Source of the DNA: Promethearchaeota archaeon
Lineage (GTDB): Archaea; Asgardarchaeota; Lokiarchaeia; Sigyniarchaeales; SOKP01
DNA length: 64,000 nt
Reading direction: 5' to 3'
Assembly (NCBI GenBank): GCA_016839555.1
Contig: JAEOUA010000006.1
Coordinates: forward strand, 512,001 to 576,000
Shown: positions 1 to 64,000 of the stretch, piece after piece
Position numbering within the stretch: position 1 is the first letter of the stretch
Layout: each line of letters opens with the position of its first letter
Translations under genes and position numbers: made by a program
The notes under the pieces: generated by a model
The model's database searches: none
What the model was told of the DNA's origin: nothing
The model's input: only the letters and a program-made list of their open reading frames with translations

Positions 1-91
1 AGCCGAACTCAAAACCGACCAATTGAGTCCTTTTACGCATGAACTGGGCTATAGTTCCTTGTTTAATGCGCCCATCTTCCTCTGTTGTCAT
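1..91 (-). CDS. N-terminus of a probable DNA topoisomerase VI subunit B (runs off the window edge)
   Basis: ATG at 91 opens MTTEEDGRIKQGTIAQFMRKRTQLVGFEFG, which resembles the Top6B N-terminal S(I/P)AEFF.(K/R)N..L.GF motif. Only 30 codons are visible. Confidence 0.55.
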   Translation of the reverse strand, partial: MTTEEDGRIKQGTIAQFMRKRTQLVGFEFG

Positions 92-793
92 TATTTATTA
101 CATTTCTCTTTGTAGTTGATTATCTATTTTTATATATATCAAATGATCTTTATTATACAAATTATATTAGATGTATGAGTAAATACTTATAAACCCAACT
201 TTCTTCTTACTTTGCTACATGTATAAAATCTTTCAATTTTTTAGAAAATCGAGAAGATATTTAAATTTTTTTATTCCAAATGTTTATAAGAAATGATCTT
301 GAAAAATCTGATATTTAGAAATTGTTTATAAAGATTTTATAAGTTATTAATTCTGAAATTTTCTAAGCCTTTATAATTCTTTTTAGAAACTAAATAATAT
401 GAAGTAAATTCTAAAATAAATTTAATACGTGATTAAATTTTATACAATTAATAATTTTTAACAATTTACTTTTTTAATCTTTTTAGCTGGAAATGTAATT
501 CTATTCTAATACAAAATAATAAATTTTTACTAAAAAAAGTTTTCAATTGATTTTAATTATTGAAATTTTCTCTTCTCTAAAATTTTTAAATTTGATAGGA
601 ATAATAAGGAAATTATGAAAAAATTTCATGAATGAACATAATAGATAAACTGAAAGGAAATTATTGTATCTTATTAGATTTTTTTAATGGTAAATATTCA
701 TTTCTAATATCAAATTAAAAATAAAATTAATATATTAACCTTTAAAATAAACCAAACAAAAGAAGTAGATTTTAAGATCAAAGAGAATGAAAT

Positions 794-2068
794 TTAAAGA
801 TCCTTTATTCTGTAATTCTCTAATGCGTTATCTATAATTTTTGCGGCTATATAACGCTTAGTATGCCTGGGTATATGTTGTATATGCTTTTCTTTATCGA
901 TAATATATACTTCATTTTCTGAGCTTTCAAAGCCTAATTCTCCCCCAACATCATTAGCAACTATTAAATCTATATCCGATTTTTTTAAACGTGCAAAAGC
1001 TCTGTCTATTAATTCGGTTTTAGAAACATTCGTCTCAGCCTTGAACGCCACAATAAATACCTTATTATTTACTTTACGAGCTTCATCTATAATTTTTGGT
1101 GTTAAATGCATATTCACTTGCAGTTCTTTTACTTCATCTGATGATATTTTTCCTTGCAAGCATTCTTTTGGGGAATAGTCGCTAATAGCAGCAGCACAGA
1201 TAAACATATCATAATCCTTTTTAGACAATTCATTCTTAACCGTGTTAATGAAATCGCTTGTAGAAATCACATTTACGACATTTAAATAATCGGGTGTTGG
1301 ATAAGAGCTTTTTCCATTGATAAGTAAAACTTCCCCGCCTCTGGCTGAAGCTTCTTTGGCAATTTCTATACCCATTCGTCCTGAAGATTCATTAGAAACA
1401 AATCTGATTTCATCTATATATTCTCGAGTAGGGCCCGCAGTGACGAGAATTTTCATTCCATGGAGATCTTTTTTGGATACTAAAAGATCAATTACTCGAT
1501 CAATTATATCATCAATTTTTGCGATTTTTGCCTTACCTTCGGAGATACGAGGACCTAATATTTCAACTCCATATTTCCGTAATTTTATAATATTTTCCTT
1601 CAATATCGGATGGTTAAACATTGATTCATGCATTGCAGGTACCACGATGATTGGAGTTCCAGACCCAAAGGCTGTTGTCACAATTGTAGTAACTGCAGTA
1701 TCATCAATTCCATTTGCTATTTTTGAAATGGTATTGGCAGTTGCAGGACATACTAATATTAAGTCTGCTTTTCCCAAACCTCTTGGTCGTTCACCCGCCA
1801 AATATACATGCTCAACCGCTCCTGTTAATTTAGTAATTACATTATTACCTGTTGCCCAATGCATCATTGTGGGAGAAATAAGTTCAGTTGCAGCTTTAGT
1901 CATTACTGCAATGACCTCTGCTCCAAACCTCATAAGTTCTCTAGCAATAATTGGCGCACTTATAATAGCAACACTTCCAGTTAAACACATACATATCGTT
2001 TTACCTCTTAAAATAGTTCCTTCTGATTCTTGAATATCTTTGGAAGGGTGACTCATTTTTTTTCTCAC
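794..2068 (-). CDS. coaBC: Bifunctional phosphopantothenoylcysteine decarboxylase/phosphopantothenate-cysteine ligase
   Basis: TGSVA, PATANTISKIANGIDD, PAMHESM, TAGPTREYIDEIRFVSNESSGRMG and FKAET motifs. True start may be MSHPSKD (2056). Confidence 0.95.
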   Translation of the reverse strand: MRKKMSHPSKDIQESEGTILRGKTICMCLTGSVAIISAPIIARELMRFGAEVIAVMTKAATELISPTMMHWATGNNVITKLTGAVEHVYLAGERPRGLGKADLILVCPATANTISKIANGIDDTAVTTIVTTAFGSGTPIIVVPAMHESMFNHPILKENIIKLRKYGVEILGPRISEGKAKIAKIDDIIDRVIDLLVSKKDLHGMKILVTAGPTREYIDEIRFVSNESSGRMGIEIAKEASARGGEVLLINGKSSYPTPDYLNVVNVISTSDFINTVKNELSKKDYDMFICAAAISDYSPKECLQGKISSDEVKELQVNMHLTPKIIDEARKVNNKVFIVAFKAETNVSKTELIDRAFARLKKSDIDLIVANDVGGELGFESSENEVYIIDKEKHIQHIPRHTKRYIAAKIIDNALENYRIKDL

Positions 2069-2168
2069 TTTGAAGGGTTTCTGTATGACATACTATTTAA
2101 AGGAAAAGGAACTTCAATAATAAAATTTTCTATGTTTATAATAAATATAAGAATTAGTATTTTTATCT

Positions 2169-3635
2169 TTAAGTTTCTAATGCTTTTTCCCATTTATTAA
2201 AATAGTTTTTCCAATTAATTAATGGTTCGAACGGACTCAACTTAAATTTTGTTAATAAATGTATATATTGATCTTTATAATCCTTTATTAATTGTGCTTT
2301 AGTATAATTTTTTGAAGGTTTTGGTAAAACTGAGTTTTTTAATGGATCCGATTGTATATTCCACCATTCTTTTTTAAATTTTGTCCCATATTTTTCTTCA
2401 AAATAGGACATATTATTATAAACAGGAGTTATTGGATCATTAATAAATAAAGAGGGACTTATTTGAATATTCTCGTGAAAACCATAAGTCTCCAAAAAAT
2501 TTATAGTATCTTGAAAAGATTGAGCATTTTCTCCTGGAAATCCTGCAAGAGTATTGATTCTACAATATGGTTCAGTAATTGTTTTATAAAATTCAAGAAT
2601 TTTTTTCATTTTTTTAAAATAATTCCCAGGATTTCTTGTTTTATTCATTTCTATTAACAGATTTTCATTAGCACTTTCAAAACCAAAACCAGCTACCATT
2701 CCTGCCTTTTTAAAAAAATACAATATTTCTTTATGATTATAAACAATTTCTATTCTTGTTTGGCATGTAAATTTAAATATCTCTTGTAGGTTATTTTTAA
2801 TAATATATTTCAATATTTTATTACTCAAAATTGCACTATTAAATGACTGGTCCAAAAAACCAATTTTTGGAAGCTTATTATTGTATTTTAAAACAATTCT
2901 TTGCAATTTTTCGAATCTTTTTATAAATTGGATGAATGAAAAATTCCGAAAATTAGTTCTCATTATTTTGCAAAAACTACAATTAAATGGACAGCCTCTT
3001 GATAAATGAATTGTAAAATTGAATTTGTTCTTGTAATTGTATTTATTGAGATAGCTAAGATAATCCGGAAAAGGTAATAAATTTAAATCAAAATCATTTC
3101 TTGATTCAATAATTTGAGGTTGCTTACTATTTTTAGCTTTATTCAAATAATTTGATTTTATTAGATCTAACATAACACTTTCAGGTTCACCAACAATTAC
3201 AATATTAAAATTTGATCCCTTATTTGTAAAATCGCTAGCAATAGCGGTTGGATGTTGTCCTCCAACGATAATTTTAGCTTTAGGGAACTCCTCTTTAAAT
3301 ATTTCTGATATATAGTTAGTTTGAAGGTATTGATAACTTGAATCTAAAAAAAATGAAACATTTTCAAATTTTTCTATAGAGTTATGTTCAAGTACTTTAA
3401 TTACTTTCTCTTTAAATTTTAAAAAATCTATCTCATTTTTTGAGAATAAGGGGCTTAATTCTTCTTCAAATCTTAGATCTAAAAAGTCTATTGATATATT
3501 TTCCTTTTTTTTTAATAGAGCAGATATTTGAAGTGATTTAAGTGGCAATTCTGAATAAAATAAATCTTTATGGTATACATCCTGGAAAAAAAAAGTAGGA
3601 TATATGATTAATAAATTAGATTTTTTATTTCTCAT
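2169..3635 (-). CDS. B12-binding-domain radical SAM protein
   Basis: IIVGGQHPT ... VVGEPE cobalamin-domain pattern; SRGCPFNCSFC CxxxCxxC motif; GFES, GFPGE. Confidence 0.85.
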   Translation of the reverse strand: MRNKKSNLLIIYPTFFFQDVYHKDLFYSELPLKSLQISALLKKKENISIDFLDLRFEEELSPLFSKNEIDFLKFKEKVIKVLEHNSIEKFENVSFFLDSSYQYLQTNYISEIFKEEFPKAKIIVGGQHPTAIASDFTNKGSNFNIVIVGEPESVMLDLIKSNYLNKAKNSKQPQIIESRNDFDLNLLPFPDYLSYLNKYNYKNKFNFTIHLSRGCPFNCSFCKIMRTNFRNFSFIQFIKRFEKLQRIVLKYNNKLPKIGFLDQSFNSAILSNKILKYIIKNNLQEIFKFTCQTRIEIVYNHKEILYFFKKAGMVAGFGFESANENLLIEMNKTRNPGNYFKKMKKILEFYKTITEPYCRINTLAGFPGENAQSFQDTINFLETYGFHENIQISPSLFINDPITPVYNNMSYFEEKYGTKFKKEWWNIQSDPLKNSVLPKPSKNYTKAQLIKDYKDQYIHLLTKFKLSPFEPLINWKNYFNKWEKALET

Positions 3636-3795
3636 GATAAATTACAATAAATTTTACACATAAACTTGAATTTTTTATTAGTAATTTAAATTAATTTAAT
3701 ATGTAATATTTAGATACTTAAATTATAAGCGAGATAATTAAAACTAAACGAAAACTTTTCTTATCATTTAAAGGGAATTTAAAAGCCATAATAAA

Positions 3796-4662
3796 ATGAA
3801 GATTGGAATACTAATTAATAGAGTAACTTGGGAAGTAAAGCAATTAATTACTGAATTTGAAAAAAGAAAAATTAATTATAATTTAATAAACAATCAAAAA
3901 CTATTCTTTAGATTAAATAAAGAAAAGGAGTTTGAAGGTCGATATGATGTAATTTTAGAAAGATCTCTTAGCTATTTAAGAGGTTTATATACCACAGCAA
4001 TATTAGAAACAAAAGGATATAATATTGTTAATAATTATAATTGTTTAAATATAACCGGAAATAAATTATTAACAACATTAAAACTGATTGAAAAAAACAT
4101 CCCTACACCCAAAACTTGCGTTTCATTTAAACCAGAACCAGCTATTGGGGCTATAAAAGAGGAAATAAAGTATCCTGCTATTTTAAAACCCATTATTGGC
4201 TCATGGGGTAGACTTATCGCAAAACTAGATGATTATACTAGTGCAATGGGAAATCTTGAATGCAGAGAAGTAATGGGTAATGTTCTTCAGAAGATATACT
4301 ATATACAAGAATATTTAGGGCACCAAGATTCAAATATGCCTACAGATTTAAGAGTTTTTGTAATTGGAAAAGAATGTATAGCGGCAATGGGTCGATTTAA
4401 ACCGGAGGATGATTTTAGAAGTAATATTGCAATAGGTGGTACCGCAAAAAAAATAGATATTAATAAAGATATAGCAAAAATTAGTTTGAGCGCATCAAAT
4501 GCTGTAAATGGAGAGATAGTTGGTGTAGATTTGATGAGAAAGCAAAACGAATTGAAAGTTATAGAAATTAATGGAACACCTCAATTTAGAGCGATAGCAA
4601 CCTCCACAAAGATGAATATTGCTGGGAAGATTGTAGATTTCTTAGAAAATACATATGGATAA
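3796..4662 (+). CDS. lysX: LysX/ArgX RimK-family ATP-grasp [LysW]-amino acid ligase
   Basis: KPIIGSWGRLIAK, YIQEY, DLRVFVIG, FRSNIAIGG, EINGTPQF; first gene of a lysX-lysZ-lysK cluster. Confidence 0.9.
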   Translation: MKIGILINRVTWEVKQLITEFEKRKINYNLINNQKLFFRLNKEKEFEGRYDVILERSLSYLRGLYTTAILETKGYNIVNNYNCLNITGNKLLTTLKLIEKNIPTPKTCVSFKPEPAIGAIKEEIKYPAILKPIIGSWGRLIAKLDDYTSAMGNLECREVMGNVLQKIYYIQEYLGHQDSNMPTDLRVFVIGKECIAAMGRFKPEDDFRSNIAIGGTAKKIDINKDIAKISLSASNAVNGEIVGVDLMRKQNELKVIEINGTPQFRAIATSTKMNIAGKIVDFLENTYG

Positions 4663-4684
4663 ATATATAAAAACTATTTGAAAA

Positions 4685-5512
4685 ATGAGTATTATTGTTG
4701 TCAAAATAGGCGGGGCATTAATAGCCGAAAATTTTGAGAATGTTGTAAGTGATATTTCTAAGATTTATCTTAATTTAAAAAATAAATATAGTTTAGTATT
4801 GTTGCATGGGGGAGGTCCACAAATAGATACAATACTTAAACAAATGAATAAAAAACCTAAATATTTTAAGACCCCCTCGGGATTTACAACGAGGTATACT
4901 GACCAAGAAACGATTGAAATCGCAATAATGGCGTTAGCAGGAATTAATAATAAGAGATTAGTTGAGGCTTTGCAAAAACAAGGTGTAAATGCTTTTGGTT
5001 TTACAGGTATTGATGGAGGATGCATTAATGCTAAAAGGAAAGAAAAAATATTAGTCTTAATTAATGGGAAAAGGATATTAAAGAGGGGAGAATTTTCTGG
5101 TAAAGTAGATAATGTTAATACTGAGATATTAAACTTTTTAATAAAAAAGGATTATATCCCCGTTATTGGTTCTTTAGCGAAGAGTGAAGAGGGAGATATT
5201 GTAAACGTTGATGGAGACAGAGCAGCAGGATATGTTGCTGATGCTTTAAATGCCGATATTTTGATCAGTTTAACCGATGTGGAAGGTATTTATAAAAATT
5301 TCGATAATAAAAATTCTCTTATTAAAGAAATTAAATCATTTCAATTAGAGAATTTATTAGAAGATTTAAAAGGTGGGATGAAAAAGAAAGCCTATGCTGC
5401 CTTAGAAGCTTTAAAAATGAATGTAAAAAAAGTTATTATTTCAAGCGGATTATCAAAAAATCCAATATCAAATGCATTAGAAAAACTAGCAGGAACAGTG
5501 ATAACTAAATGA
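4685..5512 (+). CDS. lysZ: [LysW]-aminoadipate/glutamate kinase
   Basis: VVKIGG, HGGG, SGFTTRYTD, NVDGDRAA, LTDVEG, GGMKKK amino-acid-kinase motifs. Confidence 0.9.
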   Translation: MSIIVVKIGGALIAENFENVVSDISKIYLNLKNKYSLVLLHGGGPQIDTILKQMNKKPKYFKTPSGFTTRYTDQETIEIAIMALAGINNKRLVEALQKQGVNAFGFTGIDGGCINAKRKEKILVLINGKRILKRGEFSGKVDNVNTEILNFLIKKDYIPVIGSLAKSEEGDIVNVDGDRAAGYVADALNADILISLTDVEGIYKNFDNKNSLIKEIKSFQLENLLEDLKGGMKKKAYAALEALKMNVKKVIISSGLSKNPISNALEKLAGTVITK

Positions 5513-6660
5513 ATAAAGATGCTGTAAAATTTCTTAGGAATTGTATTGAAATTTATAGCCCCTCAGGAAAGGAAGAAAAATATTCCCAATTTCTCGCTAA
5601 ATTCTTAAATTCCCATAATTTTACAATGAGATTTGATTCTATAGGAAATTTAATCGCCGAGAAAGGTAAAGGTGCCCCAATTATATTGCTTTCCTCACAT
5701 ATGGATACTATACCAGGGGAATTGCCAATTAAAGAGAAAAATGGAAAAATATTTGGAAGAGGGGCTGTTGATTGTAAATCATCATTGGCCGCAATAGTTT
5801 ATTCAATTTCTAAATATGATTTCAAACCTTATAATAAAGGCACAATTATTTTTGCGGGAATTGTTCAAGAGGAAAGTAGTCTTTTAGGTATTAAAGAATT
5901 TATTAAATCAAATATAAAACCTGATTTCGCGATTTTTGGAGAACCAACTAAAATTGATCAACTCTGTATTGGGTATAAAGGCAGATTATGTATTAAGTAT
6001 TCAGCATCCACTAAAATAGGTCATGTAGCCAGCTCTTGGTTATACATAAATGCTATAGATATTTGTCTTAAAATATGGAATATTATAAAAAAATCATGCA
6101 AAATATTAACCGAAAAATATTGTAAGAATAATAAAAATACTAAATATTTTAATCAAATAATTCCAAATTTGACGGTTATTTCTGGAGGGAATTTAACAAA
6201 TTGTATTCCTTCAAATGCATTTATACAAGTTGATATTAGATTTCCTCCATCAATCAATTCACAAAAAATATTAGATTTTTTAGAGAATAAAATTACTAAA
6301 CTTGTGCAAGATTATCAGAACCCAAAAAAAATTAAAATTATAGTTCAGAAAAGTATATCTAGTCAAGTGGAAGGATTTGAAATTAAGGGTAATGATATAA
6401 TAACAAGTGCTTTAAGATGGGCAATCTTCAACACAATTAATAAAAAACCAAAATTGATAAAAAAAACCGGCACAACTTTTATAAATGAGATTGGATCTCA
6501 TTTTAACATTCCTTCCATCACATATGGGCCAGGAGATCCAAAATTGGAGCATACAGATAAAGAGTATATTGAAATCGAGGAATATTTAAATTCGATTGAA
6601 ATATATAAGAAATTCTTCTTCAAATTTTTTGAACTTTATCAAAAAAAATATCAAAATTGA
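5509..6660 (+). CDS. lysK: [LysW]-lysine/ornithine hydrolase (M20 family)
   Basis: YSPSGKE, SHMDTIPG, GRGAVDCK, QEE, GEPT, YGPGD..LEHT; ATGA overlap with lysZ. Confidence 0.85.
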   Translation: MNKDAVKFLRNCIEIYSPSGKEEKYSQFLAKFLNSHNFTMRFDSIGNLIAEKGKGAPIILLSSHMDTIPGELPIKEKNGKIFGRGAVDCKSSLAAIVYSISKYDFKPYNKGTIIFAGIVQEESSLLGIKEFIKSNIKPDFAIFGEPTKIDQLCIGYKGRLCIKYSASTKIGHVASSWLYINAIDICLKIWNIIKKSCKILTEKYCKNNKNTKYFNQIIPNLTVISGGNLTNCIPSNAFIQVDIRFPPSINSQKILDFLENKITKLVQDYQNPKKIKIIVQKSISSQVEGFEIKGNDIITSALRWAIFNTINKKPKLIKKTGTTFINEIGSHFNIPSITYGPGDPKLEHTDKEYIEIEEYLNSIEIYKKFFFKFFELYQKKYQN

Positions 6661-6675
6661 GGAATTTTAAAATAA

Positions 6676-9021
6676 TTAATTTCTAATTAAATTAATCTTT
6701 AGATTCAATTTTTCTACTAATTGGTTAAATTTGCGAAATTCCTTCAATGAAATTTTATCCTTATCGCCAAATTTTAATATATTATTGATTTTATTTCCAT
6801 AATATGTTTTTTTAACTTCAGAAATATCATACAAATTACCTATTTTATAAACAGGCATTTTTTTAAATTCTTCCTTGCGAATAGTTAAAATCGCATTAGA
6901 ATATTTAATAAAGGGAGTATTCTTCATTTTTTTTAAATTAAAAATATTGGTGGATCCAATTGATCTTTCCTTTAATAGATTATTAATATATATATGAATT
7001 TCTTTCATTAGATCTTCCTTAAAATCATCTAAATTGGAGTCTTCTTTAATGATATTCTTAATTATATCAGAATATGGTAAATCCATTCCATTTAGATTAT
7101 TGGAGAGATTTAAAAGAATGATAATTTGGTCTGCTTTGTCTTGGGGATCTTTTTTTATTTCTTCAAAAATATATTCACGTTCTTCTTTGATATAACTGAA
7201 TAAAAATTTACGAAATTCTTTTACAAATTTACTATAATTAGGGATAAATTTTTTATTAGGATTAGTAGTAACTAATCTATTTGCTTTGAAAGGATCAATT
7301 TCTCTATTTTTTACTGCTCTAATTAAAGAGATTGGATAATATCCTTCAATAAATTCCATGTTCTGTGCAATACTTTTAATGGAATCTTTGAATGAACATT
7401 TTGTAATAACATTAACGATTTTGATTAAGTTTGCTTCTATTTTTATAGGTGTTTTTATACAATAACATAGATCAAATGGTTTCAAATCGTGAAATAATGG
7501 ATTATTTTGATCTGGGATGATAATTTGAGCACTAGACGCATTTATTAGATTCCCTTTGATCGGTTTCTTTGCTAAATCCCATTCTATTATCATAACATTT
7601 TCATTTGAATATTCTTGTTCAATATCATAAGAATAATCTATATCTTGTCTCAATAAGGGAATCCCATCATTTATATTAATTTGGTAATCCTCATCCCCCC
7701 AAAATTGATTTTTATAATAAAAAATATCGGGAAATTGTGTTAAATCATCAAGAAAAAGATCACGGATTATGAAATAATTTATACCTAAATCAGATGACTT
7801 TATAGCAGAAGTTTTATCACCAAAAAATCCTAATTTTTTAATAATATATAAATATGTTTCATTTTGTAAATTTTCCTTATCATGATCTACTACGTAAACA
7901 TTTCTTTTTTTTCTAAAACCAACTTTTGTTCTTATAACATCATATTTTTCCATTAACAGCTTAAGAAATGAGAATTTTTTTAAATAGACTTTTTTCTCCA
8001 ATTCTTTAATTTCATTTTTATATGTTTCATAAATTTCTTTATAGTCTTCTTCAGGAATTTCTATAACATCAAATTGACTTTTCATTAATTTTAATTTATC
8101 TAATACACAAAAATCTTCAATTTCTTCAACAAAATGTTCTATTAAATCTTTTTTTAGTTCGTTTAATTTACTTTGAGAGAAAATTTTGTTGAATTCCTCA
8201 TTTATTTTAATTAAGGTTTCATGATTTTTTTTTACAAAATAAATTGAAAAATATCTTTGATTTAAATTACTACTTTCAACCATTTTTTTAAATTTTGTAA
8301 GAAATTTAGATAAAAAAGTCAGATCCTTATGCTTAGTTATTTCATTTAAATAATGAATAACCCTTAAAAGATTATAAAAGGAATATTGATGTACAGAATT
8401 TATTAATTTTTTAAACCCAGATTCTATTAACTCTTCATATTTTTCTAAATACTTACCTAAATCATTCTGATAACCATTTTTTAGGAATTCAAACAATTCG
8501 ATTAATAAATCATTCTTTATAGCTATTTCTAGATATTTCTTTATGGTTGGTTCGCAATTAAATTCACTTATTATTGCTTTGTTTAAATAATTCAATCCTT
8601 CAATAATATTATTTTTCTCTTGAAAACACTTATTAGCAATAATTTGAAAATTCCTTCTTTTTTTCTCGGAACCAAAATCCTCAGAAGTCAAATTATATTG
8701 ATTTAGGTTTTTTATTATTTCCAAAGATTTTTCTTTTTTTAGGATTAAAAATAATTTTAATAGATGTTTACATATTTTTTTTTCTATACTTGAATATATG
8801 AGAAATGATGGACAATCGTGGAAAATTTCTTTTTTTTCTTCATCCACAATAATATGAAATTCTCTCTCATTGTCGAAAAAAAGCGCTCGAACAAAAAGGG
8901 GATCATTCTGAATAGAAATTATTTTTATATTATTATTTGGGAAATCTTTTGCCTTTTTAAATAAAGGCTCCCCCACTCTTTTAATTATATTTGCTTTAAG
9001 TTCTGTTTTTAATTCAGACAA
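6676..9021 (-). CDS. Hypothetical protein with N-terminal SWIM-like Zn finger
   Basis: 781-aa ORF with TTG start; HDCPSF-x9-CKH resembles the SWIM CxC..CxH motif with His as first ligand; downstream of MoxR and VWA genes. Confidence 0.7.
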   Translation of the reverse strand: MSELKTELKANIIKRVGEPLFKKAKDFPNNNIKIISIQNDPLFVRALFFDNEREFHIIVDEEKKEIFHDCPSFLIYSSIEKKICKHLLKLFLILKKEKSLEIIKNLNQYNLTSEDFGSEKKRRNFQIIANKCFQEKNNIIEGLNYLNKAIISEFNCEPTIKKYLEIAIKNDLLIELFEFLKNGYQNDLGKYLEKYEELIESGFKKLINSVHQYSFYNLLRVIHYLNEITKHKDLTFLSKFLTKFKKMVESSNLNQRYFSIYFVKKNHETLIKINEEFNKIFSQSKLNELKKDLIEHFVEEIEDFCVLDKLKLMKSQFDVIEIPEEDYKEIYETYKNEIKELEKKVYLKKFSFLKLLMEKYDVIRTKVGFRKKRNVYVVDHDKENLQNETYLYIIKKLGFFGDKTSAIKSSDLGINYFIIRDLFLDDLTQFPDIFYYKNQFWGDEDYQININDGIPLLRQDIDYSYDIEQEYSNENVMIIEWDLAKKPIKGNLINASSAQIIIPDQNNPLFHDLKPFDLCYCIKTPIKIEANLIKIVNVITKCSFKDSIKSIAQNMEFIEGYYPISLIRAVKNREIDPFKANRLVTTNPNKKFIPNYSKFVKEFRKFLFSYIKEEREYIFEEIKKDPQDKADQIIILLNLSNNLNGMDLPYSDIIKNIIKEDSNLDDFKEDLMKEIHIYINNLLKERSIGSTNIFNLKKMKNTPFIKYSNAILTIRKEEFKKMPVYKIGNLYDISEVKKTYYGNKINNILKFGDKDKISLKEFRKFNQLVEKLNLKINLIRN

Positions 9022-9040
9022 TTTTTAATTTTAAATGATT

Positions 9041-11491
9041 TTAAAACTTTTCTCTCAATATATCACTAATAATTTGTGGGAATTCATCCCATTTTTTTAT
9101 TGTGAGAAGCTGTCCGCCTGCAATTTTTACCATCTTTTTAGCATCTTCTAAATTAAAGGAGCTCTCTGGACAAACTAAGATAAAATCTACTCCAATAGAC
9201 CGAAATATTCTTAGCTCATTCATAGCATTTTCAAGATCATAAATTTCGGCATCGGTAAATAAAATATTTAATTTTTCCCGAGAACCAGACTTTTCTTTAA
9301 ACTGTCTTCTTGACCATTCTAACGCTTTCTGTAGCTTTGTTCCACCTTTTGCGGTAATTGTTAATAATTCTTCAGCTATCTCTTCCAAATCTGCCTTTTT
9401 ATCCATCTCTTTTAATATATGTGTATCTGATTCAAAAAAACAAACTGCTAATTCGTCTTTTTTTAGGGAGTATACAAGCATAGTTGTGCAGATTGCCATA
9501 TAAGCTAGCTTTTCTCCCGTCATACTTCCCGAGATATCCAACTCAATACATGCACTTCTTAATCCTTTAGCGGTCTCATAAACATAAAAGTCATCATAAT
9601 CAATGTGCGACAATTCCTTTCCTTTTTCAAGAATATTATAAATTGTTTCCTCAAGATCAATATTCTCAATGTCATCTCCAATTATATAAGGTCTAACCAC
9701 ATTAATTGGTATAGGCCCTGTGGTAGCCGTTCCTAGCCTAGCTCGAGAATAATAAATTCCAAGTTCAATGAGCATCTTTTTTGCTAACTCTTTAACCTTT
9801 TGTTTTGCGCCTTGAGGAATATTTTTTCTATGAATAAACCATTGCTTTAACATATTTTCTCCACTTCCCGCAGAAAGACATGATATAACTTTATTAACTC
9901 CTTCCTCTCCAGCCATCTCTTGAGCACCCCTCAGCGCCTGTTCAAGATTGAAATGCCCTAAAGCGCCCAATGCTTCTCTATTATCCGATGCTAATCCCGA
10001 ATTAAGAAGTTCCCTTAGTCGATCATTGTTTAATTCGTTTTTTAACCGATTGATTAAATTTTGCAATCTTTCAAAATCTCCTTGATTCTTCTCTACTAAT
10101 TTTTTCAATAACTGATAATTTGGTTCGATTAATTCGAATATTTCATCTTCATGCATTCCCAGAGCTTTTCCTTGTTCCTTAATAATGTCTGGATTTGGTT
10201 TTAAGCCGATTTTTCGGAGGAATTCAACCGCATCTCTTAATTCAGAAGGATTTTTAGCTGATTCTAAGGTTTTTTTTAAGATATCAGGCAAGGCTTGTGA
10301 AATTTTTTGACTGCAGTGATTGTTCTGGCAAGAATTTTTTAGTTGCTCTAATTGATGTGAGAGTGATTTAAAACCCTCTACTTGTCGTTTTTGATTTAAT
10401 ATGTCTTCTACCGCATTTTCTAGGGCTTTTTTGAAAAGGCTATTCCATGCCTTATTTGCCATAGCGTTTTTAGTTAAAGTTTCTAACGACAAATTCATTT
10501 GGGATTGATCTTTCATTTTATTAAATTTGTTTAGCAGATCCTTTCTTAAATTAGTCCCATAATATTGATCTAGTGCGTTCGCTAAATTAAAATTTCGTTC
10601 GAAAGAAGAACTGTTAATGGAATTATTTAAAACTTGTTCTTTATTAAAGTTAGGTGTTTCTCCTAAATTTTTTGCTGCATTAAACAATTGTTCAAGATTT
10701 TTAATTTGATTTTGAAGATTTCTTTTCATTGCTTGAAATTGTTCATGATTAATTGCATCAGTGTTTTTTAAGAATTTCATAGATTGGATTAAATCTTCAA
10801 AATTACCTTTTTGCATTAAATCATTTAATTCTTTGGAAATATCTTCGTTATTCAATGCTTTACTAGCTAATTTTTCCCAAATTCTTTTAGAATTTTCTTC
10901 AACTAAATCGTTTAAATTCAGGTTAGAGGCCGCTTTTAAATCTTTAGGATCGAGTGAGTTTATTTTATCCATAAATCGTTTTTTAGCTTCTTCTATTAGC
11001 TCTTCGAATGAAGATATTTCTTCTTTATATAATTCTGAATCGTCATTGAAAAACTCTAAAGCCGATTTATAAGGTTCTTGATTCCTTTTTTTATTTAATT
11101 CTTCAATAAATTGCTCTAACTCTTGAATTTTTTCATTATCTACGGACATTTCAATTTCTTCAATTACATCCTGAATTTCATCTAACTCAGATTGTTCTTG
11201 TGGAGTTAGAAAATCATCTTCATTCTCATATTCTGCTTTTTCATCCCCAAAAAATTCAGAGACGATATCTTTTTTATAATTTGGAAATAAGATTTGAAAT
11301 GCAACATCCTTTGCTAATTCTTGGTTATCAGGAAATGAGGTCACTTTACTAATTTCAATGAAATCATTTGGATTAACTGAGCCATTACGATAATAGCGAG
11401 ATAGAATTAACCGAGGAATCGAAAGAACTTGTCTAGAAGAGGGCATTTGAACTATATCAGGATGTCTCCTCATTCGATTTATAAACTCCAC
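9041..11491 (-). CDS. VWA-domain protein (MoxR partner)
   Basis: C-terminal MIDAS motif DISGSM ... GGT ... FTD after a long helical region. The frame stays open upstream to 11542, so the start may be earlier. Confidence 0.85.
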   Translation of the reverse strand: MEFINRMRRHPDIVQMPSSRQVLSIPRLILSRYYRNGSVNPNDFIEISKVTSFPDNQELAKDVAFQILFPNYKKDIVSEFFGDEKAEYENEDDFLTPQEQSELDEIQDVIEEIEMSVDNEKIQELEQFIEELNKKRNQEPYKSALEFFNDDSELYKEEISSFEELIEEAKKRFMDKINSLDPKDLKAASNLNLNDLVEENSKRIWEKLASKALNNEDISKELNDLMQKGNFEDLIQSMKFLKNTDAINHEQFQAMKRNLQNQIKNLEQLFNAAKNLGETPNFNKEQVLNNSINSSSFERNFNLANALDQYYGTNLRKDLLNKFNKMKDQSQMNLSLETLTKNAMANKAWNSLFKKALENAVEDILNQKRQVEGFKSLSHQLEQLKNSCQNNHCSQKISQALPDILKKTLESAKNPSELRDAVEFLRKIGLKPNPDIIKEQGKALGMHEDEIFELIEPNYQLLKKLVEKNQGDFERLQNLINRLKNELNNDRLRELLNSGLASDNREALGALGHFNLEQALRGAQEMAGEEGVNKVISCLSAGSGENMLKQWFIHRKNIPQGAKQKVKELAKKMLIELGIYYSRARLGTATTGPIPINVVRPYIIGDDIENIDLEETIYNILEKGKELSHIDYDDFYVYETAKGLRSACIELDISGSMTGEKLAYMAICTTMLVYSLKKDELAVCFFESDTHILKEMDKKADLEEIAEELLTITAKGGTKLQKALEWSRRQFKEKSGSREKLNILFTDAEIYDLENAMNELRIFRSIGVDFILVCPESSFNLEDAKKMVKIAGGQLLTIKKWDEFPQIISDILREKF

Positions 11492-11534
11492 AGCGAACTC
11501 GCATGGGTTCTCGGGGAAAACTGCGATTAGAAAG

Positions 11535-12473
11535 TCACCCTCCTAAAGTTTTATTTATAATTCCTTCGATAATGTTTTCTACTTTCACTCCTGGTTTCGG
11601 TTTAATACTGCCTAAAAGAACATGCTTAGAAATATCAGCTAAATAATTATATATGGAATCTTCATCTTTTAAAATCCCCTTTTCTTCAAGATATCGTCTC
11701 CGTCCCAATAATTTTGCGATAGCAATTCCTGCACGGATTGAAGCGGGAACTTCAATATCTATCTTATTCTTCCTAGTTTCATCAATAATAGAATAAATTA
11801 TTTCCAATTCTGATTCTTCAACCATAAATTGCTCGGGAAGATTTATTCTAATTATATCTAATTCGGTCGCTTTTTCAGGATATGTTAGTTTTATCCAGAC
11901 TTTTATTCTATCTTTTAATGCTTCTGATAATCTATGGGTTCCCGATAATTCTTCAGGATTCATTGCGCAAATAAAAAAAAAGTCTTTATCCGCTTTAATT
12001 CGGCCAAGATGAGGTATACCTATCGAAGCTTCTTCTAATGGTTCTAATAAAGTGTTTTGAGAATATTCGGTAGCACGATTTATTTCATTAGCTAAAAAGG
12101 TTCCTCCCTCAAGCATGGCACTTAATAAAGGTCCTGGGTTAAATGCCTCTAAAGTAAAGCCTTGCTTCAACGTAATTGCAGGGTCGAAACTTCCCACAAA
12201 GTGCGAGGGCTTAATGGACTCATCCATCGTTAACCAGTAAAAGCTTCTCCTCTTATTTTCTTTTGCTCTTAAGCTGGCAAAATAGCGGCAAAGAATAGTT
12301 TTTCCAACACCAGGAGGTCCCACTAACGCAGGAAATAATCCTGTCGCTTCAGCATCTCTTAATAATTCAAGAGCTTTGCCATACTGCCCTGATAAGACGA
12401 TATCAATCTTTTCTTGAGCTATATCTTTTATTAAATTCTTCGTAAAAAGCTGTTCAAATCTATCTTTATCCAT
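11535..12473 (-). CDS. MoxR-family AAA+ ATPase
   Basis: Walker A GPPGVGKT, Walker B-like FLANEINRA, AMNP, LSEALKDR, ASIRAGI. Confidence 0.9.
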   Translation of the reverse strand: MDKDRFEQLFTKNLIKDIAQEKIDIVLSGQYGKALELLRDAEATGLFPALVGPPGVGKTILCRYFASLRAKENKRRSFYWLTMDESIKPSHFVGSFDPAITLKQGFTLEAFNPGPLLSAMLEGGTFLANEINRATEYSQNTLLEPLEEASIGIPHLGRIKADKDFFFICAMNPEELSGTHRLSEALKDRIKVWIKLTYPEKATELDIIRINLPEQFMVEESELEIIYSIIDETRKNKIDIEVPASIRAGIAIAKLLGRRRYLEEKGILKDEDSIYNYLADISKHVLLGSIKPKPGVKVENIIEGIINKTLGG

Positions 12474-12569
12474 ATTTAAAAACTTAATTTTTTATATTAA
12501 TACGATACTTCACTAGGTATTAATTAATTAAATAAATTAATTAATTTTCTCTATTATATTAAATAAAAA

Positions 12570-13412
12570 ATGATTCAACCTTATTTTGAAGATAATAACT
12601 TCATTTTATTTCATGGAAATTCAATCGAACTCTTAAATCAATGGCAAAACGAAAAATTTGATTTAATTTTTGCTGATCCCCCCTATTTCCTTTCGAATGA
12701 TGGGATTACTTGCTCCTCTGGAAAAATGGTTTCGGTGAACAAGGGAGAATGGGATAGATCTCAAGGTTTTGAACAAGATATATCATTTAGTGAGCAATGG
12801 CTTAGAGCATGTAGAAAAGTTTTAAAAAAAAATGGAACGATATGGATTTCAGGTACTTTACATATAATTTATAAAATAGGATATTTATTAGAAAAACTTG
12901 ATTATGATATTATTAATGATATAGTCTGGTTCAAACCCAATGCCCCACCTAATCTTTCTTGTAGATACTTTACTCATAGCCATGAAATTATCTTGTGGGC
13001 GCGAAAATCAGAAGATTCAGATCATTCGTTTAATTATGATGCAATGAAATATTGGAATAATTCAAAGGATAGATTAAAAAACCCAGATAAACAGATGAGA
13101 AGCGTATGGTCCATTCCTCTTCTCTCAAAATCTGAAAAAAAATATGGAAAACATCCTACTCAGAAACCTATAGAACTTTTAAACAGAATTATAACGGCTT
13201 CATCAAATGAAGGTGATATCGTATTGGATCCATTTATTGGTTCGGGAACAACCGGAATTGTATGTAGTGTGTTGAATCGTAAATTTATTGGAATTGATAT
13301 TAATAAGGATTATCTTGATTTGACTATAAAAAGATATAATGATAATACAAAAAAGAGCTTATTTTATTTTCCTGAAAAGGATGAAGATAACAAGATTACA
13401 AAATATTTTTAA
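12570..13412 (+). CDS. Beta-class N6-adenine DNA methyltransferase (DpnA/M2.DpnII-like), orphan
   Basis: DLIFADPPYFLSNDGITC..GKMVSVNKGEWD, HPTQKP, DPFIGSGTTG; no cognate endonuclease adjacent. Confidence 0.9.
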   Translation: MIQPYFEDNNFILFHGNSIELLNQWQNEKFDLIFADPPYFLSNDGITCSSGKMVSVNKGEWDRSQGFEQDISFSEQWLRACRKVLKKNGTIWISGTLHIIYKIGYLLEKLDYDIINDIVWFKPNAPPNLSCRYFTHSHEIILWARKSEDSDHSFNYDAMKYWNNSKDRLKNPDKQMRSVWSIPLLSKSEKKYGKHPTQKPIELLNRIITASSNEGDIVLDPFIGSGTTGIVCSVLNRKFIGIDINKDYLDLTIKRYNDNTKKSLFYFPEKDEDNKITKYF

Positions 13413-13611
13413 TTAGTAAAAACATATATTCCCCTTAAATGCCAATCCTATTAAATTATATATTAAAAAAATAGAAAATTAAGAATTTAATAGTTATTTA
13501 CATTAAAATTTTTGAATTTATCGTAATAAAGCATTTATTACTTTTTTAGATAAAAGAATAAATTATTTTTAGTTAAATAGATTAAATATTATATATCTTG
13601 TATCTCAAAAC

Positions 13612-13713
13612 GGGCCTGTAGATCAGCGGAAGATCTTTTCTTTGCGTATGGCAATTTAATCTTAAGCTTGATTCGCATTCGAGAGGTCACGGGTTCAATT
13701 CCCGTCAGGTCCA
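13612..13713 (+). tRNA. tRNA-Ala(CGC) with 30-nt intron at position 25/26 (13636-13665)
   Basis: Acceptor GGGCCTG/CAGGTCC with G3:U70 Ala identity; D stem GATC/GATC; anticodon stem CTTGA/TCGAG with loop TTCGCAT (CGC at 13674-13676); T arm ACGGG-TTCAATT-CCCGT; BHB-like helix AAGA:TCTT with 3-nt bulges. Confidence 0.9.
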
Positions 13714-13783
13714 CTAAATTAAAAAAAAAGAAATAAAAATTCATATAGCCTAAAAATTTCAAAAAAACGCAAAAAGATATAAT

Positions 13784-16384
13784 ATGGGGCAAAAAACGCC
13801 TTTCCCAAAACGATTTAACCATAAAAAAATTCAAGAAAAATGGATTAAATATTGGAAGGAAAATAACATTTTTAAATTCGATTTAAATAAAAACGGAAAA
13901 ATATTTTCAATCGATACCCCACCTCCGTTTGTATCAGGCACTTTACATTTAGGACATGTCTTAAATCATTCTTGGATAGATTTTGTTGCACGATATCATA
14001 ATATGAGAGGTGATAACGTATATTTTCCTCAAGGATTTGATTGTCATGGGCTGCCTGTAGAATTAGCTGTTGAAAAAAACTATGGTATCTCAAAAGATGA
14101 TCGTGAGAAATTTTTAGAGAAATGTGTAGAATGGGTAGAAGATAATATCAAAAATATGAGAGAACAATTTGATGACCTAGCATATTCAACAGATTGGGAT
14201 TATACCTATCGCACAATGGACGATAATTACAAATATAAAGTCCAAAAATCTTTACTATTTTTCTATAAAAAAGGATGGCTTTATAGGGAAAAATTTCCAA
14301 CTCATTTCTGCGTAAATTGTGAAACCTCCGTGGCAAAAGCCGAAGTAGGATATACTGAAGAGGAAGGGAAACTTTGGTATATTAAACTACCAATCGAAGG
14401 ACACGAAGGGGAAACAGTGACTATCGCAACAACTCGTCCTGAAATGATGGAAAGTTGCGTTGGCATTTTTGTTCATCCAAAAGATGATAGATATTATCAT
14501 CTTTCTGCCGCAGAAGTGAGATTACCAATTGCAGATCGAGTAGTGAGGATTAGAGCAGATAAAGATGTTGATATGAATTTCGGAACAGGAGTTGTCTACT
14601 GCTGTACATATGGTGATGAATTAGATATCAAGTGGAAATTAAATTACGACCTTGATGAAATTCAGCTGTTTACTAAAAATGGTAAGATGAATAAAAACTC
14701 AAAATATAAAGGATTAACTATCGAAGAAGCTCGTGAAAAAATAGTAGATGATTTAAAAAAAATGGGACTTCTAGAAAAAATTGAACCTTATGAACATAAT
14801 ATAATCATTCATTCAGAGCGTTCTTCTTGTCGACAACCAATAGAATACTTACCTGTTTATCAGTGGTTTATCAATATTAAAGACTTTACTGACGAAATTA
14901 TAAAAGCAGGTGAGTCTATGGAATGGTATCCTGAAAAACATAAACAAAGACTTATAGATTGGGCAGAGGGACTAGATTGGAATTGGGTTATATCTCGCCA
15001 AAGAGTTTTTGGTACTCCGATACCTTTCTGGTATTGTGAAGATTGTGGAGAAATTATCCCCCCAAATGAAGATGATTTACCGCTCGATCCCATACAAGAA
15101 CTACCTACAGTTAAAATATGTCCTAATTGTAAAAGCAGTAAAATAAGTCCTGAAAGGGATGTGTGCGATTGTTGGATTGACTCAAGTATAACTCCTTTAG
15201 CAATTTCTAAATGGTTGGAAGATGAGGACTTTTTTGAAAAAACATACATAAATGCGCGAGTTCATCGTCCTCAAGGATATGAAATAATACGCACTTGGTT
15301 GTTTTATACTTTATTCCGATGCAAAAAACTTACTGGAAAAGCACCTTTTGATGAAGTCATGATAAATGGCATGGTAGCGGGGCCTGATTCAAGAAAAATG
15401 TCTAAGAGTTTTGGAAATATCGTTTCCCCCGATGAGGTTATGCCCGAATTTGGGGCGGATGCCATCAGACAATGGGCTGCTATGGGTTCCTTAGGCGATG
15501 ATTATCCATTTGAATATACATGGATAAACATACATAATAAGCAACCTGTTCCTGTAGAAAAGATCCAAAATGAAAGAGCAAAATTACCTGAAGAGAAATT
15601 TAATAAAAAATATCAGAGAAGATATGAGCAATTAATTGCCGCATCAAGATTTCTTACTAAGGTTTGGAACGCATATAGATTTATATATATTAATTTAGAT
15701 AAAATTGAACTATCTAATATTGATGTTGATATAAATACCCTCACGAATATAGAGAATTATTTCTTTTCAGAGTATAATAAAAATTTAAAAAAAATTACTT
15801 ATTATTTTGATAATTATAATTGGCATGAAGCCTTCATGGTTTTGCGAACCTTTTTCTGGAATGAACTATGTGATAATTATATTGAAGCAATTAAATATCG
15901 TTTTTATTCTGAGAATGAAAATTCTGGAAGCCTCGCATTAAAAAATGCATTAAATCTTTTCTTTCAAATACTTAAAATTTTTTCAATAATCATCCCTTAT
16001 ATTTCTGAAGAAATACATTTTATAATTTTTAAAAGATTTACTGGGTTAAATTCAGTTTATAAAATAAAATACCCGAAACCCTATAGAGATCTAAATGATG
16101 AGAAGATTAAAGAGGGCGAATTAGGGATTAAATTAATCAAAAAGATTAGAAAAACTAAATCAGAATTGCAAATTCCTTTAAATCAAGAATTGGAAAAAGT
16201 AATTTTATTAACTAATAACAATCAACTTAATTTACTAAACAATCTCAAGGAAGATATTATGAATACCTTACGAATAAACGATTTACAAATAATAGAAAAC
16301 TCAAAAAAAGATATTATTACTGGAAGACCAGATTTTGAGGAAAATTTTGAGGATATTGGAATATCATTATTAGTTTTTAAATAA
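13784..16384 (+). CDS. valS: Valine--tRNA ligase
   Basis: IDTPPPFVSGTLHLGH (HIGH), GFDCHGLP, ATTRPE, WVISRQRVFGTPIP, KMSKS. Confidence 0.96.
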   Translation: MGQKTPFPKRFNHKKIQEKWIKYWKENNIFKFDLNKNGKIFSIDTPPPFVSGTLHLGHVLNHSWIDFVARYHNMRGDNVYFPQGFDCHGLPVELAVEKNYGISKDDREKFLEKCVEWVEDNIKNMREQFDDLAYSTDWDYTYRTMDDNYKYKVQKSLLFFYKKGWLYREKFPTHFCVNCETSVAKAEVGYTEEEGKLWYIKLPIEGHEGETVTIATTRPEMMESCVGIFVHPKDDRYYHLSAAEVRLPIADRVVRIRADKDVDMNFGTGVVYCCTYGDELDIKWKLNYDLDEIQLFTKNGKMNKNSKYKGLTIEEAREKIVDDLKKMGLLEKIEPYEHNIIIHSERSSCRQPIEYLPVYQWFINIKDFTDEIIKAGESMEWYPEKHKQRLIDWAEGLDWNWVISRQRVFGTPIPFWYCEDCGEIIPPNEDDLPLDPIQELPTVKICPNCKSSKISPERDVCDCWIDSSITPLAISKWLEDEDFFEKTYINARVHRPQGYEIIRTWLFYTLFRCKKLTGKAPFDEVMINGMVAGPDSRKMSKSFGNIVSPDEVMPEFGADAIRQWAAMGSLGDDYPFEYTWINIHNKQPVPVEKIQNERAKLPEEKFNKKYQRRYEQLIAASRFLTKVWNAYRFIYINLDKIELSNIDVDINTLTNIENYFFSEYNKNLKKITYYFDNYNWHEAFMVLRTFFWNELCDNYIEAIKYRFYSENENSGSLALKNALNLFFQILKIFSIIIPYISEEIHFIIFKRFTGLNSVYKIKYPKPYRDLNDEKIKEGELGIKLIKKIRKTKSELQIPLNQELEKVILLTNNNQLNLLNNLKEDIMNTLRINDLQIIENSKKDIITGRPDFEENFEDIGISLLVFK

Positions 16385-16388
16385 AATG

Positions 16389-17066
16389 TTATTCCTCTGG
16401 TTGAATTCCCAATTGAGTGATCATTGCTTTTTTCATTTCTTCTATATTTCTAGGGAGCCCAAACATTTCGGCATATTTCTCTGTTGTTGTTAATTCAGAA
16501 GTTCTACCTTTTTTATTAGCATCAATAAGTCCATTTTCTTTAAGATATTTCACATGCTCATAAGCACCGCTTCCTCTTATTTTTATCAATTTTGATTTCA
16601 AAATTGGTTGTTTTAAAGCGATAATTGTTAGGGTTCTCAAATATTTTTCTGCGATCGCGCCTCCTTGAGCAAACGGATATAATTTTTCGGAATATTCTGG
16701 TTTAATCTGCATTTGATATTTTAATCCTATTTTTATAATCGCAAGAGAAGTCAATCTTTTTTCATAAATATCAATTAATTCATTTAATAATTCTTCTACT
16801 TTTTCTTTTGGAAGTTCTAGTTTCATGGAAATTTCTTCTACGGTGAGAGATTTATCTGATGCATAGAGGGCACCTTCTATTAAATTTCTATTGTAATACA
16901 TTAATTCAGAATCAGACATTTTGGTTTCATCCTCATCTCCCTCACCTTCAAATATACTTTTTTCATTAATAACTATTAAATCTTTTTTATCTTCAGTCTT
17001 CTCTTGAGTGGACTTTAAATCATTATTATCTTTTTCTATCATCTTATAGATTTTTTTTAAATTCAA
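16389..17066 (-). CDS. scpB: SMC-Scp complex subunit ScpB (kite)
   Basis: IEGALYAS, LRTLTIIALKQPI, IRGSGAYEHVKYL..GLI, TTEKYAEMFGL; third gene of smc operon. Confidence 0.9.
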   Translation of the reverse strand: MNLKKIYKMIEKDNNDLKSTQEKTEDKKDLIVINEKSIFEGEGDEDETKMSDSELMYYNRNLIEGALYASDKSLTVEEISMKLELPKEKVEELLNELIDIYEKRLTSLAIIKIGLKYQMQIKPEYSEKLYPFAQGGAIAEKYLRTLTIIALKQPILKSKLIKIRGSGAYEHVKYLKENGLIDANKKGRTSELTTTEKYAEMFGLPRNIEEMKKAMITQLGIQPEE

Positions 17067-17093
17067 AATTTATGTAAAAAGAAAAATCAAAAT

Positions 17094-18089
17094 TTATATT
17101 TCGATTTCTATATCCTTAAATTCTTCATCTTGTATTAATGATATCCTTTTATTATTACTAAGAAACATTAAAGCTAAGAACATTCTCACTAATTCATATT
17201 TTCTACCCAAAATATTCTCTTCATCTTCACTAATTAATTTTATTAATTCAAAGAAACTAGTTTTTACTTTTCCTTCAAGATTAATATTTGCTTTGATTTT
17301 ATTATACCAGCTTTCATGTAATTCCTCAATAGACATTTCTCTTCCACTAATATGTTTGAGTAATTCTTTCGGAAGTGTTGCCTCAGATTTTTGCTGCTTT
17401 TTTTTATTTAATTCTTGCTCTCGCTTAAGACGCCTTCTTTTTAATTTTTCTTTTTTCTGCATAGTTTCTATGATCCCCGCCCTCATGGCTTCAAATAATT
17501 CCTCTTGACTAGAAGTTTTTAATTTAGGTCTAATGGGTTGCGTAAGTGTTTTTGGAATTCTTCGCTGGGTTGTTCTCCTTAATTTTTCAATCATTTCTTG
17601 CTTCTGTATTTCTTCCTCTTCCTTAATAACACTTTTTATTTTATAACGATGTAGTGAAGCGGAGTTTTTTAAGGCAATACCTGAAACTTTATAATTTATA
17701 AAATCCTCTGAAAGCATTTTACTAAAGAATTTGTCTACTAAACTTGAAAGATCGTAGAATGCAACATCTGATTCTTTTGCTAATTCAAAATTTAAAAGAA
17801 CACTAAATGGGGGTTTTTGCCAGAACTTTAATCCTATTTCTTTTTTCTTATATAGAGGCTCTTGTTCATCCGTTTCAAAGCCAACTATTAGCTCTTCATC
17901 CAGATTTTCTTGTTTTGTCCGATCCACAAATTCCGGATGAGAAACAACTTTAGTTAATAATTTAATAATATCTTCTTTTTTTAATCCAGATGGGATCGAA
18001 ATATTATTAATTGAAGCAAATTCCCTTAAATCTTTTACCGTCCTGCCAGTAAAATTATATTCTTGATTTATTTCTTTTTTTTTCGTCAT
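17094..18089 (-). CDS. scpA: Kleisin ScpA with N-terminal HeH/Rho-N-like extension
   Basis: DVAFYDLSSLVDKF..SGIALKNSASLHRYK N-domain; C-terminal winged helix SFFEL..VRMFLALMFL....ISLIQDEEFKDI; lies between smc and scpB. Confidence 0.85.
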   Translation of the reverse strand: MTKKKEINQEYNFTGRTVKDLREFASINNISIPSGLKKEDIIKLLTKVVSHPEFVDRTKQENLDEELIVGFETDEQEPLYKKKEIGLKFWQKPPFSVLLNFELAKESDVAFYDLSSLVDKFFSKMLSEDFINYKVSGIALKNSASLHRYKIKSVIKEEEEIQKQEMIEKLRRTTQRRIPKTLTQPIRPKLKTSSQEELFEAMRAGIIETMQKKEKLKRRRLKREQELNKKKQQKSEATLPKELLKHISGREMSIEELHESWYNKIKANINLEGKVKTSFFELIKLISEDEENILGRKYELVRMFLALMFLSNNKRISLIQDEEFKDIEIEI

Positions 18090-18112
18090 AATTCTTTGAT
18101 TTTAAAAATTTA

Positions 18113-21100
18113 TTATGTTTCAGAGGGTATATCCTCTTTTTCAAGCAATTTTTTAGCTTCCTCTTGTAAATCTATGCTAAAAATATCTGTTATTCCACTC
18201 TGTGGCATGGATACACCATAAATTCTGTCCGCATTCACAATATTCTCTTCTCTATGGCTTATTATTAAAAATTGTGCTTGAGAGGCAAACTCCTTTATTA
18301 ACATAGATACACGGTGTACATTTGGACCATCTAAGGCCGCATCAATCTCGTCCATTATGTAAAATGGTGCTGGGAGGAATTCCTGTACAGCAAATATAAA
18401 TGAAAGTGCCACCAACGTTTTTTCTCCTCCACTTAATATTTCTAAACTTGAAATCTTCTTTCCTCTGGGACGAGCTTCAATGCTAACACCCCCCTCAAAT
18501 GGTGAGTCTGGGCGATCTAAAATCATTTTTGCTGATCCTCCTGGAGAAAGCTTTTGAAAAATGCCGGAAAATTCTCTATTTATTTCATGATAAGATTTCA
18601 TAAAAGTTTGGGTTTTTTCTAATTCAATTTTATCGATAGCATCTAAAATTGATTTTCTTTCTCTCTGAATTGTTTGTCTTCTCATATCAATTTCATCAAA
18701 TCTTTCTTTAACTGTATCATATTCTTTAATCGCCTTTAGGTTTACCGGTTCTAATGCTTTTTTACGATTTATTGCTTCTTTAATATCTTCTTCTAGTTTT
18801 TTTTCCGTAATTTCGCTAGTTATTCGAGGAAGCGCCCCAAAATCCTTTGATCGTTGATATAAAGTTTCAATTTGATCATTAATAATAATTTTTTTCGACT
18901 CCAAGTTATTTATCTTTGAATTTTCCATTGACAGATCAGATTTTAAATCCGTATAGACTTTTTGATAGGATTTTTGTTTTTCCCAAGACTCATCTTTATT
19001 GTGTATTAATTCATCAATTTCTACTTCCTTTTCTTCCTTTTTAGATTTTACTTGTTCAATACCTTTTAAATTTTCATTAATTTCTTTATTTAAATCTTGA
19101 ATTTGAGTTTGGGTTTGTTCAATCTCTTTAGTAAGAGAAATTATTTTTTCTTCTCTTTCTTGATTTTTTTTAAGGTTGTTTATCTCATTTTGGATATTTT
19201 GAAGGTCAATATTAAACTTATTTAAGCTCTCTTGAGCATTTTTTTGGGTTTCAATTTCCTTTTTCTTGTCTTTCCTTATCTCATCAATTTCTTTTTGCTT
19301 TCTATTTACATCTTCTTCAAGAGTTTGTACTTTTTGTCTTAAATTCTTAATAATATTTTCGCTTTCCGCAATCTTTTCCTCAGAATTAAGATTTTCTTTT
19401 TCTAATTCTTCTACTGAATTAATTATTCTCTGAATATTTTGTAAAGATCTCAATTTATCCAAAATTTTTTCTAAGTCCTTGTTTTTTTCATCAATTTGAG
19501 TTTGCAATATATCATTTATTTCCCAGAACTTCTCTTTTTCAGTATTTAAATCTTCTATTTTTTGTTCTATTTCTTCTTTTTGAGTCTTAAGAGTATTTAT
19601 TTTCTCCTCTGTATCATTTATAAGCCCTTTTTTATTTTCAATTGAATCCTTAAAATTTTGTATACTTTGATCTAGTTCTTCAATATTTTCAAATAAATTT
19701 TGGATACCTTTTAAATCCTGCAATTTGATTTGAATGTTTTGTAATATATTTTGTTTATCTTCTATTTTCTTCTGAATCTCTGAAATATTATTCCAATTTT
19801 GGTCTTTTAACTCTTTTAATTCTGCAATTGCTTGGTTTTTTTCTTCTTTCTCCTTTTGTTTTTGATTAATTAATTCATTTCTGTTATTTATCTCAATCTG
19901 ATATTTCTTAATTTTTTCTTTTAACTCATTAATTTTATTCTCAATGTCTTCTAAATTATTCTTTTTTACCGTGAGATCTGTAGAGTGGTGATCCATTTTA
20001 ATATTTAATTCAGATATTTGTTTCTCAACATCATTTATTTCATTCTCCTGAGTTTTTACATTTTCATTAATCTCATCTAATTGTCCATAGAGATCTTGAC
20101 TTTTTGACATAGTTAATTTTCTTAAGGAGATATGAATATTTTCTAGTATTTCCATTAGGTCTTGTACGAAATTATCAAAATTTGAAGTAGAATCTTGAAT
20201 AGCAATGTCAACAGAATCTTTAACCCTATAAATCAATTGTTCTATTGTTTGATCAGCATTTTCAGTAAATAGAGATAATGTTTTTAGTATGGAATCTAAT
20301 TTTTCTCTCATCTCTCTTATTTCATCACCTTCTTCACTCACTTCTTCAATTGATTTCATCATCTCGATAACGTCTAACAAAAAATTTTCAAAATTTTCTG
20401 CAGACATTTCAATTGCTTCTGAATTTGATTGTTGAATATTACTTTTTATTGATTCAACAGAAATATTTATGTTTTGAGTTAGCATGTTTAAAATTTGGAG
20501 TATACCTTTTATATCTTCTTTGTCTCTATCATATTCTTGCTCAGCTCTCTCTATTCGAGCCTTTGTTCTTTCTTTTTCAGAATTTAAGCTCTCAAGGCGG
20601 TTAAGAACATTATCTTTTCTATTATTAAAATTTAGTGTTTTTTCTTCAATAGTTCGAATATTTTTTTCTAAATCTTCTATACTTAATGCTAAATGGTTTT
20701 TATTTCGATTTAAATCAGTTAATTCTTTAGAAAAGAGATTTATTTTAGTATTTATGTTACTAATTTTTGCCTCGTTATCTTTAATTTCAGACAAAATTGT
20801 ATTTTGCTGCATTTTAAGAAGCTCTAAATTTTTTTCATTTTCTTTATACTTAAAATTCGCATCATTCACATTTTTTCTAAGTTCTTCGATCTTATTGTTG
20901 ATTTCATTCCTCTCTTCAATTAAGTTTTTAATAGTGGTTTCAACTTTTTTTCCTTCGACTAAATCTTTAATTTTTTGTTCAATTTGTTCTCTTTTTATTT
21001 TATTTTTTTCGATATTTTCCTTATATAATTTAATTTCTGTATTAATTGAAGATAAAGTGGATTGTAGTTCGGCGATTGTTGCATTTAGTTGATTTTTTCT

Positions 21101-22558
21101 TTCTTGTTGTGAATTTATATTATTTTCAAGTGTTTTTCTTTTAGAATTCTCCTCAGATAATGAAGTTTTAATTTCTTCGATTTCTTTTCTGATTTTATTT
21201 TCTATTTCTTTAGTTTTGTTAATGGCATCCTCGATACTCTCTGATTCTCCTTTTAACTTATTTAATTCTTCTTCTAGTTTTCGCTTTTTATTTTGATTAT
21301 TTTCTATATTTTCTCTCAAAACATTGATACTTGCTTCTTGGGAAGATATCTCTTGTTTTAGATTAGATATTTCATTTAAAATGTTTGCTTTTTTCTCTTC
21401 TTCAAAATTAATTTTTTCATCTAATTGTGCTTGATTCTTTTGTGTATTTTCAATTTCTTTTTTCAATTCTTCTATTTTTAGTTCAATAGACTCACTTTTT
21501 TTCTTTGCCTCTTCAATAAGAGTTTCATATGTTTGATTTTGTTCTAATTTCATCTGAAGAGCTTCTGCTTTTTCTTTTTCCTTTTCTAATTTATTCACAG
21601 TTTTATTAGCAAGATCAAGTTTAGTTTCATTAGCAGATAATTCCGTCTTAATTTGAGTAATTTTATTGTTTATTTCATCTCTTTCTTTTTCTTTTTCATT
21701 AACTAAACCCTGAATCTTCTCCATTATTATAGATTCTTGATCCAAGAGCGCTTTTTGATGTTTAATTTTTTCTTCTAATTCTTCAATGATTTTTTTAGAA
21801 TCCTCAATATTTTTTCCTAAATCATCTTCTTCTTCTCTTAATTTTGATATTTTTAATGCAATTAATTTTGCATTCAAATCTGAAATCGTTTTCTCTAAAT
21901 CTTTCCAAGCTAATGCATCATTTTTTTCTTTTTCAACTTTTTTTAATTGAGAAGAGACTTCTTTAAAAATTGCTTGAAATTGTCCTAATTCTCTTTCAGC
22001 TTTTTCTAACTCCTTCAATGTCTCATCTTTCATATCATCATATTTCTGCAGACCAATTAATTCTTCAATAAACTGTCTTCTTTCTTCAGTATTCATATGG
22101 GTTAATTCCACAATTTTCCCTTGTAAAACAAATTGATTTGAGCCATCGGGATCAATATTTGCTGACGCTAAAACATCAAGAATTTGTTGTCTGGTAGCCA
22201 TTTTCCCATTCATTTTATATTTATTCCCCTTATCTCTTCTTACCACTCTAGTTATTTGAAATTCATCAGTCCCTCCTGGAAAAATCCCTTCACTATTGTC
22301 AAAATAAAGGGTTACAGAAGCTTTATTTACAGGTTTATAACCTTTTGACCCAGCGAAAATTAAATCTGCGAGTTTTTCTGCCCTCATAGTTTTTTTTGAA
22401 AGCCTCCCTAAAGCAAAACATAAAGCATCTATAATATTGCTTTTCCCAGCACCATTAGGTCCAACAATACAAGTAAATCCCGGTGAAAGTTTTATCGTAA
22501 CTGTTCTATCTCCGAAAGATTTAAAGCCGGTCATACTTATCCGCTTGATATATGTCAA
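18113..22558 (-). CDS. smc: Chromosome segregation protein SMC (long, no recognisable hinge)
   Basis: GFKSF, Walker A GPNGAGKSN, Q-loop VLQG, PVNLKAI, signature LSGGEK, Walker B MDEIDAALD; TTG start with upstream GGAG. Confidence 0.93.
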   Translation of the reverse strand: MTYIKRISMTGFKSFGDRTVTIKLSPGFTCIVGPNGAGKSNIIDALCFALGRLSKKTMRAEKLADLIFAGSKGYKPVNKASVTLYFDNSEGIFPGGTDEFQITRVVRRDKGNKYKMNGKMATRQQILDVLASANIDPDGSNQFVLQGKIVELTHMNTEERRQFIEELIGLQKYDDMKDETLKELEKAERELGQFQAIFKEVSSQLKKVEKEKNDALAWKDLEKTISDLNAKLIALKISKLREEEDDLGKNIEDSKKIIEELEEKIKHQKALLDQESIIMEKIQGLVNEKEKERDEINNKITQIKTELSANETKLDLANKTVNKLEKEKEKAEALQMKLEQNQTYETLIEEAKKKSESIELKIEELKKEIENTQKNQAQLDEKINFEEEKKANILNEISNLKQEISSQEASINVLRENIENNQNKKRKLEEELNKLKGESESIEDAINKTKEIENKIRKEIEEIKTSLSEENSKRKTLENNINSQQERKNQLNATIAELQSTLSSINTEIKLYKENIEKNKIKREQIEQKIKDLVEGKKVETTIKNLIEERNEINNKIEELRKNVNDANFKYKENEKNLELLKMQQNTILSEIKDNEAKISNINTKINLFSKELTDLNRNKNHLALSIEDLEKNIRTIEEKTLNFNNRKDNVLNRLESLNSEKERTKARIERAEQEYDRDKEDIKGILQILNMLTQNINISVESIKSNIQQSNSEAIEMSAENFENFLLDVIEMMKSIEEVSEEGDEIREMREKLDSILKTLSLFTENADQTIEQLIYRVKDSVDIAIQDSTSNFDNFVQDLMEILENIHISLRKLTMSKSQDLYGQLDEINENVKTQENEINDVEKQISELNIKMDHHSTDLTVKKNNLEDIENKINELKEKIKKYQIEINNRNELINQKQKEKEEKNQAIAELKELKDQNWNNISEIQKKIEDKQNILQNIQIKLQDLKGIQNLFENIEELDQSIQNFKDSIENKKGLINDTEEKINTLKTQKEEIEQKIEDLNTEKEKFWEINDILQTQIDEKNKDLEKILDKLRSLQNIQRIINSVEELEKENLNSEEKIAESENIIKNLRQKVQTLEEDVNRKQKEIDEIRKDKKKEIETQKNAQESLNKFNIDLQNIQNEINNLKKNQEREEKIISLTKEIEQTQTQIQDLNKEINENLKGIEQVKSKKEEKEVEIDELIHNKDESWEKQKSYQKVYTDLKSDLSMENSKINNLESKKIIINDQIETLYQRSKDFGALPRITSEITEKKLEEDIKEAINRKKALEPVNLKAIKEYDTVKERFDEIDMRRQTIQRERKSILDAIDKIELEKTQTFMKSYHEINREFSGIFQKLSPGGSAKMILDRPDSPFEGGVSIEARPRGKKISSLEILSGGEKTLVALSFIFAVQEFLPAPFYIMDEIDAALDGPNVHRVSMLIKEFASQAQFLIISHREENIVNADRIYGVSMPQSGITDIFSIDLQEEAKKLLEKEDIPSET

Positions 22559-22733
22559 ATTAATCTCCTTGGTAAAATAATTTATTACACTTTATAAATA
22601 AAAAAAACTATAAATTTTTTTATATTATTAAATCGGATTTAACAATTTTTAACTATCCATTATAAAAAATAAAATGGCTATTAAAAAAATTAATTATAAT
22701 CCTCTGAGAGTTTTCTGCTTAATACTCTTCAAA

Positions 22734-23933
22734 TCAATTAAATTTACCAAAAGCAGCATCCAAAACTATTTTTAATTTTTTAGGATCTATCGCCATAAAA
22801 TACAAATTATTAAGAAATTCAGTTTCTAATATAATATTTTGAGTTTTTAAATCATGTTTTTTAGAGGGACAAATGATTCCCAGCCCTATAAGTTTAGAAA
22901 TTAATTGGACAAATTCCTCCAATTTTTTATCATATTCTAATGATTCACAAGAAATAAAATAAATTTCTCGTAACTCCTTTAAAGAGATATAATAATTATA
23001 ATTTTTATTTATGAAATAATTTGAGAGATTATCTAAAAAGAGTTTGGTTAAAATATCCTCCTCCTCCACATAATTAAGTAGATTAAATTCATCAACATTT
23101 TTAATTGAATCAAAATGATTCTCACAAATTTCTAACATCATATTATATTGAATAGAATCTTTTTTTTGAAGAAGGGGGTAAAGATCTCTCAAAATATTTA
23201 TTCCAGGTCCAGGTATAGGCACATAATTATCTAAAATTAAATCTGTCATAAAATAAATTAGATCATTGTCAATTTGATGAGTGAAAGTTAAATGAACACG
23301 CTGTTGAAATATAGCTAAAAGCTGTTTATAGGTAAAATAATTTAATTTTCGTTTAATATCATAATTTGAAATTAGATCTAAAGCGGAAGATCGTAAAACT
23401 TTATTAAAAGTTGAGATAATGCTTATATTTGATTCTTTCCCGAAAGTAAGAAATTTTTTTTGAGTTAATGGTTCTAAATATTCTGAATTATTAAAAATTA
23501 AGAGGATATTTTTATCAATTTTTTTGCATATTAACTTAAAAACACTCCATAATCGTGAAATTTCTGAATGAATAAGACTATCAATACTTAAATTAGTTTC
23601 TAAGTCAATAATTAAAGTTGTGATCAAAGAAAAAATAAGCTCTTCAGGGGTTTTATCTTTACAATCAATATTTATTTTAAAAAAATCATTTACATGATTC
23701 TCCTTTTGAATAAGATCTTCTAATACTTTATTAACGATTGTTTTTTTGCCAATTCCCTCTATTCCTTGATACAATATATTAATACTATATTGATCTGAAA
23801 ATGAATCATTTAGAATTGAAAAAAGAGAATTTTGTTCTTTTTTACGAAATAATATTTTTGGAGGAACATAGAGAGGATTAAATAGAGCTGCGGGTCCAAC
23901 ATAATCTTGATTATATTTCTTTTTAAGAATCAT
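22734..23933 (-). CDS. Cdc6/Orc1-like protein with degenerate ATPase motifs
   Basis: FNPLYVPPKILFRKKEQ N-terminus typical of Cdc6; Walker A GIEGIGKK; Walker B position LLIFNNSE; YTYKQLLAIFQQRV; C-terminal wHTH-like region. Confidence 0.75.
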   Translation of the reverse strand: MILKKKYNQDYVGPAALFNPLYVPPKILFRKKEQNSLFSILNDSFSDQYSINILYQGIEGIGKKTIVNKVLEDLIQKENHVNDFFKINIDCKDKTPEELIFSLITTLIIDLETNLSIDSLIHSEISRLWSVFKLICKKIDKNILLIFNNSEYLEPLTQKKFLTFGKESNISIISTFNKVLRSSALDLISNYDIKRKLNYFTYKQLLAIFQQRVHLTFTHQIDNDLIYFMTDLILDNYVPIPGPGINILRDLYPLLQKKDSIQYNMMLEICENHFDSIKNVDEFNLLNYVEEEDILTKLFLDNLSNYFINKNYNYYISLKELREIYFISCESLEYDKKLEEFVQLISKLIGLGIICPSKKHDLKTQNIILETEFLNNLYFMAIDPKKLKIVLDAAFGKFN

Positions 23934-24069
23934 ATTTTATAATTTTTTATTTTTAATATCATCTCCAAAAAAAAGTATTTAAATCACACGGAGAGAGGGG
24001 GGTGATTGGAAGTAAAAATATCTTTTGTCATGAAATTCTTATGAGTTAAATAATGAAAAATAATGGTTT

Positions 24070-24894
24070 TTAGCAGACTTTTGAAATTTTAATATTTTCT
24101 TTGTCTATTTTTTCTTTTAATCGAAATTTTCTGAGTTTTCTAGGAAAAAATAAATCTATATTATCATAAACATAACCACTATGTGGTGGGCCTTCTTTAA
24201 TAATTAGTTTAGATGGTGTAATTGCCCCATTCTCAAATGATATTATTTTACTTTGACCAAGAAATTTTCTAATATTTTGGATCTTAATAGTTCCAACAGT
24301 ATTACATGCCATAACAGGTATTCTATTTTCAAGAGCTCTCGCTTGAAGATAAATATTCCAATTATATAGCCCCTCTTCTCTTATTTGTGTAGGAGAGATT
24401 AGAATGTCGGCACCATTTTCAGCCGCAAGTCGGGGGGTTTCATAAAATGCCATATCAAAGCATATCAGAATTGCGAAAGAAAAATTTTTAAATTTAAATA
24501 TTTTTAATTCTTTTCCTGGCTGAAAATATTTTAATTCATAAGTATAAAGATGAATTTTATCTTGTCTTCCAATTTCTTCCCCTTTAGAATCAAAAATATA
24601 ACATGTTATATATTTTTTTTCGCCTTCTTTCTCATTTCTCTTTTCCCATATCGCTCCTGATAAAAGATTAATTCTATATTTTTTGGCTAATTTTTTTATT
24701 AGTAAATAATCAGGTCCTCTTTCCAATTGAAAATTATTTACGAAATTCATATCTAAAGGAACCCATCTTTCTGGTAAACAAATTATATCTGGTTTTTGAT
24801 CCTCTTCTAATAATTCTTGAATTAGATCCTCAACATGAAGATAGCATTCCTCTCTGGTAGGCAAAATTTTTGGTTGAACGCATGCAACATTCAT
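24070..24894 (-). CDS. Carbon-nitrogen hydrolase (nitrilase superfamily)
   Basis: Catalytic triad contexts LPE, DKIHL, ICFD; ARALEN. Confidence 0.9.
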   Translation of the reverse strand: MNVACVQPKILPTREECYLHVEDLIQELLEEDQKPDIICLPERWVPLDMNFVNNFQLERGPDYLLIKKLAKKYRINLLSGAIWEKRNEKEGEKKYITCYIFDSKGEEIGRQDKIHLYTYELKYFQPGKELKIFKFKNFSFAILICFDMAFYETPRLAAENGADILISPTQIREEGLYNWNIYLQARALENRIPVMACNTVGTIKIQNIRKFLGQSKIISFENGAITPSKLIIKEGPPHSGYVYDNIDLFFPRKLRKFRLKEKIDKENIKISKVC

Positions 24895-24906
24895 ATTTTT
24901 ATCGCA

Positions 24907-25641
24907 CTATTTCTTATTTAATTCCTCAATTATTGAAAATATTTCATTTAGATTTTTTATTTCAAAATCAGGTTTAAGATCTATAGGTTTTTCTATTTCT
25001 GGTTTTAAATAATCGTATTTGCCTCCTCTATGAATATAAACGGTATTGATCCTATTTTTTCGAGCGGGAACGATATCTTTTTCTAATCTATCACCGATGT
25101 ATAATGTTTCTTGTCCTTTTACTCCAAACTTTCTTAAACAAAATTCAAATAATTTTGGATTAGGTTTTCGAATGCCGAATTGATCAGAAATAACAACCAA
25201 ATCAATTAAATCATCTATATTTAGTCTTAAAATCTTTTCATATTGTTTTTTTGGGAGTCCATCAGAAATTATGGCCGTTTTAATATCGTATTCCTTTAAT
25301 TTCATCAAACAAGGTTTTACATCATCATATAACTTAATTGAATCAATTTTTTCTTTATGATATGCCATAACTGCAGCAGCTACATATTTATCACTTAGAT
25401 TATAAGATATATTAAATCCTTCTTCTACTTCATTTAATCTGCGAATAAAAAGGTCATAGTGAAATGGAAAATTAGAACCATATTCCAAGCAAATTTCCAT
25501 TAAAATTTGTATTGCTTTCTCTCTATCTATTTCTAAACCAAGATTTCTCATAGCATCAATTCCCTTAATCCTCGCTCTCTTAGATAATCCTGTGGAATCG
25601 AAGAGACAATCATCCAAATCAAAACCAACTAGCTTTATCAT
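24907..25641 (-). CDS. HAD-superfamily hydrolase
   Basis: FDLDDCL, ISDG, KPNPKLF, IGDRLEKDI. Confidence 0.9.
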   Translation of the reverse strand: MIKLVGFDLDDCLFDSTGLSKRARIKGIDAMRNLGLEIDREKAIQILMEICLEYGSNFPFHYDLFIRRLNEVEEGFNISYNLSDKYVAAAVMAYHKEKIDSIKLYDDVKPCLMKLKEYDIKTAIISDGLPKKQYEKILRLNIDDLIDLVVISDQFGIRKPNPKLFEFCLRKFGVKGQETLYIGDRLEKDIVPARKNRINTVYIHRGGKYDYLKPEIEKPIDLKPDFEIKNLNEIFSIIEELNKK

Positions 25642-25818
25642 TTTAATATGAATTTCTTAATATAAATTCTTAATTTTTAAAATTAAGAAAATAGACTTAT
25701 ATAAGATAAATTTAATTATTTACGTTTATATATAATCTTTAAGGTTTAATAATCTTTAAAATATATAATCTTAAGATTAAAAAATATAGAGAGAAAGATT
25801 ATAAAAATTAAATAAAAA

Positions 25819-27141
25819 TTGGCGATATTTATTAAAAACATCTGTGCCCTTTCCTATTTTCATAGAAAGATTGGTCCATTAGTATTTTATTCTTATCCCG
25901 AAAATATGTTAGATGATGAATTATCCTGTAGAATTGCCAATATAATGGATCAACAATTTATAGAAGGATTTTTTACTCATTCTTTTAAGGAGACAATAAC
26001 TATGAATTATTATTTTGAAATTCAATCTGATTGGGCACGGGGAAACAGAGATATGTTAATGGTGTCTATTATTTTTAACCAGCAACCTAAGACAGATACA
26101 GAAGAAAAAGTTAAAAGCCTCTGCGTAAATTTTTCCCAAAGATTAAAATCAAATGAAGAGATTTACACAGCATTTCATATTAGCGATATTAATAATTTTG
26201 AAGAGGATGAACAGGAATTAATTATTAAGAACAACGAATTGGTAAAATTATGGGTTAAGGAATTATATTGGGCAACTGTGGAAGTCACGAGGGAAAAGAC
26301 AGAGGAAGAGAGATTAGCAAGTATTTTAAGTAAACGTCATATATTTTTAATTATAAAAAAGCTTACAAAAGGTCCTTTACCCTTAGAATGGTTAAAAGAT
26401 TGGTTTCAAGAACATTTTCCAGATGAAGATTTTGACAAAATGATCGATACTTTGGTAGAAAGACAGCTCATTTTCATAAATCAAATAGGAATTGTGGAAA
26501 AATATGTATTATTATTGAAGGAAGTTAATGCAGAACGTATTCCTCCTGATAATATTATTGAATATATAGATGAAATTCCAGAATTAATCGGCTTAATTCT
26601 TCCTAAAGTTCAAAAATATTTTAGTAATTATGAACAAAAAAGTGAAGATGATTTAAAAGAAGATGCTTTTCTGCTTTTTCAAATTATTTCTGATCCAAAA
26701 ATGTATAATGTTCTCTCTGAATTGAGAAATAGCCTTATTCCCAGAGATAAATTACCTAAATTGATTTCTAAAAGAGATCTCACTGCATTAAGCAGAGTAT
26801 TAGATCATTTGAAAAATAATGATATAATTGAAGAATTAAAATTTAAAGATGAAAGATATATTATCTTAAAAACTAATTTGCAAATAACTACTGCCTTTCC
26901 AGAATATTTAAGAAAACTATTGCCCAAAGAAACTATTCCCGTAATTGCAAATCCTTTTAGCACAAAAATAGAAGAAAAAGAAAGACAAAAGGAAATTGCT
27001 GAAATACTAAAAGATGCGAGAAAAGAAAAAAAAAATACGAAAGAAGAAAGGATTACCCACTTTCTAGAAAATTTGGCATCTAAATCAAAAGACGCTAAAG
27101 AATATACAAATTCGGGACAAAGTAAAAAAGAACATAAATAA
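25819..27141 (+). CDS. Longin/uDENN-like domain protein with probable C-terminal winged-helix segments
   Basis: N-terminal LSYFHRKIGPLVFYSYP ... GFFTHSF pattern, like uDENN/longin (NPRL/folliculin-type) first strands. Confidence 0.6.
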   Translation: MAIFIKNICALSYFHRKIGPLVFYSYPENMLDDELSCRIANIMDQQFIEGFFTHSFKETITMNYYFEIQSDWARGNRDMLMVSIIFNQQPKTDTEEKVKSLCVNFSQRLKSNEEIYTAFHISDINNFEEDEQELIIKNNELVKLWVKELYWATVEVTREKTEEERLASILSKRHIFLIIKKLTKGPLPLEWLKDWFQEHFPDEDFDKMIDTLVERQLIFINQIGIVEKYVLLLKEVNAERIPPDNIIEYIDEIPELIGLILPKVQKYFSNYEQKSEDDLKEDAFLLFQIISDPKMYNVLSELRNSLIPRDKLPKLISKRDLTALSRVLDHLKNNDIIEELKFKDERYIILKTNLQITTAFPEYLRKLLPKETIPVIANPFSTKIEEKERQKEIAEILKDARKEKKNTKEERITHFLENLASKSKDAKEYTNSGQSKKEHK

Positions 27142-27180
27142 TAGACTAACATAAAGAAAATGTTATTCTATTGCTCATTG

Positions 27181-27310
27181 AGATGTCAGAAAAAGGATTA
27201 GAAAAAGACAATAATCATTTTAAAAATAAATGACATCAGTTTGGGGCAACACATTCATTGTTATGAGCAATAACTCTTTTATATTGTCACAAGCTCATCA
27301 TCTGTCATCT
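27181..27310 (-). ncRNA. Box C/D 2'-O-methylation guide sRNA
   Basis: Minus strand: C box ATGATGA (27301-27295), CTGA (27239-27236), C'-like ATGATTA (27218-27212), CTGA (27189-27186); ATGACA/TGTCAT stem flanks the first C/D pair; guides complementary to conserved rRNA sequences. Confidence 0.75.
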
Positions 27311-27398
27311 GTCAAAATCAATTAATATTTATTAACTTTTTGTTAAAATTTAAAAAAGAGTGTTTATTTTTCTCCTTTCTGTTGGTTATTAAAATATT

Positions 27399-27878
27399 CT
27401 ATGGATTTTTCTCTATTTTTGAGCCTTTTCTTTTAAAATAATATTTTCTGAGATAATGTCCTGGTCTCTTGAAGCCCCCATATTCTTCAATTAGGTCTTT
27501 TAAGCCATTTCTTTTTGATATTTTTTTCTTAAACTTTTCGTATTCTTCTTTGGAAAGTTCTTCTTCGTTCAATAAAAAATTTAAAATTTCTATAGCTTGT
27601 TCCTTATGAGAACATCTTCTTATAAAGTCAATGACTGTAGGATTTGTTAATTCTTTTATATTAGAATTCATCTCATTTTCATTAGTTTCTTCACCTATAG
27701 ATTCTACATCATAATCAATAGAATCTATTTTTAACATCTTCTTTTCTTCTTGCATTTCGTTCATTAGATGGGGTAAATATTTACTTAATTCGTTTTTATC
27801 ATAATCCACATTTAAACCATTTTCCCTATTAATTTTTGGTTTTTTAAAGTTATTTTTATTATTTTCTTTTTTATTCAT
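27399..27878 (-). CDS. DUF2095-like archaeal protein
   Basis: YLPHLMNE ... NPTVIDFIRRC....AIEILNFL ... KRPGHY pattern. Confidence 0.7.
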   Translation of the reverse strand: MNKKENNKNNFKKPKINRENGLNVDYDKNELSKYLPHLMNEMQEEKKMLKIDSIDYDVESIGEETNENEMNSNIKELTNPTVIDFIRRCSHKEQAIEILNFLLNEEELSKEEYEKFKKKISKRNGLKDLIEEYGGFKRPGHYLRKYYFKRKGSKIEKNP

Positions 27879-28114
27879 CGATTTTCACTTCATATCAATA
27901 TTTGTATCGATTCTAATATTGTCCTTAATTTTTTAAATGAAGAGTAAAAAATAAATTTATAGCTTTGAAAAATAATATAAAATCTAATTTATATAAACCA
28001 CAAAATTGTTCATTTCTAATAATTTAAAGAAGAAAACTATAATTCTCGAAAAATTGAAATAGTTTCAAATATTTAAATCACTACTAAAATTAAGCATGTA
28101 ATTATAGGTAAATC

Positions 28115-29038
28115 ATGAAAATTCTCATTTCTGATAAAATACATCAAAAGGGTATCAAAATTTTAGAGGAAAATGGGTTTGAAGTAAGTAAGAAGTTTTC
28201 AATAAGCCAGGAAGATCTTAGAGAAGAGATTGCGAATTATGATGGAATTATTATTCGATCTAATACAAAATTATTCAGTGAGGAGCTTAAAAGATCAAAG
28301 AATTTAAAGGTTATAGGGAGGGCGGGCGTAGGATTGGATAATATTGATGTAGAAGAGGCGGAAAAATTAGGAATAAAAGTATTTAATACATCGAAAGCAC
28401 CTTCCATTTCCGTCGCGGAATTAACGATGGGACTTATAATTAGTTTATTAAGAAATATAACGAAAGCAGATAAAACAATGCATTGTGGAGATTGGTTTAA
28501 AAGGGATTATATGGGTTTTGAACTTAAGGGTAAAAAAATAGGTTTAATTGGTTTTGGGAATATAGGAACGGAAGTAGCTAAAAGAGCAGCAGCATTTGAT
28601 ATGATAATTGGGATATACGATGTAGATAAGAAAGCTAAGCAGAAAGCAAAAGATTTAGGATATATTGTGTATCCCTCTGTTGATGTGCTAATAAAAGAAT
28701 CACAAATTATTTCACTTCATATTCCCTCCACAGTAAAGACGGAAAATACAATAAATGAACGAAGATTAAATTTGATGGATAAAGATAATTTGATCATTAA
28801 TACTGCTAGAGGAAATCTTGTTGATGAAGTGGCCTTATTAAAAGCTTTAAAGGAAAACAAGATAAAAGGTGCTGCTTTAGATGTATTTCGAAGAGAACCT
28901 ATAGATAATATGGATTTATGTAATTTTGAAGGCAATTTAATACTAACTCCTCATATTGGAAGCCAAACAGTTGAAACTCAAGTAAACGCGAGCGTGAGTA
29001 TAGCAAAAAAAGTTTCGAATTATTTAAAAAATTTATAA
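28115..29038 (+). CDS. D-2-hydroxyacid dehydrogenase / short D-3-phosphoglycerate dehydrogenase
   Basis: GRAGVGLDNID, SVAEL, GLIGFGNIG, INTARG, AALDVF, LTPHIGSQT; no ACT domain. Confidence 0.9.
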   Translation: MKILISDKIHQKGIKILEENGFEVSKKFSISQEDLREEIANYDGIIIRSNTKLFSEELKRSKNLKVIGRAGVGLDNIDVEEAEKLGIKVFNTSKAPSISVAELTMGLIISLLRNITKADKTMHCGDWFKRDYMGFELKGKKIGLIGFGNIGTEVAKRAAAFDMIIGIYDVDKKAKQKAKDLGYIVYPSVDVLIKESQIISLHIPSTVKTENTINERRLNLMDKDNLIINTARGNLVDEVALLKALKENKIKGAALDVFRREPIDNMDLCNFEGNLILTPHIGSQTVETQVNASVSIAKKVSNYLKNL

Positions 29039-29114
29039 GAATTATCTTAGTAATAAAATTATAAAACTGCTTTTAATTTATTACATTATAATTCAAACAA
29101 GAATATGATGAATT

Positions 29115-29699
29115 ATGAAATCTGGATACAAATATCTAAAAGAAACATTTGAAAAGCATGAAAAGTCCTACGAGACACCAGAGTGGTATAGGGCAATAAA
29201 ATATAGAAAAGGAAGATCAATCCAGAGGATTGATAAGCCAACAAAAATATACAGAGCAAGAGAGCTCGGATATAAAGCAAAACAGGGTTATATTGTAGTA
29301 AGAGCTCGGATTCGAAAAGGAGGTATGCACAAAATTCGCCCCAAGGGAGGCAGAAAAAATAGAGCCATGGGAGTTTCAAAATATACGACGGGGAAAAATT
29401 TGCAATGGGTTGCTGAAGAGAGAGCACAGAAAAAATTTCCAAATTTAGAAGTGTTAAATAGTTATAAAATTTACTCTGATGGAAAACACCATTATTATGA
29501 AGTCATTTTAGTGGATCCTTATCATCCTGTAATAAAATCCGATCCAAAGATAAATTGGATTTGTGCCCCCTCACATAAAAGAAGAGTAAACAGGGGTAAG
29601 ACATCTGCTGGTAAAAAATCCAGAGGATTATATAAAAAAGGATGGGGTTCGGAAAAAACACGTACAAGTATTAAAGCAAAAAAGAGTCGTAGAAATTAA
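29115..29699 (+). CDS. rpl15e: 50S ribosomal protein eL15
   Basis: RARELGYKAKQGYIVVRARIRKGG, FPNLEVLNSY, YEVILVDP, RGKTSAGKKSRGL. Confidence 0.97.
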   Translation: MKSGYKYLKETFEKHEKSYETPEWYRAIKYRKGRSIQRIDKPTKIYRARELGYKAKQGYIVVRARIRKGGMHKIRPKGGRKNRAMGVSKYTTGKNLQWVAEERAQKKFPNLEVLNSYKIYSDGKHHYYEVILVDPYHPVIKSDPKINWICAPSHKRRVNRGKTSAGKKSRGLYKKGWGSEKTRTSIKAKKSRRN

Positions 29700-29849
29700 G
29701 TTATTTTTCATAAAAGTATTGGAGCCTTTTTTTATCTTTTACTAAAAATCTTAAATTTCCATAATATTAAACTTATTGATTAATGATTTATATTATTTCT
29801 TAAAATATATTTATATAATAAACTAAATCATTAAATTAAGATAATAAAA

Positions 29850-31304
29850 ATGAAAGAATTTGAGCCGAAAATATTGAGTAAAGAAGAATTGAGAAGAATT
29901 TCTTCTGGGATAAATGAAGAGGAAATATTAGAATTTCAAAAGCATTCTTTAAATAATTTTGTAGAACCTTTAACAGTCATGGAGGCTAAGGAACCGGGCT
30001 CTCCATGGGTCAAGGTTATGGATCAGAAAGGGCAATTTAAAGAAATACTCGACTGCACCTCAATGAATTGGACACTAGCTTTAGGTTTTGCTCATCCTGA
30101 TGTTAACTACGCTGCTTTAGAGCAAATGAAAAGATTAACGCATGTTAGATATAATTGTTTAACTCCCGCGAGAGCAAAATTTTGTAATAAACTGGCAGAA
30201 ATTGTACCTGGAAAACTAAAGGGAGGAAAAGTAATATTAAATAATGAAGGTGGAGGTCTTGCCAATGAGGCGGCGATGAAATTAGCGATGATTGCTTCAA
30301 GAGGGGCTGATCATTTTGGAACCTTTTGGCATGGGTATCACGGAAGTTCTCTAATTACAGCAACGTTATCTCAGCCCCTTCATGCGGTTACAAGATTTGA
30401 TTCTTTTGGCATAGGGCATTTCACAAGAATGCCTTATCCCTACTGCTATCGATGCATGTGGAATTATAAGAATGGATTATATGGTGAGAAAGATCCAGAC
30501 TGTAATATGGAGTGCTTTCAAATTGTCGAGAAATACTTAAAGGGTATGGCCCCAAAGAAAATGGCCGGCGTCATTTTAGAACCAATTCAAGGGGCGGGAG
30601 GACAGGTTCCAGCGCCTCCAAAATGGTTAAGAAAATTGAAAGAATTATGTGAAGAAGAAAACATTTATTTGATCTATGATGAATGTCAAACGTGTATGTG
30701 GCGCACTGGTAAGTATTTCACGGTATCTGAGCGATATGAAAAAGAAAGAGGAATAGATGTATCCCCAGATATGATGACATTTACTAAAGCAATTGGAGGT
30801 GGATTTCCGCTTGGTGCCATGATTGCTACTCCAAAAATAAGGAAAACTTTTACGCCCACAGAAGAGCACACCACTTTCAGCTCAAGCCCATTAAGCTGCG
30901 CAACAGGTTTAGCCGCAATTAAAGTTATCCAAAAGGAGAATCTTGGAGAAAATTGTGAAAAGATGGGAAATAAAATCACAAAACGAATGAAAGAGCTTCA
31001 GGAGATATATGAAGTTATTGGCGATATTAGGGGACCAGGATTATTTATAGGTGTTGAGATGGTAAAAGATAGAGAAACAAAAGACCCGTTTACAGAATTA
31101 GTTGAGGAAATGATTCTTTTAGCCCCAGAATATAATTTATATTTGGGAGAATCAATGCCCATTTTATCTGCTCGAGGAGAATTGCTTATGAGAAATGTGT
31201 TGAAAATCAAGCCTCCTTTAGTGATAACAGAAGAAGATACAGAATTTATCATGGAAAATTTCGAGAAAGTGCTCAAAGAAGCTTTAAACAAGGTTGAAAA
31301 ATAA
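29850..31304 (+). CDS. Class III PLP-dependent aminotransferase
   Basis: ANEAAMK, GYHG, EPIQGAGG, DECQT, FTKAIGGGFPLGA, DIRGPGLFIGVE. Confidence 0.9.
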   Translation: MKEFEPKILSKEELRRISSGINEEEILEFQKHSLNNFVEPLTVMEAKEPGSPWVKVMDQKGQFKEILDCTSMNWTLALGFAHPDVNYAALEQMKRLTHVRYNCLTPARAKFCNKLAEIVPGKLKGGKVILNNEGGGLANEAAMKLAMIASRGADHFGTFWHGYHGSSLITATLSQPLHAVTRFDSFGIGHFTRMPYPYCYRCMWNYKNGLYGEKDPDCNMECFQIVEKYLKGMAPKKMAGVILEPIQGAGGQVPAPPKWLRKLKELCEEENIYLIYDECQTCMWRTGKYFTVSERYEKERGIDVSPDMMTFTKAIGGGFPLGAMIATPKIRKTFTPTEEHTTFSSSPLSCATGLAAIKVIQKENLGENCEKMGNKITKRMKELQEIYEVIGDIRGPGLFIGVEMVKDRETKDPFTELVEEMILLAPEYNLYLGESMPILSARGELLMRNVLKIKPPLVITEEDTEFIMENFEKVLKEALNKVEK

Positions 31305-31384
31305 ATAATCCTTTGTAAATACTTTTTCTTTTTTTCTTTAATTATAAGATTTATAGAAAGTAAAAATAGGATAAAAAAAAGGAA

Positions 31385-32191
31385 TTAAAATTTATTTATT
31401 GAGATTGTCATTCCCCCATCAAGAATGATATTTTGCCCTGTAATATAATTTGCTTGCGGAGATGCTAAAAATAATGCAATATCTGCGACCCAATCAGGAT
31501 CACCTATTTTATCAATGGGTAATTTCACATTTCGACTATCTAAAAATTGCCGAATTAGTTTTGGGTCATTATTATAAATCGGCGTTAAAAACACACCAGG
31601 AGAGATTGCGTTCACTGTAATATCGCTAGAACCTAGTTCAAGAGCCCAGAGTTTTGTGAATGCTATCAAGCCTGCCTTACTCGCACTATATATCCCAATG
31701 AGTGGATTTAGACCATTTTGAGTCCCGGCACAAGAAGCAATATTGATTATTTTTCCTCTAACTGGTTTAAACTGTCTTTGTCTCTTCATATTTCTAAAGA
31801 AAGATTTTGTGACATTCCAAGCACCTTTTAAATTTACCCCCATAACACTATCATATACCTTCTCTTTTGCTTTTAATGAACTATAGAGCCCACCATCAAT
31901 TCCCGCATTATTAATCAAAAGAAATATATTATCAAAGGTATCAAAAACTTCTTTTGCCATGTTTTTAACTTGACCTGAATCAGAGATATCTGCTTTAATT
32001 GTTTTAATCTTCACATTATATTGTTGTTGAATTATTTTTTTCGACTCCTTAAGTCCCTCTTCATTAATGTCATTAAGAACTAAGTCGGAACCTTTTGAGG
32101 CAAAAGCCTTAGCCATACGACGTCCAAAACCATCACTTCCAGCTCCCGTGATTAACGCAACTTTTCCTTCTAAAAATTTTTGTTCAGACAT
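31385..32191 (-). CDS. Short-chain dehydrogenase/reductase
   Basis: TGAGSDGFG, NNAG, YSASK, NAISPG, ITGQ..LDGG. Confidence 0.92.
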   Translation of the reverse strand: MSEQKFLEGKVALITGAGSDGFGRRMAKAFASKGSDLVLNDINEEGLKESKKIIQQQYNVKIKTIKADISDSGQVKNMAKEVFDTFDNIFLLINNAGIDGGLYSSLKAKEKVYDSVMGVNLKGAWNVTKSFFRNMKRQRQFKPVRGKIINIASCAGTQNGLNPLIGIYSASKAGLIAFTKLWALELGSSDITVNAISPGVFLTPIYNNDPKLIRQFLDSRNVKLPIDKIGDPDWVADIALFLASPQANYITGQNIILDGGMTISINKF

Positions 32192-32295
32192 AAGTATTTC
32201 CTCTTTTTTTATTTAATTAAAATATCATTTTCTATAAAAAAATTTTAATTATTTCTTTTATTCAACTATAAAAATATAATAAAAAAATGAAAAAT

Positions 32296-34077
32296 TTAAG
32301 GATTTTTGAATAATCCCTTACTTTTCTTGTAGAGCCCGATAATTTTCATAGCGGGGGGAGTCTCGAAGGCCACATCCACATCGATAACTGTTGGATTTCC
32401 AGACTCCTTCGCTCTTTGTAATGCAGGTTTTATTTGATCGGGATCTTCGATTTTTTCCCCATAACAGCCAAACCCTTTTGCGATTTCCGCATAATTCGTA
32501 GAAGGGAAGTCAACATCACAATATCTTTTTCCTAAATTATTTTTTTGATTCGATTTAATCATTCCCCAGCAAGAATTATTTGCTACCACAACAATAATGG
32601 GTAAATTTAAGCGAACAGCAGTATCAAGATCCTGGACATTAAACATGAAGCTCCCATCTCCAGAAAGACAGACCACATCTTTATCAGGCTTAGCAATTTG
32701 AGCCCCAATAGCATGAGGGATCCCTGTCCCTAAGTGTCCCATAGTTATTGGATAATAGGTACATCGTGGTTGCCTTGGAAAATTACTTAATAACCCGAAT
32801 GTAAATACAGCAATATCTCCTCCATCTAAAACAAATTGAGTATCTGGTTTTATAAAGTCCAAAACTTCATATGCCAGTCTCTGTGGCTTCATTGGACGTT
32901 TATCTGATTTTAGTATTTTTTGGATCAATATTCGATCTTCTTGCTTAAGTTCTGTAAGATATTGATTCCACTCGTTCCAAGTTGTTATTTTATCCTTAGA
33001 TAGTGCCTCCTCCATTTCTAATAGGAGCTGATCAATGATTATTTTAGCATCCCCAATAAGCGAAACATCTACAGGTCTGTTTTTACCAATTTTTTCTGGA
33101 TCAATATCATTTTGAACTAATTTTTGATTTTGATTCCAAATAGGTGGTGCTCCATAAAGCAAAGTATAATCCCATTTTGCCCCAAAAGAGATCACCAAAT
33201 CTGCTTGAGAAGCTGCTGTTCTAAATGCATTATTTGTTAAGTATGACCCAATATATGTGTCTTTATCGGTGGAGATCGCTCCAATGCCATTAATTGTGGT
33301 AGCACCGGGAATTCTATATTTTTGAGATAGTTTTATAACATTTTCAGAGGCTCCAGAAGCTATAGCCCCTCCTCCCGCGATAATTATCGGTTTTTCTGCA
33401 TTTTTTAAGAGTTCCACTGTTTCTTTAATTAAGCTAGGATTTCCTGACGGCCTATATAAGGGTCTATATTTTTCTGGTGGAACAATGTCCTTAAAATATT
33501 GTTCTTTTGCATCCCTCACGAGAGCTGTTTCTCGTAATTCTAAGAATACGGGTCCTCTTCTCCCAGACATGGCAGCTTTCATTGCTCTCTGAACGGCTTT
33601 CGGGATTTCATAAGGATCTTCGACAGAAATTTGTTCTTTAGTGATTGGTTCCATTAATTTCATCTGATCTAATCCTCCTTGTAAAATTCCACTATCATCG
33701 AACATACGGGCAATTTGAGCACCAATCACTAATAATGGAATTGAGTCTGCCCAAGCTGCAGCTACTGCGGGAACTAAATGAGTTACCCCTGGTCCTGCGG
33801 TGCCCATGCAAACTCCAATCTCTCCAGTGGCGCGCGCCCAAGCATCTGCAGCATGCCCTCCTGCTTGTTCATGCCGCATCATTACAGTATCGATTCCTTC
33901 TTCACGACCCCATCTTTTTATCGCGTCATAAATCCTTAAGAGTTCCCCTCCAACAATCCCAAAAATTTTTGTAATACCTTCATTTAGAAGGCATTCTACA
34001 AAAAGGTCTCCTCCTTTATTTTTTTCTTCAGTATATACCATATGTATAATTAGAAGAAATGAAAAATAAACTTTCAC
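32296..34077 (-). CDS. ThDP-dependent enzyme, acetolactate synthase/2-hydroxyacyl-CoA lyase-like
   Basis: RHEQAGGHAADAWAR, GPGVT, GPVFLE, GDGSFMFN ... NN ThDP motif; real start probably MVYTEE (about 34041). Confidence 0.88.
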   Translation of the reverse strand: MKVYFSFLLIIHMVYTEEKNKGGDLFVECLLNEGITKIFGIVGGELLRIYDAIKRWGREEGIDTVMMRHEQAGGHAADAWARATGEIGVCMGTAGPGVTHLVPAVAAAWADSIPLLVIGAQIARMFDDSGILQGGLDQMKLMEPITKEQISVEDPYEIPKAVQRAMKAAMSGRRGPVFLELRETALVRDAKEQYFKDIVPPEKYRPLYRPSGNPSLIKETVELLKNAEKPIIIAGGGAIASGASENVIKLSQKYRIPGATTINGIGAISTDKDTYIGSYLTNNAFRTAASQADLVISFGAKWDYTLLYGAPPIWNQNQKLVQNDIDPEKIGKNRPVDVSLIGDAKIIIDQLLLEMEEALSKDKITTWNEWNQYLTELKQEDRILIQKILKSDKRPMKPQRLAYEVLDFIKPDTQFVLDGGDIAVFTFGLLSNFPRQPRCTYYPITMGHLGTGIPHAIGAQIAKPDKDVVCLSGDGSFMFNVQDLDTAVRLNLPIIVVVANNSCWGMIKSNQKNNLGKRYCDVDFPSTNYAEIAKGFGCYGEKIEDPDQIKPALQRAKESGNPTVIDVDVAFETPPAMKIIGLYKKSKGLFKNP

Positions 34078-34129
34078 TTAATATATAATTTAGAGGGTAA
34101 ATTATAGAAAAAGATAAAGAAAAAAATCT

Positions 34130-34588
34130 TTAAAACTCAATAAGTTCGATATAATAACCTAAAGTATTTTTGGTATCTAAATATCTGAATGTTAATTTCC
34201 CCACTTTTCCAGTTTGAATGACATCAATATTGAATTGGTTTTTAAACTCATTAATAAATTTCTCACTATCTTTCACGTATATTCCTAAATGATGTAATCC
34301 CTCCCTATTTTCTTCTAAAAATTCAGTATAGAGATTTGGTCCTGTGGCTTCAATAACTTCAACAATTTCTAATTGTTTGCCTCCAAAAAAATCCATAATT
34401 TTTTTCATTTTATAGGTTCCTTCTTGACCTCGACAAACCACAGAAGCATCTTGTTCAACGATATTACATCCTCCTTTAAAATTGAAAAGATCTCCATATA
34501 ATTTAGCAGATGCTTCAATGTCTCGAACCAGAATTCCGATCTGGTCAAATTTTTCTAATTTTATATCTTTATTACTCATAATTTTCAC
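34130..34588 (-). CDS. VOC/glyoxalase family protein (methylmalonyl-CoA epimerase-like)
   Basis: DQIGILVRD, LEIVE, EGLHHLG, YLDT..TLGYYIELI. Confidence 0.85.
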   Translation of the reverse strand: MKIMSNKDIKLEKFDQIGILVRDIEASAKLYGDLFNFKGGCNIVEQDASVVCRGQEGTYKMKKIMDFFGGKQLEIVEVIEATGPNLYTEFLEENREGLHHLGIYVKDSEKFINEFKNQFNIDVIQTGKVGKLTFRYLDTKNTLGYYIELIEF

Positions 34589-34598
34589 ATTTTAATAA

Positions 34599-35897
34599 TT
34601 AATATACTTTTGGATAAAACTCTAATTTTCCAGTTGGTTCTTTTAATATAAACTCTCTATTTAAAATCATCTTTTTTAATTTGTTGGCTAATTGAATTGC
34701 TCCATGTCTGTCAGATTGCCTAAGAACCACAGGAATTTTTTTTTTCTCTTTCATTCCCTTTAATTTCACATCCACACTTTTCAAATCCGCTTTAAACGCA
34801 TCTTCAGGACAAACCACAAAACATGTGCCACAATTAAAACACCTACTTCTGTCTATGCCTTTTTTTAAGTCAAATGCATTTGTCGGGCATTTTTCCTCAG
34901 AAGGGCAATAATCGCAATCGATACATTTTTCCGGATCAAATTCTACAACAAAATTATTATCCCATACATCTCCATATGTTATTTCCCCTACATCAAATCT
35001 TCCAACTACATTTAAAACTCTAAGAGGTACTTGTTTATCAGATTTCCTGATATTATTCCATATTCTTTCATTTAAAATAGGAATAGGCACTGCAATTGAA
35101 CAAATACTTTCTAACCCATAAGACGTCCTAAAAGCACCCATAAAATTTGGATCCATTCCTCTAAAATCACAGATTGTTTGCATATTTGGTTTTAATCTAT
35201 CATTTCTTGTTCCCGGACCAATAACATATCCAATTTGTCCGTTTACCAGGATGTTTGTACCCATTCCGATTATGTCTGCATTTGGATCATTTTGAAAAGG
35301 ATTTAATGCACCACAACCAGAAAAAGTTAATTGAGAAAAATTTCCCTTGAGTGGGAGCACAGAAAAAATAGTTTCTACGTCATTATCCGTTGGATTTACC
35401 ATTGCAAAATAGTTTTTTATAGATTGTCTAGTCCCCATTAGTCTAGCAAATTGAAAATCATCAAGAGCTAACTGTTTTTCAATTACTAAACCCTCTACAC
35501 TTTTTGCGATTACTTTTACAGATTTACCTTCAACTAAATCTCGAAAAAGCATGCCACCAGAGTAGTTTTTGCGGGTTGTACTGTGCGCGGTCCCATATAA
35601 GATCAAATCAATAATTCCTAGAAATTCATTTGGACAAGGTCCGGGATATCCCGGAATACCATTCATACTTACATCAATAAACTTTCTAACTTTCTTAGGA
35701 GGAGTTATTCTAAAAGAAAAGATACCCGAGATTCCAGACATTAAAGCTTTAGTAGCTGTTGTCACTATATCGACATCCTCAAATTTAACTTTTTCTCCAT
35801 CGTCTAATTTATCAATTAGTTCTTGCACAGTTAATACTTTTGCATTCCCTTTTTTAATACGTGAATTAATTTCATCCAGTGTTCTTTTTTTAGGCAA
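34599..35897 (-). CDS. DUF39/homocysteine-biosynthesis-family protein with C-terminal ferredoxin (methanogenesis marker 16-like)
   Basis: RTLDEINSRIKKGNAKVLT, DIVTTAT, GPCPNE, FSGCGALNPFQNDP; CIDCDYC..KCP and CFNCGTC..CP Fe-S motifs. Confidence 0.8.
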   Translation of the reverse strand: MPKKRTLDEINSRIKKGNAKVLTVQELIDKLDDGEKVKFEDVDIVTTATKALMSGISGIFSFRITPPKKVRKFIDVSMNGIPGYPGPCPNEFLGIIDLILYGTAHSTTRKNYSGGMLFRDLVEGKSVKVIAKSVEGLVIEKQLALDDFQFARLMGTRQSIKNYFAMVNPTDNDVETIFSVLPLKGNFSQLTFSGCGALNPFQNDPNADIIGMGTNILVNGQIGYVIGPGTRNDRLKPNMQTICDFRGMDPNFMGAFRTSYGLESICSIAVPIPILNERIWNNIRKSDKQVPLRVLNVVGRFDVGEITYGDVWDNNFVVEFDPEKCIDCDYCPSEEKCPTNAFDLKKGIDRSRCFNCGTCFVVCPEDAFKADLKSVDVKLKGMKEKKKIPVVLRQSDRHGAIQLANKLKKMILNREFILKEPTGKLEFYPKVY

Positions 35898-36038
35898 GGC
35901 TATCCATCAACTAATAAAAAAACTCTAAATTTTTTATAAATAAATATTATAAATTGATAATTAAAAGAAAATAGGAAAAAATAAAAATTTTTTAAAAATT
36001 TTTAAAAGAATTGAAAATAAAATTGAGGTTTTAAATAA

Positions 36039-36749
36039 TTGTCATATTTTGAATCAAGATTAAAAGTGAATTTTAAAAACTTAGATGAGATTAATGAAAA
36101 GCTTAAATTATGTGAGCAATTAAGGATAAGAAATTTGATATTAGAACCTAAAAATAATTTATTAGAGATTAATCCAAAGATTAAAGATTCTCTACAAAAA
36201 TTAACAGAGATTAATCTATTTTATCGAATCACATTATTAGATAAAAATTTAAAAGAGCTCAAAAAGCATATAAAATTATGTAAAAACAATCCTGAAATAA
36301 TATCCATTGAATCTACTAGTCAAGATATACAGAAATATGCTGCAACGGATACCAGAATAGATTTAATATCATTTAGTGATTATAATGTGTTAAAAACATT
36401 TTCAAAAGGTGTTTTATCCTTGGCAAATCAAAATAATAAATTTATAGAATTCAGCTTAACTCCAATTATGAGTAATTATCGATCATATCAATCGAAAGCA
36501 TTCAGAAAATTGCATCGCTCAATAAAATTGGCCATAAATTCTCATGCAAAATTTATTATAAGCGGAAATTTTAATAATTTATATGATCTAAGGAACCCTA
36601 GAGCTCTCATAAGTATATGCCATACATTACTTGGAATACCTTTAGGAGAAGCTAAAAAAGCATTTAGCAATAATGTTAAAGCATTATTAAAAAAAGCGGA
36701 ACAAAGAAGTAATAAATTCATATTTGAAAATGGTGTTGAGTTAATATGA
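36039..36749 (+). CDS. rnp3: Ribonuclease P protein Rpp30
   Basis: RIDLIS, IEFSL, ISGN..NLYDLRNPRAL motifs; overlaps pop5. Confidence 0.85.
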   Translation: MSYFESRLKVNFKNLDEINEKLKLCEQLRIRNLILEPKNNLLEINPKIKDSLQKLTEINLFYRITLLDKNLKELKKHIKLCKNNPEIISIESTSQDIQKYAATDTRIDLISFSDYNVLKTFSKGVLSLANQNNKFIEFSLTPIMSNYRSYQSKAFRKLHRSIKLAINSHAKFIISGNFNNLYDLRNPRALISICHTLLGIPLGEAKKAFSNNVKALLKKAEQRSNKFIFENGVELI

Positions 36750-37084
36750 TTAAAAAAGAAAAGCAAAGATATATCTTATTCAAAATCATAACAGAACCCG
36801 AAACGAAACTAACTATATTGAACAAGAAAGATTTTCTCGAAATCTTATGGAGTGTGATTTGGAATTATTTTGGAATGAATACAGCAAATAAAATGGGATT
36901 ATGGTTAGCAGAATTTGATTGGAATAAAAGATATGGAATTATTAGGTGCTCTCATATCACCAAAGAGATAACCATCTCTGCGCTCAGTTTGATTAAGAAA
37001 ATAAATAATGAAAGAATTGTTATAACACCCATTAAAACTTCAGGAGTTATCAATAAAATTCAAAAGATGGTAGATAATTTGTAA
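36746..37084 (+). CDS. rnp2: Ribonuclease P protein Pop5
   Basis: KQRYILFKI, YFG, GIIRCSH, KTSGVINK. Confidence 0.88.
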   Translation: MIKKEKQRYILFKIITEPETKLTILNKKDFLEILWSVIWNYFGMNTANKMGLWLAEFDWNKRYGIIRCSHITKEITISALSLIKKINNERIVITPIKTSGVINKIQKMVDNL

Positions 37085-37338
37085 ATAAATATATTACTAA
37101 AATCAAAAAATATCAAAAAATTAGTTAAATATATAAAAATCATAAAAAAAGATTCATAAAAAGCAAATAAAATTTTAAAATGGCAATAAGATTCACATTC
37201 TGGGATTAATTCTTAAAATAATAAACTTCATAATGAATTTTATATTAATATTTAACTAATTATTAAAAAGGATAAATTATATAATGAATTAAAAAATATA
37301 TCAAAAAATATTAAATTTGAAAAATAGGGTAAAAATAT

Positions 37339-37785
37339 TTGAAGAAATGGCAGATAACTTTAAAATATGAGAAAAAAAAGGAAAAAACTTTAGAATTATT
37401 TGATGCGCGACGATATTTTGATGGTTATTTAAGAATAAAAAGAAGCTATTTTAATGGATTATTAAAGACAATAAATAAAACTAGGAATTATTTTAGCGGT
37501 AGGGCTATTGAAAAAGTAGTTTCTCCTAAAAATGAGGATTGGACTTTAAATCCATGGATCTTATTAATAATTAAAGATAAAGAGAAGCAAAAGCGTTTTT
37601 GGTTTTTGATCAAAAGAGAAGAGGATTTATCAGGCCTCTTAATTGCAATAGGTCCCAAAGAATTTGCAGATTATAATTATACCAATTCTGAAGCAAAAAG
37701 GGAAATAATGAGGATCTTTAATTATATTGTTGCTTATCTAAATAAATTTAATTGCATTATTCTCCTGCCTAATTATCTCTCATAA
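37339..37785 (+). CDS. Hypothetical protein
   Basis: 148-aa ORF with protein-like composition; no recognised motif. Confidence 0.65.
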   Translation: MKKWQITLKYEKKKEKTLELFDARRYFDGYLRIKRSYFNGLLKTINKTRNYFSGRAIEKVVSPKNEDWTLNPWILLIIKDKEKQKRFWFLIKREEDLSGLLIAIGPKEFADYNYTNSEAKREIMRIFNYIVAYLNKFNCIILLPNYLS

Positions 37786-37989
37786 CTTTTCAATATTTAT
37801 CCTTATTCTAAATCTAATTAGCTAATTTTTTGTAATTTTACTCGAATTATCAGAAATTTTACTAATAATTGAAAGATAGATTTCAAGAAAAAAATTTTAA
37901 ATTAAAACACTATTATTCCTTAATAATATAATTCTGCTTAATATGAAAAAAAATAAAGAAGAAAAAAGTAAAGAAAGTGCATAAAAGAT

Positions 37990-38865
37990 TTGAGTGAAAA
38001 GGGCTCTAAAATTTTAATTATATTTCTATTAACTAATATTTTTCTAATATCAATGTTGTTTCCCACGACTGTAAAGGCCCAGGAGAAAGAAATTGCACCT
38101 GGTTTTGGATTCCCTCCGTTTATTAATGGCAAAGTGGATAGCTATATAGGTGAATGGAGTTGGGCAAGTTCTCAAACAGTCCCTATAAAAACAAATCCAA
38201 GTGATAAAGGTCTAAATATAACTGTGAAGGCCCTCCAATTTTTAGATAATCTATACATTTTATGTCAATATGAGTTAGAGCCCAATAGTATTGAAAAGAA
38301 TGAATTTTTAGGACTTCTGATTTCTGAAACAGATTCAGATGATATTAATAATTTAACAGATGGAAAAATAATAAAGATTTCTAATTCTCAAGATTCTTTT
38401 AGTGATTATTATATTGATGATTTTAATTTTACTGAGGAATCACCTCAAGAAGTAGATGGAATAGGTGCTGGAACTAATAAAACGAGCAAAGAGGGATATA
38501 TTCTAATGACTTATGAATTTAAGATACCTTTAAATCCTAAAAATCAAAAGAATCAAAAATTAGAATATGGAAATAATTATTCTTTTACAATATGTCAAGG
38601 TAATAATTTCACACTAATGGAAGGAGTTCCGGAAGGTATTATAAGAAATAATAGCATTATAGTAAAAATAGAAAAGCCATCAATAATTTTTTATATATTA
38701 TTATATAATCTTTTTAATCCCCCAACTGAAATAAATTATAATGAAGTAGTAACTATCGTTTTAAAGATTATCATTTTTGGTATCGTTTATCTTGCTTTTT
38801 TTAGCTATGTTTTTAAAATTATATTTTCATTTAGAAAACAGATTCGGAGGATTAAAAAAATATAA
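37990..38865 (+). CDS. Secreted, membrane-anchored protein, DOMON/CBM9-like
   Basis: N-terminal signal, PFINGKVD..GEW motif, NLYIL, YEFKIPL, C-terminal TM helix. Confidence 0.6.
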   Translation: MSEKGSKILIIFLLTNIFLISMLFPTTVKAQEKEIAPGFGFPPFINGKVDSYIGEWSWASSQTVPIKTNPSDKGLNITVKALQFLDNLYILCQYELEPNSIEKNEFLGLLISETDSDDINNLTDGKIIKISNSQDSFSDYYIDDFNFTEESPQEVDGIGAGTNKTSKEGYILMTYEFKIPLNPKNQKNQKLEYGNNYSFTICQGNNFTLMEGVPEGIIRNNSIIVKIEKPSIIFYILLYNLFNPPTEINYNEVVTIVLKIIIFGIVYLAFFSYVFKIIFSFRKQIRRIKKI

Positions 38866-39269
38866 TGCCTAAACTTAAAAAAATAGAAAAAAAAGCAAAG
38901 AAAGATCGGCCTAGAGATGTTGAAGATTATGCTTTTAAATCTATAATTATTTCAGCACTCTTTTCACTATTATGTTTAATAATTTCTCTATTTTTTAATG
39001 GAGAGTTAATCTCCATAACTATTAATGATAATGTTATCTGGCAACTTATTGAAATATTGATTAGAGTATTCTCAATTTTATTCTTTTTTCTTTTTATGAT
39101 AGTAATCATAGGAAATTATAAAGAATTAACTGGTAAGCCAATATCATGGAAAACCTTAACGTTTGTTTTCATTTTATCAATAATTCAATCATTTTTAGAT
39201 TTAAAAGTTTTTATCATCACATTAATCGGATTAATTTTCTTAACAATTTATCTTTATTTAATCCAGTAA
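38865..39269 (+). CDS. Four-TM membrane protein
   Basis: Four hydrophobic segments; TAATG overlap with the upstream gene. Confidence 0.7.
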   Translation: MPKLKKIEKKAKKDRPRDVEDYAFKSIIISALFSLLCLIISLFFNGELISITINDNVIWQLIEILIRVFSILFFFLFMIVIIGNYKELTGKPISWKTLTFVFILSIIQSFLDLKVFIITLIGLIFLTIYLYLIQ

Positions 39270-39282
39270 AAAATTAAAGAGA

Positions 39283-40023
39283 GTGTTTAAGATAATCTAT
39301 ATAGGTCATAGAGGTACTAGAGAATTCTTTGATGAAAATACAATTCCTGCATTTAGAGCCGCTAAAAAAGCAGGGGCAGATATCATTGAACTAGATGTTC
39401 GTAAAACTAAAGATAATCAATTAATCGTCTTTCATGATAAAACAATAGATAGGATGACAAATTATTCAGGTATAATAAATGAGCTCTCCTATAACCAACT
39501 TAAAAAAATAAAAACTAAACTAAGAAATGAAAAAATCCCATTATTATCTGAGGTACTTAAAAAATTTAAAGACAAAATAGATTTTATGATTGAATTAAAA
39601 GCTCAAAATGTACAAAGTGAAATAATTGATTTAATCGCCAGAATGAAATTACAAGATCGGAGTGTCATTAGTGGGAGGGAATTTGATGCGTTATTAGAAA
39701 TTAAACGCAATTTTCCTCAAATATCAGTTTGCTATAATATTACAAAAGGAGACTTTACATTAGACAATTTTTTGGAACAAGGTAAAATTAGGAATTTATC
39801 TTTTAATCCTGACATGATTAGTTTAAGGTCAAAATTAGTAAATAAAGAATTTATAAGTATCTGTACCAGTAATAAGATTCTTCCACTTGCATGGGATTTT
39901 ATGAAGTATTCAAATCCATTAAACAAGATTAAAGAATTAATAAGAATTGGTATTAAAGGGATTCTTTTTGATAATTATAAAAACATTCCAATTATTAAAA
40001 AATGGAACGCAACCCAAACATAA
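39283..40023 (+). CDS. Glycerophosphodiester phosphodiesterase
   Basis: IGHRG, ENTIPAF, IELDVRKTKD, VFHD, IELK. Confidence 0.92.
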   Translation: MFKIIYIGHRGTREFFDENTIPAFRAAKKAGADIIELDVRKTKDNQLIVFHDKTIDRMTNYSGIINELSYNQLKKIKTKLRNEKIPLLSEVLKKFKDKIDFMIELKAQNVQSEIIDLIARMKLQDRSVISGREFDALLEIKRNFPQISVCYNITKGDFTLDNFLEQGKIRNLSFNPDMISLRSKLVNKEFISICTSNKILPLAWDFMKYSNPLNKIKELIRIGIKGILFDNYKNIPIIKKWNATQT

Positions 40024-42072
40024 TTAATTATTTGTAGATTTTATTTTCGATAAGCCGTTCGGAAGCATTAAAATCAGATCATCTAACGATAATAGTGAAA
40101 TCCATTTATTAATATTATTATCTGTTTGATTTAGGAAAGCTGAAATAATTTCTTTTGCCATTTTTCCTTTTGAAAAACCATTAGGGTGGGGAATAATTTT
40201 AATATATATTTTAGCTTGCTCCATAATTGGTTTTTCTGGACCAGCTAGGAGTTTAGGATAAAGAATATAATCCAATTCTTTACTCTCGCTTTTTCTTTTG
40301 ATGAGTTTTAGACCAATAACCAATTCTGTCTTCGCATTTCTAATAAAATTTTTCTTGCCCTCAATCATAAATGATCCTTTTGGGAGATATTCTCCAGAAG
40401 GTGGTGATTTAGAAACTTGTTCCGGACTAACATAAAACACATCAACTATTCCCCAATTATCTTTCCATGCTTGAGAATAACTGGCGACAAAATCTGCAGT
40501 TTCGTTTAGAGTTTGTTGGGAGACATGCCTTTTTTCTGGATTTTTAATAACCACAAGAGGAGAACCTGGAAAGGTTGTATGAAAGACTATATCTTGAGGT
40601 TCTAAATATTTGCTAAATATTACTTCGTTTGATGAAGCATCTCTTCCACCAATAATTAAAAAATCATCAGAAGATTTAAACCATCTATACTTCTCGTACC
40701 ATTTTTTTTCTGGTTTCTTTATGAGAAAATCTATTTCCTCTTCTGAGCTTTCCTTTTCTTTCTCCAAATTAGCTATTTTCTTTTTTGTTTTTTCTATTGC
40801 TTCTTTTGTCCCTTTAAGTTTATTTCTTGCCTTTTTGCCTCTAGAATAGATCATAGTAGCATTTTCTCCGATACTTTTATTGAAATCAAGAAATATTTCC
40901 TCTCCATTTATATTTAAAACAATTTCTTGAGTTGTTGGTATCACTCTTTTAAAAGATTTAGCACTTCGCATATTTTGTTGCTTTGCTTTTTGAAGTTTCT
41001 CGTTTATTTCATCCCAAGAATAACCTTTTGATTTAGCATCTTTAATTACATTTAACAATTTTTCTAAAGGTTTAAAATTCGCATATATAAAATCTCCATA
41101 TTCATAGTATTTTTCAAAATTTTCTTTTAAAGTATCTAAATATTCTTTTTGATTTTTTAATATTTTTTTTTGTGCTTCTATTTTTCGATCGAAATCGGAA
41201 TCTGTACTTTCAATTAATTGTTCTGAATCTATTTTCGAATAATAATTATCAACGGCCTCATTAAATGATGAGAAATATTTTTTTTTTTGGTCACTATAGA
41301 TCTTCAATTCAAAAGGAAGAACGGAGAGCTCATTTCCATCATTATCATAAACAACATGAGCGTTTATTTCGGAAAACATTAATTCGTTTCTAAGATTTTT
41401 AAACGCTTTATATAAATTGTTTAATTCTTTTTTTTCTAATTCATTTCCCATTGAGGTTTTACTAATATTAGATCTTTCACAGATTTCTTCACTATAAACT
41501 CCTGAGATATTTATTTTTCGAGCAAGAGTTCTAACAACCTCTGTATCTATATCAATTAAATCTTCGAATTCATCATGATTAATTTCTAAAAAATTTTTAC
41601 CATAAGATTTAGGAAATTCATATTTTTTATTAGCTAATATATTTCTTTCTTTTAATTTTATATATTTTTTAGCTATTTTTACTATTTGATTTTCATCAAC
41701 AAGAATATAATTTCCTTTACTGAAGAGTTCGATTATAAAACTCCATGGCTTACCTTCTTGATTACTTAATTCGATAATTATTATTCTATCGAAATTATAT
41801 TGATAAATTCTGATAATCTTTCGATTTTTTAAAAATTTTCTTAAAGACATGACATATTGGCTAGGGTATTTTGGAATTGGGTAATCATATTGCGTCAAAT
41901 TGACTCTTAAATTTCGTTTAATGATAAGATTTTTGTTTCCATCAAAAGTATTTATTTTAAGAATTAATAGATCTTTCACTTCATAAATATTTGTTATGTT
42001 CCCTTGGGATAAAATTTCATCTAATTCTCGTACTATGGCATATACATCAATATTTGAGAAGGTTTTCTTCAT
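40024..42072 (-). CDS. rqcH: Ribosome quality-control factor Rqc2/RqcH (NEMF/NFACT)
   Basis: FDRII, IELFSKGNYILVD, KWYEKYRWFKSSD, GGRDASSNE, QVSKSPPSGEYLPKGSFMIEG. Confidence 0.92.
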   Translation of the reverse strand: MKKTFSNIDVYAIVRELDEILSQGNITNIYEVKDLLILKINTFDGNKNLIIKRNLRVNLTQYDYPIPKYPSQYVMSLRKFLKNRKIIRIYQYNFDRIIIIELSNQEGKPWSFIIELFSKGNYILVDENQIVKIAKKYIKLKERNILANKKYEFPKSYGKNFLEINHDEFEDLIDIDTEVVRTLARKINISGVYSEEICERSNISKTSMGNELEKKELNNLYKAFKNLRNELMFSEINAHVVYDNDGNELSVLPFELKIYSDQKKKYFSSFNEAVDNYYSKIDSEQLIESTDSDFDRKIEAQKKILKNQKEYLDTLKENFEKYYEYGDFIYANFKPLEKLLNVIKDAKSKGYSWDEINEKLQKAKQQNMRSAKSFKRVIPTTQEIVLNINGEEIFLDFNKSIGENATMIYSRGKKARNKLKGTKEAIEKTKKKIANLEKEKESSEEEIDFLIKKPEKKWYEKYRWFKSSDDFLIIGGRDASSNEVIFSKYLEPQDIVFHTTFPGSPLVVIKNPEKRHVSQQTLNETADFVASYSQAWKDNWGIVDVFYVSPEQVSKSPPSGEYLPKGSFMIEGKKNFIRNAKTELVIGLKLIKRKSESKELDYILYPKLLAGPEKPIMEQAKIYIKIIPHPNGFSKGKMAKEIISAFLNQTDNNINKWISLLSLDDLILMLPNGLSKIKSTNN

Positions 42073-42133
42073 TCTTATTCAAATTACTTTGAGATACTTT
42101 AAGATTTAATAATTATTATTAATAATAATAATT

Positions 42134-42583
42134 ATGGTTAAAAAAGATAAATTAGAAAAGTTAGATATTCGGAAAAAAAGAAAAAAATTAATTAAATTAA
42201 GAAAACAAAAATTAGAGGAATATAAAATAAAGGAAGAAAAGGGAAAAAAGAAAGAAATAGATATACGATTAGAAAAAGAAACAAAATTATATTGGACGAG
42301 AGTTATAATTGGGTTCGTAAGTGCATTTATAGGACGTCTGATGGGCTTTGTTGGATGGTTATTGCTAATATGGATGATATTATTTATGCTACTTTTTCCT
42401 TTTTTAGCTAACTTCATAATTTTTCGCTTTCCATATGATAAAGAAGAATGGAATTGGAAAAATATTTTATCTCCTGGATTAGGGATCTTTTTCTTTCTGT
42501 TTATGATTACCGCAACAGTACTACACACAATGCTTATTTATTTTGGATATCCCATTAAGATTACTATATTTGGGATAATTTAG
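42134..42583 (+). CDS. EMC6/Rab5ip-like three-TM membrane protein
   Basis: Charged N-tail, then LYWTRVIIGFVSAFIGRLMGFVGW ... GLGIFFFLFMITATVLHT, matching the EMC6 topology pattern. Confidence 0.6.
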   Translation: MVKKDKLEKLDIRKKRKKLIKLRKQKLEEYKIKEEKGKKKEIDIRLEKETKLYWTRVIIGFVSAFIGRLMGFVGWLLLIWMILFMLLFPFLANFIIFRFPYDKEEWNWKNILSPGLGIFFFLFMITATVLHTMLIYFGYPIKITIFGII

Positions 42584-42622
42584 TTTCTTATTTATTAAAA
42601 TAATCCAAATATATTAAAAAAC

Positions 42623-43132
42623 TTATAATTGAATTATTTGTTTGACTTTTTTACCACTTTTCTTTCTTCTCGGTTTAAACTTAATCTCATCTAACCGATA
42701 AATACGATCGCAAAAAACACACTGGATTTTAAGAGGATTCTTCTCTAGCACCAAGAATTCGGTGTCAATGGGCTCCTTTTTTGAATTACTTATACAGGTC
42801 TTAGTTTCACAAACAATTAATTTTTTAATTATTTTAGGCATTTCGACTTTCTTTTTTTCTATTACTTCAAAATTTTCGATTAATGAGATTGTGGCATTTG
42901 ATGATAATATTGAAATTTGTTGCATTTGAACTTCATCTAAAAATACATTCTCTATTTTTATTATATCTTTTTTTCCATATTTTTTAGAAGATACATTAAC
43001 TCCGATAGTTATTAAACTGTTGGTTTCATCTAATCCAGTAAGGTTTAAAATCGTTAATGCATATCCCGCGTCAATATGGTCTATTACGGTACCCCTTTGG
43101 ATTTTATCAATCTTTAATTTTTGTTCTAACAT
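42623..43132 (-). CDS. pyrI: Aspartate carbamoyltransferase regulatory chain
   Basis: GTVIDHI, KKDIIKIE, C..KTCISN..EP, CVFC Zn site; pyrB not adjacent. Confidence 0.95.
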   Translation of the reverse strand: MLEQKLKIDKIQRGTVIDHIDAGYALTILNLTGLDETNSLITIGVNVSSKKYGKKDIIKIENVFLDEVQMQQISILSSNATISLIENFEVIEKKKVEMPKIIKKLIVCETKTCISNSKKEPIDTEFLVLEKNPLKIQCVFCDRIYRLDEIKFKPRRKKSGKKVKQIIQL

Positions 43133-43254
43133 TATTATTAAATAATAAGCTTTTAATATGATTTAAAGCTATTTTTTAAATTTAATTAACACTTTTTCTT
43201 TAAATAATTTTATATAAAATCTATTTAAGGCCTTTTAGAATTATATAATAAGCA

Positions 43255-44352
43255 TTATATAAAAAGAAATGATAAAAAAAATAAAATTGTTGATAAAATA
43301 AAAGGATAAGTTAAATTATCATCAATTTCTAAATCAAAATAGTCTAAAATACCAATAATAAGAGCCCCGCTTAGAGGGAGAATGATAAATGCTACCATAT
43401 TAAAAAAATAATATGCTTTTAAAATTAATAAAATCAATACACCAGAAAAAAATGAAATGAATATTCCAGCAAAAAGTCCTATATATGTTTTATTACTCTT
43501 TTTTTTACCTAAAGGTTGGATTTTTTTTTTCCCCAATGTTCTTCCAATTAAATTGGAAGCGATATCTCCAAAGATTGACATAACCATTGAAGTGGATATA
43601 ACTATTGGTCCAAGAGGGTGATATAATCCATATAGGATAATAATTGAAAAGCATCCAATTGCCATTGAAATTTGGGGGCCTAATCTCATATATAATTCTT
43701 TCTTTCTTAATATTTGATTAACAGGTTTTAATGGATATAATTTAGGTTTTAAGATTCTAATGAGATCTGCAGTTAATAATCCAAATAAAGAAATTGCAAC
43801 GAGAAAGATAACAAGGTATTGATTAAAAATCATATTCTGATGTTCATTTAAAAAAAGAGAATAAAACAAGTCTGAAAAACCCGAAGGTAAAAATTGTATC
43901 AAATCTATAATAAGATCTTTAATCCAAGATCCGAGTGTAAAATAAAAAAGAATAATGCCTATAACAACCAAGTGAGAGATTTTTCTATAAATTTCATATT
44001 TTAGAGGTAATACATTAGATGCAGTTTGGAAAGCAGGTTCCATCTGGTCATTAGTCTTACTCAACAATTTCTTTTCTCGCAAAACTAAAAGAGAGAAAAT
44101 GATAAGAAAAAAAGGGAAGAAAAAAATCATAGAAACATCAAAAGGAAACACAATAAATTGAGCTCTCGATAAATTAAAAATATTTACTAGTATTAAATTA
44201 ACGGTAATTGAAATAAAGAGTATTAAGAAATTCACAAAATTATTTATAAAACTTCCTTTCATTCCCTTCTTTTTTGCCAAGATGGTAACATATAATATTA
44301 AGAAGCAATAGAAATAAAATACGCAAATAATGATAATTAGAGGGAAATTCAA
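43255..44352 (-). CDS. CTP-dependent polyprenol/diacylglycerol kinase family (dolichol kinase-like)
   Basis: Multi-TM; EIYRKISH, GDIASNLIGR.LG, KTYIG, IDDNLTYP. Confidence 0.8.
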   Translation of the reverse strand: MNFPLIIIICVFYFYCFLILYVTILAKKKGMKGSFINNFVNFLILFISITVNLILVNIFNLSRAQFIVFPFDVSMIFFFPFFLIIFSLLVLREKKLLSKTNDQMEPAFQTASNVLPLKYEIYRKISHLVVIGIILFYFTLGSWIKDLIIDLIQFLPSGFSDLFYSLFLNEHQNMIFNQYLVIFLVAISLFGLLTADLIRILKPKLYPLKPVNQILRKKELYMRLGPQISMAIGCFSIIILYGLYHPLGPIVISTSMVMSIFGDIASNLIGRTLGKKKIQPLGKKKSNKTYIGLFAGIFISFFSGVLILLILKAYYFFNMVAFIILPLSGALIIGILDYFDLEIDDNLTYPFILSTILFFLSFLFI

Positions 44353-44443
44353 TAAAGTTAAACACTCAAACTTTTAATATAAAGAATTTTCTTTAAAATT
44401 TTAAAGTTATTATTCAAAAAGAAAAAAAAAAATGATAAAAAAT

Positions 44444-45847
44444 CTAAAATTGTGTTTCATCTATAACGGGCATGTCTGAGTCGTTAATTGATTCTTGTAT
44501 TTTTTCATCAGATAATTCATAGTTTTTCAAGTCTCCTGTCATATATTCCTTATAGGCTAATAGGTCAAAAAATCCGTGTCCACTGAAGTTAAATAAAATA
44601 ATTTTTTCTTCGTTATTTTCCTTCGCCTTTAGAGCTTGATCGATTGCCTCTTTAATTGCATGATCTGTTTCAGGAGCAGGTAAGATACCCTCAGCTCTCG
44701 CAAATAAAAGCCCTGCTTTAATAACATCTAACTGATGATGCATTGATGCTTCCATAATATTATTATTATAGAGATTAGAAATAATAGGTGCTATTCCATG
44801 ATATCTTAACCCTCCGGCATGAATAGGACTCGGAATAAAATTATGGCCCAGTGTATGCATTTTTATTATGGGGGCTTTTTTGGCAGTATCTCCATAATCC
44901 CAAGTATATTTTCCTTTACATACGCTTGGACATGCTGTTGGTTCAACTCCTATTATTTGTATATCAGGAGAAACTTCTCTTATTTTATCCCGAGCAAAAG
45001 GAAGCATTAATCCAGAAAAATTCGAACCTCCACCCATGCATCCAATTACGATATCTGGTGCCTCTATACCTGCTTTTTTAAGCTGAACTTGAGCTTCTTG
45101 GCCTACGATGGTTTGATGAAGACAAACAAAGTTAACAACACTTCCTAATGAATATCTAATTTTATCACTTCTTAAGCTATGCTCCACTGCTTCCGATATT
45201 GCGAGACCTAAACTTCCTGGATGATTCGGGTCTTTTTCATAATATACCTTTCCCGATTCCGTGAATTTTGAGGGGGATGCGTGCACATCAGCCTTAAAAG
45301 ATCTCATAAGAATTTTTCTTCCTGGTTTTTGCTGAAAGCTTATCCTAACCATATAAACTGTACATTTTATGTCAAAGAGAGAACAGCCATATGAGAGACC
45401 AGATCCCCATTGGCCAGCTCCAGTTTCAGTTACCAATTCTTCAATTCCATCCATTTTAGCAAAATATGCTTGGGCAATTGCAGTATTAGGTTTATGTGAG
45501 CCTGTTGGAGAAACAGATTCATTCTTATAAAAGATTTTAATCTTATCTCCCTGCAATCCTAATTCTTTTTCCAAGTTTAATGCTCGATGGAGAGGAGTAG
45601 GTCTATAAATTTTTGCATATATTTCCCTTAACTGTTTTGGAATAGGAATAGTTGGTTCTTGTGAAACTTCCTGAATAACACATTCTTTGGGAAAAATAGC
45701 TGCCGCCATTTCAAATGGTGCTGGTTTTCCCGTCATAGGATTAATTAAGGGCGTCATTGGAGTGGGTAAATCTGGTAAAATATTTACCCATTCTTTCGGC
45801 ACTTCATTAGGATCTAATAAGATCCTTGCTTTAGAAAGATCCGTCAT
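44444..45847 (-). CDS. trpB2: Tryptophan synthase beta chain, TrpB2 type
   Basis: RPTPLHRA, GSHKPNTA, TETGAGQWG, GGGSNF, HAGGLRYHG, FNFSGHG. Confidence 0.95.
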   Translation of the reverse strand: MTDLSKARILLDPNEVPKEWVNILPDLPTPMTPLINPMTGKPAPFEMAAAIFPKECVIQEVSQEPTIPIPKQLREIYAKIYRPTPLHRALNLEKELGLQGDKIKIFYKNESVSPTGSHKPNTAIAQAYFAKMDGIEELVTETGAGQWGSGLSYGCSLFDIKCTVYMVRISFQQKPGRKILMRSFKADVHASPSKFTESGKVYYEKDPNHPGSLGLAISEAVEHSLRSDKIRYSLGSVVNFVCLHQTIVGQEAQVQLKKAGIEAPDIVIGCMGGGSNFSGLMLPFARDKIREVSPDIQIIGVEPTACPSVCKGKYTWDYGDTAKKAPIIKMHTLGHNFIPSPIHAGGLRYHGIAPIISNLYNNNIMEASMHHQLDVIKAGLLFARAEGILPAPETDHAIKEAIDQALKAKENNEEKIILFNFSGHGFFDLLAYKEYMTGDLKNYELSDEKIQESINDSDMPVIDETQF

Positions 45848-45931
45848 ATTATTTAACTCTTTTTTTTTATATATGTATCATTATATAATTGGAATTCAAT
45901 TCTATTAATGCATTTAAAAAGTTATTTGGAT

Positions 45932-45940
45932 AAAAAAAAA
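45932..45940 (-). terminator. T9 tract between the leader ORF and trpB2 (candidate attenuator terminator)
   Basis: Nine T residues on the minus strand, 41 nt after the leader stop; oligo-U tracts are typical archaeal terminators. Confidence 0.5.
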
Positions 45941-45980
45941 GTGTTTAACCCAAAAATATTAATAAGAATAGTCCAATGCA

Positions 45981-46043
45981 TTAGCGATTTTGCCAACGCC
46001 ACGGCCACTGAGCATTCCAAAAAGATATTTTATTAATTGCCAT
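45981..46043 (-). CDS. Trp-rich leader peptide MAINKISFWNAQWPWRWQNR (TrpL-like uORF)
   Basis: Hand translation gives ATG...TAA, 20 aa, 4 TGG codons; same strand as trpB2 and ends 133 nt before its ATG. Confidence 0.8.
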   Translation of the reverse strand: MAINKISFWNAQWPWRWQNR

Positions 46044-46240
46044 AATCTTATTTTTAAGGACTATTTAGTACCATTATTTTTCAAAATATAAAAAGTTAAT
46101 TATTTCTTAGAAAATTGTAAAAGGAGAGATTCAATATAAATCAAAATGAACCTTGGGATTCATTATGGATAAAACACTAAAAAATCTTATAACTAACTTG
46201 AATTATAAAGACTCTTAAGAATTTGGCCAAAAAAAAAAGA

Positions 46241-46651
46241 TTACTCAAAAATTTTCATGATTTTTTTAGCAGCTACTCTCATAACTTTTACGGTTTTCAT
46301 CAAGGTCTCAATTTCAGTTCCAGCACAAACAATAACTAATCTCTCTGCATTAGTTATTACAATATAACCATCACGCCCCCTTACTATTACCTCATTAAGA
46401 TGTTCTTGAAAAAGTTGTTCAATTGTAGATCTTCCAGTCATGAGAAGAGCTGAGGCTAGTCCACAGAATTGATCTCCATCAACATGATATTGGGGAAGAG
46501 CAGAAAAGGCGATTTGATATCCCTCTCTAGAAACAAGAGCTAATGCCTCAATATCTGCATTTGAAGTTATAAAAGTTATTTGAGGGCTTATTTTTTCAAT
46601 ATCCTCATCAGTTAAATTTAGATCAGTCCCAAATTCCATGATTTGGACCAC
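46241..46651 (-). CDS. Roadblock/LC7 domain protein
   Basis: IEALALVSREGYQIAFSALP, LASALL, LNEVIVRGRDGYIVI fold pattern. Confidence 0.88.
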   Translation of the reverse strand: MVQIMEFGTDLNLTDEDIEKISPQITFITSNADIEALALVSREGYQIAFSALPQYHVDGDQFCGLASALLMTGRSTIEQLFQEHLNEVIVRGRDGYIVITNAERLVIVCAGTEIETLMKTVKVMRVAAKKIMKIFE

Positions 46652-46803
46652 CCTCCATTTTATAAATTATATTTATTAATTTCATTTTAATAATATTTTC
46701 TAATTATAATCTTATAAAAAATAATCTTATAAAAAAGTTAAATATTTTATTTTCTATATTGTTATTAATTATTTAATGCCCAAAAAAGAAATTATATAAA
46801 AAA

Positions 46804-49122
46804 ATGATTACTACAAGAGAGTCTATTAATTATCAATATTCTTTAGTATTCGGTTATCAGAGCCCGAATGATAAAAATATCTCTGTCGGTGACATCATTA
46901 GCCCGGGAGTATTAACAGGGAATCTAGTAAAAGAACTTTCAGTAGATGTTGTTAATTTTTTCACTCAATATAATGCGATGTTAAGAGATTACAGTGGTTC
47001 AGAATTATTTTTTGTTGAATTTGAACTAAAAGATATCAGTTTTAGGAAAAATTTAACAATGATTTACCCAAAATCTATGATATTAGTTCCGGGAAATTAT
47101 AAGGAATGTGAAAGCTTAATGCTCGCATTGAAACCAGAAAGAGGTTATTTGAATATTCATAAATCTAATAAAGCTATCAATAAAATAAGTCGCTTATTTT
47201 TTGAAGTAGAAGATTTTGCTAATCGTCCAGAATTAAATCAAAAAGAAAAAGAAAAATTGTTTAACAAATTTGCTTCAAGATTCAGTAAAAAATTATATGG
47301 GGGACTTATTGAAAGTAAGTGGAATAAAAAATTAATTGGAATCTCAGAATCACTTCCTACAGAAAAAGAATTTTTAAAACAATATGGAAAATTAAAATCA
47401 AAAATTGATGTTTCTTGGTATAAAAAACCTCTTGAAATATCTTTATCAGATATAAAATATGGAAAACTTAAAGATCCATATGAAGGAAAAACTGGTTTTG
47501 AACACATTAAGTTTAATATAGCAACACCAACAGCAGGATTTATTACTGCTAAAACTCTAAAATTAGGTTCTAATCTCTTAAATTTAGCTAATATCGGTAC
47601 AATTGATAAATTCCAAGAACAATTGGTTAAATTTATTATTAAAAAAATTAAAAAGGAGGATCTCTCTACTATAAATGAAGAGAAATCAGAGAAGTGGTTA
47701 ATTTCAAGAATAGAAAACTATTTGAATCATTTTGAAGAGAAAATGAAGGAATATTTCGACTATTTTGAGGAATATTTAATTAGTGGAATTAAAGGTAATA
47801 TAGACTATGTTTTAGAAGAATTTAAAAAATTTATTTTAAAGAAACAATCTTCATCTAAAAACGATTTTTCTGAACTCCATAAAATAACAGTTCAATTTAT
47901 AAAACAAATAATTTTAAAAAAGGAAGATGTAATTGCCAATGATTTAAGATCCGCATACAATTATTTTTCTGAACTATTTACACAAAATATACAAATTATC
48001 ATTAAAACTCTTCCTAAATTTTTAATCATAAGACATTTAAAAAATAAAACGAAATTATTAATTGAAAATTTAAGAATTGCATTTGAGAAAGAGGAGGATC
48101 CAGCAAAAAGAGTGGGCAATAAATTTATTGATACATTTTATGAATTTATACTAAAAAAGATGAAGGATTTTCCTCCAATATACTCAAATAATTTAAATAT
48201 CAATGAAGAACAACTTTCTCTTGAATTTTTTATTTTAGTGAAAGAAAAATTAGATAAATTTTTTGAAAAAATACAGATTGAAGGAAGCGATATCCTATCA
48301 TTTGCAGAATTTGAAATAAAGAATGATGAAAAAATTATAAAAAATTATAGTAGTAAATTTAAAAAATTTACAGAAGAGATTCATTTTCTATTAAGTTATA
48401 TCTTAAGATATTCCACAATTAATAGATTTATAAAAGAAAAAAATGATAAAGATATTTCTGATCCAATTTCGTTTTCCTCAAAATTTCACAGATTTTTGGA
48501 GAAGAGATTAGCCGGTATCAATCTCATTTGCAAATCTTATATCTTAGAGTGGATAAATGAATATTCAGAACTCTTTTCTAAGAGGACGGAAGATAAAAAA
48601 TGGACCTTAAATGATATTTATAATGATTTTATTACTTATCTTCAAGAAAAAGAATCATTAGCTCATGATCCCGAAAAATTTTTTACAATTTTAGATACTA
48701 ATTTAGCTAAAGAAGCAGAAGAGAGCGAAAAAATTTCATTATTAAAGTTTTTAGATAAATATCTTTATTATAAAGATGTAGCAGGGCAATTCCCTGAATA
48801 TTTAAGAAAGAAATTTAATAAAGAGATTCAAAACTTGATTCATTCCTCGGAAAAATCAAAGCCTCTAGCTTATCTTACAAAAAATGGAGAAAAAAATTTT
48901 TTTAATTATATAAGAGAAACTGAACTTAAATATTATTCAAAATTAATACCGATTCCTAAAACACTAATCCTAAAGCATTTATTAACCCATGAAGAAAAAG
49001 AACAATTTAAAGGGGATTTATTTCAAGTATTTGAATTTAATTTAATGGGAGAGGATAAATTCATTATAAATTTAAAAGATAATTTTAAAGAAATTTTTAG
49101 AGAGTGGATTAAAGCATTATGA
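46804..49122 (+). CDS. Large hypothetical protein
   Basis: 772-aa ORF, mostly helical; no recognised motif. Confidence 0.75.
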   Translation: MITTRESINYQYSLVFGYQSPNDKNISVGDIISPGVLTGNLVKELSVDVVNFFTQYNAMLRDYSGSELFFVEFELKDISFRKNLTMIYPKSMILVPGNYKECESLMLALKPERGYLNIHKSNKAINKISRLFFEVEDFANRPELNQKEKEKLFNKFASRFSKKLYGGLIESKWNKKLIGISESLPTEKEFLKQYGKLKSKIDVSWYKKPLEISLSDIKYGKLKDPYEGKTGFEHIKFNIATPTAGFITAKTLKLGSNLLNLANIGTIDKFQEQLVKFIIKKIKKEDLSTINEEKSEKWLISRIENYLNHFEEKMKEYFDYFEEYLISGIKGNIDYVLEEFKKFILKKQSSSKNDFSELHKITVQFIKQIILKKEDVIANDLRSAYNYFSELFTQNIQIIIKTLPKFLIIRHLKNKTKLLIENLRIAFEKEEDPAKRVGNKFIDTFYEFILKKMKDFPPIYSNNLNINEEQLSLEFFILVKEKLDKFFEKIQIEGSDILSFAEFEIKNDEKIIKNYSSKFKKFTEEIHFLLSYILRYSTINRFIKEKNDKDISDPISFSSKFHRFLEKRLAGINLICKSYILEWINEYSELFSKRTEDKKWTLNDIYNDFITYLQEKESLAHDPEKFFTILDTNLAKEAEESEKISLLKFLDKYLYYKDVAGQFPEYLRKKFNKEIQNLIHSSEKSKPLAYLTKNGEKNFFNYIRETELKYYSKLIPIPKTLILKHLLTHEEKEQFKGDLFQVFEFNLMGEDKFIINLKDNFKEIFREWIKAL

Positions 49123-51500
49123 TAACAGGCATAAGTAGAAGAGCTACAGCAATAGAAAGCACTTCTAGATTTTTCCAAACTGTTGATTTAATTATTTCCC
49201 ATTTTAAAAGGGAAGCAGATAAGGAAAAAATATTCGAAATAGTTGAGGAAAAATTCACATTAGAAGATATATTAATAGCTACTGCCTCTGTTCATTTATA
49301 TCATAATATTGGAATAAGAGTAAGTGAAGCATTAGATCTTAGCAAAGGAACAATTGAATCAACCAGAGAATTGGAGCTATTGCAGAAAAGAATTCTCTAT
49401 AATGAGATTAAAGTACTTTTAAAAGATTCCTTTAGATCGGAAATTAATATGCTTAAAAGATTAATCGATTTAGAGAATAAATTCATAGATTTACTAATTA
49501 ATTTGCGGCAGAAAGGATATTTTGATGAAGAGAAGGAAACTTTATTTAATGATCTAGAAAAATATATCGAAAAAGAGTTATTAGAAATAGTTTTAGATTA
49601 TAGGCCAAGCAGCTTTTATGATTTGATTGGAGACTTAATTGGATTAACAAATAATATTAAAGATGATATTTTGAAAAGAGGAGCTGAATTTAAAGATTTA
49701 TCAGTAGAATTGGAAAAGAGATTATTAATTGAGGAAAAAGAAGATAAATACTTAGAATTATCCTCATTGACTAAAACAATTAAGAAATTAAAAGAGGATT
49801 TTGAATTTAAATCATATAAAGAATTGAAAATGGAAGCCATGCCTATTAGAATGATAAAAAAGAAAATAATTGACTATGAATTCAATAAATTTCCTGTATC
49901 TGTCCTTGGTTTGAAGGCGTTTAAAAGAGCAAACGATTTGAAGAAAAATATAATAGAGAAAATAGAATCGGGATTAGAACAAGAAATTAAATACGATCAA
50001 TTTGAAGAAAAAATGTTAGATTACTTGAAAGAGGAAATAATTAAGGAACTAAGTACAAATGCTAATGATTTTATTTATTTCCTACAAAATTTAAATGAAG
50101 AAAAATTTAAAGAAATATCCTACCTATTGAATAAATACGGAATCCATAATATTTTGAATATGATTAATATAAACGAGGAAAAAGCTTCAGAAGTTAAAAA
50201 AAATATGATTAGATATAATATAGAAAAATTTGAGATCATACAATTAAGTGATCAGAAGAAAAATCCATTAAATATCGCAAAGAAAGCATTGAATAAGATA
50301 AAATTTTCATATATCAATCAGATGGATCTCGATATGAATTTAAAATTTCTATTAAATAAGGAAAGAGAAGAATTTTCTGATTTATGGGATGCCATTGAAG
50401 AGGACATTGAATATTCATATTTTGATTTAAAAGATCTGATTAGAAAAAAAGAAACAATTGATAAGGTTTTTTTAAATCAATTAAATTTGAAAAATTATTC
50501 TCAAATATTATTTCTTTTAGAATTTGATAAAATTTTGGATGCTTTAATGAAAGAGTCCTTTTTTTATATTTTGTCTAAAATTTTAAGGCAATTAAGTAGA
50601 ATTATTGAATCGTATTTGAAGATTTCAAATGAAAAGGGATTATATTTATTAGCTTTAAAAAAAATTGAAAATACAACAGAATCAGAAGAATGGGTTCAAA
50701 TAAAAATAGAGGAGTTAGTTATTAATCGTTTAATTGAGCGACAAAAAGAATTAGTAGAAATTTTTGATGCGCAAAATAAACCATTTCTTATCAATGGATT
50801 CATATTAGCCAGATTAACGGATAATTCATTAGAAAATGCGATAGAAATTCTTCAAAATAAAGTAAGCCCTCTGTATGAAGATATTAAAGATTTAAAATTA
50901 AAAGAAGATTTAATTTCTCCCATATCTTATTGTATAGGATATGATCTAATTAAAAGATTTGAAAAATCTACTGCTATAAGAAAAGAAAAAGTAGAAGAGG
51001 CCAAAAAAGTTAAGGAAATAGAAAGAAAAGAAATAAAACAAGAAATTAGAAAAAAGCAGGAAATCAGCACCTTAAATTGGGTTGAAAGGAAAATAACATA
51101 CTCCTTAATGAGAGTAAATAGTCCTGGTATAAATCCAAATCAATTATATTGGCAAGAAAAGGATACTAAAACTGCAACAGATAGCATAAAAATACATAGT
51201 GAGTTAGAGGGAAATTCTATTGAATTAATTTCAGAATATTTTCTTTTTTGCATTAATAAAATAAACTCCATGACTTCAGAAGTTAAATTACCAAATAAGG
51301 ATAATATAAAGCAATTTGTTCAAAATATAATTGAAAGAACCTTAGAAAAAAGATTAAATCATTCACCAAGCTTGGAAGAAATAAACGATATGTATGAAGG
51401 AGAGCGCTTAGAAATTTCACAAATAGTCGCCAACAGAATTGGTAAAATTTTGAATAAAGCGATATATGCTAAATTTAAATCTAAAAAATTAGGATCTTAA
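49119..51500 (+). CDS. Large hypothetical helical protein
   Basis: 793-aa ORF; ATGA overlap with the upstream gene. Confidence 0.75.
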   Translation: MITGISRRATAIESTSRFFQTVDLIISHFKREADKEKIFEIVEEKFTLEDILIATASVHLYHNIGIRVSEALDLSKGTIESTRELELLQKRILYNEIKVLLKDSFRSEINMLKRLIDLENKFIDLLINLRQKGYFDEEKETLFNDLEKYIEKELLEIVLDYRPSSFYDLIGDLIGLTNNIKDDILKRGAEFKDLSVELEKRLLIEEKEDKYLELSSLTKTIKKLKEDFEFKSYKELKMEAMPIRMIKKKIIDYEFNKFPVSVLGLKAFKRANDLKKNIIEKIESGLEQEIKYDQFEEKMLDYLKEEIIKELSTNANDFIYFLQNLNEEKFKEISYLLNKYGIHNILNMININEEKASEVKKNMIRYNIEKFEIIQLSDQKKNPLNIAKKALNKIKFSYINQMDLDMNLKFLLNKEREEFSDLWDAIEEDIEYSYFDLKDLIRKKETIDKVFLNQLNLKNYSQILFLLEFDKILDALMKESFFYILSKILRQLSRIIESYLKISNEKGLYLLALKKIENTTESEEWVQIKIEELVINRLIERQKELVEIFDAQNKPFLINGFILARLTDNSLENAIEILQNKVSPLYEDIKDLKLKEDLISPISYCIGYDLIKRFEKSTAIRKEKVEEAKKVKEIERKEIKQEIRKKQEISTLNWVERKITYSLMRVNSPGINPNQLYWQEKDTKTATDSIKIHSELEGNSIELISEYFLFCINKINSMTSEVKLPNKDNIKQFVQNIIERTLEKRLNHSPSLEEINDMYEGERLEISQIVANRIGKILNKAIYAKFKSKKLGS

Positions 51501-51724
51501 TTATAATGAATATTTAGTAGATTTATGAGATAATCCCTTCAATTAAGTCTAAAAAAACTAAATTTCACTTATTTTTATTGAATTATTATTATTTTTATTA
51601 ATTAATATCTTGATTAATATTGAATAAGATAATTAATGCTATTTAATCCCTCGATTATTTAATTTTTAAGAAAAATTTAATTGCAAAATAAGATATGACT
51701 AAAATATAATAATAAATTAAGAGA

Positions 51725-52009
51725 TTGATAGATTTGTCTTTGATTTTAGATAAAATAAAAAATTATTTACGTTTTCTTCAAAAATCACTTAGAGAAATAA
51801 TTAAAGGGTTTGTTTTATTTATATTTGCTACTTTAGGGTTAATCTCGGCAGTAATTTTTAGATCGCTTGATTTTAATGGAGTAATAATAAGTATTATTAG
51901 TATAATTGTAGAAATATTTGGGATTCTATTTTGTTTTTTGGCTTGTAGATCTTATTTAGAACAAATAGAAGAGGAAACGGAAATAAAATCAAAGAAAAAA
52001 ATCAAATAA
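51725..52009 (+). CDS. Small two-TM membrane protein
   Basis: Two hydrophobic helices and a charged C-tail. Confidence 0.6.
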   Translation: MIDLSLILDKIKNYLRFLQKSLREIIKGFVLFIFATLGLISAVIFRSLDFNGVIISIISIIVEIFGILFCFLACRSYLEQIEEETEIKSKKKIK

Positions 52010-52010
52010 T

Positions 52011-52727
52011 TTAAAACCATTTTTCCCATTCAGAAAAATGAGCAAAATTATGATTTTTTAAATAGGATTTTAAATCTTTTATTAAAATATTAGGGTCATA
52101 AATCCATGCTTCATCTTTATTAAATGATACACTCTTTATATTATCGTAGTTAAAAATTGATTTGAAAATAAGACCATATGTAGCGACCTGAGGTAAAGAA
52201 TATAAAAAATTACCTTCAGGTTTATAATCTATTATTTTTATGGAATTATTTATTATTTGAATTAAATCAATATGTCCTGTTATATATTCTCCATGAATTT
52301 CTTTCCAAATGGGAAGTTCAATGCAGATAGAATTTTTATCCCTTATCAAAATATTTTTAAGAATTGGATCATGTCCAGGTATTTTATTAATATTATTCTT
52401 ACTATAATTCTTATAAACCTCTTCGACATATTGGGATAGTGGATAATTTGAATCAAGTTTTTCAATTTTACCAGAACGTATTAATTTTTTACTATAACTT
52501 CTCAAGAATGCTTTTTTAATTCCCTTTAATTTAAATCGAGAGATTCTTGGAATGTTTTTCGTGTTAAAAATATCATTGGGAATTTTTCCTTCATAAACTT
52601 TTTTAATATAGCTTTCTAGCCTTTTGTATTCCCTTCCACCATTGCTTATTTGGGAGATTCGGTTTTGATGATAATGGAAACTATAACGAATGTTTTGATG
52701 ATAGAAATCTCTTTTTCTTAGCCACAT
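52011..52727 (-). CDS. PD-(D/E)XK nuclease family protein
   Basis: ELPIW ... TGHIDLI ... IIDYKP ... QVATY motifs. Confidence 0.8.
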   Translation of the reverse strand: MWLRKRDFYHQNIRYSFHYHQNRISQISNGGREYKRLESYIKKVYEGKIPNDIFNTKNIPRISRFKLKGIKKAFLRSYSKKLIRSGKIEKLDSNYPLSQYVEEVYKNYSKNNINKIPGHDPILKNILIRDKNSICIELPIWKEIHGEYITGHIDLIQIINNSIKIIDYKPEGNFLYSLPQVATYGLIFKSIFNYDNIKSVSFNKDEAWIYDPNILIKDLKSYLKNHNFAHFSEWEKWF

Positions 52728-52848
52728 ATTATAACCTTTCTGCTTATATATAGAATAAGAAGGAACTCAATTAAATTAATAATATTAAGCAATTATTATG
52801 ATTTTTATTATGAATTTATTTATTTTAAATAGTATTTTGAAAGAAAAG

Positions 52849-52923
52849 CGGACCCGGCAGGATTCGAACCTGCGACTTTCGGATTAGAAGTCCGACGCCC
52901 TATCCGGGCTAGGCTACGGGTCC
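52849..52923 (-). tRNA. tRNA-Arg(TCT)
   Basis: GGACCCG acceptor; TCGGA-CTTCTAA-TCCGA anticodon arm; GCAGG-TTCGAAT-CCTGC T arm. Confidence 0.96.
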
Positions 52924-53067
52924 ATGCAAAGCTATTTCCAAAAAAAGAAAACAAAAAGATTTATAAAAATAAAAGGAATAAAAATCTTTAAATTTTATTA
53001 TGAAGATTAAAGTTAGATTCTAATATTAGCCCTTTTTTTTATAAAAATTAATTGATAAATATACCCT

Positions 53068-54198
53068 TTATTCATTATTCGACTTTATTATAAGAGCATC
53101 AATCACAATCATATCAGATTTAGGAGAATATGATTTTACAACCTTGGCGTGTTTTATGCTATCTAATCTCCATCTATTTTTATGTAATTCTGTTTGTAAC
53201 TTATCTATAGCTTTTTTAACAGAATTAGGTTTCTCGCTGAATTGATAATTATGCAAAATACATCCGGTTTTTTTAGAAATATGACACACTACGTCTATAT
53301 GATCTAAAGATTTTTCTGGCAAATTCATAACTACTCGATCTACATTGTTTTTTAACAAATCACTAACCTTATCTTTTGAATTTAAAAGATTTTTGACATT
53401 CATTTTAATTGGAATAATCTTTCCTTTCAAATTATTAAGTTTTATATTTTTTTCTAGCAACTTAATAGCAAACGGATTGATATCAAAAGCATAAATGTTT
53501 ACATCATGATTTTTTGCTATTATTATTGAGAAGGCCCCCACACCTGCAAATAAGTCAACAATTAATTCGTTTTTTTTAATATTTCGTAAAGATATCCTTT
53601 TCCTCTCATGATTTAATCTGGGAGAAAAAAATACTTTTTCTAAATCAATCTTAAATACGCAATGATTTTCTTTATGAATGGTTTGAGGTTTTTTTATTCC
53701 AGCAAGATATTTTAATTTTCTTAAGCGATAAGTCCCCGTAATCTTACTCTGTTTTTCGTAAACGCTTTTTATATTTTTATTGACTTTTATAATTGCATTT
53801 GCTATTTTTTTTTTTACTATTTTAGGATAATTTATAGAATTATATTGATCTAACTCTACAATAACAATATCTCCAATAATATCATAAGATTGTGGAATTA
53901 ATTCAAGCAATTCATCGGGTAATTTATTTTCCAATTCTTCCTCTAAAGATTGAGCTTTATAATTCAGTCTCTTTTTCCCTTCAATAAATATTATTTTAAA
54001 GGGAATTTGTTCTTTTAATTTGAGTGCTAATTTTTTTATATTGAGATGTGGGTTTAAAGGAAAATAAAGATTCTCCTCTTTTTCAATTACTTCATATTTT
54101 TTATTAAAAATTGATTTATTTTTAAAATGTTTTTTAATTAATTTTATCAAACCTTGAGCGTTAACTTTTTTAACTTTTATATGTGGAATTTTTATCAA
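53068..54198 (-). CDS. trm5: tRNA m1G37 methyltransferase, Trm5/Met10+ family
   Basis: YDIIGDI, HKEN, VFFSPRL..ER, DLFAGVG, DINP, MNLP. Confidence 0.88.
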   Translation of the reverse strand: MIKIPHIKVKKVNAQGLIKLIKKHFKNKSIFNKKYEVIEKEENLYFPLNPHLNIKKLALKLKEQIPFKIIFIEGKKRLNYKAQSLEEELENKLPDELLELIPQSYDIIGDIVIVELDQYNSINYPKIVKKKIANAIIKVNKNIKSVYEKQSKITGTYRLRKLKYLAGIKKPQTIHKENHCVFKIDLEKVFFSPRLNHERKRISLRNIKKNELIVDLFAGVGAFSIIIAKNHDVNIYAFDINPFAIKLLEKNIKLNNLKGKIIPIKMNVKNLLNSKDKVSDLLKNNVDRVVMNLPEKSLDHIDVVCHISKKTGCILHNYQFSEKPNSVKKAIDKLQTELHKNRWRLDSIKHAKVVKSYSPKSDMIVIDALIIKSNNE

Positions 54199-54207
54199 TT
54201 TATATCT

Positions 54208-54633
54208 CTATTTTTTTCCTAATTTTTTAAAAATAATGTAGAACTCTTTTTTTGATGATCTGATCTCATTAATTAATTTTCGTGATAAATCTTTTGAAGA
54301 TTTCGAACAGTTTATCAGAACTGTCCTATTAGAAATGTAATCACTTTTTCGGAAAACTATATCATTTTTATGGGTTAATGTAAGATTCTTATCTCCAAAA
54401 CCGATGAATGAATCTATATAATTTTCTGATTGGATAGCAACCTTAATTTTTTTACCTTTTCGAATACATTGTTTTAAATTTTTATTCAAATCATTACAGG
54501 CTTTTGAGGCATTTATTCCTAAAATGCAATTTCCTTTTCTTGTTAAATTTTTTTCTTTTGTTATTTCTATTGTTGTTTCATGGGTACATAAAATATTTTC
54601 ATGCCCATAGGCTTTAATTTTGTCTAAAACCAT
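54208..54633 (-). CDS. DUF371 family protein
   Basis: AYGHENILCTHETTIEITKE..LT.KGNCILG ... DIVFRKS.Y...RT. Confidence 0.85.
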   Translation of the reverse strand: MVLDKIKAYGHENILCTHETTIEITKEKNLTRKGNCILGINASKACNDLNKNLKQCIRKGKKIKVAIQSENYIDSFIGFGDKNLTLTHKNDIVFRKSDYISNRTVLINCSKSSKDLSRKLINEIRSSKKEFYIIFKKLGKK

Positions 54634-56255
54634 TTTAAAATTTCCCTTGGCATAGATGCTTTAAAAATTGGTATTTTAATGTTTTTTTTAACTATCTGAA
54701 AGATTTTTTCATAACTTTCATTATCAAATTTTACAATTTCGTCATATTGATTAATATATTGATTTGGGATTAAGAAACCACATTTTTTGTAAATTCTTGA
54801 ATTATTTTTGATAAATTTTATAATTTCTTTTGCTAGACTTTTATATATTATTTTAGAAAAATCATCATATCTGATTGCTTCGTATTGTCCCATTGGATAA
54901 GTATCTATTAATTCTAAAGGAATTACACCAAAAAATTCAGAAAGAAACACAATATGAATTTTATCCCTTGGAGTAATTCTGTTATTATTGATAATATCAA
55001 ACCAATTGGTTGTAGTGGGGGAATTTTTACCTATAAGATCTAACTCTGGTAAAATAAGTAAATATTTTACCTTATCGGGGACTCGATATTTATTTTCAAA
55101 TCTATTTTTATACCGATAAATTATTGGTCTATTTTTACTCTCTAAAGAACTTAAGAACCTTCCATGATCTTTATAAATTTTTTCATGTTTTTCAAAAAAA
55201 GGATGATTATTTTTTAGAAGAACAAGAGCATTTAAAAGACTAGGGTGAGATCTTACTCTTTTTTCAACTAATTCCCATAAATTTCCTTCTCTTATTGCTT
55301 GGCGAATAGTTTTTAATTCTGAAAGGGAGATATATAAATTATGTTTTGCCAATAGTTTAGTTCTGAATTCTTTTTCAAATTTTTTTAACTCTGCTGGTTC
55401 ATATGTAATACACACGGGGCAATTACAAGGAAATTCTTTTAAATCTTCAAGCTTTTCAGTTCCAGTTGCAAGTGAAAAATATCTATCATCCTTAGCATAC
55501 AAGATATATGCTGCTGAATCCATTAAATCACATCCAAATGCAATAGCTAATGAGAAGAATTGAGGTAAACCTAGCCCAAACATATGAATTGGTTTATTTG
55601 GAATGATATTCTGCTTTACGGTATTAAGAATTTGAAGGACATTTTTAAATTGATAATTTAAAAAAAATTTTACTAAGCCCCCTATTGCATAAACTGCAAA
55701 ATCTAAATTAGACATTTCCAATGTACTTTTTTTTAATAAATTTAGATAAATTGATCCATGAATTGGTCCAATCCAGCAACCATCCTTTGTTCTCCTTTTG
55801 ATATTACCTTTTGCTCTTTTTATACTTAAATCTACTTTATTTTTTGCTGTTTCATAATCGTCATCCGGCTGAACAGGCACATCTAAAATAACAAGAAGAT
55901 CTGATCCAATTTCTTCTTGAAAACTCTCGATCTCACTTGCCTCGATCACTATATCTTCTTTTTGGTACATATATTGTTGAAATGCACCGCTATCTGTCGC
56001 AATTAAACCATCAAAATCTAAATAATTATTTATTTTTTTTTGAAGAGCTTTTTCTTTTTCTATTTCATTCTGATAAAGAATATAAGCATTAGTAAAAATA
56101 CTATTAAATCCAATATCTTTTATTTCTTTAGGCTTTAATAAGTTATGATAAGGATGGATTACGGGTAATAGAGTAGGGGTAATAATTTTTTTATTATTAA
56201 CTTTAAAGAGACATACTCTAGCTAAAGCATCCGTATCTAAAATTTCAAACTCCAT
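54624..56255 (-). CDS. tgtA: Archaeosine tRNA-guanine(15) transglycosylase
   Basis: TPTLLPVI, TNAYIL, TDSGAFQ, HMFG, GCDLMDSAAY, CNCPVC..HNL Zn site; no obvious C-terminal PUA domain. Confidence 0.92.
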   Translation of the reverse strand: MEFEILDTDALARVCLFKVNNKKIITPTLLPVIHPYHNLLKPKEIKDIGFNSIFTNAYILYQNEIEKEKALQKKINNYLDFDGLIATDSGAFQQYMYQKEDIVIEASEIESFQEEIGSDLLVILDVPVQPDDDYETAKNKVDLSIKRAKGNIKRRTKDGCWIGPIHGSIYLNLLKKSTLEMSNLDFAVYAIGGLVKFFLNYQFKNVLQILNTVKQNIIPNKPIHMFGLGLPQFFSLAIAFGCDLMDSAAYILYAKDDRYFSLATGTEKLEDLKEFPCNCPVCITYEPAELKKFEKEFRTKLLAKHNLYISLSELKTIRQAIREGNLWELVEKRVRSHPSLLNALVLLKNNHPFFEKHEKIYKDHGRFLSSLESKNRPIIYRYKNRFENKYRVPDKVKYLLILPELDLIGKNSPTTTNWFDIINNNRITPRDKIHIVFLSEFFGVIPLELIDTYPMGQYEAIRYDDFSKIIYKSLAKEIIKFIKNNSRIYKKCGFLIPNQYINQYDEIVKFDNESYEKIFQIVKKNIKIPIFKASMPREILKWF

Positions 56256-56287
56256 AAGAATTTTAAATAGATAAATTTTTATCTCTT

Positions 56288-56881
56288 TTAATCAAAAAAT
56301 TCATTTAAACGATCTTGATTAGAAAGCTCCTCTAACCAATCTATATTCCCAACCTTATACTTCTCAATAAAGCCATCTTTTTGAATCATATCTATTATTA
56401 TTTCTGAAATCTGCCTTATAGTCTTATATGAAGTATCTATTTCATAGAGTGGACATTTAAGATTTTTTTGTAAGATATAATTTGTACTATTCCCCAGAAT
56501 TTCTGCTTGCATATTTTCCTTAATTTTTTTTTCATTATAATTCCTATTTTTTAATCTCTCTTTTAAAATATCTGGATGGCATCTTAGAATTATACTGAGA
56601 GTAATATATTTATTTGGAACAACGTCAGCAAAATGACCTTCAATTATACAAAAATTAATGCCCTCATTCTTAGAATTTTTTATTAATTCTTTCAGAAATT
56701 TCTTTAATTTAACAAAATCGGCCACATATGTTTCTCTTTCTTCATCATACTTTTGAACAAAATTTTTTGATATAACTAATGTGTTCAATGAAACTAATTT
56801 TGCATTTAAATAATCTGATATTAATTTCGATATAGAAGTTTTTCCAGTTCCAGGTGTCCCAGTAATAATTATGATTCTCAT
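56288..56881 (-). CDS. AK6/Fap7-type adenylate kinase
   Basis: ITGTPGTGKT, IIEGH, LRCHP..L..RL..R.Y..KI.EN..AEI. Confidence 0.9.
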   Translation of the reverse strand: MRIIIITGTPGTGKTSISKLISDYLNAKLVSLNTLVISKNFVQKYDEERETYVADFVKLKKFLKELIKNSKNEGINFCIIEGHFADVVPNKYITLSIILRCHPDILKERLKNRNYNEKKIKENMQAEILGNSTNYILQKNLKCPLYEIDTSYKTIRQISEIIIDMIQKDGFIEKYKVGNIDWLEELSNQDRLNEFFD

Positions 56882-57134
56882 TTTAACACTTAATAATGAA
56901 TATAATACAAAATGATTAAAAATTTTTTAATAAAAATTAAAAAAAAAATAAGAAAAATTAATTAATTACTTTCTATGTATCGTAAACTAATAAAGTAAAG
57001 TTAGAATAAATCAATTGTTTTCTATTTTTCTATAAAAAGCGAATTTAAGATATTAATTTACCGTTATGATAAAAAAAATTTTTTAAATATCTACAATTAA
57101 AATAAAATAATAAGAAAATCAGAGAAAATTTTTT

Positions 57135-57208
<74 letters not shown>

Positions 57209-57347
57209 TTATTTTTATTATATAAATTCATTTTTTTAGATTTTATAAACTTAATTAAAATCTTTGAAATTATAACAAATTCATTTATATGTAAAAAATT
57301 TTCAATTAAGATTTTCCAATAAAACAAATTAAAGAATTTGAATTCAA

Positions 57348-57779
57348 ATGACAAATCCTTTGAATTTTTCGATAATCGGATTACAAGAGTTTAGTATATC
57401 TTTCGATAAATATTGCACGGATTGTCAAATCCAACAATACTGTGAATATGGGAGAAAAAAACCATTTACAATTGAAATTAATTGTAAGGATATAAATCAA
57501 GCGAAAGAAAAGATAAAGTACGATGAATTAAGAAGTTTACAAAAAACTGAAAATATCACGAACTCTTATGATGATTTACTTAAAAAAGTAAAGATAAATC
57601 TTCAAAGCATTTTCTCACAGATTTGGAAAAAAAAAATTAAAAATCAAAAAGAAGTAATTAGATGCTTAGACTCAAAAAAAGTTGATCCTATTTTAGTGAC
57701 TCAACAAGGACAAGATTGGTGGCAAGATTTTAACCAAACCATGAAACTTATAAATGAAGAGTGCGAAAAAATAATTTAA
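57348..57779 (+). CDS. Hypothetical protein with CxxCx5C motif
   Basis: YCTDCQIQQYCEYG plus further Cys residues. Confidence 0.7.
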   Translation: MTNPLNFSIIGLQEFSISFDKYCTDCQIQQYCEYGRKKPFTIEINCKDINQAKEKIKYDELRSLQKTENITNSYDDLLKKVKINLQSIFSQIWKKKIKNQKEVIRCLDSKKVDPILVTQQGQDWWQDFNQTMKLINEECEKII

Positions 57780-57787
57780 AGAGACCT

Positions 57788-59329
57788 TTATACTTCAATT
57801 TGATATTCATTTAAAAACTTTAAAAAATTATTTTGTTTTTCATCTAGATATTTATTATCTTGTTTAATTCTTAAAATTTTTTGAATAGAGTTAAATGATT
57901 GTTCCTTTACTTTAATTCTTGCAATATTTAAATCGTTAAATCTCTTATAATATTTGGTCCAAAGTGTAATACCTTCTCTTATAGATAAATCATTCGAGGG
58001 CCTTACACAATATTCACCATGTTTTTGAGCAAATAAATCTTGATAGACCCACCATTTCATAGAAATAGGATATGCTTTAGAGCCGTATTTCTCAGTAAAA
58101 TATTTCATATTATTAAATATAAATGTTCCTGGATAATTATGAAATCTTCGTATATTTAAAGCAATTTTATCAAAATCATTATTTAGGAATATTTTTTCTA
58201 AATCTTGAAATAATTGAAATAATGATTCTCTCGTTTCACCAGGATGTAATAAGAGTAGATTGATTTGACAGAGATAATTTAATTTTTTATGTATGTCTAA
58301 AATTTTTATAAATTTATCAATGAATTTCTCTGGATTATTGGTTTTATTCATAATTTTTAACATTTCATAATTTGTATGCTCTAAACCGTACCAATTGAAA
58401 AAATTTTTTTTTTGAAGTCTTTTTAATATATTTTCACTTAATATATCTAGTCTAGTTTCAACCCAAAATGAACAAGAATCTTGAGGGGTATATTGATTAA
58501 GGAAGGAATTTAACCATTTTTGACTAAATCCAAAGATGCTATCGACAAACCCATAATTTTTTATATTATGTTGCAAACCAAACTCCACCATATTTTCAAC
58601 TTCTTTTGCTGCCCTTGATGGAGAATAAGATCTCCATTTTTTTATTTTATCAATTCCGTTTATTAATGTTTTTTCAATACAGAAATGACAATTAAAAGGG
58701 CATCCTCGTGAAAGATTAATGGCGAGTTCTGAAAAATCATCTAGATATTTTTTAACAGAGAGAGATGAAAAATCTAACTGGGGAAGACTATTTAAATCTT
58801 CAATAAAGCTTTTTTTTAATATTATTGGGGTATTATTTTTTTTAGGATTGTTAATAATAAGATTATATAGAGAGTATTCACCCTCTCCTTGAATTAAATA
58901 ATCAATAGAATGATTATTCTTGAAATCCTCTTTACAAGCTGAAATATGAGTACCTCCAACAACTATTGGACTGCTTTTATAAAATTTTTTGAAATATTTT
59001 GCTAAAATTTTAGTAGGCAGATACAAATGACTAAAAGAACATGAAATGCATATTAACGTAGATTCATCAATCTCAAAATCTAAAGTATCTATAAGATGAT
59101 TCATTTGAGAATAAAATCGCTTAATTTCTTCCCTGCTAAAATCATTTAATATAATTTTATTTTTCTTTTGTTCAATAGGTAAATATAAGATATCAAATTT
59201 TAAACTCCTTAATTTTGATTTTAAAAAATTTTCCAAATAAAATGGCCAAGCGAGTAGAATAGTTGATAAATGCTTTTCTAACAATGAGAAAGGTTGTATG
59301 AATAAAACTTTTTTAATCATATTTCGCAA
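57788..59329 (-). CDS. B12-binding-domain radical SAM protein
   Basis: VVGGTH, QGEGE, SRGCPFNCHFC, ETRLD, GLE, HPGET. Confidence 0.87.
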   Translation of the reverse strand: MRNMIKKVLFIQPFSLLEKHLSTILLAWPFYLENFLKSKLRSLKFDILYLPIEQKKNKIILNDFSREEIKRFYSQMNHLIDTLDFEIDESTLICISCSFSHLYLPTKILAKYFKKFYKSSPIVVGGTHISACKEDFKNNHSIDYLIQGEGEYSLYNLIINNPKKNNTPIILKKSFIEDLNSLPQLDFSSLSVKKYLDDFSELAINLSRGCPFNCHFCIEKTLINGIDKIKKWRSYSPSRAAKEVENMVEFGLQHNIKNYGFVDSIFGFSQKWLNSFLNQYTPQDSCSFWVETRLDILSENILKRLQKKNFFNWYGLEHTNYEMLKIMNKTNNPEKFIDKFIKILDIHKKLNYLCQINLLLLHPGETRESLFQLFQDLEKIFLNNDFDKIALNIRRFHNYPGTFIFNNMKYFTEKYGSKAYPISMKWWVYQDLFAQKHGEYCVRPSNDLSIREGITLWTKYYKRFNDLNIARIKVKEQSFNSIQKILRIKQDNKYLDEKQNNFLKFLNEYQIEV

Positions 59330-59445
59330 TTGATTTCTAAAAAATATTATAAAAAGTAAACGAGAATTTTTTCTTTAAAAAATACGATTTTAAATATTTA
59401 AATTTAAAGTTATAGAGAGAGATTAATAATAAAAATGGAGCAAAA

Positions 59446-60804
59446 ATGCTAAATAAAGACAAACTAATTAAAAATATAATCTCATACTTAAAATCAAAAG
59501 GAAAAATAAGAGCTGCGCTTCTTTCTAAATTAATTAAAGATTTTTGTTATAGAAAATCTGCTATTAATATTCAGAAATCTGAAAATGAGCTAATAGAAAT
59601 ACTTCTGAAAATGTTGAGATATAGGATTATTGATATAATTATTCCTGAACTTTTTGATAAATTCTGGGAGAAAAAATCTATTAAAAATTTGAAATATTTT
59701 AAGGATGGAATTTATTATTTGAGTGAATATAGAGGAATAAAAAAAGAGAATTTTCCTCAAATTAATAATGAATATTTTAACTCAAAAAAAATGAATTTTA
59801 ATAACTTAGCAATACTAAAAAATCAAATACTCCAATTAAAAAAACTAATAACAAAGAATCCAAATTTACATAAAAAAACAATTATATATTACCCAAAAAA
59901 TAGTGATCCTTTAACTATATACGATAATAATTCTAAAATAAATTATAAATTGAATAATCTAGATTTTAAATTAAATAACTCTGATTTTAAAATACAAGAA
60001 AAATTAATTTATCCCTTGAAAGAACAGAGATTTAATTTGAGTATAATGGGGAAATATAGAAATAGCTATATGTGTTTTTATATCCCTTTAATAGAATCGA
60101 TTCAAAAAAGAATAATGGATCTTCAAAATTTTCGAAATGTAAAAAATAAAAGTCTAATTGACTCATTTACTCAAAAATTTGCTTATTACTGTCAAATGTA
60201 TGTAAACAGTGATTGGGTAGATATATCTGAACCGAATTCATCAAGATGGGAATCCTTCTTTAGATATTTTAAAATTCCAATTAAGATATTATCTTTTAAA
60301 TTCCAATTATTGAAATTTCATGGAGGAGTTTTTGAAGTTGGAGCAGAATTAAAATTAAGGTCCCTTTTTAAAAAAAAAAAGACCAATTGCATGGATGATA
60401 TCAAAGCAACTGGATTAAAACTTCTAAAAAACTCTAACAAAAATATCGAAATTGGATTGGATATTGATTTTTTTTTACCTTGCCCTTCTATAGAATATTT
60501 CTATTTTATCACAAAATATTTTTATTTTTATCATTTATTTCTTTTATTTCATTATACAGTTCCCTATATTAATGGAAAGAATAAATTTAGCATAAAAGAA
60601 CAGAATTTATATGAAATTTTTTTACCTGTTCTTAATGATTTATTTATTATGAATAAAAGAAAATTCAATGAAAAATTAATATTCAAATATTATACTTTCA
60701 ATCCAAATGAATTAGAATTAATCTATAACAAATTTTTATTAGAGAAAATAAAGTTTATAGAGAAAAAATTATATACTTATTTCATAATTCGTAGTTCTAG
60801 TTGA
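59446..60804 (+). CDS. Hypothetical protein
   Basis: 452-aa ORF, very AT-rich; no recognised motif. Confidence 0.6.
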   Translation: MLNKDKLIKNIISYLKSKGKIRAALLSKLIKDFCYRKSAINIQKSENELIEILLKMLRYRIIDIIIPELFDKFWEKKSIKNLKYFKDGIYYLSEYRGIKKENFPQINNEYFNSKKMNFNNLAILKNQILQLKKLITKNPNLHKKTIIYYPKNSDPLTIYDNNSKINYKLNNLDFKLNNSDFKIQEKLIYPLKEQRFNLSIMGKYRNSYMCFYIPLIESIQKRIMDLQNFRNVKNKSLIDSFTQKFAYYCQMYVNSDWVDISEPNSSRWESFFRYFKIPIKILSFKFQLLKFHGGVFEVGAELKLRSLFKKKKTNCMDDIKATGLKLLKNSNKNIEIGLDIDFFLPCPSIEYFYFITKYFYFYHLFLLFHYTVPYINGKNKFSIKEQNLYEIFLPVLNDLFIMNKRKFNEKLIFKYYTFNPNELELIYNKFLLEKIKFIEKKLYTYFIIRSSS

Positions 60805-60821
60805 TAATAATTTTGAAAAAA

Positions 60822-60844
60822 ACCGAAAGATTTAAATATATAAA
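60822..60844 (+). promoter_or_regulatory. BRE-TATA promoter upstream of tfb
   Basis: CCGAAAGA followed by TTTAAATATATAAA, matching the archaeal BRE/TATA consensus. Confidence 0.5.
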
Positions 60845-60991
60845 TTACATATTATAAATTTGCATCGGGTAGTTTTTCATCAGTCACTGGGTAAATTATA
60901 AAATTTTTAAATATTGGGTTAAAAATCATTTATTAAGGAGAACTTCTTGTCTTTCAATAGTATTTCTAATAAATTAAGAGGTTAATATAAT

Positions 60992-61885
60992 TTGAGAACA
61001 AAATTAGAAATTAATATTAATTCAAGTTTATGTCCAGAATGTGGAGGAAAAATAATTCCAATTCAAGAAAAGGGTGAGAATGTATGTTCTCGCTGTGGAT
61101 TGGTAATAAATGAGAGAATATTAGATATTTCACATACTGGAAAAAGAGCTTTCACAAAACAGGAAAAAGAAAAAAGGGAGAGGACGGGATCTCCTATATC
61201 AATTCTTCTTCCTGATATGGGACTCAGCACAGTTATAGATAAATCAAATATTAAAAATCCTGATCTTAAGAGAGCTGCAAAATGGAATTCTAGAATGACT
61301 TGGGATAAAAGGAATATGTTAATTGCGACAACTGAATTAAAAAGGATCGCAAGTAACTTAAATTTGCCTTCCCATGTTAAAAAAGCAGCTATTAGATTAT
61401 ATATTGAAGCTTTTAAGAAAAAATTATTAAGAGGTCGATCAATTAATGGTATGGTTGCCGCATGCCTTTATTTTTCTTGTAGAAAAAGGAAAATTCCTCG
61501 AACTTTACAAGAAATTCTGGAAGAGACCTCAGTATCAGCAAAAAATGTAAGAAGATGTTATAGAACAATTATAAGAGAATTAAATTTAAAAGCCCCCTCT
61601 ACAGATCCCATATCACTTGTTCCACGTTTTATAGCAGAATTAAGATTAGATGTAAATGCTGAGAAAAAAGCAATAAAAATTTTAAAAGCATATATATCCA
61701 CCTATTCTATTAGTGGAAAAGATCCTAAAGGATTATGTGCAGGTGCTTTATATTTAGTATGCAAAATTCAAAATAGAAAAATTTCCCAAAAAGAAATTGC
61801 AAATTTAGTAGGAGTGACGGAGGTTACTTTAAGATCAAGATATAAAGATATTATTAAAAGATTAAATATAAAATTAAAAAAATAA
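60992..61885 (+). CDS. tfb: Transcription initiation factor IIB
   Basis: CPECG..CSRCGLV Zn ribbon; RERTGSP; LLRGRS, PRTLQEI, GKDPKGLCAGALY, VTEVTLRSRY cyclin repeats. Confidence 0.96.
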   Translation: MRTKLEININSSLCPECGGKIIPIQEKGENVCSRCGLVINERILDISHTGKRAFTKQEKEKRERTGSPISILLPDMGLSTVIDKSNIKNPDLKRAAKWNSRMTWDKRNMLIATTELKRIASNLNLPSHVKKAAIRLYIEAFKKKLLRGRSINGMVAACLYFSCRKRKIPRTLQEILEETSVSAKNVRRCYRTIIRELNLKAPSTDPISLVPRFIAELRLDVNAEKKAIKILKAYISTYSISGKDPKGLCAGALYLVCKIQNRKISQKEIANLVGVTEVTLRSRYKDIIKRLNIKLKK

Positions 61886-61893
61886 AATTCCTA

Positions 61894-62478
61894 TTATAAA
61901 TTTTCTTTTTTCATCATAATTTTTAAAAAATCCGGAAGAGTTAAAAGATAACTTTGGGCGTTGGGTAGATGACTTTTAATTTTAATAAATAGGTCTGAAT
62001 AATAATGGGCTCTTTCTTTTTGTTCTAACACGTCATTTCTGGTTTGTTCCCTTTTTTTTTCAATGGGAATTCCTTTCATGACTGCTCTAGCAGGAACAAC
62101 AAAACCAGGAGGTACTTCACTTTTATTTAAAATTATCGCCCCTTCTCCCACAGATGTTTCCTCATATAAAATACTTCCTTCCATGATTTGAACATAATCT
62201 TCCAAAAAACTCCCTAAAATAGTCACACCCGTTTCAACTATACAATATCTCCCGATGTGAATTGAACTTTTAGCGAATCGAGTGTAAAAAACTACTCCAT
62301 CAAATATCGTGGAATATTCACCAATATTAATTTGAGATTTATCTGCACGTATTATAGATCCAGGCCAAATTATAGCATTATCATTAACTTTTACATCTCC
62401 AATCAGCGTTGCTTGTGGTGAAACATAAGCATTTTCACTAATATCTGGCTTTTTACCTTCAAATTCAATTAGAGTCAT
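61894..62478 (-). CDS. Gamma-carbonic-anhydrase-like left-handed beta-helix protein
   Basis: LIGDVKV..IWPGSIIRAD..I.IG hexapeptide repeats; His ligands absent. Confidence 0.8.
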   Translation of the reverse strand: MTLIEFEGKKPDISENAYVSPQATLIGDVKVNDNAIIWPGSIIRADKSQINIGEYSTIFDGVVFYTRFAKSSIHIGRYCIVETGVTILGSFLEDYVQIMEGSILYEETSVGEGAIILNKSEVPPGFVVPARAVMKGIPIEKKREQTRNDVLEQKERAHYYSDLFIKIKSHLPNAQSYLLTLPDFLKIMMKKENL

Positions 62479-62616
62479 TTTATTTTGTAATTATTTTTAA
62501 TTTAAGATAATTGAACGAATATTATTAACTCTTTTAAATTTAAGTTAATTTATATATTTTAATAAAAATTAGGAAGAAAACACACCATAATTAGCAAACA
62601 AAAATCTAATTATATT

Positions 62617-63486
62617 TTAAATAATCTCTCTCTGATAATATTTAAACGGATTTTTAGATTCGTATATTATAAATTCATCAAAAGGAAATTCAAGGCTTAG
62701 ATAATTATAAAGCTTTTTTAAGGTATAAAATTCTGCACCATAATGAGGTATATTTATTAAAGCCAATCCAAGATCACTTGCATATATAGCTTTCTCATAA
62801 TTTATATATGAGGAAATATAACAATCGCAATTATATTTTAAAGCATTTTTTAGATAGATTATATTCTCTGAATCTCCTCCCACAATACAAATTTGTTTGA
62901 TTTCTTTTTCTAAATTCCCAACATATTCAATAATTTCTAAATTAAAATTCATAATAATTCTTCTCAGAAGGTCTTTTAGATGAAATTGTTTTTTTTCTTC
63001 TTGATAATTTTTTGGACTACATATTCTTCCGATTGGAACATTAATCCCATTATTATTTTTTATTTCAAAAAGTTTTTCTGTTTTTAAATATAATATATCT
63101 GCTATTGTTTGTGAAATACCATTTTCAGCAGCTATAAAAGATGAATTTAAAATATAAATAGAGATGGGATATTTTGAAAGTAAATTTAACTGATTAATTA
63201 ACTTTTTATCAAAATTAAAAGCTGGTTTCTTTAGTAATGGATGATGAGATATTATTAAATTAACTTTATTTTTTATAGCATGATATATAGCTTTTAGACT
63301 TGGATCTATGGTTATCATTATTTTTTTAATAAATTTTTCATCATATATATCCCCATATTGAATTCCATAAAATTCAGATGTTTTTTTAAATATTTTTGGC
63401 GCTATTTTGTTTTCTAAGATTTTTCTCAATTCTTTATATTGCATAAAAACACCTATTTTGCAATTGAATAAAAAAAATTCATTCAA
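62617..63486 (-). CDS. NIF3/YbgI-like dinuclear metal protein
   Basis: GIQYG, LIISHHPL, IGRI, HYGAE; likely start MQYKEL. Confidence 0.82.
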   Translation of the reverse strand: MNEFFLFNCKIGVFMQYKELRKILENKIAPKIFKKTSEFYGIQYGDIYDEKFIKKIMITIDPSLKAIYHAIKNKVNLIISHHPLLKKPAFNFDKKLINQLNLLSKYPISIYILNSSFIAAENGISQTIADILYLKTEKLFEIKNNNGINVPIGRICSPKNYQEEKKQFHLKDLLRRIIMNFNLEIIEYVGNLEKEIKQICIVGGDSENIIYLKNALKYNCDCYISSYINYEKAIYASDLGLALINIPHYGAEFYTLKKLYNYLSLEFPFDEFIIYESKNPFKYYQREII

Positions 63487-63584
63487 ATATTAAAAAATGA
63501 TCTCTCTTCTAATTTTTTTAAAATTTAATGATTGAAAAGATGTGTGTAGTTTAAAAAGATATTAATTAAAATATAATAGAAAAA

Positions 63585-63794
63585 ATGAATATTAAAAAAA
63601 TCTATAAAATAATAATTAAGAAGATAAAAAGCTTTTTCATAGATGAAAATGGAGGAAGTTTTGTCGAATATGCGCTATTACTTGGATTTGGTTTATTTAT
63701 ATTCTTTATAATTTTTTCCATAATATCAAACATCTTGAATTGGACAATAGGGTTATCTCAAGATTTTTTTAATCTTTTTACATTACAAGGATAA
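63585..63794 (+). CDS. Flp/Tad-like type IV pilin
   Basis: Basic leader, FFIDENG|GSFVEY (E+5, Y+6), hydrophobic helix; 69 aa. Confidence 0.7.
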   Translation: MNIKKIYKIIIKKIKSFFIDENGGSFVEYALLLGFGLFIFFIIFSIISNILNWTIGLSQDFFNLFTLQG

Positions 63795-63804
63795 CATATT
63801 TTTC

Positions 63805-64000
63805 TTAAATTATTTTTACTTTATCATAATCTAATTCAAGATTAAATTTATCTCTCCATTCTCTAAGCATTTCAAAAAAGTATTCTTTATTTATTTTTAA
63901 ATATTCCAAAAAATCATTTAATTGAATAGATTTAGCTCCTTTAAATAAATCTACAATTTTTTTTTCAATAAGAATATTATCTGGTTTAATTTTCTTTCTT
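63805..64000 (-). CDS. C-terminal fragment of a CDS entering from the window end
   Basis: Open frame ...IQLNDFLEYLKINKEYFFEMLREWRDKFNLELDYDKVKII*, with a winged-helix-like pattern. Confidence 0.6.
   Translation of the reverse strand, partial: RKKIKPDNILIEKKIVDLFKGAKSIQLNDFLEYLKINKEYFFEMLREWRDKFNLELDYDKVKII

Follow-up and report, generated by a model that had tools for sequence, protein, structure and literature searches.

A Lineage-Specific Smc Paralogue of Asgard Archaea Lacks the Hinge Domain and Features a Predicted Duplicated Helical Hairpin in Its Place

Gene Content and Protein Features of the smc-scpA-scpB Locus

The analyzed window, a stretch of 64,000 nucleotides of an Asgard archaeal contig, harbors an smc gene accompanied by scpA and scpB on the same strand (Table 1). 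The deduced Smc protein of 1481 amino acids possesses the split ABC-type ATPase head of SMC proteins proper (PF02463 SMC_N, 150 bits). All canonical head motifs previously noticed in an inspection of the DNA alone, here referred to as the sequence-only reading, were found: in addition to the Walker A motif starting at position 33, the LSGGEK signature is located at position 1375, the MDEIDAALD Walker B/D-loop at position 1402 and the ISHR H-loop at position 1433. Column conservation across 14 orthologues amounted to 0.80 for the N-terminal and 0.89 for the C-terminal half of the head. Furthermore, the protein scored above the cut-off of TIGR02168 (622.8 bits, cut-off 567.35) and below the one of TIGR02169 (647 bits, cut-off 729.4).

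Several other identities were considered and rejected. Rad50/SbcC was excluded based on the NCBIfam Rad50 models, which yielded 38–112 bits compared to cut-offs of 700–1087, and on the missing CxxC hook. RecN was dismissed since TIGR00634 reached 32 bits only (cut-off 408), the arms comprise approximately 500 residues and scpAB adjoins the gene. Likewise, the models for the archaea-specific SMC-related protein (ASRP)/arcadin-4 remained below their cut-offs (NF045487, 175 bits vs. 300; NF053563, 43 bits vs. 860). Moreover, an SMC5/6-related archaeal SMC was ruled out by a head tree in which a split with 100/100 support assigns the 1481-amino-acid protein to the canonical side, whereas the second SMC of the host genome lies within the SMC5/6-like clade.

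Regarding the partner proteins of Smc, the kite protein ScpB was identified clearly (PF04079, 111.5 bits; TIGR00281, 92.3 bits, cut-off 89.2), whereas the kleisin ScpA matched PF02616 via residues 161–330 below the threshold (E = 1.3e-4; 22.5 bits, cut-off 24.6) but resides in the expected position. The scpA slot between smc and scpB is retained in genomes G147 and G213, and the arrangement, conserved in distant relatives, is syntenic in three genomes. The earlier statement that scpA and scpB follow smc is therefore backed by an Smc-ScpA-ScpB operon, in which ScpB is evident and ScpA is supported by a weak match and by synteny.

Table 1. Features of the smc-scpA-scpB locus; positions refer to the window.
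Feature	Position	Strand	Evidence or remark
smc gene, hinge-less long-armed Smc paralogue	18113..22558	-	ORF, 1481 aa
N-terminal ABC ATPase head half, aa 1-170	22049..22558	-	Walker A GPNGAGKS, aa 33-40
N-terminal arm, aa 171-675	20534..22048	-	~505 aa; no Pro/Cys, 42% charged
Apex module, aa 676-837, in the hinge's place	20048..20533	-	Alignment A1; composition unlike arms
Repeat 1, aa 686-737 (ILQILNMLTQNINISVESIK...)	20348..20503	-	BLASTP, hhalign
Acidic variable linker, aa 738-756, 47% D+E	20291..20347	-	AF2 loop at A1 positions 142-145
Repeat 2, aa 757-808 (ILKTLSLFTENADQTIEQLI...)	20135..20290	-	BLASTP, hhalign
C-terminal arm, aa 838-1270	18749..20047	-	AF2, composition, residue scan
C-terminal ATPase head half, aa 1271-1481	18116..18748	-	Signature, Walker B/D-loop, H-loop motifs
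scpA (kleisin), 331 aa, weak HeH/SAP/Rho_N-like N-terminus	17094..18089	-	PF02616 weak match
scpB (kite), 225 aa	16389..17066	-	PF04079, TIGR00281

Absence of a Hinge Domain and of a Zinc Hook

The hinge is regarded as a universal and defining part of SMC-kleisin complexes, and dimerization, DNA binding, DNA entry and obstacle bypass are the roles assigned to it. In a canonical relative of 1195 amino acids, the hinge was located at residues 530–642. Screening of the whole 1481-amino-acid Smc and of its residues 560–920 by Pfam hmmscan did not reveal any match to PF06470 (SMC_hinge) at E ≤ 10, nor was the GX6GX3GG hinge pattern found in the protein; glycine residues in its middle part are limited to positions 685, 744 and 825. 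When all six frames of the genome were screened for PF06470, a sole hinge was detected, located in another gene on contig C7. Searching PDB sequences with the profile of alignment A1 retrieved designed or natural coiled coils on the flanks of the apex module only, leaving the module itself unmatched, and no hinge was among the results. In the corresponding Foldseek search of the apex model against the PDB, generic coiled-coil hairpins were obtained exclusively (MCP, the MukB elbow and Smc arm fragments, with E-values of at least 1.5e-3); the model is devoid of strands and matched neither an SMC nor a MukB hinge.

Furthermore, cysteine residues are restricted to positions 30 and 47, with none outside the head, and a check of these positions showed that the 1481-amino-acid Smc does not contain a CxxC zinc hook. 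The stretch between residues 170 and 1243 is free of proline. Accordingly, both absences claimed in the sequence-only reading, namely that of a canonical hinge and that of a Rad50-type CxxC hook, hold.

Extended Arms and a Duplicated Helical Module at the Apex

The N-terminal arm spans approximately 505 residues compared to approximately 340 in canonical Smc. An arm length of approximately 500 residues corresponds to roughly 75–80 nm, i.e., about half as long again as the usual 50 nm or so, and the excess equals about two coiled-coil superhelical periods. Arm lengths of natural prokaryotic Smc proteins cluster at 238, 341 and 515 residues with a period of approximately 91–99 residues, and the arms described here approximate the third of these modes (Burmann et al., PMC5344682). 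The AF2 model, calculated from a 38-row alignment (mean pLDDT 84.7), consists of two unbroken helices connected by one turn, without strands; residues 601–740 form one continuous helix, and the hairpin turn at residues 741–744 coincides with the midpoint of the chain (residue 741). Long intramolecular antiparallel coiled-coil arms are thus predicted by the AF2 hairpin and by the coiled-coil composition.

In the hinge's place, two homologous helical repeats of approximately 52 residues each were identified at a distance of 71 residues. BLASTP comparison of residues 670–745 with residues 746–830 resulted in E = 6e-10 (31% identity across 59 residues, offset 71 residues), and hhalign of the two repeat profiles derived from 14 orthologues aligned 60 columns at a probability of 97.6% (E = 3.8e-12), whereas nine arm segments of equal length, serving as control, gave E-values of 0.11–0.49. 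Within the linker between the repeats, orthologues show insertions as well as proline and glycine residues. The helical tandem duplication at the midpoint and the all-helical center, both postulated earlier for positions 20095–20545 (residues ~672–821, enclosing both repeats), are therefore corroborated by BLASTP, by hhalign with controls and by the strand-free AF2 model.

The composition of the module differs from that of the arms. Large hydrophobic residues account for a fraction of 0.40–0.42 (arms: 0.26–0.27), charged residues for 0.17–0.25 (arms: 0.41–0.42) and lysine plus arginine for 0.04–0.06 (arms: 0.18–0.20), and the net charge is −18 across 123 residues. A hydrophobic, acidic and Lys/Arg-poor module of this kind suits a buried helical bundle, as judged from composition, and not a DNA-binding surface. 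Conservation within family f1 is higher in the module (0.80–0.83) than in the arms (0.65–0.67), and nearly all faces of repeat 1 are invariant. Within family f2, conservation of the module is barely higher (0.65 vs. 0.58–0.66), and identity between the two families is no better for the module (approximately 35%) than for the arms (33% and 27%); the module thus does not represent an exceptionally constrained surface everywhere. Moreover, AF2 assigned the lowest pLDDT values to the module (60–80, with values above 90 for the flanking coiled coil), which may be due either to the lack of a partner or just to uncertainty of the fold. An ESM Atlas feature search with residues 668–837 returned unnamed fragment clusters only, at about 0.90, and homodimer prediction for two copies of residues 600–900 with alignment A1 yielded a score of 0.01, which speaks neither for nor against binding.

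Occurrence of the Module in Smc Proteins and in a Second Protein Type

Applying the module profile, as the proposed survey of Asgard genomes, the architecture was found in 67 of the 75 sampled genomes of the order Lokiarchaeales, comprising 60 of 68 genomes of family f1 and 7 of 7 of family f2. Among the 225 other sampled genomes of the phylum, the module was essentially not encountered (2 genomes), a shorter Sigynarchaeota version being the exception. Protein lengths are confined to 1473–1487 amino acids across more than 100 clusters, none of which features PF06470, and the hinge domain is absent from this Smc of the whole order. The family includes a protein named LCGC14_0492950 by its source, and the lineage whose first sequences came from Loki's Castle sediments belongs to the order.

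A canonical hinge-bearing Smc of approximately 1195–1206 amino acids, together with its own ScpB, is additionally encoded in 13 of these 75 genomes. Since some relatives keep this canonical protein, the hinge-less one represents a paralogue rather than merely an Smc with an altered hinge. The question whether a second, hinge-bearing SMC exists was hence answered positively, both by these relatives and by the host genome, whose second SMC is divergent, SMC5/6-like and hinge-bearing (hinge match of 34.5 bits). A canonical hinge-bearing Smc was not found in the host genome by the six-frame PF06470 search, in which the SMC5/6-like gene provided the only hinge; the host has lost its canonical copy. 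In the head-domain tree, the hinge-less proteins form a clade that is supported by 100/100, has a long stem (0.9) and is nested within the radiation of canonical Asgard Smc. The backbone of this tree is a polytomy, and the origin of the clade is not placed by phylogeny; sisterhood with the order's canonical Smc was not rejected by the AU test (p = 0.491), and the heads are 31–38% identical to a canonical Smc of the same order. The hinge-less Smc is specific to its lineage and lies off the path to eukaryotic SMC1–4.

Furthermore, the same module was detected twice in tandem in non-SMC proteins of approximately 1000–1180 amino acids possessing a lysine-rich tail similar to histone H1/HC2. For the N-terminal 520 residues of such a double-module protein, AF2 predicted four helices of approximately 125 residues with turns at the expected linkers, so that each of the two copies turns in its inter-repeat linker as the Smc module does, while Foldseek analysis of this model was uninformative. 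Within the sample, double-module proteins are limited to two genomes of family f2 and are absent from the host genome. In two genomes analyzed, the genes have JAB-domain and resolvase neighbors, without a conserved context.

Proposed Architecture and Alternative Explanations

Based on these results, the locus probably encodes a real and functional Smc-ScpA-ScpB complex of the condensin type, in which the alpha/beta hinge was replaced by an all-helical apex. Each chain would fold back as a helical hairpin whose two strands represent an ancient tandem duplication, with the acidic loop at the midpoint. The tips of two hairpins may pack into a four-helix bundle, which would hold the Smc homodimer at the head-distal end and thereby take over the constitutive dimerization otherwise provided by the hinge, while ScpA would bridge the two ATPase heads and ScpB would bind ScpA. 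The DNA-binding role of the hinge was probably not taken over by the module because the latter is acidic and nearly free of lysine and arginine. The complex is proposed to have arisen once and to have become the near-universal Smc of the order, followed by loss of canonical Smc in most genera, including the host; a duplication basal to the order would be compatible with the data. From the requirement that a kleisin spans two heads, the composition of the module, its conservation within family f1 and the precedents of RecN and the Rad50 hook, we infer dimerization at the apex.

An explanation considered rather unlikely is that the apex is no homodimerizer and that the chains are held together by ScpA, ATP-engaged heads and zipping of the arms, leaving the tip as a docking site or as a latch to the arms or heads. 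According to work cited in PMC5526789, B. subtilis Smc devoid of a functional hinge still dimerizes somewhat via arm-arm contacts, and an apex dimerizer is therefore not strictly required. Moreover, the tandem arrangement in non-SMC proteins shows the module to be a portable interaction unit, the near-total invariance of repeat 1 in family f1 exceeds the needs of a simple coiled-coil core, and in some relatives the double-module protein with its lysine-rich tail represents a candidate partner of the apex. However, this protein is missing here and was encountered in two f2 genomes of the sample only; therefore, it cannot serve as partner throughout. Self-association would be just as compatible with a helical tip that is hydrophobic and acidic.

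A globular turn-forming domain is lacking, and the homologous repeats would allow repeat 1 to pair equally well with repeat 2 of another chain, so that two chains without fold-back might constitute one intermolecular antiparallel coiled coil, i.e., a rod of approximately 160 nm that has the paired repeats at its center and bears a composite head on either end. Such a rod is regarded as very improbable: the center of the chain is occupied by the variable acidic linker, whose insertions, proline and glycine residues are typical of a loop rather than of an unbroken helix, the monomer modeled by AF2 is folded back with pLDDT values above 90 in the flanking antiparallel coiled coil, asymmetric bridging by ScpA needs two heads close by, and intramolecular coiled coils are present in all studied SMC-family proteins (reviewed in PMC4255302). 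The hinge of the host's second SMC illustrates that Asgard hinges can yield weak HMM matches; nevertheless, a canonical hinge too divergent for the HMM, or an artefact of assembly or annotation, is hardly credible and effectively refuted. The apex region comprises approximately 160 residues only, is predicted to be fully helical with three glycines, remained unmatched in HMM, PDB profile and fold searches, and recurs with unchanged architecture in 67 sampled genomes and across over 100 independent clusters. A zinc hook was rejected as well.

Returning to the helical apex as a replacement of the hinge, a far-reaching and quite doubtful extension is that the duplicated hairpin constitutes a hitherto undescribed, portable self-associating domain that closes the ring of the main Lokiarchaeales condensin in place of the hinge, and that its tandem form builds a lysine-tailed chromatin protein, which might imitate the Smc apex or bind to it and anchor it to DNA. 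If true, it would define a new class of SMC dimerization and regulation modules, and loop-extruding SMC-kleisin complexes would need neither the hinge fold nor hinge-DNA contacts. Irrespective of this extension, a whole Asgard order runs a near-universal Smc-ScpAB without a hinge, and Asgard SMC complexes have diversified beyond the two types described so far (canonical and SMC5/6-related). The hinge-less complex and the SMC5/6-like complex are presumably sufficient for chromosome maintenance because most genera lost the canonical copy. The system thus offers a natural complement to the engineered Rad50-hook chimera for addressing which hinge functions are dispensable.

Comparison with Known SMC Systems

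In methyl-accepting chemotaxis proteins (MCPs), two hairpins form a four-helix bundle. The cytoplasmic signaling domain of an MCP (2ch7), which consists of an extended antiparallel hairpin of helices and has a conserved tip, was the best Foldseek match of the apex model (E = 1.5e-3); this likeness concerns shape only (TM 0.29–0.39, 13–14% identity) and does not imply homology. In the literature searched, which was not exhaustive, no account of Asgard SMCs that have lost the hinge was encountered. 'Hinge-less' SMC homologues lacking both hinge and CxxC hook were reported from ocean metagenomes and attributed to Actinobacteria (PMC12153180). They belong to another domain of life and are not found alongside a regular SMC, and their description mentions neither a module in the hinge's place nor longer arms or a link to ScpAB (PMC12153180).

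RecN, in turn, belongs to the SMC superfamily but possesses neither hinge nor hook; the tips of its coiled coils are joined by helices only, and it dimerizes via three apical alpha-helices (PMC4255302, citing Pellegrino et al. 2012). In contrast to the Smc described here, its coiled coil is short, it lacks kleisin and kite partners, and the two apices show no detectable sequence relation.

Canonical prokaryotic Smc-ScpAB is resembled with respect to the split ABC head with all motifs, the long arms and the adjoining kleisin and kite genes; it differs in having a hinge and arms of approximately 340 residues instead of a duplicated helical hairpin and arms of approximately 500 residues. B. subtilis grew normally after the hinge of its Smc had been exchanged for the zinc hook of P. 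furiosus Rad50 (Burmann et al. 2017, PMC5344682). The resulting Smc(Zh) chimera is an Smc that functions with an apical dimerization element of unrelated structure (PMC5344682). However, the chimera is artificial and relies on a Zn-CxxC hook, whereas the Smc of the Asgard order is natural, contains no cysteine in arms or apex and features a putative dimerizer of its own.

A long-armed Smc lacking the canonical hinge

The product of the smc gene, P0001, was assigned to the SMC family based on a Pfam SMC_N match of 150 bits. In NCBIfam, TIGR02168 was matched with 622.8 bits, exceeding the cut-off, and TIGR02169 with 647 bits, below the cut-off of 729. Of the two ORFs following smc, the shorter encodes a ScpB (kite) exceeding the curated Pfam and NCBIfam cut-offs, and the longer a weak ScpA (kleisin) match (22.5 bits vs. 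a cut-off of 24.6). The ATPase motifs of P0001 are intact. The canonical head and adjoining scpA and scpB genes recognized in the sequence-only reading were recovered, with ScpA as the weak assignment. At the ScpA N-terminus, weak SAP/HeH/Rho_N-like matches were observed (E 0.002-0.005, all below cut-off); canonical ScpA is not known to possess such an N-terminal module. An antisense ORF overlapping the apex-coding part of smc most likely represents a chance open frame in 26% G+C sequence.

Neither the complete protein nor aa 560-920 searched separately produced an SMC_hinge (PF06470) match at E<=10, and the central 200 residues of P0001 contain three Gly, on which grounds a Gly-rich hinge was rejected. 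A Rad50-type CxxC hook was likewise rejected, since the sole two Cys residues are located within the head. Moreover, P0001 is free of Pro across aa 170-1243. The absence of both hinge and hook, as claimed from the sequence alone, was thus corroborated; the AlphaFold2 model of the apex also lacks strands.

The helical tandem duplication noticed at the protein midpoint was also verified, at the coordinates originally given (window 20095-20545). Direct alignment of the two repeats gave E=6e-10, and their comparison as profiles (14 orthologues) gave E=3.8e-12 at a probability of 97.6%, whereas nine arm segments of the same length, used as controls, gave E values of 0.11-0.49. As judged from these alignments, the duplication is genuine and does not reflect generic coiled-coil likeness.

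Coordinates of the features discussed
Feature	Location	Strand	Size	Remark
smc (P0001)	window 18113-22558	minus	1481 aa	ORF call
scpA ORF	after smc	minus	331 aa	same orientation as smc
scpB ORF	after scpA	minus	225 aa	same orientation as smc
Repeat 1	P0001 aa 686-737			alignment to repeat 2
Repeat 2	P0001 aa 757-808			offset 71 aa from repeat 1
ScpA N-terminal matches	window 17940-18089	minus		ScpA aa 17-46
Antisense ORF in smc	window 20484-21092	plus	202 aa	
Second SMC of the window's genome (G000)	contig C7:285204-288647 = L011:7205-10648	minus	1147 aa	hinge 34.5 bits, above threshold; SMC_N weak
ScpB of hinge-less operon, genomes G147/G213	L014:5963-6961; L016:13783-14778	minus; plus	331-332 aa	~165-aa extension ahead of ScpB domain
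Double-module family	L056:1178-4255; L057:1412-4192	minus; minus	~930-1180 aa	P0142, P0144, P0145, P0147, P0149

Predicted structure and conservation of the apex module

AlphaFold2 modelling of aa 600-900 of P0001, using a 38-row alignment, resulted in a mean pLDDT of 84.7 and predicted two unbroken helices connected by one four-residue turn, in agreement with the proposed all-helical midpoint. The predicted turn (aa 741-744) coincides with the exact midpoint of the chain and lies within the acidic linker separating the repeats, which would accordingly constitute the two antiparallel strands of a hairpin tip.

Within the window's own family (f1), column conservation amounts to 0.80-0.83 for the module vs. 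0.65-0.67 for the arms, and repeat 1 is nearly invariant in the orthologue alignment. In f2, the sister family within this order, the excess is small (0.65 vs. 0.58-0.66), and module identity between both families is only ~35%, similar to that of the arms. Based on these alignments, the apex module is a stable homologous unit, yet without uniformly exceptional constraint. In canonical relatives, the hinge is located at ~aa 530-642 of 1195; in P0001, the N-arm spans ~aa 171 to 675-685, and ~aa 810-838 to 1270 make up the C-arm, corresponding to arms of ~500 aa vs. ~340 aa. Full length is constant to ~14 aa across the family.

Distribution of the module

A word-seeded protein search with aa 640-860 of P0001 retrieved 168 proteins. 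Among the 120 of these matches listed, module identity ranged from 56 to 84%, nearly all complete proteins were 1473-1487 aa long and PF06470 was not found; source names, where given, refer to Lokiarchaeota, Promethearchaeota, Thorarchaeota, Hodarchaeota and Hermodarchaeota MAG proteins. When 1.84 billion cluster representatives were scanned exhaustively with HMMER, the module was detected in just 28 clusters. Distribution across Asgard genomes, raised as a question in the sequence-only reading, was determined in a phylum sample of 301 genomes searched with the module profile. Matches were obtained in 60 of 68 f1 and all seven f2 genomes; the two genomes sampled from the rest of the class gave none, and two genomes elsewhere in the sample matched, one with three fragmentary copies. 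The latter two may represent binning errors. Outside the order, P0141, a Candidatus Sigynarchaeota SMC by source name (1296 aa), carries the module at aa 575-733, no hinge and arms of ~400 aa, suggesting that the module is either older than the order or was acquired by transfer.

Furthermore, five clusters of ~1000-1180-aa proteins without SMC head contain two full module copies (~aa 66-223 and 321-474), each holding both repeats. C-terminal to these lie a beta-rich middle region, another coiled coil and a tail that is rich in Lys and resembles histone H1/HC2. In the AlphaFold2 model of the first 520 aa, the linkers between the repeats again form the hairpin turns. These proteins occur in two sampled f2 genomes and Promethearchaeota MAGs; none was found in the window's genome.

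Paralogy and phylogeny

Concerning a second, hinge-bearing SMC, a PF06470 search of the same 301 genomes showed that most genomes of the order contain one weak hinge (E 1e-5 to 1e-10). In the window's genome, this hinge belongs to the 1147-aa SMC, which the head-domain tree places among SMC5/6-like archaeal SMCs. It is flanked by ORFs of 227 and 427 aa in the same orientation, which lack Pfam and NCBIfam matches and may encode its kleisin and kite. A canonical Smc, encoded by a ~1195-1206-aa ORF that gives these genomes an additional, strong hinge match (E ~1e-30 to 1e-35), was found in 13 of 75 genomes of the order, nine from f1 (genera g4, g6, g8, g9) and four from f2, and in no sampled genome of the window's genus (g1) or of g2, g3, g5 and g7. 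In G147 and G213, where both loci were read, ScpA and ScpB come after the hinge-less Smc; the ScpB that comes after the canonical Smc (hinge 111-112 bits) is a separate, short one of only 196-197 aa. Rather than an orthologue with an altered hinge, the hinge-less Smc is a paralogue of canonical Smc.

In the head-domain tree (IQ-TREE, 42 sequences, LG+C20+F+G4), hinge-less proteins form a clade (support 100/100) whose stem is long (0.9 substitutions per site) and whose internal branches are short. A separate clade (100/100) comprises the canonical Smc sequences of the order. Both split into the same two families and are nested in the canonical Asgard Smc radiation, the backbone of which is unresolved. 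Constraining both clades as sisters cost 0.49 log-likelihood units (AU p=0.49), which is compatible with, rather than proof of, a duplication at the root of the order. Both complexes evidently existed in the ancestor of the order, with later, repeated loss of the canonical one.

In several other families of the phylum, PF06470 gave no or weak matches (f16 0/11, f22 0/7, f7 5/28, f24 7/21). An f24 genome (G102) encodes a 1217-aa SMC with strong SMC_N and a hinge match of only E=8e-5, and ~950-1005-aa SMC-like ORFs occur in f7 (G026, G074) and f16 (G015, G036). Hinge divergence or loss may be wider among Asgard archaea.

Proposed role of the apex and comparison with known systems

It is proposed that two hairpin tips would pack as a helical bundle, forming a constitutive dimer interface in place of the hinge. 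Compositionally, the module is distinct from the arms: large hydrophobic residues account for 0.40-0.42 vs. 0.26-0.27, charged residues for 0.17-0.25 vs. 0.41-0.42, and K+R for 0.04-0.06 vs. 0.18-0.20. A two-stranded coiled coil requires hydrophobic residues at about two in seven positions, and the excess above this suggests that more helix surface is buried, in the style of a four-helix bundle. Canonical hinges have a DNA-binding role, against which the acidity of the apex (net charge -18 over 123 aa) argues here. Dimerization through the apex is considered probable, and a functional hinge-less Smc-ScpAB is assumed with much greater confidence.

An apex that does not dimerize and acts as partner docking site or latch is a less likely explanation that deserves consideration. 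An intermolecular antiparallel rod appears improbable; the model places a turn in the inter-repeat linker, which varies among orthologues and tolerates insertions, Pro and Gly. A hidden hinge or an artefact is hardly credible: a profile search of the PDB found no solved structure related to the apex by sequence, and the structure search suggested in the sequence-only reading (Foldseek, PDB) returned generic hairpins only, with a chemoreceptor signalling domain on top (E=1.5e-3) and no SMC/MukB-type hinge fold.

Hinge loss in Asgard SMCs appears to be new, as no description was found in the literature searched. Archaeal SMC complexes were surveyed in two phylogenomic studies, which report for Asgard archaea both canonical complexes and SMC5/6-related ones, with extra duplications in Hodarchaeales, and do not mention a missing hinge. 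'Hinge-less' SMCs attributed to Actinobacteria are known from ocean metagenomes (PMC12153180), and RecN dimerizes via apical helices (PMC4255302); the Asgard proteins therefore represent a new case within a known phenomenon. Burmann et al. showed that natural prokaryotic Smc arm lengths group at 238, 341 and 515 aa and that function varies with arm length at a period of ~91-99 aa (PMC5344682); P0001 arms match the long mode. In the same study, B. subtilis Smc with its hinge swapped for a Rad50 zinc hook supported normal growth in rich medium, and the Loki hinge-less Smc represents a natural counterpart of this engineered chimera.

Follow-up and report, generated by a model that had tools for sequence, protein, structure and literature searches.

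The window analyzed here, a stretch of 64,000 nucleotides from a Promethearchaeota archaeon, carries an unannotated 79-nt box C/D sRNA gene on its minus strand (27308..27230). The gene lies between a DUF2095 gene, its conserved upstream neighbor on the same strand (27399..27878; Pfam PF09868, E = 7.5e-14), and a convergent longin-like ORF of 440 codons on the plus strand (25819-27141), for which no Pfam match was found. This place is fixed across Lokiarchaeales. Among the 116 sRNA loci that we fetched, 98 have a DUF2095 homolog, in keeping with the conservation downstream of DUF2095 orthologs by which the original prediction could be checked; 99 have a homolog of the longin-like ORF, and the neighbors that were found are arranged as in the window in 99. 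In nine loci (L013, L014, L057, L061, L084, L109, L146, L147, and L156), which represent one genus of the window's family and the third family of the order, the sRNA is inverted within the same longin-like/DUF2095 spacer.

Read along the minus strand, the RNA opens with the 5' arm of a terminal stem, AUGACA (27303..27308), which pairs with the 3' arm UGUCAU at the other end (27230..27235). A single G separates the 5' arm from box C, AUGAUGA (27295..27301). There follow the D' guide GCUUGUGACAAU (27283..27294), antisense to the 5' strand of 23S helix 89, and a D' region (27275..27282) composed of AUAA, at the canonical 12-nt distance, and AAGA, the GA-bearing D' box that adjoins a hairpin. This internal hairpin between D' and C', GUUAU-UGCUC-AUAAC (27260..27274), has a covarying stem and is followed by an A and by the degenerate box C', AUGAAUG (27252..27258), whose first four bases, AUGA, never vary in the family, unlike the last three. 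The D guide UGUUGCCCCAAA (27240..27251), antisense to the 23S P-loop, fills exactly the 12 nt between C' and box D, CUGA (27236..27239). Boxes C and D are invariant in our alignment of 65 sequences, and the C box, D box, and closing stem named in the original prediction are all present in the letters. The terminal stem is directly followed by a T-rich run, UUAUUUUU (27222..27229), and at least four T in a row occur within 40 nt downstream of the sRNA in 69 of 80 distinct homologous loci; the run likely serves as an archaeal terminator. Directly upstream of box C, the window shows a 7-nt tandem duplication, GACAGAU GACAGAU (27302-27315), not seen in relatives. Folding of the single 81-nt sequence was of no help (z = -1.67).

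The evidence for the gene comes from comparison among genomes. In a BLAST search of 40 relatives, the stretch 27308-27227 was matched in ten genomes, which belong to six genera, and an exact-pattern scan over one genome per prokaryotic species returned 79 matches, including the complete genome of Ca. Lokiarchaeum ossiferum; all but one bear Asgard or uncultured-archaeon labels. With a covariance model made from the 65-sequence alignment, we found a single copy per genome in the window's family (f1; 23 of 25 genomes), in the sister family (f2; both genomes), and in a third family of Lokiarchaeales (f3; the one genome), while the four genomes of the order's fourth family gave no match and the rest of the phylum almost none. 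A weak model match in one further genome (G050) was set aside, its terminal arms not being complementary. Identity to the four closest relatives is 84-96% inside 27231-27307 and drops to 24-47% in both flanks. For the terminal stem together with the first three pairs of the hairpin, 92.3% of the stem cells of the 65 sequences are paired, compared with 72.1% in shuffles and 29-50% in controls with slid partners, and double-sided changes are found in eight of the nine stem pairs. The terminal stem shows compensatory double changes in all six of its pairs among the 65 homologs, with 89% of cells pairing.

The genome encodes the expected machinery: fibrillarin and Nop5 genes stand side by side, and two L7Ae-family genes are also present. 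Given the conservation, the stem covariation, the fixed neighbors, and the enzyme genes, we conclude from the comparative data that the 79 nt of 27308..27230 form a genuine gene for a box C/D sRNA. The central claim of the original prediction, a box C/D sRNA, is thereby upheld by conserved boxes, covarying stems, and sharp identity boundaries; the transcription of the RNA, its assembly into an RNP, and the methylations that it would direct are predicted. Near-identical copies of the sRNA occur both on Promethearchaeota contigs and on differently labeled ones (L045, L046, L052, L054, L076, L077, L102, L103, and L114), the odd labels being Hermodarchaeota, Odinarchaeota, Hodarchaeota, Thorarchaeota, and one "Nanopelagicaceae bacterium"; the labels or the binning of these contigs may be wrong.

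Parsed in full, the family follows a regular plan. Box C (7 nt) is followed by the 12-nt guide NCUURUGACAAN and a variable D' region, and then by the hairpin, box C' AUGAnnn (7 nt), the 12-nt guide UGUYGCCCCANN, and box D. In 64 of 65 members, C' and D stand exactly 12 nt apart, as is canonical for archaea. The internal boxes are degenerate on both sides: C' (AUGAAUG in the window) retains only AUGA, and the last four bases of the D' region are mostly NNGA, with AAGA in the window and UAGA, UUGA, CGGA, CAGA, or CUGA in relatives. In the window's clade, an insertion of 4 nt (AUAA or UUAA) stands between the D' guide and the GA-bearing D' box, and the C-to-D' spacer there measures 16 nt to AAGA and 12 nt in many relatives. 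One syntenic copy in a congener (L126; G004:C145:43925-44003) departs from the plan, with a C'-to-D spacer of 15 nt and a guide ending in CGCUACCCCAAU that pairs poorly with the P-loop and has its best match near 23S position 1057. This copy may be retargeted or decaying.

Between D' and C', f1 has a hairpin of 15-17 nt with a covarying stem and f2 has 8-11 nt. In archaeal sRNAs, this distance is normally 3-9 nt and forms a K-loop, a feature that is typical of the class and not needed for function; such a short spacer is absent from the window RNA. The hairpin stem covaries clearly, with alignment column pair 45-59 being CG in 53 sequences and UA in 10. With this stem of 4-5 bp, the C'/D' motif would be closed into a true kink-turn, which is unusual for an archaeal sRNA. 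The hairpin loop UUGCUC(G) (window 27265-27269, alignment A2) is conserved in f1 above a stem that covaries. Inspection by eye suggests two possible partners for the loop, 23S CGAGUAA beside the helix 89 target and the GAGC in the D' region. The columns of the alternative hairpin GAGC/GCUC, likewise inspected by eye, show no covariation, and we rejected it.

For the targets, we turned to the rRNAs. In the genome of the window (G000), the rRNA operon is split over two contig ends, the end of C5 (603237-603911) and the start of C12 (1 to ~1250). Its assembled rRNA consists of 16S positions 4-658 and the 3' third of the 23S, the latter beginning near E. coli position 1890; the 5' 1.9 kb of the 23S and the 3' half of the 16S are unassembled. 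The Rfam LSU model gave no match in the assembly, and the 23S fragment on C12 was found by motif search. The genome's own rRNAs being incomplete, full target scans were carried out on the rRNAs of relatives, and the family-wide scan covered seven 23S rRNAs from two families; genera g2 and g11, which have the commonest guide type, have no assembled 23S. Scoring targets by the longest contiguous run proved misleading, since the P-loop and a site in the peptidyl-transferase center (PTC) then looked equal and the helix 89 match of AUGACAA-type guides, with one A:C mismatch, was hidden. We dropped that score in favor of a mismatch-tolerant family-wide scan using all distinct guides. E. coli positions are those of a gapless alignment to the E. 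coli 23S sequence, checked against known modified positions.

The P-loop of the genome reads GGCUGGGGCGGCUCAC (GGCUGGGGCGGCUCACUCC in the 23S fragment at position 357 of contig C12), and the D guide pairs with it over nine contiguous base pairs at guide positions 3-11, seven Watson–Crick and two G:U, followed by a U:U mismatch. A duplex of 13 bp had been predicted; this figure was wrong, having been built on a consensus rather than on the genome's own rRNA. The predicted placement of the methylation holds on the own P-loop, as D+5 falls on the second G of GGGG, the equivalent of E. coli G2251 (the numbering agrees with PMC4644070). At D+5, all 65 aligned members have a Watson–Crick C-G pair. 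A single 9-bp match is by itself weak evidence, given that 32% of shuffled guides match 23S plus 16S at least as well as the best site of the D guide, the 9-bp PTC site. In the family-wide scan with the D guides, no 23S site ranks above the P-loop in six of the seven rRNAs (G004, G010, G045, G032, G041, and G028), and in the remaining one (G009) it comes second; its score lies about 4 SD above the mean.

Variation in the guide points in the same direction. A change of U9 to C turns the G:U pair with the P-loop into G-C, and in f1, with C as the target base, the G that some members have in place of A2 gains a further pair. In f2, guide position 2 is C and the target base is G, a co-change of guide and target relative to f1. 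The variant guide AGCUGCUCCAAA of one genome (G001), located at the same syntenic locus, pairs over 10 bp with the P-loop when aligned by hand. Since the P-loop is the top site family-wide and the guide variants keep or improve the pairing, the D guide is most likely aimed at the P-loop G equivalent to G2251, as the comparison of guides and rRNAs suggests. The genome also has one gene for a SpoU-family methyltransferase, and with it a stand-alone route to the P-loop Gm is conceivable. In locus L011 of the genome with the variant guide, a second, isolated copy of AUGUUGCCCCAAACUGA is found ~300 nt downstream of the sRNA (G001:C325:1014-1034), the syntenic sRNA itself having AGCUGCUCCAAA. The isolated copy has no recognizable C box or terminal stem and may be a duplication relic.

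The strongest competitor for the D guide is the PTC site itself. The form of the guide found in the window's clade, the U9 variant UGUUGCCCC, could aim at, or also at, the sequence GGGGUAACA of the peptidyl-transferase ring (E. coli 2445-2453) and direct a Gm at the G2446 equivalent. In the own 23S, this site offers 9 bp, eight Watson–Crick and one G:U, slightly better than the P-loop, and it stands two bases upstream of the D' target. A modification there would have precedent if, as we assume in our own numbering, yeast Gm2815 and human Gm4392 are the G2446 equivalent and thus the same position. The family as a whole speaks against this target. Most members have C at guide position 9, which mismatches A2450 of the site, a base that is to our knowledge universally conserved; the guide variants of G001 and G010 lose the pairing with GGGGUAACA, and the site is outside the top four of the family-wide scan in every rRNA. 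It also appears unlikely that two guides of one RNP would bind stretches 2 nt apart at once. Both Gm2815 and Gm4392 are listed as conserved eukaryotic sites (PMC11542601), but with the family pattern as it stands we consider the PTC assignment improbable and retain the P-loop as the target of the D guide.

The D' guide GCUUGUGACAAU pairs with GUUGUCACGAGU of the own 23S over 12 bp, nine Watson–Crick and three G:U, a match equaled by 1.8% of shuffles. The target corresponds to E. coli 2456-2467, the 5' strand of helix 89, and lies ~210 nt downstream of the P-loop in domain V. A congener (G004) has a different D' guide that forms 10 Watson–Crick base pairs with the same helix 89 site, and the site is the top 23S match of the family's D' guides in all seven rRNAs. 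Guide and target covary at two positions, with U-A in f1 versus C-G in f2 at position 10 and A-U in f1 versus G-C in f3 at position 3 (target GUCGUCGC, guide GACGAC). A at guide position 8, present in most family members, faces C in the available f1 rRNAs. For f2, helix 71 (CUUGUCGUAUAAG) was tried as a D' target; it gives a 9-bp run yet does not rank first when mismatches are tolerated.

Whether the D' guide could direct a methylation depends on the spacer. In the 12-nt frame, guide position 5 forms an A-U pair, and a 12-nt C-to-D' spacer, in the members that have it, directs this position to the U2460 equivalent. The 16-nt spacer of the window would put a terminal G:U beside a mismatch at the fifth position, a geometry that makes D'-guided methylation doubtful in the window's clade. 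The pairing evidence nevertheless indicates that the RNA is a double guide with both guides inside the 79 nt. The double-guide idea of the original prediction thus survives in its number of guides, though not in their location: the second guide is the D' guide to helix 89, which the prediction had overlooked, and the one proposed in a downstream unit finds no support.

Taken together, the most probable reading of the 79-nt RNA, to which we assign a probability of about 0.8, is that of a box C/D guide for the archaeal L7Ae-Nop5-fibrillarin 2'-O-methyltransferase, with the D guide directed to the P-loop G and the D' guide to helix 89. The C and D boxes, closed by the 6-bp stem, would form a terminal kink-turn, and the degenerate D' (AAGA) and C' (AUGAAUG), closed by the 5-bp hairpin, a second, internal one, where most archaeal sRNAs have a short K-loop. 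The 12-nt D guide, bound to the P-loop of 23S helix 80, would place fibrillarin on the second G of GGGG. The D' guide would bind helix 89 on its 5' strand (E. coli 2456-2467) and, in relatives with the 12-nt spacer, aim at U2460; in the window's clade, with its 16-nt D' spacer, the function of the D' duplex may be limited to holding or chaperoning the rRNA.

A stronger version of that last point would have the sRNP form and serve mainly as a folding chaperone for strands of helices 80 and 89, methylating little or not at all. The short D duplex with its wobble pairs, the 16-nt D' spacer of the window's clade together with the degenerate D' of many relatives, and the location of the two targets ~210 nt apart in one domain (V) would suit such a role. 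Dennis and colleagues are said to have proposed chaperone roles for archaeal double guides in 2015. The C'-to-D spacer of exactly 12 nt and, in 65 of 65 members, the Watson–Crick C-G pair at D+5 speak against this role, however, and we regard a purely chaperoning RNA as still less probable than the PTC assignment.

The original prediction had also envisaged one molecule of ~130 nt (27310..27181), resembling a eukaryotic snoRNA, in which a second C/D unit guides modification of the 16S 785 region and the two units are held together by a 10-bp spacer pairing. The letters on which it was based are there on the minus strand: AUGAUUA (27218-27212), UCUAAUCCUUUUU (27202-27190) followed by CUGA (27189-27186), and the 10-nt complement of UAUUGCUCAU (27272-27263) and AUGAGCAAUA (27178-27169); one relative (G020) has an 8-nt AGCAAUAA downstream. 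Conservation, however, ends at the terminal stem, with the T-run next, standing between the first and the second unit. Identity of the second unit to relatives is 29-47%, the background level, compared with 84-96% for the first, and in the BLAST search against 40 relatives the downstream part matched only AT-rich noise. No terminal stem encloses the second unit, and the G that would pair with box D is missing from its C box.

Its proposed target fares no better. The 16S of the window genome ends at ~658; in two relatives, the 785 region of the 16S reads CCGGAUUAGA and puts a U:C mismatch at D+5, the outcome that the original prediction had named as telling against its second guide. The best rRNA match of the second unit is equaled by 94% of shuffles. 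Shuffling the AT-rich spacer yields a 10-bp inverted repeat in 14.7% of cases, the one in the window is missing from most relatives, and the fold of the 145-nt stretch is no more stable than shuffles (z = -0.52). The second unit, the 16S guide, and the 130-nt molecule are unsupported, and we reject the long form.

A weak model match prompted us to search 400 genomes of the phylum by pattern, and matches were returned in 23 genomes from ten genera outside Lokiarchaeales. The reversed-pattern control gave none. Most of the 23 matches (loci L158-L179, e.g., L164, L168, and L179) are compact C/D sRNAs in which the P-loop guide GCCGUCCCAG stands before D', and most of the compact copies have a helix 89-type guide, with an RUGACAA or GCGACGA core, before D. 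Three of these genomes (G115, G052, and G080) have an assembled 23S, and there the two guides find their best sites in the P-loop and the 5' strand of helix 89. The compact RNAs of other Asgard archaea and the Lokiarchaeales RNA thus have the same two 23S targets and differ in that the former have the guides in reversed order, a short D'-C' spacer, and, in most copies, canonical internal boxes. Unlike the Lokiarchaeales form, the swapped form does not adjoin the DUF2095 or the longin-like gene.

These likenesses raise the tentative possibility that the Lokiarchaeales RNA is a circularly permuted descendant of an Asgard-wide P-loop/helix 89 double guide. The old terminal stem would then survive as the internal hairpin, and the UUGCUC loop could make an extra contact with rRNA or protein; if true, a stem-closed internal kink-turn at C'/D' would have replaced the archaeal K-loop. 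A precedent exists in Pyrobaculum, where the C/D sRNA families sR56 and sR57 are circularly permuted and have guides in common in permuted order (Lui et al. 2018, PMC6009581), an arrangement explained by circularization and reinsertion (PMC6009581). The Pyrobaculum families are paralogs in one genus, whereas the two Asgard arrangements occur in different orders. No synteny common to the Lokiarchaeales and swapped forms was found, and guides to the same targets must look alike anyway; we put the permutation forward as a hypothesis of rather low probability.

Methylation of the P-loop G is achieved by different means in the three domains: bacteria use a dedicated enzyme, and eukaryotes and some archaea a guide RNA. 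Against Rfam, the window RNA matched no family at the gathering or E-value threshold, the search giving only weak eukaryotic C/D look-alikes. The best scores were 22-24 bits against thresholds of 41-90 (snoR10 RF01587, snR67 RF01177, snR60/Z15 RF00309, and sR32 RF01119), with snoR10 at 22.3 bits against a gathering threshold of 65 and snR67 at 13.4 bits against 55. The consensus of plant snoR10 (RF01587) ends in UGCCCCAAACUGA, identical to the window guide plus box D and directed at the same universally conserved nucleotide, and yeast snR67 (RF01177) is assigned to Gm2619, the same G. Because any guide to the P-loop must carry the same antisense, the likeness to snoR10 is no evidence of common descent. 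In bacteria, the same nucleotide is methylated by the stand-alone Gm2251 methyltransferase RlmB (PMC11542601), a protein-only enzyme of the SpoU family that, unlike the sRNA route, uses no guide RNA.

Our literature search returned no paper on Asgard C/D sRNAs and no published C/D sRNA catalog for the lineage. The RNA described here fills this lineage gap and gives a concrete molecule to examine in cultured Lokiarchaeum strains. No known organisms are more closely related to eukaryotes than the Asgard archaea, and by our comparisons a conserved guide to the P-loop G appears to be present in Loki-type and other Asgard lineages. For the evolution of guide RNAs, the stem-closed internal kink-turn and the swapped order of the guides offer modest points that can be tested.

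Guided methylation of the G2251 equivalent is not new among archaea: a prediction for three of the seven archaea examined has been published (Dennis et al. 2015, PMC4644070), and Gm1950 of Haloarcula marismortui has been assigned to aFib plus an sRNA (PMC11542601). Like the archaeal sRNAs for the G2251 equivalent, the window RNA would belong to the same class, work with the same enzyme, and address the same P-loop nucleotide of helix 80. It differs from them in its lineage, Lokiarchaeales, in having no detectable sequence homology to them and matching no archaeal Rfam family, and, as features of its own, in a C'/D' motif closed by a hairpin of 15 nt, in place of the short K-loop, and in a partner guide to helix 89. 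It has the defining features of an archaeal box C/D sRNA, the exceptions being the degenerate internal boxes, the 16-nt D' spacer of the window's clade, and the long D'-C' hairpin. What is unusual is confined to the internal kink-turn hairpin and the possible permutation, and nothing here alters the established picture of how box C/D RNPs work.

Follow-up and report, generated by a model that had tools for sequence, protein, structure and literature searches.

A tryptophan-codon leader conserved ahead of tryptophan genes in Promethearchaeia, a probable ribosome-sensed attenuator

What is the role of a very short ORF, unusually rich in tryptophan codons, that lies directly ahead of a tryptophan synthase gene in an Asgard archaeon? 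We addressed this question in a window of 64,000 nucleotides (the whole stretch of DNA analysed), in which a Roadblock/LC7 gene (46651-46241, minus strand) is separated by an AT-rich spacer of 393 nt from a PALP-domain gene on the same strand (45847-44444; Pfam PALP E = 1.6e-34). The latter, trpB2, encodes a stand-alone tryptophan synthase beta-like protein of 467 aa, with 70-90% identity to the stand-alone TrpB2 of relatives and 27% to operon TrpB1, and is presumably the regulated gene. Within the spacer, the leader ORF (MAINKISFWNAQWPWRWQNR plus stop; 46043-45981, minus strand) was read from the sequence as 20 codons, beginning with an ATG at 46043-46041 and followed by a TAA at 45983-45981, about 135 nt ahead of trpB2. 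Four of its codons are TGG (46019-46017, 46007-46005, 46001-45999 and 45995-45993), and its GC content is 0.34, compared with 0.16-0.25 in the flanks. The features from which a preliminary description had proposed tryptophan attenuation at this locus, namely the ORF, its four Trp codons, the GC-rich patch, a T9 tract and a TATA-like box, are all present in the window sequence, and the Roadblock gene does end in a T-run of its own (T10). From the sequence comparisons set out below, we consider that the element is probably a ribosome-sensed tryptophan attenuator.

The Trp-rich mini-ORF is more than a chance occurrence. In a six-frame translation of the whole genome (3.74 Mb, 29.6% GC, 92% complete; about 7.5 million codons), the pattern WxWxW occurs 41 times, and only two of these 41 lie in ATG-started mini-ORFs that stop just past the Trp run, namely the leader and a second mini-ORF, described below, at a decayed trpE. 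The background frequency of Trp in this translation is 1.1%, and it occupies 4 of the 20 codons in the leader. For other amino acids, a crude scan of the intergenic mini-ORFs for runs of cognate codons revealed no comparable leaders in this genome. Matches in the same scan before PAC2, MFS-transporter and saccharopine-dehydrogenase-like genes were judged to be chance, and no Thr-rich leader was found ahead of thrS in the genome.

We identified a Trp-rich mini-ORF at the same position in most related genomes. Orthologues of trpB2 were found in 38 of 41 relatives, with 49 further loci from the species collection, and the survey set comprised 54 non-redundant trpB2 loci at the identity level of the Promethearchaeia family. 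The preliminary description had staked its proposal on the presence of a Trp-rich ORF before orthologous trpB2 genes, and such an ORF is found in 45 of the 54 loci. These 45 leaders are 12-24 codons long (median 17) and contain four (22 loci), five (15), three (6), two (one) or six (one) Trp codons, mostly arranged as W-x-W-x-W, with the consensus M-(A/T)-(T/L)-(V/A)-K-N-x-x-W-(C/R)-W-Q-W-P-W-R-W-(R/Q)-stop. The last Trp lies 0-3 codons from the stop in 41 of the 45; the stop codon is TAA in 29, TAG in 12 and TGA in 4, and is spaced 112-183 nt from the trpB2 ATG.

The leader ORF is missing in 9 of the 54 loci, including those of three of the genera sampled first. One of these loci (L011) retains the 3' arm of a hairpin and the motif CATTGG, and is a decayed leader. 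In three other loci (L055, L057 and L058) a deletion of 1 nt shifts the leader frame. Other families of the order have shorter, two-Trp leaders (..TWPWH, ..PWAWRP, ..AWAWRVH) at the same place, 250-350 nt ahead of trpB2. We found no Trp-rich ORF upstream of bacterial TrpB2 homologues in Clostridia. One Bathyarchaeia contig contains a possible two-Trp form.

The leader ORF may be translated. Its ATG is invariant in an ATG-anchored alignment (A2), in which indels in the ORF come in threes and span either 6 or 12 columns. The window copy has no clear Shine-Dalgarno sequence ahead of the ATG, in a genome whose translation is Shine-Dalgarno-led. Of the synonymous variation that the preliminary description had proposed to look for alongside amino-acid conservation, the Trp run has almost none: with 42 CAG against 2 CAA and 37 CGT against 1 CGC, the codons that separate its Trp codons are nearly fixed, in a genome of 30% GC. 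The run is thus under constraint as an RNA in addition to its coding, and its sequence conservation alone is no proof of translation.

The near-fixed nucleotides between the UGGs would favour an alternative, in which UGG repeats at a spacing of 6 nt are not translated at all, and form the site of a tryptophan-activated, TRAP-like RNA-binding protein or belong to an RNA that senses a ligand or tRNA. Their 6-nt period is similar to that of the (G/U)AG repeats of TRAP, and the three frame-shifted loci keep both the leader hairpin and the conserved motif that follows the ORF (motif D, below). However, the same three copies retain four in-frame Trp codons before the shift, and two leader types of unlike sequence both retain an in-frame ATG 8-12 codons upstream of the Trp run, together with a stop 0-3 codons past it, with all three stop codons in use. 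Furthermore, no protein of the TRAP family (PF02081) was found in the 92%-complete genome. An Rfam cmscan of 45500-46900 (E <= 10) detected neither RF00513 (Trp_leader) nor RF00230 (T-box), nor any other family; two snoRNA-like matches inside the Roadblock gene were attributed to chance. We accordingly regard an untranslated repeat as highly improbable.

We additionally identified leaders ahead of other tryptophan units. Relatives that keep the biosynthetic pathway have a Trp-rich mini-ORF ahead of a trpD-C-F-B-A-E-G operon, at 140-420 nt from trpD, and separate trpE-G units (in L033 and L034) are also preceded by a Trp-rich leader. For one such operon (L037), all seven trp genes were confirmed by Pfam; a gene for an AsnC-type regulator adjoins this operon. 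The leaders fall into two types, ..W-Q-W-P-W-R-W.. and ..T-W-F-W-A-W-R-W-H-A, which differ in sequence and share an in-frame TGG at every second position and a stop just past the run. Both types (WQWPWRW and ..TWFWAWRWHA) occur at the trpDCFBA(EG) and separate trpEG units, and one trpD leader (G010) has TGT in place of TGG at two positions.

A sequence model (R1), built on the 3' part of the leader (alignment A1), matches 113 of 131 genomes of the family, with 1-5 matches per genome and E-values down to 6e-21, and almost never matches other families, whose leader sequence differs. Seventeen of 20 additional R1 matches precede TrpB2, TrpD-TrpC or TrpE-TrpG; for the other three, the short stretch covered showed no such gene. 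A match in a 6.0-Mb single-contig genome (G050) has no Trp gene downstream, and is probably spurious for this reason. Across these genomes, the leader is linked exclusively to tryptophan genes, and to judge from the matches it covers the whole tryptophan regulon.

The genome studied here contains a second leader (MTYFFNETWFWAWRWHE; contig C12, 154448-154374, minus strand), ahead of a trpE of which the initial 40 codons remain before stop codons appear; it is a relic of a lost trpEG unit. We found no TrpE, TrpG, TrpD, IGPS, PRAI or TrpB1 in the assembled genome (92% complete), and TrpA is represented by a C-terminal fragment only; trpB2 is thus the only tryptophan-forming gene found. The trp operon appears to have been lost in this organism and a regulated trpB2 alone to have been kept, presumably for indole salvage, which bears on its lifestyle. 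The second leader is intact although its trpE has decayed, an observation compatible with recent loss of the gene and also with a leader that has a role of its own.

Upstream of the leader, we identified a putative BRE/TATA promoter, TTAAC-TTTTTATA (46099-46087, minus strand), whose TATA-like part TTTTTATA (46094-46087) lies about 45-52 nt from the leader ATG. Nearly all loci, across genera, have the corresponding motif, rTTAAC-TTTTTA(A/T)A, 45-58 nt ahead of the leader start codon. Sequences upstream of tRNA genes were uninformative as a reference for this promoter. Downstream of the leader, a U-rich candidate terminator (45956-45932, minus strand) consists of a T5 run (45956-45952) and the T9 tract (45940-45932); TTTGGGT and ATCCAAA flank the latter, and a local hairpin is predicted to enclose it. 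U-runs are a termination signal in archaea, and between the leader and the next conserved block we found a bias towards T on the sense strand, with runs of at least five T in 40 of 45 loci versus runs of at least five A in 11, and of at least six T in 26 versus at least six A in 4. The T-runs lie 25-55 nt past the leader stop in 40 of the 45 loci. The sequence thus places a candidate terminator between the leader and trpB2, and the two would be transcribed together from the leader promoter when it is read through.

The leader RNA is predicted to fold into a three-way junction. In the window, the minimum-energy fold of 46068-45950 has an energy of -25 kcal/mol, with a modest z-score of -1.9, and comprises three helices, all on the minus strand. 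The first (P1) closes the junction, pairing AAUAGUCC (46065-46058) in the leader 5' UTR with GGACUAUU (45974-45967) just past the stop codon, the latter continuing from the conserved motif D (GCATTGG; with the P1 strand, 45979-45967). The second (P2, 46044-46000) pairs UAUGGC at the start codon (46044-46039) with GCCGUG in the Trp-Pro-Trp codons (46005-46000), and the third (P3, 45999-45978) is a hairpin of GCGUUGGC, which includes the last Trp codon, with GCUAAUGC, which includes the stop codon. The U-runs begin 4-20 nt past P1 and do not abut it.

P1 covaries between genera, by evidence that is independent of alignment. It can be formed in most relatives from unlike sequences (UAGUCC:GGACUA, UGGUUUA:UAAACCA, UAUCC:GGAUA, and UCAAU:AUUGG plus AAAUUU:AAAUUU). 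Cognate pairs of 5' UTR and 3' flank are on average 3.4 kcal/mol better than pairs made across genomes, and fall in the best tenth in 19 of 36 and 18 of 33 loci; in per-sequence duplex folding, the P1 duplex beats 95% of shuffles in 17 of 39 loci. RNAalifold did not recover P1 on the ATG-anchored alignments, because the offset of its 5' strand differs among genera. For P2, relatives can also pair their N-terminal codons with central Trp codons, and the sequences are conserved rather than covarying. For P3, nearly all relatives have the potential for a hairpin, which takes one or the other of two registers, with single compensatory variants (GUGUU/AACAC, GGUC/GACC, GCGCC/GGCGC, and CACGC/GCGUG versus CACGU/ACGUG), and a formal count of pairs gave 85% of cells paired versus 84% in shuffles; the predicted hairpin is conserved and not demonstrably covarying.

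The conserved fold is this junction, and not the pairing at the stop codon on which the preliminary description had relied. That pairing, of 9 bp between TAATGCATT over the stop codon and its complement AATGCATTA (45914-45906), does occur in the window. It is genus-specific, and most relatives have about 5 bp around a TGCA core. We accordingly rejected it (as motif D with motif E, below) as a conserved switch; a pair of D with E and palindrome F in the window likewise shows no covariation. We found no conserved helix that would compete with the junction as an antiterminator.

Between the U-runs and trpB2, we identified a second conserved domain (45915-45850, minus strand). In the window, this consists of motif E (AAATGCATTAAT, 45915-45904) and palindrome F (ATTGAATTCCAAT, 45900-45888), both defined by alignment, followed by a TATA-like box (TTATATAA, 45888-45881) 33 nt before the trpB2 ATG and an A-rich stretch up to the trpB2 start. 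As aligned, motif E takes the form aUGUGCAUUAAU and palindrome F the form AUUGAaUUCCAAU, with the F variants UUUG..CAAA and AUUA..UAAU. In most relatives a CACAU..AUGUG hairpin abuts a Shine-Dalgarno-like UGGUAA about 8 nt ahead of the trpB2 start. The RNAalifold prediction for this domain is a long hairpin, the base of which covaries, and a count of asymmetry intended to tell RNA from DNA gave about 26 G·U against 16 A·C cells in the E-F-G palindrome. The domain is also found at two leader-less loci (L007 and L011) and, in a modified form, before trpD and trpE. It could be an RNA element or a DNA operator or promoter.

If it is an RNA element, the leader might be translated and sense tRNA-Trp with a different output, in which ribosome stalling refolds the 5' leader and, through the E-F-G hairpin domain, exposes or hides the ribosome-binding site of trpB2, or alters the stability of the mRNA. 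The hairpin next to UGGUAA would suit such a switch, since motif E (AUGUG) can compete for the CACAU strand, as would the covariation at the base of the domain and the complementarity of the Trp run and motif D to the UCCAAU half of palindrome F (mean -11.4 kcal/mol). However, these alternative pairings are conserved in sequence and do not covary, the window copy has neither the CACAU..AUGUG hairpin nor the UGGUAA box, and the bias towards T-runs on the sense strand between leader and domain would be left unexplained. We thus consider a switch of translation or stability unlikely.

If the domain acts as DNA, palindrome F and the TATA-like box (45900-45881) could be a separate promoter or operator of trpB2, and a protein regulator may act at palindrome F in addition to the leader. 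Taken further, the leader could be a small gene of its own, with a separate promoter and a terminator in the U-runs, whose product would be a Trp-rich micropeptide or a small RNA. In that case trpB2 could be transcribed from another promoter, at F and the TATA-like region, under a DNA-binding regulator, the two genes being mere neighbours or the small RNA acting in trans. Such an arrangement is consistent with the strong conserved promoter before the leader and the T-runs after it, with the position of palindrome F and TTATATAA 33 nt from the trpB2 ATG, and with the retention of E-F-G where the leader has decayed. The intact leader beside a dead trpE in this genome and the AsnC-type regulator gene beside the L037 operon may be read in the same way, and in Sinorhizobium the RNA and peptide of a trp attenuator act in trans, according to two reports (PMC7298713, PMC7968998). 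In most relatives, however, the F region has no match to the TTTTTA(A/T)A box of the leader promoter. Moreover, the exclusive link with three different tryptophan units, the tight spacing to the structural gene and the position of the Trp codons within helices are needed by a sensor acting in cis and not by a free-standing gene. We therefore view a separate small gene as distinctly unlikely.

The interpretation that we prefer, of a Trp-sensing leader acting in cis as first suggested in the preliminary description, is supported by the leaders at 45 of 54 trpB2 loci, by those at the trpDCFBA(EG) and trpEG units and by the T-runs on the sense strand. We propose the following mechanism. Transcription from the promoter some 50 nt ahead of the mini-ORF would yield an RNA containing the 20-codon leader and trpB2, in which the 5' UTR could pair with the stretch just past the stop codon (P1), the start and N-terminal codons with the central Trp codons (P2), and the last Trp codon with the region of the stop codon (P3), the U-runs following next. 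With charged tRNA-Trp in ample supply, the first ribosome would pass the four UGG codons and leave at the stop, allowing the junction to fold as the polymerase enters the U-runs, and transcription to terminate, either intrinsically or with aCPSF1/FttA. With tRNA-Trp scarce, the ribosome would stall on the UGG codons, and the junction would not form because these codons are one strand of both P2 and P3; transcription would then continue into trpB2, or the trpB2 start would become usable. Oligo-T is a known stop signal for archaeal RNA polymerase, and a hairpin upstream of it can strengthen termination (Santangelo and Reeve 2006, cited in PMC13675443). Our full proposal for Promethearchaeia, that ribosome-coupled attenuation by a Trp-codon leader within a three-way junction gates an oligo-U/FttA terminator before each tryptophan unit, and constitutes the first attenuation in archaea, stands in our estimation at even chances.

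To our knowledge, gene control in archaea is known almost only at the level of promoter recruitment. The only archaeal trp regulators described are TrpY and Tar (PMC6737238); according to a paper from 2021, neither attenuation nor antitermination is known from archaea (PMC8448881), and the word attenuation is absent from a 2026 review of termination (PMC13675443). Our literature search brought up no account of Trp leader peptides, or of an attenuator of any kind, in archaea. If the proposal is correct, a leader-peptide sensor spread across more than 100 Asgard genomes would add a layer of regulation, and would provide direct genetic evidence that the prokaryotes most closely related to eukaryotes use the coupling of transcription and translation to control genes. 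The element would also offer a compact natural test system for archaeal termination at U-tracts with aCPSF1/FttA and for ribosome stalling at Trp codons, and for engineered amino-acid-responsive switches in archaeal hosts.

We compared the element with known systems of tryptophan control. In Bacillus, the trp leader contains about 11 (G/U)AG repeats bound by TRAP (PF02081), in contrast to the 4-6 UGG repeats identified here, in a genome in which PF02081 was not found. TnaC, of the tryptophanase operon of E. coli, is likewise a short Trp-related leader peptide, in which ribosome occupancy controls factor-dependent termination downstream, as we presume here. It differs in sensing free tryptophan via the nascent chain, and in switching on a catabolic operon at high Trp. 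The leaders studied here have no sequence likeness to it, and their multiple UGG codons before anabolic or salvage genes would fit the sensing of tRNA-Trp charging. TrpY of Methanothermobacter and Tar of Thermococcus act on the same pathway in the same domain of life, but are DNA-binding proteins at promoters (PMC6737238), whereas the element described here would act as an RNA leader. Leader attenuators identified by comparative genomics in Actinobacteria (PMC1262725), and the poly-Cys short ORFs of mycobacteria (bioRxiv 10.1101/834739), resemble it in the placing of mini-ORFs with cognate codons before several operons of one pathway; these are bacterial, and depend on intrinsic terminators or Rho, whereas the element is so far restricted to Promethearchaeia (Asgard).

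A close parallel is with enterobacterial trpL (RF00513), where genes for tryptophan synthesis are likewise preceded by a short ORF that has Trp codons towards its end, the regulatory codons take part in RNA helices, and the structure is followed by a U-rich tract. The logic, too, is presumed to be the same, with a stalled ribosome leading to readthrough. The host here is archaeal, however, and the leader has no match to RF00513 in sequence or structure. It has 3-6 alternating Trp codons, as opposed to two adjacent ones in trpL. The relay of 1:2, 2:3 and 3:4 hairpins in trpL is replaced by a three-way junction closed by a helix between the 5' UTR and the sequence past the stop, with no antiterminator identified, and the hairpin abutting the U-tract by what would be archaeal termination via oligo-U and aCPSF1/FttA. 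Thus, the comparisons make it plausible that the Promethearchaeia regulate tryptophan genes by a leader-peptide attenuator of novel RNA architecture, a form of control of which we found no earlier report in archaea.

Outside the window, we identified an apparent trp operon remnant in the source organism's own genome assembly (locus L047, contig C12:154082-154448 and 156623-156850). At this locus an intact Trp leader, MTYFFNETWFWAWRWHE, is followed by trpE, reduced to its first 40 codons, then stops; a solitary C-terminal fragment of TrpA lies 2 kb from the leader and trpE remnant. The trp operon of this organism looks decayed. The 92%-complete assembly yielded no trpD, C, F, B1 or G, which leaves trpB2 as the sole tryptophan-forming gene found there.

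The trpB2 leaders of three relatives (L055, L057 and L058) are shifted in frame by a 1-nt deletion 3' of TGGCGT. The shifted ORF reads through the hairpin that pairs the last Trp codon with the stop-codon region, and stops 7-9 codons further on, in L055 and L057 inside motif D (GCATAG), the conserved GCATTGG element after the leader stop. Despite the frameshift, none of the three has lost the hairpin or motif D, and each still carries four Trp codons.

Between the U-runs and trpB2, we identified a second conserved domain (window 45850-45915, minus strand), composed of motif E and palindrome F (ATTGAATTCCAAT), to which relatives add an SD-adjacent hairpin. This domain was likewise found upstream of trpD and trpE and is retained at loci with a decayed leader; it may function as a switch at the RNA level or as an operator bound by a protein. 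One relative encodes an AsnC/Lrp-type HTH regulator (L037:6282-6773, plus strand) in the position immediately preceding its leader and trp operon. This regulator, which has homologues of 53% identity in the source genome at C5:289745 and C6:198377, is a candidate for protein-based control of the leader-preceded trp genes.

In several relatives (L033, L036, L038, L107 and possibly L040), the Trp leader and trpD are separated by an inserted, conserved ORF roughly 90 codons long (L033:11854-12135, minus strand); it carries the motif ..FGPEKSKTA(K/R)FIA.. and matches no Pfam family. Within the window, two further ORFs likewise lacked Pfam matches: one of 365 aa downstream of trpB2 (43255-44352, minus strand), and one of 772 aa that lies past the Roadblock gene in divergent orientation (46804-49122, plus strand).

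Finally, a short ORF ending ..GAKCWQWFFFTS lies approximately 209-305 nt upstream of trpB2 on a Bathyarchaeia contig (L085, DATKZI010000061.1; TrpB2 identity 54%) and may be a two-Trp leader beyond Asgard archaea.
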